From: Chiloscyllium plagiosum
Lineage: Eukaryota
DNA length: 26,700 bases
Direction of reading: 5' to 3'
Assembly (NCBI RefSeq): GCF_004010195.1
Contig: NC_057718.1
Location: forward strand, 76,774,129-76,800,828
Each line of letters begins with the position of its first letter. Within the stretch, counting starts at the first letter, position 1. This document shows positions 1 through 26,700 of the stretch, in pieces. Position numbers and translations under genes: made by a program. Under the pieces are notes generated by a model. It did not search any database, was not told where the DNA came from, and saw only the letters and a program-made list of their open reading frames with translations.

Positions 1-970
1 CAATTTTCCATAATCTTTTAAAACTTGGTCGTTCAAGCCATTGTTAAATATAAAATGTTTTGGTGACACTATCCATTCTGCTATCTGTCAGCATGGTGTC
101 AGGGGATCATATTCACTTGCCTATTATTTGCTACCTTATCAAAGAATGTCCTGAAATCTCAAATGTATTTATCTACTACATTATCTCTGACTAATCCCAT
201 CTTTCTGTACCACCCATCTGTAATTTTTGTCATAAGGTAGGAACAGGACTTTCATTTTCATATTTACATGGTTGTAGATCACTTGCTATTTTATTTTTTG
301 TTTCTTGATTTTTTTTTATAGAACTTCTGTAACTTATCTCAAGTCTCTTTGTATTTTCCACATATTGTCTCTTGTTGTCCCTGTACTTAGCATTATCCTT
401 GATTTTTCTTTTATGTTGTTAGTTATGGTGTTTCAGTAGAGTTCTGAAACGGATATTCTTTTTCCAGGCTCATGTTTCCCATTGCTGTTTTGTACCATTA
501 TTTGCCTGTTTTAACTTTCCCAGTTAACTGTTCCTCTGTTGGATTTTCTGCACTTCATTTATTTTTTTTTTGTCATGCTTGTATTTTTAGGTTTGCACAT
601 AAATTATAGTATATTGAGTACTGTTGCCTTGCTGTTGCCCATACATTCACTTTCCTCCTATCTGCTTGACTTCACAATCCATTCCTAAATTTAGTGATGA
701 ATCTTCCCTGTTTGGGCTTCCTGCATAGTCGGTTTATATACTGGAGTAATTTCACTCCCTAGTCCACTTTTTAAAATTCTTCAGATCAATTAATTTCAGG
801 GTACCTTTATGCATTTATTATAAAATGGAAAAGTAAATGAACGCAACTGCATCATTTCAATATCCATTTACAACCAATATCTAGGTGAGGCTTTTTCAGC
901 ATCCTTCATACAAAAATCTTTTTGTTTTTTCAGTACTACAATCTTAAATCTTTGTTCTCTACCCACTCAG

Positions 971-1058
971 GATCCAAGCAAAGAGTGTGACCCATATCGA
1001 ATGTCTGATGGATTACCTATTGCCCCTTGTGGAGCGATTGCAAACAGTCTGTTTAATG
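971..1058 (+). CDS. TMEM30A: TMEM30A/CDC50A (P4-ATPase flippase beta subunit), internal coding exon, 88 bp
   Basis: ctcAG|GAT CCA... translates [29 protein letters not shown], matching the CDC50 '[11 protein letters not shown]' motif. Ends G|GTATGT (phase 1). This frame is not the one in the ORF track. Confidence 0.96.
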
Positions 1059-1800
1059 GTATGTAAGCACCTTTTCTGTGTAAGTAAATTAAAAATCAGA
1101 TTGCATAGCTTATATACAACATGCTTTGATTTGGAACAGTCTGTGAATGTACATCACCTCTGTGTGTTAGAAAGAATACTACTTTGTAAAAATATTTGTT
1201 AGCCTGGTGGCACAATGTACCAAGACAACAAATACTCAGACATATTTAACCTCCCTGTGGAAGAAAGTCACTTAGAATGAAGGTAGAGTGTCAGTGAGGG
1301 TATATCTCAGAAGTGCCATTCAAAGACCTCATACAGAGCCGTGGGGCAAATTGCTGGTACATACTCCCAAGTTGAGTGTGTTGGTACCTCCAATCAAAAT
1401 AAGGAAACTATTCAATTCTCAATTAATGCAATGAACATATTTTATTCAGTTAGTGTTTGTTCCAAATCATTATACTATTCAGCCAATGATTTGTTTTAAG
1501 AAATGAGCAATGGCATTCAGGTTATTGACAATTAAGAAATTGTAAATAATTCAATTAGTGTAATTTTGCTGATGGCCTTAAGTAAGAATGACATACATCT
1601 CTTGTCACTAATTCTTTTCTGTTTGTGTATCCTCTCTCCCATTCCATTGCATCACTTGTCAATGAATCTTGCTAATATTCTTTGACTTATTTCAATCAGT
1701 CACTCCTGTTCTACATGTTCTGTGTGTATTACTGATTTGTATGTTTGAAATATTTTAAGTGATAATAGAGGAATACATACTGTTTTTCAAAAACAAAATA

Positions 1801-2120
1801 CAGGTACACAATTCTTTGTCCGAAATTCCAAAATCTGAAAAGCTTCCAAATTCCGAATGTTTCTTGTGGAGTGTGGAGCATCATTTAGGATACAGGTGAC
1901 CCACCTCCACACCCACTCAAACCACGTCACTCAGATGTGAGGTGGCAGCATGGCCCAGCATTGGCAGGTGTCAATTGAGTCTCAGTGCTCGTACTATTCA
2001 CATGTGCGTCTGCTGTTAGGTGATTTTTTTATTTCACTGTGAAAATGTCATTTATTCTGAAACCTGAAAAATTCTGAAAAATAACGCCCTAAGGATTTCT
2101 GATAAAGGATTGTGCATCTG
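1801..2120. mobile_element. Non-autonomous Tc1/mariner (Tigger/pogo-like) MITE, 320 bp
   Basis: Terminal inverted repeats CAGGTACACAATTCTTTGTCCGAAATTC and (reverse complement) CAGATGCACAATCCTTTATCAGAAATCC, 22/28 identical. Flanked by TA on both sides (1799-1800, 2121-2122). No coding capacity. Confidence 0.85.
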
Positions 2121-2908
2121 TATCTGAAATCTGAAATAAAAATAAGTACTAGAAACATTCAGTGTGTCAGGCAGTTCCTATGGAGAGCACCGGAAAGCTA
2201 ATGGGCTGGGAGATTTCTAAGTAATCAGTCCCTAGCTCCAACGCTTCCGCTTCCACTTTCACTTGAGGTGGGAGGGTGATCCAATAACTTAAGCTGCTCT
2301 AAGCGTTTTCTAGAAACTCAGCAAACAAAGACCGCTGATTAGTGGTACAGCGTAAATGCTTTTTCATTCATTGCTAGTCTCCAGTATGCCCGCCTGGAAA
2401 ACCACCGGCAACTAGGTAGCTCCCCCTCTATCGCAGAGGCTTCCATGCCATCTTCCACATCCTCCCACCTCATTTTTCTCGCTCTCGCTCTCTCTTGATT
2501 CATGGGACAGGCTAGATGGTGAATCTTGCTGAAAAATTGACCAATGAAATCACAGTTAAGTCCAACACTGACATAATGCAAATCAACTTCCATCAAGGAT
2601 CACTTTTAAACATCCCTAATTCTTAGCTGACTTCTTTTCTTATTTTGATGCCTAAGGGCAGCAGCAGTGGTCATTCCACACCCCTGGTACCTGCTCATGG
2701 TGGAGCAAAGAATCCACCTAGCCTGACTGTTCTTTTCTACAAGGTGCATTTATCCACTGAGTTATTGAGAGCAAGCTTTATCTAGTCTTTATTCCATAAT
2801 GTGTTTTCAAAATCTCATGAAATAAATTTGAATTGGCTTTTGTTGTGCTCTCACCTCTGTCTTACCCCCTCACCTATTAATTTCTTGGTTCTTTGATTTT
2901 TCATTTAG

Positions 2909-3049
2909 ATACTTTGATACTGTACTACATTGACAATGGCACTCAAAGTGCGATTCCATTGATTAAAAAAGGCATTGCATGGTGGACAGATAAGAATGTC
3001 AAGTTCAGGAACCCAACTGGGGATTCCAATTTATCAACCATTTTTAAAG
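2909..3049 (+). CDS. TMEM30A: TMEM30A internal coding exon, 141 bp
   Basis: tttAG|AT ACT... gives (D)[46 protein letters not shown], containing the CDC50A '[17 protein letters not shown]' motif. Phase 1-1, donor AAG|GTACCT. Confidence 0.95.
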
Positions 3050-3594
3050 GTACCTTAATTTCAACATTGGATTATATCTTTGAATCAGTATAAGGTTTTT
3101 TTTAATGTAAATTCTATGCTGGAAATTATCTGAGTTGGTAAAAAGTTGTGCCCCTGTTTTCTTGAATGCCTTAACTTTGCAATTAATATATTTAAATACT
3201 CTTTGAGAAAAACTATATGGGTCACCTATAGTTAAGAAATCAGAGTTATAACAGTATGGTGGAGTAAGTATACCTTTTCCAGGTTGGGGTATTTGGTCTC
3301 TGACGGTAAATTGGTTGGATTTAATTGCAATTTTAGTAGATGAGTATACTGTGCAAAAAAGTCTGCTGAATAAGAAAATTAGCATTAGATTAGCAAATGT
3401 GTGGAACAGAAATACCGCAGTAATACATTAAGGAATATTCTGTTGAGTGTCGAAACTGCGTCACCTATTGATGTGCTTGAAATGATAGACTGAGAGTAAT
3501 GTGGATCTTGCAGCTGCTCCTAAGGTCGCAGGCTTACTTCTAGATTTCTTATAGTTATTACATCTCAGTAGATCTATATTCCCACCTAAATCAT

Positions 3595-4496
3595 ATATAA
3601 GGCAAGTTTAGTAGGTTTGCAAATGACATCACCATTTGAAATGGTAGAGTGGGTTGTGAAGAAGGTTATCTAAGATTACAAAGAGATCTTGATCAATTGG
3701 GTCAATGGGCTGACAAATGGCAGTTAGAGTTTAATTTGGATAAATGTGAGGTATTGGATTTTGGTAAAACAAATGGAGACAATAAAAAAAAAGGACTTGA
3801 GTAGTGTTGTAGAATAGAAAAACGTAGAGGTTCAGGTACATAATTCTTTGAAGTTTGTGTCACATGTAGACAGGGTGGTTAAGAAGGCATTTAACATGCT
3901 TGTCTTCATTGCTCAGATGTTAAACTATATGAATTGGGATGTTATGTAGTGAGGCCTCTTCTGGAGTACAGCGACAAGTTCTGGTTTCCCTGTTACAGGA
4001 AGGATATAATTAACCTGGAGTGAGTTCAGAAACATTTATCAGGATGTTGCCAGGAATGGAAGGTTCGAGTTATAGGGAGAGGCTGAATTAACTGGGTCCT
4101 TTTTCACTGGAATGTAAGAGGTTGAGGGGTGACCTTTGAGGTTTATAAAATCAAGAGGGGTATAGATAAGGTGAATAGCAAAGGTGTTCTTGCTATGTTT
4201 GGGGAATTCAAATTGAGGGCATATTTTTAAAGTGAGAGGAGAAATATTTTTGAAAAAGGCATAAGGGGTAAAAACATTTTTAAACAGAGTGGTTTGTGTG
4301 TGGAATGAACTTCCAGAGGAAGTGGTGAATGCAGATAGAGTTAACAACTTTTTAAAGACGTTTAGATAAGTACACAAATAAATGTTAAGAGGGATATGGG
4401 CAAAGCACATGTCAGTCGGATAGGTTAACTTGGGATTATGGTTGGCATGGACTGGTTGGATCGAAGGGTCTGTTACCATGCTGTATGACTCTGACT
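3595..4496 (+). mobile_element. 5'-truncated CR1-type LINE (decayed RT C-terminus and 3' UTR)
   Basis: Remnant of the SKFADDTK motif (gtaggtttgcaaatgacatc), 'VWNELPEEVV' coding sequence, and 3' end gaagggtctgtt..ctgtatgactct. Similar to the copies at 12798 and 22900. Confidence 0.88.
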
Positions 4497-4597
4497 AATT
4501 GTCCAATTCATATTGCAGTAGGGTTAATAATTGGACAAATGTGGGCTGTCCAGTCTTGGAAGAAATTGAATAAAAGTTGAATTTCTACTTTAATGAG

Positions 4598-4816
4598 TAA
4601 AAGGTAAAGTTGTCATAGTTCTACCAGACCATAAGACTGCTCTCTTTTTCGAGGGAGAGATGACTGATGGTTTAATCTGAAGGTCACCATGACTTAGGTG
4701 AGGAGAGAGGTTGAGAAGGCAAATCCTTCAAGGTAACCTTAGCTGGTGTGGGAATTAAACCCACAGTGACTGTGCATTGCAAACCAGCTGTCCAGCCAAC
4801 TGAGCTAACTGACCCC
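4598..4816 (-). mobile_element. tRNA-derived SINE
   Basis: Minus strand begins GGGGTCAGTTAGCTCAGTTGG (A box) and has GGGTTTAATTCCC (B-box-like), followed by a non-tRNA body. Confidence 0.7.
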
Positions 4817-4939
4817 AGAATTAATGAATAATGACGTTGTGGAACACTATTTCTACCTAAGCTATGATATAAGGCAAGTTTCACGTGTTCAAACTGAAAC
4901 AAATGTCTTTGGTGTATGACCAACATGAGGACTGAGTTT

Positions 4940-5040
4940 AAAAACAGAAAATGCTGCAGAAATGAGCAAGTCTGGCAGCATCTGTGGAGAGAGAGAGAGA
5001 GAGTTGAAGTTTGAGTCCAGTGTTACTCCTCTTCAGAACT
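4940..5040 (-). mobile_element. Short terminal fragment of a Penelope-like element with degenerate hammerhead motif and (GA)n
   Basis: aaaacagaaaatgctgcagaaatgagcaagtctggcagcatctgtggagag, related to the terminus at 19285-19370. Minus strand reads AGTT-CTGAAGA-G-GAGT-loop-ACTC-AAAC-TTC-AACT. Confidence 0.6.
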
Positions 5041-5260
5041 GGCTGGGCTTCCTTTTAGAATATTAAAATAGGTATAGAAATTGTAAAATCAGTTTCAAAA
5101 TAAAAATAAATAGCATTTTGAATAGATAAACTTCAGGTTAAATTCAGATATCTTTCATCTACAACTATCTCAATCTTTCAAAATTTTCCAGAAGACCTTT
5201 TCATAATTCAAGAGTTCTCTGGTGGAACTGGTTAAGTTAAAGGTAATATCATGGTATATT

Positions 5261-5823
5261 TTGGACTTTGGTTTGGCCACATTTGAAATGCTGTGTACAG
5301 TTCTGGTTGCCACATTACCAAAACGATGTGGATGCTTTGGAGAGGATGCAGAGGGGGTTTACCAGGATGTTGCCTTGTATGCAAGGCAGTAGCTATGAAG
5401 GGGGGTTGATTAGATTAGGATTGTTTTCATTAGAAATACAGAGGTTGAGGGGGGACTTGATTGAGGTCTACAAAATCATGAGAGGTATAGACAGGGTGGA
5501 TAGCAAGAACATTTTTCTCAGAGTGGGGGACTCAATTACTAGGGGTCACGAGTTCAAGGTGAAAGGGGGAAAGTTTGAGAGGTATGCGTGAAAGGTTCTT
5601 TACGCAGAAGATGGGTAGTGCTTGTAATGCATTGTCAGCAGAGGTGGTCGACGCGGGCACAATAGTGCCATTTAAGATGTATCTAGACCGATACATGAAT
5701 GAGCAGAGATCAAAGGAGTACAGATCCTTAGAAAATAGGCGACAGGTTTAGATAGAGTATCTGGATTGTCGCAGGCTTAGAGGGCCAAAGGGCCTGTTCC
5801 TATGCAGTAATTTTCTTTGTTCT
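5261..5823 (+). mobile_element. 5'-truncated CR1-type LINE ending 10 nt before a TMEM30A exon
   Basis: ORF 5268-5591 (VWPHLKCCVQFWLPHYQNDVDALERMQRGFTRMLP...RLRGDLIEVYKIMRGIDRV...TRGH) is the CR1 ORF2 C-terminus. Candidate TSD TATATT at 5255-5260 and 5824-5829. Confidence 0.92.
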
Positions 5824-5833
5824 TATATTACAG

Positions 5834-6043
5834 ACACTGCGAAACCTGTGAACTGGCCAAAGCCAGTGTATGAGCTGGATCCAACTGATAAGGACAACAA
5901 TGGATTCATCAATGAAGATTTCATTGTGTGGATGCGTACTGCAGCTTTACCCACCTTTCGCAAGCTGTACAGGCTTATTGAGAAAAAGGATGTGTTGACT
6001 CCTACATTACAACAGGGAAATTATACATTGCACATTACATACA
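5834..6043 (+). CDS. TMEM30A: TMEM30A penultimate coding exon, 210 bp
   Basis: tacAG|AC ACT... gives (D)[51 protein letters not shown]...YTLHITY, with the hallmark '[20 protein letters not shown]'. Ends A|GTATCCTTT. Confidence 0.97.
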
Positions 6044-6163
6044 GTATCCTTTTTACTAAAAGTGCTAAAAACTAAACATGCTGCCCGTTTATCATTTTAA
6101 TTTGCCTTTTGAAGTCTTAATGAAGTACTGTGCTTGAAGTACTGATTCGTGTTTGTTCGGAAA

Positions 6164-6486
6164 GTATTACATTTTATATTACATTTTTTACATTACATTA
6201 CAGTGTGGAAACAGGCCCTTCTGCCCAACAAGTCCACACCGACCCGCCGAAGCGCAACCCACCCATACCCCTACATTTACCCCTATACCTAACACTACGG
6301 GCAATTTAGCATGGCCAATTCACCTGACCTGCACATCTTTGGACTGTGGGAGGAAACCGGAGCACCCGGAGGAAACCCACGCAGACACGGGGAGAACGTG
6401 CAAACTCCACAGTTAGTCGCCTGAGGCGGGAATTGAACCCGGGTCTCTGGCGCTGTGAGGCAACAGTGCTAACCACCGTGCCGCCC
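6164..6486 (-). mobile_element. HE1-type shark SINE (tRNA head, CR1-like tail)
   Basis: Minus strand GGGCGGCACGGTGGTTAGCACTG..GGGTTCAATTCCC, body GTGCGTGGGTTTCC-like, and (TAATG)n-like tail. Near-identical to the copies at 6839 and 22119. Confidence 0.92.
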
Positions 6487-6838
6487 ATACGGTGGTGCAG
6501 TGTACATGAGTTTACTTTCTTGCTACAATCAAATGTTTGCAGCTATCGGCCAAATAATACCTGCTATCCTTTTGTATAAACTGCATATTGGCTCATTTGC
6601 GTACCTATCTTTTCACTTTTCTAATTGCATTATGCTGTAAATGGGAATGAAATGAATATAGATGTTGCATCAACAACTATTAGACCTGCAAATACTTAAG
6701 CAGTAAAACTATATTAGTTAGGTATCTAGAGGAAAGGCAGTTCAGATTTAATTGATCATAAGAGATAAAATGTGAATTTATTCTGCAAGTCAGCCTGCTT
6801 AAAGTTACAGTTGGTTTTGCATTTTATACTTGAAGAGT

Positions 6839-7150
6839 GGGCGGCACGGTGGCACAGTGGTTAGCACTGCTGCCTCATAGCGCCTGAGACCCGGGTTCAA
6901 TTCCTGCCTCAGGTGACTGTGCAAACTCCACACAGTCATTCTCCCCGTGTCTGCGTGGGTTTCCCCCGGGTGCTCCGGTTTCCTCCCACAATCCAAAGAT
7001 GTGCAGGTCAGGTGAATTGGCCATGCTAAATTGCCCGTAGTGTTAGGTATAGGGGTAAATGGGGTGTGGGTGGGTTGCGCTTCGGAGGGTCGGTGTGGAC
7101 TTGTTGGGCCGAAGGGGCTGTTTCCACACTGTAATGTAATCTAATCTAAT
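6839..7150 (+). mobile_element. HE1-type shark SINE containing a 19-bp internal inversion
   Basis: A box TGGCACAGTGG, B box GGTTCAATTCC, 3' end gaaggggctgtttccacactgtaatgtaatctaatctaat. Confidence 0.92.
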
Positions 7151-7407
7151 ATGTCTCTGCTTGTACAGTGACATAATCTCAACTATGAAATCAGCAACAG
7201 ATCAATTTTGTAAATTACTGTACCAATTATCCTGTTTGCACATCTGAATTGTGGAAAGAAGGAAATATTACAGTTTGCATGCAATTTTCTCTAATGGCAT
7301 CAGGAAAATTTTCATTCTGTGACAAGATAACAAATATGGCTTATCTTTTCATTTTATTAGATCTGTTTGAGCTGTCAAGTAATTGGTCTCAAATTTTAAA
7401 AAAAAAA

Positions 7408-7870
7408 TAATTTATGGGATGTGGGCATCGCTGACTGGGCCAAATCTATTGCCCATCCCAAACTGCCCTTGAGAAAATGGTGGTCAGGCTCCTCCTTGAA
7501 CCACTGCAGTCCATTTGCTGTAGATAGACTAACAAGGAACTGATTTCCTGCATTTTGATCCAGCAACACTGAGGAAATAGCAATTCTATTTCTCAGTCAG
7601 TATGGTGAGTGGCTTGGAGGGAACCATGCAGGTGGTGGTGTTTTCATATATCTGCTTTCCTTGTCCGTCTAAGTGAAAGTGACAGGTGCTGTCTAAAGAT
7701 CTATGATAAATTGCTATAGTGCACCTTATAGACGGTACATACTGTTGATAGTGTACATCGTTGATGGAAGGAGTGAATGTTGGAAGATGTGGTGCCAATC
7801 AAGTGAGCTGTTCTGTTCTGTTTTGTCAATTTGGTTGTGCAGTTGAAACCACATTTGTCCAGACAAGTAA
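7408..7870 (-). mobile_element. Old LINE 3' fragment (family uncertain)
   Basis: Recognised from recall as a common shark repeat (gggatgtgggcatcgctg..attgcccatccc..gcccttgaga). Minus-strand remnant 'VCTVYKVHYSNLS' resembles an ORF2 C-terminus. Confidence 0.55.
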
Positions 7871-8801
7871 TGAATGTTCCATCTAATATTTGAAATTCTT
7901 CCTTTATGTCAGCCATTATAATTGCACAGCATTTTCTGGAGTAGTATAAAAAGATTAGATTGACAAAGAAGTTGTAAAAGATTTGTTTTGAGCTAATGAA
8001 AGTTTTGCTCACCCCAACTGAAGCGTTACAAAAAAATATATCTACTACCTGGACTCGTATATAAAAGTGAAAATGGTCAAGAGAATGTTACCCTTTATTG
8101 TGTAAGATTACAGTATTGAGAAAAGTGCAAAGAGTGTGCAATGTATTAAAGTATGATTACAATTTATAAATGGTGTAACATACCAAATTACCTAGTCAGA
8201 ACAGCTAGAATGTGAAATCCAATTCTAATTTTAAATGAAAGTTAAAATTGCTCTCTTATTTCCTCCAGCAGGTGGAAATTAATCTATAATTGAATAAATA
8301 GTGTAATCAATTTTGAAAATTGGACTGTGCCATGAAATAATGTATGAACACTCAAAATGCTACTTCATTAAATGTTATCTGGTTTGATCCCAGGTCTGAG
8401 CTGAATTAGCTGATTTGTTGGACTTTTGCAGTTGACTGAGACAGGATGCCCCCTTCTAATCTCTGTGATCATTGCTGGGAAGTACCTTTTGAGCCAGTGT
8501 AGGATTGGTTCAGATTTGATACTTTCCAAATAGTAAAGTTTAGGCACTTCCTCACAGAGAAAACCAGCCTGATGATGATATAACCCCATATTTCATCATA
8601 GCTGAGCAGTTCAATATGTGCTGTCAGTGTAAGAATGTGAGGTGACTTTTGGTCTCATTGGGATTTAATGTGTTCAGAAGTAACTGAACAAAAGGGGGAT
8701 TAAATAAGCATTCTTGAAAATTAATCTAGAAAAAATAAATCAATGATCAAGAAGTGTAAGATTTAAGTTAAGTACTAGTCTTCCTATACTAAACCGTTCA
8801 G

Positions 8802-8995
8802 ATTATCCAGTGCGCAGCTTTGATGGGCGAAAAAGGATGATCTTGAGCACTATTTCTTGGATGGGAGGAAAGAATCCATTCCTTGGGATTGCGTACATCA
8901 CTGTTGGTTCTATCTGCTTCTTTCTGGGAGTCGTACTACTGATCATCCATCACAAATATGGAAGCCGCAACACAAGCGCTGACATTCCTAATTAG
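8802..8995 (+). CDS. TMEM30A: TMEM30A last coding exon (second TM helix, stop TAG)
   Basis: ttcAG|AT TAT CCA GTG gives (N)[63 protein letters not shown]. The frame joins correctly with the previous exon (TAC A|AT = Y-N). Confidence 0.97.
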
Positions 8996-11045
8996 TAGTG
9001 TCTTTGCAACAGAATAATTGCATGTGCATCCATCTAAAGTTCTGATATATGATGAAGCTTTAGGAAGATCTTAGAAAGCAATTCCAGTTATTGTATATGA
9101 AGTGAGATTTGGCTGTGTCTTTGGTGCATTGTCAGTATCTGATTGATGTCTGCGAAAATATGCTGAAAACATTTTGATTTGCAGGTGAAGCAGTATAGTG
9201 CAAAATTGCTTGATCACGTTTTTAAACAATCGATGTTAATGGCTATAAATTCTAAAATCTGTGCATATAGATGTTAATATTCTTGGACCTATTCTAGAAA
9301 TTGCTTTTAATATTTCTTAAGCAATGGTAAAAATTAATTGCACTTTTGTTCTTTCTTACCAACCAGAAATTCAGTGGAATGTGCAAGTTCAGATAAGGAC
9401 CGATTGAAATGTACGTGTTATTTTCTGTACATATGGTGATTATTTCCCCTTAGCGTTAACAAACTGCAACTAGCTCTAGTGATCGTTAGCTAAGACACAA
9501 CACTGGTCAAATGCATGTATAATTGTCAATATGTCTTATTTTCAGTTCCTGTAGATAATTGTTTTGTCTCTTCTGTGAAAACGAAAAATTGAAATTATTT
9601 TGCTTACTGTTTTTGACCAATGCATTCACATGCCACCAATAAATAAGTAGTTAATTGGCAGCTGAAATTGGAGGAGAGGAATGAAATCAGTATAATATTT
9701 CAACACAACATATTACAGATCATAATCTTTTATGCTATAAAGTATCTTCAAATAATGGTGATTTCCCAAAACCCTATACCAAATATTCTTGTCATTATCA
9801 TTTCTAGAACAGCCTGGCTGCAGATGGTGTAACTAAAAGCTATTTTAGCAGGGTAAACAAAAACCTTCTGTTGCAACGAGAGTAAATGTGAGCTGGTAAC
9901 CAATGGCGATCATACTGAGTAGTTGCAACTCTCTTATGATTTATGTTGTCAAACATCTCTTGTTTTGAGGTCATTAGCTCCTTTACTACAAGTTGTTGAG
10001 GGAATTAGTGTGTGTTTCCTTTATGGGAGGCGAAGTGGGAGTAACACGATCGGGTTAGTAGGTGTGCGGGGGTGGGAGGGAGCTGGATTTTGACAACAGA
10101 GTGCAAATTTTGTCAGTTGTAATTTATTGGAATGTAAGTGATATTATTGGTATGAAAATAAAGGTCTGGCTGTAAATGGCTCAATGTTGCTATGTCTAGT
10201 GCTGGAGAAATTATTCTTGCGCAGATTTGGGAAAGGGGAGTTTTCCTTTTCTTCTTGAAAAAATAAGCAAACAATTTCCTGTTCCAGTTCCACTCTTTGT
10301 TGTGAAATTCTTCTCAATAGATTGAAACATAAAAGTATTTTCTTTTGGGGCTGAGGAATGAATATTTACGAACGCACAGACCACAGCATAAATCAGCCAT
10401 GCAACAGAGAGTTAAAAGTATTGTCCTAGCTACTGTTGGAAAAAATTCTTGTGAAATGAATGTAATTAAAGTTTATTTATCACACTTTTGAAAATTTGTA
10501 TTTTTTTAAATAATTACTTGGTTAAGTTGTTTCTAAAGATTGTTGGAACTTGCTTTAGGCTGTTACCAATTGGATTAAAGATCTTTTCAGATGAAACATA
10601 CATTTAGTCTTTTGACAGACTCTTTCTGAAAGCTCCTTGTTGTTTTATGTGGCTGATCTCTGGAGTTAGGAAATTGTGGATTACAGATATTTGAATTAAA
10701 ATTTGTTTAGTCCGCATTGCAATACAAAAGAGTTCATTAACTGACTTTTCGTTGTTAAAGGAATCCTTTTATAAATTAATCAGTTTGTTGAACTCTATGT
10801 TCATACCTGTCCAATATAATTTGACCTTTCTTTAAAGCAGTTGGAAACTCTCAATCCAAAAATCGGATACTTGAATACCAACACCCTTTTTAGGCATAGA
10901 AAATACTTGAATGCAAGTATTCATCTCTAGGTGCGACAAATGATGTTTATATCAAATATTTTGTGTTTCAATAAAGTGCAACTGCACTTACTGGCCTTGC
11001 ATTTGTGCTGATAGATCAATAAAGTCATAGTTCAAAATTACACCT
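8996..11045 (+). other. TMEM30A: Probable TMEM30A 3' UTR
   Basis: AT-rich stretch after the stop with no recognisable transposon. AATAAA at 9638, 10157, 10970 and 11018. The 3' end is inferred from these signals, not from transcript data. Confidence 0.65.
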
Positions 11046-11056
11046 CTTTTTGTGTC
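10970..11056 (+). terminator. Tandem polyadenylation signals with downstream U/GU-rich element
   Basis: AATAAA at 10970-10975 and 11018-11023, both in a TCAATAAAGT context. CTTTTTGTGTC follows at about 11046-11056. Confidence 0.6.
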
Positions 11057-12004
11057 TCACTATATCATAAAAATATTGCTGAATTTTTTTTAAAGGAATA
11101 TGCACAAGTACATGGTTATGGGTTATTTGAAATTCTGTGCTATGACTTGAAGTACAACTCTTCCAAGGACTTTGTTTTATAAGTTGTTAAGGCATATACG
11201 CTCCAAACTAAATCCTGAGTCAATGTTGAGTTGCTGATCTCAACTTGGATAATTCTATGAAGGTCTGAATTGGATCCAAAACCTTTGGATTGGGGAAGAT
11301 TTGGCATGTTTCACAGCAGATTGTAACAGTGCAATAAAAACACAGTACTGCAGATGCTGTCAGTAGATGACAATTACTTCAAGAAACTAATCAAATTTGC
11401 CATACATTACTGAGCCAATGCAGATTAACTATGAATTATCCATATACTGTGTATGCTGCAGCTAGCCAATTAATAAACTGATGGTGAAATGCCTGGACAT
11501 ATCAGGATTCAACTATATTTCTGATCATGCTATGGATTGTGCGGTAGACAACGTTAATAAGGTCTATTTTTCCAGAGCTATGTATGCAGTAAGAAGAGAC
11601 ATTATACCTCAGCCGGCTGAGAATTGATACTCTATTGTGGAACAGCTGAGTGCACTGTCTGGTTAAATGCCATTTCTTGTATTGATTAAACCTATTTGTA
11701 CCTGAAAATGGTTTCATATTTAGGCATTGTGTCTTTTGCTTAAAGTTAAATTGAATTTTGGAATCTAATCTCAATCTATTAAAAGCCATATCCATTGATT
11801 CTAAACAATATAAAATTGAGAACAGGCTTGTCAAATTTGTCATTTCACTGGCTGGGTGAGGAAATGAAGTAGAAAGAATTGAAATAAAATGTGAGAAAGA
11901 TGGAGAATGCTTGAATATTCCCAATGTATTGCAGGGAAGGGTAAGTAGTGGTGCATAAACAGAATCAAAATCATCCTTCAGAATGTGAGAGAGATTGAGT
12001 TTGG

Positions 12005-12797
12005 ATGATCATCCTAAATCAGTATCCTGTTCCTGCCTTATCTCCATAACCCTTGATTCCACTATCCTTGAGAGCTCTATCCAACTCTTTCTTAAATGAA
12101 TCCAGAGACTGGGCCTCCACTGCCCTCTGGGGCAGAGCATTCCACACAGCCACCACTCTCTGGGTGAAGAAGTTTCTCCTCATCTCTGTCCTAAATGGTA
12201 TACCCCTGTATTTTTAAGCTGTCTCCTCTGATTCGGCACTCACCCATCAGCAGAAACATGTTACCTGCCTCCCGAGCGTCCAATCCTTTAATAATCTTAT
12301 ATGTCTCAATCAGATCCCCTCTCAGTCTTCTAAACTCAAGGGTATACAAGCCCAGTCACTCCAGTCTTTCAGCGTAAGGTAGTCCCGCCATTCCAGGAAT
12401 TGACCTCATGAACCTATGTTGCACTCCCTCAATAGCCAGAATGTTTTTCCTCAAATTTGGAGACCATAACTGCACACAGTACTCCAGGAGTGGTCTCACC
12501 AGGACCGTGTACAGCTGCAGAAGAACCTCTTTGCTTCTATACTCAATCCCTCTTGTTATGTTATTACTAATACCATCTTCTATATCATTAATATATATTG
12601 TAAAAAGCTGCAGTCCCAGCACTGATCCCAGCGGCACCCCACTGGTCACTGCCTGCCATTCCGAAATGGAACCGTTTATCACTACTCTTTGTTTCCTGTC
12701 AGCCAACCAACTTTCAATCCAAGTCAGTACTTTGCCCCCAATACCATGCGCCCTAATTTTGCTCACTAACCTCCTATGTTGGACTTTATCAAAAGCT
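12005..12797 (-). mobile_element. CR1-type LINE fragment with internal deletion
   Basis: ORF 12356-12766 has KIRAHGIGGKVLTWIESWLADRKQRVVING..VTSGVPLGSVLG..FTIYINDI fused directly to TRGIEYRSKEVLLQLY. The FADD catalytic block is deleted at about 12558. Confidence 0.92.
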
Positions 12798-13750
12798 TTA
12801 TATAAATGATTTGGATGTGAGCATAAGAGGTATAGTTAGTAAGTTAGCAGATGACACCAAAATTGGAGGTGTAGTGGACAATGAAGAAGGTTAACTCAGA
12901 GTACAACGGGATCTTGATCAGATGGGCCAATAGGCTGCGGAGTGGCAGATGGAGTTTCATTTAGATACATGTGAGGTGCTGCATTTTGGGAAAGCAAATC
13001 TTGGCAGGACTTATACACTTAATGGTAAAGTCCTAGGGAGTGTTGCTGAACAAAGACACCTTGGAGTGTAGGGTCATAGTTCCTTGAAAGCGGAGTAGCA
13101 GGTAGATAGGACAGTGAAGAAGGCATTTGGTATGCTTTCCTTTATTGGTTAGAGTATTGAGTACAGGAGTTGGGAGGTCATGTTGCGGCGGTACAGGACA
13201 TTGGTTAGGCCACTTGGAATATTGCATGTGGTTCTGGTCTCATTCCTATAGGAAAGATATTGTGAAACTTGTAAGGGTTCAGAAAAGATTTACAAGGATG
13301 TTGCCAGGGTTGGAGGATTTGAGCTATAGGGAGGTTATGGCTATTTTCCCTGGAGCGTTGGAAGCTGAGGGGTGATCTTATAGAGGTTTATAAAATCATG
13401 GGCATAGACAAGATAAATAAGCAAAGTCTTTTTCCTGGCGTAGGGAAGTCCAGAACTAAAGGGCATAGGTTTAGGGTGAGAGGGGAAATATACAAAAGAG
13501 ATCTAAGGGGCAATTTTTCATGCAAAGGGTGGTAAGCATATGAAATGAGCTGTCAGAGGAAATGGTGGAGGCTGGTACAATTGCAACATTTAAAAGGTAT
13601 TTGGATGGGTAAATGAACAGGAAGGGTTTGGAGGGCTATGAGCCAGGTGCTGGCAGGTGGGATTAGATTGGGTTAGGATATCTGATTGGCATGGATGAGT
13701 TGGACTGAAAGGTCTGTTTCCATGCTGTACATCTTAATGATTATAATTCT
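12798..13750 (+). mobile_element. 5'-truncated CR1-type LINE
   Basis: tatataaatgatttggat..aagttagcagatgacaccaaaattgga (YINDLD..KLADDTKIG), LEYCMWFWS..QKRFTRMLPGLE, and 3' end gaaaggtctgtttccatgctgtac. Confidence 0.92.
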
Positions 13751-13885
13751 GTCCCATTGGCCCTGTCTTTCTCTGGAACTTCATACTTGGCATTTCTAAT
13801 ACTTGTATTTTTCCTTTTCATTCCACCATTGTTAAAATGTTACAATTGTAGCTCTGATTGCAGACACTTCCTGAACAATGTGTAA

Positions 13886-13998
13886 AGTGGACAAAATAGA
13901 CAATAGGTGCAGGAATAGGCCATTTGGCCCTTCGAGCCAGCACCACCATTCATTATGATCATGGCTGATCATCCACAATCAGTATCCTGTTTCTGCAT
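13886..13998 (-). mobile_element. CR1-type LINE extreme 3' end, same subfamily as 12005-12797
   Basis: ggtgcaggaataggccatttggcccttcgagcc...; shares gatcatcc..aatcagtatcctgtt with 12007-12031. Confidence 0.7.
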
Positions 13999-14269
13999 CA
14001 AAACATCAACATTTCAAAAGCTGTGACCTCAGAATATCTGAGGGCTAATTTTGCAAGGCTATTCCTGGCAAAAAGCTGAGATCATTGGCAGTAAAGTGCA
14101 GAATCTTCCCCCTGTGTTACTCACATATATGATCAATCAGGCCAGCCTCTAGTGCATTGACAATTTCAATGTTGTTTAAGCTTTATAACCTTGTCACAGT
14201 TCTTTAATTATGTTACAGTCCTGAACAAATCACTATTGTGACTGGATATTTTGTGATTCATTATTTGTG

Positions 14270-14660
14270 GCATGAGCTCAGTGAATGCCAGAAAGCAAAA
14301 GAATGGATCAGCAGAGAAGGCTGAGGGGGACATGATCTGAAGTGTATAAAGTTGAGGGGGCATGGACAGGGTGAATATAAAGCACTGTCCCCCTTAGTTG
14401 AAGGGTCAATAAAAGGGGGACATCATTTTAAAGTGAAAGGCAAGAGGTTTAGAGGAGATTTCAGGAAAATCTTTTGACTCAGAGAGTGGTTGGACTCTGA
14501 AATGTGCTTCCTGGGAGGGTACTTGAGGAGGAAAATATCACAACTTTTAAAAAGTACTTGTCATAAAATTCAAAGTGTAAGTGTAATACGGCAAGTATAC
14601 TTTGGCAGTACAGACGATGGACTAGGGGACCTCCTCTGTGCTGTACGATTCTATGACTAT
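14270..14660 (+). mobile_element. Decayed CR1-type LINE 3' fragment
   Basis: gagaaggctgagggggac (RRLRGD), tttaaagtgaaaggcaagaggtttagaggagat, and tail ctgtgctgtacgattctatgact. Confidence 0.8.
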
Positions 14661-14944
14661 AAATCCTAAGTGCAACTGAAGAAATGGATATGTAACAATG
14701 TTACTTTGCTTACTACATAACAACCTTCTTTATTAACTGTGAGAAAAATCAACATAGTTTGGAAACACCAGTCACTCAGAAATGTTTGAGTGCACCCAAG
14801 AAACTAATTTTGATTTGTTCCTTGAGAGTAGAAATGTGGAGGATGCAATTTGTATAAGTGAAATGTTATTTGTTTCAATCACTCATCCAACAGGTAAATA
14901 TTTATATCTGTTGTGTTTTCCAGTTCTCTTACATGGTTAAACAT

Positions 14945-14993
14945 TCATGGACGAGTTCAACTGAAGGGTCTGTTTCCGTGCTACATGCTGTGA
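14945..14993 (+). mobile_element. CR1 3'-terminal stub
   Basis: catggacgagtt..ctgaagggtctgtttccgtgct matches the termini at 4446-4482 and 13690-13727. Confidence 0.6.
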
Positions 14994-16344
14994 CAATATC
15001 GTTCTATAATCCAGATAATTCTGAAATCCAGAAATGTTTTGGTCACAATCCTACCACTCTATAGAGGTTACAGTGTATTACACTCTGTACAGAATAGCAT
15101 TAGTTACATAAGTTCCAGTTAATGAACAAAGCATGCATTTCACCCTCATGCATACTTTCTCACTCTTACATTGTAGTTGAAGCCACTTTTTAAATTCTAC
15201 ATATTTTGTTTTCTATTTTACCAGCTATTCCTATGGGCGTACTCTCTTATTCCTTCAAGATGTGGGAATTTTTATACTTGTCCATGTATTTGGATAAACT
15301 TTGTATCCATGAAAGAAAAAAATGTTTTTATCACTGTAGGTACTGGTTCCGTTATATTCCTGAAACAAATTCTCCTGGCCTTCAGAAAGCAACATAATTC
15401 CACATCTTGTCTTACGATTTTGTTGATAAATAATTAATAAAATGAGTAATTGCAGGATCAAAATATTTTGCATTTATTGTTTAACTAGCTCTTTTCTGCG
15501 GTAAAGCTCTGCTTTTTATAATTCAAGTTTGTGCACCATTACGTCCATTGCAAGTCCAATGTTTGCTTTTCTGCACTTTTCAGGTAAAAAGGTCTGAAGA
15601 AAATTTTAAACAATTTAAAAGTACCTGAAAGAATGTTCTAAAAAAAAAATGAAGGTACCCATGATATATTTCTGTTCCAGAAAGAATATATTTGCAAATG
15701 TACAATCTGCCATATTGCTTCCTGGAGTGTTTGCATGTGGTATTCATTGGTATAATTTAATTTAGTCATTTACCCTGACTAAATTAGTTATTTAAGTTAT
15801 TAAACATTTTCTTAAAGCAGAATACTTTTAAAGGGTTTTGAAAAATGCTATTTATAAATACATTGAAAAATATGACCTGAGACCAAGTTATAATTATCAA
15901 TCAACACGTCAAGCAGAATCTTTTTAGTAAAAAAATTAATAGCTTTGTCTCCCCTCTCAAATTTGTTTTCAGTCTATTGCAACACAATGCAAAAACTAAC
16001 CTGAACACACATCTTTAATACTATTTCTTTATTACCATATATACACAGCACTTAATGTCATGATAAATTATACATTTTTGTGCAACATTTCAATCACATA
16101 CAGTAATCAAATTTGACACAATCCATTAATTTAAATTGAAAATAAGTTATAGATTAAACTCCCGGAAGAACTTTGTTTTCAAAGTGAACTTAATATCTTC
16201 AAATTTGCAGAACTCAAACTGCAACAAGAATTACTAAGAGATTTGCACAGCCTTGCTCTTTACATGGAAATGTTCAAGAAACTATAGAGGCAAAATTTCT
16301 TAAGAGGTTTTTGATGTAGTTATTGAGTCATAGAGTGTTAGATA

Positions 16345-16745
16345 AAATGAAGTTAAAAATCACACAACACCAGCTTATAATCCAGCAGGTTTATTTGAAA
16401 GCACTAGCTTTCGGAGCGCTTGTTCTTCATTAGGTAGTTGTGGAGTATAAGATCATATGAATCCATGTACGATTCTGTAAAATTTTTTTAGATTAGAATC
16501 AGTCTGAACATTAGGGCTGGACAGCCTCAGACAGGGCACCTCACACCTTCAATGCCTTATCTGGGCCAACATGGCACCTATTGTTAAAGTTCACTTGAGA
16601 ATGTAACTTTGAGAAAGTTCTGGTATATGCACATGAAAGAACTGAAACCAACATGCCTGTTCTAAAAGATGAGAGACTGAACAAATACTTTAGGTCTTTT
16701 TCAATATATCATTTCAGTTACATCAGACTGTAAACTTCTGCTATA
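16345..16745 (-). mobile_element. Probable Penelope-like-element-derived non-coding repeat with degenerate hammerhead motif, abutting the CEP43 promoter
   Basis: Minus strand CTAC-CTAATGA-AGAACAAGCGCTCC-GAAA-GCTA-GTG followed by AATAAA (..tttcaaataaacctg). The extent of the repeat is from recall and approximate. Confidence 0.55.
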
Positions 16746-16989
16746 TTCCCGCATTCGCCGAACCGCCGCCCAGAGCGCTACTCGCGCGCTCCGTTTAACA
16801 GACAGTTAGCGCTCCATTCGCGCCTTACATTTCGTCAAACCGCCTCAAACGTCAACAACATTCTTTTATTTAACACGCACGCGCCAACGATTATTTAGAA
16901 AATATTGCGGCCGATTCTGCACATATTCTAAAGAAAACTTGACATTGTCAAAATGCCGCTGTGAATGGAGCACTAGCGAAGCTTGGACG

Positions 16990-17003
16990 GTTGTCTTGGT
17001 AAA
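16990..17003 (+). promoter_or_regulatory. RFX X-box-like motif abutting the CEP43 start codon
   Basis: GTTGTC-TT-GGTAAA resembles the X-box GTTGCC-AT-GGYAAC. Imperfect match; plausible for a centriole/cilium gene. Confidence 0.45.
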
Positions 17004-17084
17004 ATGTCGGCAGAGGAAGACACGGAGTTGCGGGACTTACTGGTGCAAACCCTGGAGAATAGCGGCGTCCTCAACAAGATCAAG
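17004..17084 (+). CDS. CEP43: CEP43 (FGFR1OP/FOP, centrosomal protein 43) first coding exon, 81 bp
   Basis: aaaATG TCG GCA GAG... gives MSAEEDTELRDLLVQTLENSGVLNKIK, matching the FOP N-terminus (EEDTELRDLLVQTLENSGVLNRIK). Donor AAG|GTAATG. Exon 2 (AELRAAVFLAL...) was not found in the window. Confidence 0.95.
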
Positions 17085-17969
17085 GTAATGCACCATCACC
17101 CTAGGCCGCAGGTCGTCGCCGCCGCCATTTGTTGTGGGGGCCACTGGTTTGTACGGGCTTGAGGTGCCAACAAGGTTTGTGTCACCTGATAGCGAGTTTG
17201 TTTAATGGATGAACTTGGAGGCGTCCCTTTGGGGTTTTAGCTCATGTCGACAGCTCTTCAGCAACAACATGTTGAGGTTTATCATCATTTCAGGTCTTGA
17301 CACCTTCACTCTTATTATCAAGATTAATGCCACTTTTTACCCAGTTGCTATCAGTTTTGAGGAATTTAAAACAGATGAGGTGACATATTTTCTCAAAGAG
17401 GGTCATCGGCCTTTAAAACTCTCTTCCTGAAAAGATGCTGGAAGACGAGTCTGAATATTTTGAGACAAAAGTATAGATTTTGAGCAAGTTACGGGTTGAA
17501 AAACTATTGGAATTTTGGCAGGAATGTAGCTTTAAGATGACAGTCAGATATGATTTTAATAAATGGCGGAGAAGACTCAATTTTCGTAATGATGCTCTTT
17601 GAAGAACTTTTCTGTGTGAATTAGCTGTCGAGTTTTCTACATCACAACAGTGGCTACATTTAAAAAGTACTTAATTATTTGTAAACACTTTAGAATGTCC
17701 TGAGGTTTTGAAATATGTCATATAAACATAAATCTGGCTTCCTTATGTGATGTCAAAAGCTAAGGGTGGTTTTGTATGAATATTGTACTTTGATCAGTCT
17801 TTTTATCAATTTCCACTCCACAACATTTGTATATGCTTGTTACAGCTATTGTGGTAAGCATGTTAATTGAGTCTGTGCTCATTAGTGATTTTCATTGTAC
17901 TGACATAGTAAATTATTCAGTTATTATAGATAAGTTGTGCGCATAATGGTCCTGAATGCACACATCACC

Positions 17970-18150
17970 TCAAAGTAGATGCAGGTACAGTTACAACTTA
18001 AAACATATTTGGGCAGGAATAATCATGAATAGGGAAGGTTTAGAGTGATATGGGCCAGATATAGACAAATGGGACTACTTTAGTTTGGGGAAACTTGGTC
18101 AGCATGGATCGGTTGGACTGAAGTTCTGTCCTTGTGAATCTTCATGACTC
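17970..18150 (+). mobile_element. CR1-type LINE 3' end
   Basis: gtagatgcaggtacagttacaac..gaatagggaaggtttagag..atatgggcca..gcatggatcggttggactgaa, homologous to the other CR1 tails in the window. Confidence 0.8.
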
Positions 18151-18236
18151 TGTGAATGGTCATCGGACCCAAAATGCCTGCTTTCTCTCTATAAATGGTG
18201 ACAGACCTGCTGAGTTTCTCTAGCAATTTCTATTTC
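18150..18236 (+). mobile_element. Penelope-like terminal fragment
   Basis: ggtcatcggaccc..acagacctgctgagtttctctagcaatttctatttc is related, as reverse complement, to 4940-5040. Confidence 0.55.
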
Positions 18237-18484
18237 TGAGACCTTACCCCTTGTCCTTTTATTTTTCATAGCTGCTTTGTCGAACTCAGTACATTTACTC
18301 TACACTTCCCCTACACACCAAGTTCTCATTGCACCCATTAAGAGAAATCAAATGTGTCAACTCTTACAAGGAAGTGAATTGAACCCAAAAGTGGAAGAAA
18401 TTCCCTGATTTTAGTGTGCTAAACCTGTTCTAAGCTTTTAGCATACTTAGCTTCACTTCTTTTAAAGCAATCATCTTTCTAACT

Positions 18485-19100
18485 CATCCATTTGGCTTGA
18501 AACTTAGACTACGTATGGATGCTACCCGAAGACCCTTGCGAAGTACAATTAACACTTTTTTGAGATGGATTTGCTGCATCAGGTGGGAGAACAGGCATGC
18601 TCACAAAAGTATTGTTGGAGCAGCTAATAGCCCAAGCCACTGCCATACAAAAGCATATGCCAGCCCAGCTGACTTGGTTAAGGGTGCCTGAGTTCCATCT
18701 AACAAAGTTAATCTTCTCTCAGCTGTAGCAAAGCACTCATGCCAGAGGACAAAGGAAATGTTTCAACGACTCCCTTAAGATTTGTTTCTTTCAAGAAATG
18801 CAAGACAGATATCAAGGCATAGGAGACCCTCATTCAGAAGAAGTTAACTTCGAGGAAACTCCTGTACGAAGGGACACAATTCTTCGAGCACACCTGTTGG
18901 CTAGAGCAAGTACAGAAAGGGAACCAGAGAAAGGAACACCAATGTTCTCAAGGCCAAGGACCATTTCTGCTTGGTGGAAACCCCTGCCAAATATGTGGTG
19001 AGAGATGTGGATCTAAGATTATCGGTTACACAAAGACCAACAGAATCCATGATCAGTGACATGGAATTTTATAGGTGGACAAGCATACTTATTAGCAAGT
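18485..19100 (+). mobile_element. Decayed RTE-clade LINE 3' region
   Basis: Frameshifted translation ..TTYGCYPKTLAKY..FLRWICCIRWENRHAHKSIVGAANSPS..RGQRKCFNDSLK..KKCKTDI..ETL..RKLLYEG..PCQICGERCGSKI follows the RTE ORF C-terminal pattern (ETWT..LRxILxIxWxDRxxNxxVL..GGQxKRFKDxLK..CxxC). Confidence 0.75.
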
Positions 19101-19279
19101 GATTGCTGGGAACAATGTATGCTCTGTATGGAGGAAGTGCTAGATTGTCTCAAATATTGTTTTGCAAATGATGCTATATCAGTGGTCTGTCTGCTAACTG
19201 GGATAGAAAATCACTATGAAAGCATGAGTAGTGAATTTATCTCTTAGTGTTACCACCATAATGTCTGGCATTCTTCTTT

Positions 19280-21144
19280 GATGATAAAGCATGGCGCTGG
19301 AAAAGGCACAGCAGGTCGAGCAGCATCCAAGGAGCAAGAGAGTCGACATTTCAAGCAGGACCCTTCAGAGGGAAAAAGGGATTGAAAGATAAATGGGGAG
19401 AGGCTAGGGGAAAGGTAGGCAAGAGGTGGGAGATGATAGTGATAGATCAGTGGGAAGAGTGGACCGGATAGGTGGGAAGTAAGATGGATAGGTAGGTCAG
19501 GTCAAGAGGGTGGATCTGAGTCAGAGGGTTGGGTCTGGGATGGGATGGGGAGAGGGGAGATTTGGAAATTGGTGAATACAGTGTTCACACTGTGTGGCTG
19601 TAAGCTCCAAAGCAGAAAGTGTTCCTCCTACCGTTTGTGGGTGGCCTTTTGTAGGTGGTGGAGGAGGCCCAGAATGGATATGTACTTATTTGGGGGGGCA
19701 GTGAAGTAGATGGCCATGGGAAGGTGGGGTTGGTTCATGCATATGGACCAGAAATATTCCTTGAGCCATTCTATGAGATTGCATTTAGTCTGTCCAACGT
19801 AGAGAGCACCGGACTAGTGTAAATGAGGTTGGAGGATGTACAAGTAAATCTCTGCTGATTTGAAATTATCCTTGGGGGCCAAAGACTGAGGTGAGGGGGG
19901 AGGTTTGGCAGCAAGTTTTGCACCTCTTATGGTGGTAGGGGAAGGTGCCAGGAGTGGAGAAAGGTCCACACTCACCACTAATCCTAAGAGGAAGTGGAGG
20001 AGGGAATGGTCCCTATAGAATGCAGATAGGGAGGGAAATATATTTTCGGTGGTAGGGTCTGACTAGGTGGTGAAAGTCGCGGAGGATCAGGAGATTCTGT
20101 CTTTGGGGTCGGGGGGTTGGGGCTTGAGGTCAGAAGTGTGGGAAATGGAGGAGATGTGATTTAGAGCACCATTGATCACTGGGGAGAGAATATTATGGCC
20201 CTTGAAGTAGGTGGACATCTGGGATGTCCTGGAGTAGAAATTGTTCAACCTGAGAGCAATACAGTGGTGGAGAAATTGGGAGTAGGGCATTGCATTTTTA
20301 CAGAAGAGGGCGGTAAGGAGGTGTAGTCAAGATAGCTGTGGCAATAGTGGGTTTGGAGGAGATGTCAGTGTGTTATCAGTCACCGGAGATGGAAATAGAG
20401 GAATCCAGGAAGGGGAGGGAGCTGTCGGAGATGAACCAATTTGAGGTCTGGGTGGCAGTTATTAGTGTGATGAATAAATGTTCAAGCTCCATGCGAGACC
20501 GTGTGGCATTGGCAATATAGTCATCAATGTAGTGGCAGAAAAAGTGGAAGAGGGATTGCTCCACGCATCCTATAAAGAAGCAGGCGTAGCTGGGACCCAT
20601 GTGGATACCCATAGCTACCCATCTGGTTTGTATGAAGTGGGAGGATTGAAAGGAGACATTGAGGGTAAAGACCGGTTCTGCCAATTGAATGAGAGTATCG
20701 GTGGAGGGGGCCTGGGTAGGTTGGTGGAAGAGGAAGAAATTGAGGACTTTTAGGCCTTCCTTATGGGGAATGCAGGTATAGAGGGACTCTAGGTCCATGA
20801 TGAGGTTTTGGGAGCCGGGGAATTGGAAGTCATGAGGAGGTGGAAAGCATGGGTGATGTATCGAACGTATGTAGGGAGTTCCTGGACCAAGGGGGACAGG
20901 ATGGAGTAAAGATAAGCCGAGATATGTTCAGGTGGAGCGGAGCAGGCGGAGACAATTGGTCGATTGGGGCAGTTGGTTTTGTGCATTTTTGGCAAGAGAT
21001 AGAACCAGGCGGTGCGGTTTGGGGGACTGAGATTGGAGGCTGAGGGTGGGAGATCACCTGAGGTGATGAGATTGTGGATGGTCATGGAGATGATAGTTTG
21101 GTGAGTTGGAGTCTGCCTTCAGTGGTGTTGAGGACAGTGTGTCA
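19280..21144 (-). mobile_element. Penelope-like retroelement (Neptune-like), 5'-truncated, decayed RT and GIY-YIG
   Basis: FYLLPKMHKTNCPNRPIVSACS, MDLESLYTCIPH, VAMGIHMGPSYACFF and YIDD are PLE RT motifs. NLIY..LYVGQT at about 19760-19860 is a GIY-YIG remnant. A hammerhead remnant lies at 19341-19370. Confidence 0.9.
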
Positions 21145-21199
21145 TACTACCATCTTGTCAGCATTCTTCTTTTACTTAAAAAACAGTAATAAATGATAT

Positions 21200-21300
21200 T
21201 AAAAACAGAAAATATTGTGTACACTTTTTTGTAGCAAGCAACATCGGTGGAGGGGAAAAAAAGTTAATGTTTTAGGTCAATGACCTTGCCTCAGAACTGA
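21200..21300 (-). mobile_element. Penelope-like terminal fragment with degenerate hammerhead motif
   Basis: Minus strand AGTT-CTGAGGC-A-AGGTC-ATT-GACCT-AAAA-CATT-AACT; similar layout to 4940-5040. Confidence 0.55.
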
Positions 21301-21954
21301 TCTTTGAAAAACCATTTAGTGCAGGACCACGCCATTTGGCTGCTCAAAGGTTACTATGACATTTGGTAAGATTGATTTGATTGTGGCCTTTTTTCCACTT
21401 TCCTGCATGCGCCTAATATGCTTTAACATATTTGTTAACCAAGGATATAATCCGAACATTGGAATTAGGAGTGTAATGTGGTTGAGAAAGGAGATCTGGC
21501 TGTGAATAGTAAACTCTGCTAGATATCTAATTGATCACGAGAAGAGATACAAAAAAATAAAAGTGGTAAAAGAGTTAAATGCAAGTCTCCTTGGAGAGAA
21601 CTGCAAGATAGGAATTCCTGGAAGAAAAGTGTCTTTATTTTAAACACTGATTCATTTTCTTTTTTTTATTTCATCCTTATAGTATCTTTATTAAATGTTG
21701 ATGTCTACGTTTGACATCCATACGCTGGTGATAGGGTGTAAGTAGAAGCCTGATCCTATTATGATGCCACATTAAATATGATGGCTATAAGGGGGTGATT
21801 AGAATTTAGTCAAAGTGGTGAATTTTAAGAAGAATGAAACTCTGGATGAATGGGTTCAAAGAGGGGATTTTAAATTTGGGCCCTTGAAAGGTAGGATAAG
21901 AAGAGGGAAAGTTGCTCTAAAGATCAGTCAATGAAACAAAACTTTACAAAGAGT

Positions 21955-22811
21955 TATAGAGTCATAGAGATGTACAGCACGAAAATAGACCCTTTGGTCC
22001 AACCCCTGTCCATGCCGACCAGATATCCCAACCCAATGTAGTCCCACCTGCCGACCCATGTCCCTCCAAACTCTTCCTATACCCATCCGGATGCCTTTTC
22101 AATGTTGCAATTGTACTAGATTAGATTACATTACATTAGATTAGATTACATTATTTTTTTGTATCTCTTCTCGTGATCAATTAGATATCTAGCAGCGTGG
22201 AAACAGGCCCTTCGGCCCAACAAGTCCACACCGACCCGTCGAAGCGCAACCCACCCATACATTTACCCCTTACCTAACACTACGGGCAATTTAGCATGAC
22301 CAATTCACCTGACCTGCACATCTTTTGGACTGTGGGACGAAACCGGAGCACCCGAAGAAAACCCACGCAGACACTGGGAGAACGTGCAAACTCCACACAG
22401 TCAGTCACCTGAGGCGGGAATTAAACCTGGGTCTCGGGCGCTGTGAGGCAGCAGTGCTAACCACTGTGCCACCGTGCCGCCCATACTAGCCTCCACCACT
22501 TCCTCTGGCAGCTCATTCCATACACATGCCATCCTCTGTATGAAAAAGTTGCCCCTTAGGTCTCCTTTATATCTTTCCCCTCTCACCCTAAACCTATGCC
22601 CTCTAGTTCTGGACTCTCCCACCTCAGGGAAAAGACCTTGTCTATTTATCCTATCCATGCCCCTCATGATTTATTAAACCTCTAAAAGGTCATCCCTCGG
22701 CCTTCGATGGTCCAGGGAAAGCAGCCCCAACCTATTCAACCTCTTCCTATAGCTCAAATCCTCCAGGCCTGGCAACATCCTTGTAAATCGTTTTTGAACC
22801 CTTTCAAGTTT
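21955..22811 (-). mobile_element. CR1-type LINE 3' fragment interrupted by an HE1 SINE
   Basis: MRGMDRINRQGLFPEVGESRTRGHRFRVRGERYKGDLRGNFF..VWNELPEEVVEA. The LINE resumes at 22118 and below (caattgtactag). Tail tagagtcatagag. Confidence 0.92.
22119..22483 (-). mobile_element. HE1-type SINE nested in a CR1 LINE, with TSD and a templated insert
   Basis: TACTAG occurs on both sides (about 22113-22118 and 22484-22489). Full head, body and (TAATC/TAATG)n tail. Carries a foreign segment at 22151-22195. Confidence 0.93.
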
Positions 22812-22899
22812 ATAGGGCTAGAGGGTGTTAAGAGAGAGAGAGAGAGATCTATGGATGTGTTTAAACTATTGTAGTTCTGTTCCTCCAGGCTCCTTAAAA

Positions 22900-23485
22900 A
22901 TGTAGGAGATGTGATGTCCTATTGCTGCTGTACACAACATTGGTTAGTCTACTTTTGCAATACTGTATTCAGTTCTGGTATCCCTGCTACAAAGATGTTA
23001 TGAATCTTTTCTAAACCCTTTCAAGTTTCACAAAGATGTTGCCAGGGTTGGAAGGTATGAGCTATAGGGAGAGACTAAATAGGCTTGAGCTATTTTCCTT
23101 GGAGAATGCGAGGTGACCTTAGGCACGTATAAAATCAAGCGGGGCATAGATAAGGTGAATAGTCAAGGTCTTTCCCCAGGATAGGGGAGTCCAAAACTAG
23201 AGTGCTTAAGTTTGAGCGGAGAGGGGAAAGATTTAAAAGGGACCTAAGGGGCAACGTTTTCATGCATAGAGTTGTGCGTGCATGGAATGAGCTGCCAGAG
23301 GAGGTGGTGGAGGCCGGTACAATTACAACATTTAAAAAGCATGTGGATGGGTACATGAATAGGAAGGGTTTAGAAGGATATCGGCCAAATGCTGGCAAAT
23401 GGAACTAGATTAATTTAGGATATCTGGTCGGTGCAGATACGTTCGACCGAATGGTCTGTTTTCAGCTGTACAACTCTATGACCCA
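22900..23485 (+). mobile_element. 5'-truncated CR1-type LINE with a 30-bp internal inversion
   Basis: RGERFKRDLRGNVFMHRVVRAWNELPEEVVEAGTITTFKKHVDGYMNRKGLEGYRPNAGKWN; tail gctgtacaactctatgac. Confidence 0.92.
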
Positions 23486-23854
23486 TAATGGGTCAGAATA
23501 ACCATGTCAGTCATCCGCCACACTTTGGAAGTCCCCTCCCTTCCTGGGGACTAAATTATCAGAATGTACAGTATGGTAGAGGTTCAAAAGCGCATGGACT
23601 TTAATTTTTTCACCATGGAGATATCGCAATTGCGCAAAGCCGCACATGTCTCTTTCTATTCTTCCTCTTGAATTGGCAGTTAAAGAGAAATTGTGAGAGA
23701 ACAACTATCCTGACCACAGAATGCAGTTCTCCTGTATCCCATTAACCCATGGCTCCATCAGTTTAATGTTGAGAGCTATAAAAATATCTGCTTGCAACTG
23801 ACCTGTGATAGGCATTGATCTTGGGAATATGTTCTTGAGTAATTTTATTTAATC

Positions 23855-23956
23855 AATCTGTTCAAATGTGTTGTAATGTGGATGTGAAACAGGTGAGACT
23901 TGAACACCAGATTAATCACTCAAAGGTGTGATACTATCACTGTACCACAAGAGCCC
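23855..23956 (-). mobile_element. Old tRNA-derived SINE head
   Basis: Minus strand GGGCTCTTGTGGTACAGTGATAG..GTTCAAGTCTCACC (A- and B-box-like). Confidence 0.5.
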
Positions 23957-24259
23957 TCTCGATATATTCTTGTATCCAACTGTCAGGTAATGTCTGCAGA
24001 ATTTGTGCTCTGAATTCCAGACTTTGTTCACCAACTAAGCATTGAAATTGTACCTGTTCGAAAATGCATGCAGAGTAATTTAACATCCTAATCAAATTTA
24101 ATCTTGCTAGTCCTCGGCTATTTTGTCCAGTGCATAAATGGAAATATATGTGCTCCCTGACTGTTCTGCTAGGATGCTGTAAGGTAATAGATGATTCCAA
24201 ATGTTTACTATTTGTTTCAAATCTCTCTTATGGAGTAAGTATAGGTATGCATCCAAGTA

Positions 24260-25010
24260 GGCTTGTGGTGACATCATAGTGGTTTTGTCGTCATATTAAT
24301 AACCCAGAGACATAGGTAATATTCTGGAGATCTGGATTAAAATCCCATCAAAGCAGAATAAATGTAAAAGTTGGGAATTAAATGTCAAATGATGACTAGG
24401 AAAACCATTGTCATTAAAAACCCACTGGTTTACTAATGATCTTTTTGGGGAAGGAAATTTATCCTTCTTACTTGGTCTGCACTACATGCAGCTCCATGGT
24501 TGACTCTGAAATACTCATTAGCTGTACCTAACCAATTTTTTAAAATCTCAAAATGGGATTGAAACCAGCCAGAACACCTGGCAATGATCTAGGGGCTAGA
24601 AACAAACAAGCAGCAAATCCTATCAATTCTGCAAATTCCTGTTTACTAACATCTGGAAGCCATGCTAAAATTGGGAAAGCTGTGACAAAGATTAGTTGAG
24701 CAGCAGTGTGATATTGTCTGTAAGGTATAATTTATGAGTATGACTTTGTCCTAGAGAATAGACCCAGCAGTTGTGGCAGCACAGAGGTACACAGTCAGGA
24801 AGAAGTTGCCCTGACAGTTCTAGGCGCTGACTCTAGACACTATATGAGGTCTCATGGCATCAGGTCAAACATGGGCATGAAAATCCTCTGACTGATGACT
24901 ACACATATTGACCCTATCCCTCTCTTGCTTGATGAATCAGTATTCCTCCATGTTGAACACCACATGATGGAAGCACCAAGTGTGGCAGTAGTGCAGTATA
25001 TATGATATTG
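24260..25010 (+). mobile_element. Decayed 5' part of a LINE: SINE-like leader followed by an APE endonuclease remnant
   Basis: Frameshifted TNIW..KLGKL*QRLVEQQCDIV..RPSSCGSTEVHSQEEVALTVL..EVSWHQVKHG follows the order of APE N-terminal motifs. Clade not determined. Confidence 0.55.
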
Positions 25011-25143
25011 TTCAATGTGAATTTGATTATTATCATTCCTGTCCTGTTTTTTTAAAAAATACTAATGTTCAAAGTTTGTGAGAAGATTTGTAGCTCAGGT
25101 GCTCGTTGTTGTGGTTCTGTTCGCCGAGCTGGGAATTTGTGTT

Positions 25144-25183
25144 GCAGACGTTTCGACCCCTGTCTAGGTGACTTCCTCAGTGC
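25144..25183 (-). ncRNA. Minimal type I hammerhead ribozyme-like motif in the PLE terminal repeat
   Basis: Minus strand GCA-CUGAGGA-A-GUCACC-UAGACA-GGGGUC-GAAA-C-GUC-UGC. Both core boxes and the GUC triplet are intact, with a 3-bp helix I, palindromic ACGU in place of helix III, and two mismatches in helix II. Confidence 0.7.
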
Positions 25184-25479
25184 TTGGGAGCCTCCTGTGA
25201 AGCGCTTCTGTGATGTTCCCTTTGGCATTTATAGTGGTTTGTCTCTGCAGCTTCCGGTTGTCAGTTCTAGCTGTCCGCTGCAGTGGCCGGTATATTGGGT
25301 CCAGGTCGATGTGTTTGCTGATAGAATCTGTGGATGAGTGCCATGCCTCTAGGAATTCCCTGGCAGTTCTCTGTTTGGCTTGTCCTATAATACATTGAAG
25401 AGGTGTTCTTCTTCCTCTTTTTGCAGTCCTGGTGTGCTACAGTGTGTTGTGGCCCTTTTGAACAGTGTCTTGATGCAAC

Positions 25480-25488
25480 NNNNNNNNN
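25480..25488. other. Assembly gap (9 N)
   Basis: Run of n in the sequence. Confidence 1.
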
Positions 25489-26498
25489 AGTAGTCTGGCT
25501 GTCAGTTTGGAAATGTTCTTGATGTATGGTAACGTGGCTAGTCCTTTGGGTTGTGGCATATCCTCATTCCGTTGTCTTTCCCTTAGGCATCTGTTGATGA
25601 AATTGCGGGGGTATCTGTTTTTGGCGAATACATTGTAGAGGTGTTCTTCTTCCTCATTTTGCAGTTCTGGTGTGCTGCAGTGTGTTGTGGCTCTTTTGAA
25701 CAGTGTCTTGATGCAACTTCTTTTATGTGTGTTGGGGTGGTTGCATTCATAGTTCAGGACTTGGTCTGTGTGTGTGTGGTTTTTCTGTATACCTTTGTGG
25801 TGAATTCTCCGTTTGGTGCTCTCTGTACCATCACGTCTAGGAATGGGAGTTGGTTGTCCTTTTCTTCCTCTCTAGTGAATTTGATTCCTGAGTGTGGCAT
25901 TGATCTGGTGTGTGTTTTCTATTTCTGTAATTTTTAATGATTACAAAAGTGTCATCTACATATCTGACCCAGAGTTTGGGTTGAATTTGCGGTAAGACTG
26001 TTTGTTCTAATCTTTGTATTACAGCTTCTGCTATGAGTCCAGAGATGGGTGAGCCCACAGGTGTGCAGTTGATTTGTTCATCTATTTGGTTGTTGAATGT
26101 GAAGTGTGTTGTGAGGCACACGACCAGTAGTTTGAGTATGCAGTCTTTGTTGATAGGTTCACCGTCTTGTTGTCTGTTCTGTATGTCCAGCAGGTTGGCT
26201 ATTGTTTCTCTGGCTACGGTTTTGTCGATAGAGGTGAACAGTGCCATTAATGAGACCATAGTTTCTTCCTTGTCTATAGTATATTTCTGATGATGTCCAA
26301 GAATTCCTGTGTTGACACTGTTCAAAAGGGCCACAACACACTGCAGCACACCAGAACTGCAAAAAGAGGAAGAAGAACACCTCTACAATGTATTTGCCAA
26401 AAACGGATACCCCCGCAATTTCGTCAACGGATGCCTAAGGGAAAGACAACGGAATGAGGACATGCCACAACCAAAAGGACTAGCCACGTTCCCATACC

Positions 26499-26676
26499 TC
26501 TCAGCAGAGAGCGGCGCGAGCTGGGCAGAAGTGAGGTTGGAGCGCAGAGCTGGTCGGGAAGGTAAGTGATATATAAAGAACTTACCTCGACGCCAACGGT
26601 CTTTTCTCAGCAGAGAGCGGCGCGAGCTGGGTGGAAGTGAGGTTGGAGCGCAGAGTTGGTCGGGAAGGTAAGTGAT
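26499..26676 (+). repeat. Direct repeat, 2 x 72 bp with 106-bp period; probably the 5' UTR of a LINE extending beyond the window
   Basis: tctcagcagagagcggcgcgagctggg..gtcgggaaggtaagtgat at 26499-26570 and 26605-26676, few mismatches, CpG-rich. The LINE 5' UTR assignment is an inference. Confidence 0.8.
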
Positions 26677-26700
26677 TGATATTTGAGTGGGTGTGTTCTA

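Follow-up and report, generated by a model that had tools for sequence, protein, structure and literature searches.

An intron of a CEP43/FGFR1OP-like gene in the shark Chiloscyllium plagiosum carries a 45-base inverted copy of nearby intron sequence, set exactly between the tail and the body of a SINE. This copy is probably a microhomology-mediated DNA template-switch scar that was formed in the germ line after the SINE had been inserted. Coordinates refer to the window, which is the whole stretch of 26,700 nucleotides that was analyzed.

The inverted copy and its genomic setting

The following features of the window are relevant to the inverted copy.

17004-17084, + strand: exon 1, the first coding exon of the CEP43/FGFR1OP-like gene; intron 1 runs past the window end
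21516-21560, + strand: donor, single-copy intron sequence with 29% GC and an A-rich run at its end
21950-22119 and 22484-22811, - strand: older LINE 3' fragment, recognized by self-BLAST against the LINE copies at 13265-13750 and 23027-23482
22114-22119, + strand: target-site duplication, left copy, TACTAG, 6 bp
22120-22483, - strand: full-length SINE, which interrupts the older LINE 3' fragment
22120-22153, - strand: SINE tail of 5-bp repeats in a doubled variant that is shared by six other copies, with one base changed here
22151-22195, - strand: insert (inverted copy), the exact reverse complement of the donor
22193-22483, - strand: SINE body; its right end is the tRNA-type head, and its left end is the LINE-like 3' end
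22484-22489, + strand: target-site duplication, right copy, TACTAG, 6 bp

The insert at 22151-22195 matches the reverse complement of 21516-21560 at 45 of 45 positions, as an earlier note on this DNA had claimed, and 590 nt separate the two arms. In an exact pattern search of the whole genome (3,556,477,427 bases), the 45-mer had one forward and one reverse match, which bears out the earlier expectation of two loci only, whereas the reversed 45-mer used as a control had none. A genome search with a 301-bp query from the donor region likewise returned these two places alone. With two occurrences in 3.56 Gb, the 45-mer can be neither a chance match nor a member of a dispersed subfamily. The idea that it belongs to a dispersed SINE subfamily or another repeat, for which no supporting evidence was found, is refuted within this assembly and retains a negligible probability; the donor is, moreover, embedded in sequence that is common to two related organisms, B and C.

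The insert consists of 39 new nucleotides (22154-22192) together with TTA (22151-22153) and CAG (22193-22195), and both triplets are also found at the ends of the donor. There is consequently a 3-bp microhomology at each junction, and at the CAG end the match reaches five of six bases (CAG-x-GT). An uninterrupted tail-body junction was detected by exact pattern in 123 copies of the SINE, 30 of which were fetched, and in these sisters the TTA of the tail is joined directly to the CAG of the body. Because the sisters read through this junction without interruption, the 39 nt must have been inserted at the present locus, in agreement with the previous description of a 39-nt insert between TTA and CAG microhomologies. 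The insert has an identifiable nearby template and microhomology at both junctions, as templated insertions do. On the sense strand of the gene, its sequence contains a pyrimidine-rich run followed by CAG about 20 nt later and might loosely resemble a splice acceptor, with two earlier AGs between the pyrimidine run and the CAG of 22151-22195.

When the flanks of the SINE are rejoined across it, they match an uninterrupted LINE copy near 13560-13610. Box-like A and B motifs, read against the customary consensus, are located on the - strand at 22410-22483 and correspond to a tRNA-derived head, and the 3' end of a sister SINE is 74% identical to a LINE 3' end over 42 nt (family D6, in the window). 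An Rfam search of the window produced no match. The element, called HE1 in the earlier note, is a putative HE1/V-SINE. HE1 is listed in a table row as a V-SINE of sharks and rays with HER1 as its partner LINE, and shares with the present SINE a tRNA-type head, a 3' end held in common with a LINE, a short-repeat tail, and a very high copy number (PMC3747384).

The doubled form of the tail (counted at 2/41) is the same in six other copies (L167-L172), which points to a common source element, as judged from these sequences. As far as the junction, the present copy departs from these six at a single base. The doubling was therefore already part of the element, and the insert cost it no sequence; the earlier claim that no SINE sequence was lost is thus upheld. 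A doubled tail as part of the same complex event was also considered and is ruled out by the same six copies. Summed contig depth in the tail bin (22120-22170) was 2.78 million for organism B, 0.28-0.39 million for A, and 0.03 million for C. Tails of this type may thus be commoner in organism B, although summed contig depth is no copy number. Elsewhere in the window, two SINEs in opposite orientation (6164-6486 and 6838-7144) have arms that are separated by 542 nt and show 98% complementarity along 123 nt; this pair is located in an intron of a CDC50/TMEM30A-like gene.

With familiar short motifs, the next exon of the host gene was found at window coordinate 42660, and an exon with a FOP_dimer match lies further downstream on the + strand. 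The gene is presumably CEP43/FGFR1OP, a name that the FOP_dimer match supports; Pfam did not recognize the 28-aa first exon. The placement of exon 1, the exon at 42660, and the FOP_dimer exon indicates that the insert is situated in intron 1 of a gene on the + strand, where it had been placed before. In a predicted fold of the pre-mRNA, 44 of the 45 donor bases can pair with the insert. No exons lie between the arms and no effect is evident. The inverted copy is not expected to have a function, and no sign of one was seen. Two further repeat structures occur near the end of the window. A retroelement remnant at 25389-26500, which we assume to be Penelope-like, contains two repeats next to a run of nine N bases, one inverted (187 nt, 95%) and one direct (91 nt). 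At 26499-26681, a 77-nt GC-rich repeat is present twice, 106 nt apart and 94% identical, and adjoins a 3.9-kb N run that starts at the window end.

Age, recurrence and background rate

The SINE body differs from the majority sequence of its sisters by 10 substitutions over 289 sites and by two indels, with changes at 7 of 253 non-CpG and 3 of 36 CpG sites. Each of the 10 changes is common to at most 3 of 23 sisters. Divergence was tabulated for 23 of the 30 sisters, seven truncated or rearranged ones being left out, and beyond the fixed part the non-CpG divergence is 3.3% in the present copy vs. a mean of 2.4% in the 23 usable sisters. Between donor and insert, no differences were observed over 45 sites.

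Contigs of the related organisms B and C cover the donor region with a few differences (36 of 888 bases between the window and B, and 25 of 538 between the window and C). Among the listed rows of C's stretch, B and C agree against the window at at least 10 sites and B alone differs at at least 7, and organism C is likely the outgroup because of this pattern. One of the sites at which B and C agree, position 21555 inside the donor, has the base C in both related organisms and A in the window, and the insert carries the A form. With organism C as the most distant of the three, the A at 21555 likely arose after the split from B, and the inverted copy was likely made after that change, on a branch that is about 2% long.

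The evidence leans against equal ages of insert and SINE, through 0/45 vs. 10/289 differences and the shared derived base, with a likelihood ratio that ranges from 1.9 to 11.8. In a simple likelihood model, the ratio of a later to a co-insertional event was 11.8 when the SINE copy's own divergence was used and 3.7-5.3 once younger sisters and base composition lower the age of the SINE. Homogenization of the inverted arms with a probability of 0.05-0.2 gave 1.9-4.4, and occasional homogenization may thus bring the ratio down to about 2. These values constitute moderate evidence that the insert is younger than the SINE and favor a later event about 2- to 12-fold, although a dating from 45 sites only is weak. 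By eye, the sisters with doubled tails look younger, with about five changes each, and the SINE may for this reason post-date the split between A and B.

Recurrence was assessed at the same junction in other copies of the family. The canonical two bases precede the exact 33-bp body start in 47,627 copies, and both bases before CAG are non-canonical in 108. Of the latter, 100 were listed and examined with 1.5-2.5 kb of flank each, namely the CEP43-intron copy and 99 others. None of the 99 has a flank-derived inverted copy at the junction within 1.5-2.5 kb, and the longest inverted exact match that ends at the junction is 19 nt among them vs. 45 nt here; they represent tail variants, tail-less copies, and SINE-internal duplications. 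A survey for flank-copied tail-body inserts, which the earlier note had put forward as a check, accordingly yielded no second case, in a screen that is blind to inserts that end in a canonical base, lie elsewhere in the tail, have diverged, or came from farther away. The literature covered, which mostly excluded subscription journals, contained no flank copy between a SINE tail and body. Five SINE copies (L126, L151, L070, L139, and L143) contain a head-to-tail repeat of a body segment, with a restart at CAG and exact direct matches of 23-49 nt; these repeats, for which the search pattern selected, could be reverse transcriptase restarts or assembly errors.

To place the insert against a background, near-perfect inverted pairs within 3 kb were scanned over 846,382 bases, a non-random set made up mostly of SINE-centered sequence and the neighborhood of the window. 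Most of the 50 inverted pairs were repeat-derived and were not counted, and four low-copy candidates were tested genome-wide. Three of the four are true local copies, none of them at a SINE junction.

L031:1239-1401 and 2703-2865 (G000:C2): local inverted copy, 163 bp, 98%, arms 1.3 kb apart, sharp edges
L010:3964-4049 (G000:C9): local inverted copy, 86 bp, 98%, arms 41 nt apart
L013:5355-5426 (G000:C9): local inverted copy, 72 bp, exact, arms 56 nt apart

The 163-bp copy has no other full-length match in the genome; one of its arms ends about 95 bp from a SINE tail, not at the tail. The 86-bp and 72-bp copies lie 54-85 kb beyond the window start and look like short-range template-switch scars. 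Such short-range switches span a shorter distance than the 590 nt seen here. L010:8775-8928 was dropped as a local copy because it proved to be a dispersed repeat. At 2-4 events per 846 kb, 0.1-0.2 events would be expected at one given base over 47,735 SINE copies, and 1-2 events within 10 bases. This rate is rough, and only one of the three examples (1.3 kb) has a distance similar to that of the present copy, the other two being in the hairpin range (41-56 nt). An event at the boundary nevertheless needs no special mechanism, because a background of this size could place one there by chance.

Routes to the inverted copy

A later switch of DNA template could have produced the observed structure as follows. 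In the SINE tail, whose 5-bp repeats are AT-rich, a DNA 3' end would have stalled or broken, and 3-5 of its bases would have paired with sequence of opposite sense some 600 bases distant. Backward synthesis of about 40 bases by a DNA polymerase would have followed. The extended end would then have used the other 3-base match to pair again where it had departed, so that nothing was lost. If the event ran from left to right, a + strand end in TTA would have folded back onto its own strand; if it ran from right to left, a - strand end with five of six bases matching would have invaded the donor. The two directions, as well as the possible polymerases, predict the same sequence and cannot be told apart by it. 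We infer the timing, the DNA template, and the pathway of this event from the age gap between insert and SINE, the shared A at 21555, the non-recurrence at other junctions, and the background rate, which together favor a later event. Against it stands the location of the insert, which coincides with the boundary between tail and body. Reverse transcription starts there and is prone to slip, and the position therefore fits a reverse transcriptase event well.

Several known processes leave comparable scars. Inverted insertions flanked by microhomology in the human germ line (microhomology-mediated templated insertions of the MMBIR type, MMB-TI) fit the structure. In two people, "classical" MMB-TI of at least 25 bp accounted for 10 of 103 and 11 of 99 calls; most had microhomology at the junctions, and templates were sought within 100 bp (PMC8421209). 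As outlined there, MMB-TI shares with the present case an inverted nearby template of at least 25 bp, microhomology at two junctions, and a return to the point of departure. The present template, in contrast, is 590 nt away instead of within 100 bp, and the case comes from a shark and is known from an assembly, not from reads. The inverted copy thus appears to work like the MMB-TI class while falling outside its strict definition. The four-point template-switch model has the same geometry and includes a switch out, a reverse copy, a switch back, an AT-rich initiation site, and one resulting inverted repeat, all of which are shared here (PMC7954356).

A later templated insertion of the Pol-theta type had been named previously as an alternative; its timing agrees with the better reading, but the Pol-theta type fits less well. 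The inverse-repeat class of Pol-theta insertions shares with the present copy a microhomology of about 3 bp, an AT-rich tract, and a reverse-complement fold-back copy (PMC7165422). According to the same text, however, Pol-theta scars are 3-30 bp long, single tracts are rarely longer than 10 bp, and distal templates are rare, so that the short, break-proximal tracts of these TINS differ from the 39-45 nt copied here from 590 nt away (PMC7165422). Replicative template switching is a better fit than Pol-theta because of this single 39-45-nt tract from a distant template.

Formation during the integration of the SINE was considered with either DNA or RNA as the template. The anatomy and the strand logic of the earlier note are right, in that the + strand would have been the cDNA strand, with an insert templated by + strand sequence. 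The insert lies inside the target-site duplication TACTAG, as integration would require, and a later insert into the SINE would lie there as well. With a DNA template, the cDNA end that had copied the tail would have folded onto the resected + strand 590 nt upstream, where the LINE protein or a host polymerase would have lengthened it before its return to the SINE RNA. The position of the insert agrees with this route, being both enclosed by the target-site duplication and precisely on the border of tail and body. Precedents can be found in two studies, with templated or inverted local DNA at some de novo L1 insertions (PMC11702581) and flank-derived extra nucleotides that are common at zebrafish L2 (ZfL2) 5' junctions (PMC4245944). 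These share with the present insert the copying of local DNA inside the target-site duplication, but they arose at integration and occupy either the 5' junction or the reciprocal end of the DNA (PMC4245944; PMC11702581), whereas the present insert is near the 3' end and inside the element, at a point 34 nt along the cDNA, and seems younger than the SINE that contains it. The age gap, the shared derived base at 21555, and the absence of analogous cases among 99 junctions also argue against a co-insertional DNA template, and the polymerase would have had to resume on RNA at the very next base. This route is consequently regarded as unlikely.

The explanation previously preferred was a jump of the LINE reverse transcriptase onto nascent pre-mRNA. 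After some 34 nt of cDNA, a CR1/L2-type enzyme would have abandoned the SINE RNA for nascent CEP43 pre-mRNA, copied about 40 nt of it from a point 590 nt upstream of the target site, and then resumed on the SINE RNA at the next base. In favor of this route, the insert is the complement of the gene's sense strand. Switching of reverse transcriptase between RNAs has been proposed as an origin of L1 chimeras (PMC13174262), and template slippage has been linked to the repeat tails of L2-type elements (PMC3747384). All of the evidence against a co-insertional event applies here too, and the claim is not sustained by an insert that looks younger than the SINE (ratio of 1.9-11.8) and does not recur in 99 junctions. 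Moreover, the antisense orientation is a one-in-two outcome, a + strand DNA template gives the identical product, and nothing in the sequence requires RNA. The tail is a 5-bp repeat, not poly(A), and the A-rich run of the donor would therefore hardly be a special priming site. The survey offered no second case for a test of strand bias, and an out-and-back capture of the target gene's own transcript by a reverse transcriptase was not found in the literature covered. An RNA template is thus highly improbable, and a later switch of DNA template is still the preferred explanation.

The insert outside the assembly and its meaning

The insert could also be confined to the assembly, through a gap-filling or chimeric-read error, or to the sequenced individual as a private allele. 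Perfect identity between donor and insert would be expected in either case, and this explanation had the highest single likelihood for the identity (0.35). The assembly is in 101,977 pieces; locally, N makes up 14,025 of 226,700 bases. Parts of the region are present in eighteen public runs. In three of three contig sets from the same organism (X1, X4, and X15, which are three samples), the donor is found in one unbroken contig of 923-924 bp, which a retained insert should have split, and the X1 contigs, read whole, contain no junction record. Neither junction was seen in any independent contig or read, in tests that were weak. The contig sets show presence, not absence: the public contigs were simplified with SPAdes-like heuristics (PMC12424806), and such simplification could erase short links into high-copy repeats. 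An assembly error would also seem to need a pair of chimeric joints that overlap by 3 bp only and lead back to the neighboring base of an intact SINE. The closest N run lies at a distance of about 3.3 kb. On balance, an artifact or a private allele appears to be a minor possibility.

Other data from the runs carry no weight in either direction. Raw reads of the three same-label samples X19-X21, drawn at about 4/100 of each run (approximately 0.55x each), include none over 22139-22207, the donor, or the insert; 1.2-1.5 donor reads and 1.4-1.7 insert reads would be expected if the insert were fixed, and this result was not counted as evidence. Over the whole SINE, the contigs of each run comprise 145,000-178,000 records from paralogs. 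All four runs contain joints that bypass the insert (22153 to 22193) or the SINE (22113 to 22484), but these derive from other SINE copies and are uninformative for the locus.

If the RNA model were true, the insertion of a retroposon could capture a transcript of its target gene in cis and then resume, which would bear on the origin of composite SINEs, a question that one case cannot settle. On the best reading, the inverted copy is of little consequence: it represents one clean example of a known mutational scar, situated in an intron and formed over a range somewhat longer than that of the scars catalogued in humans.
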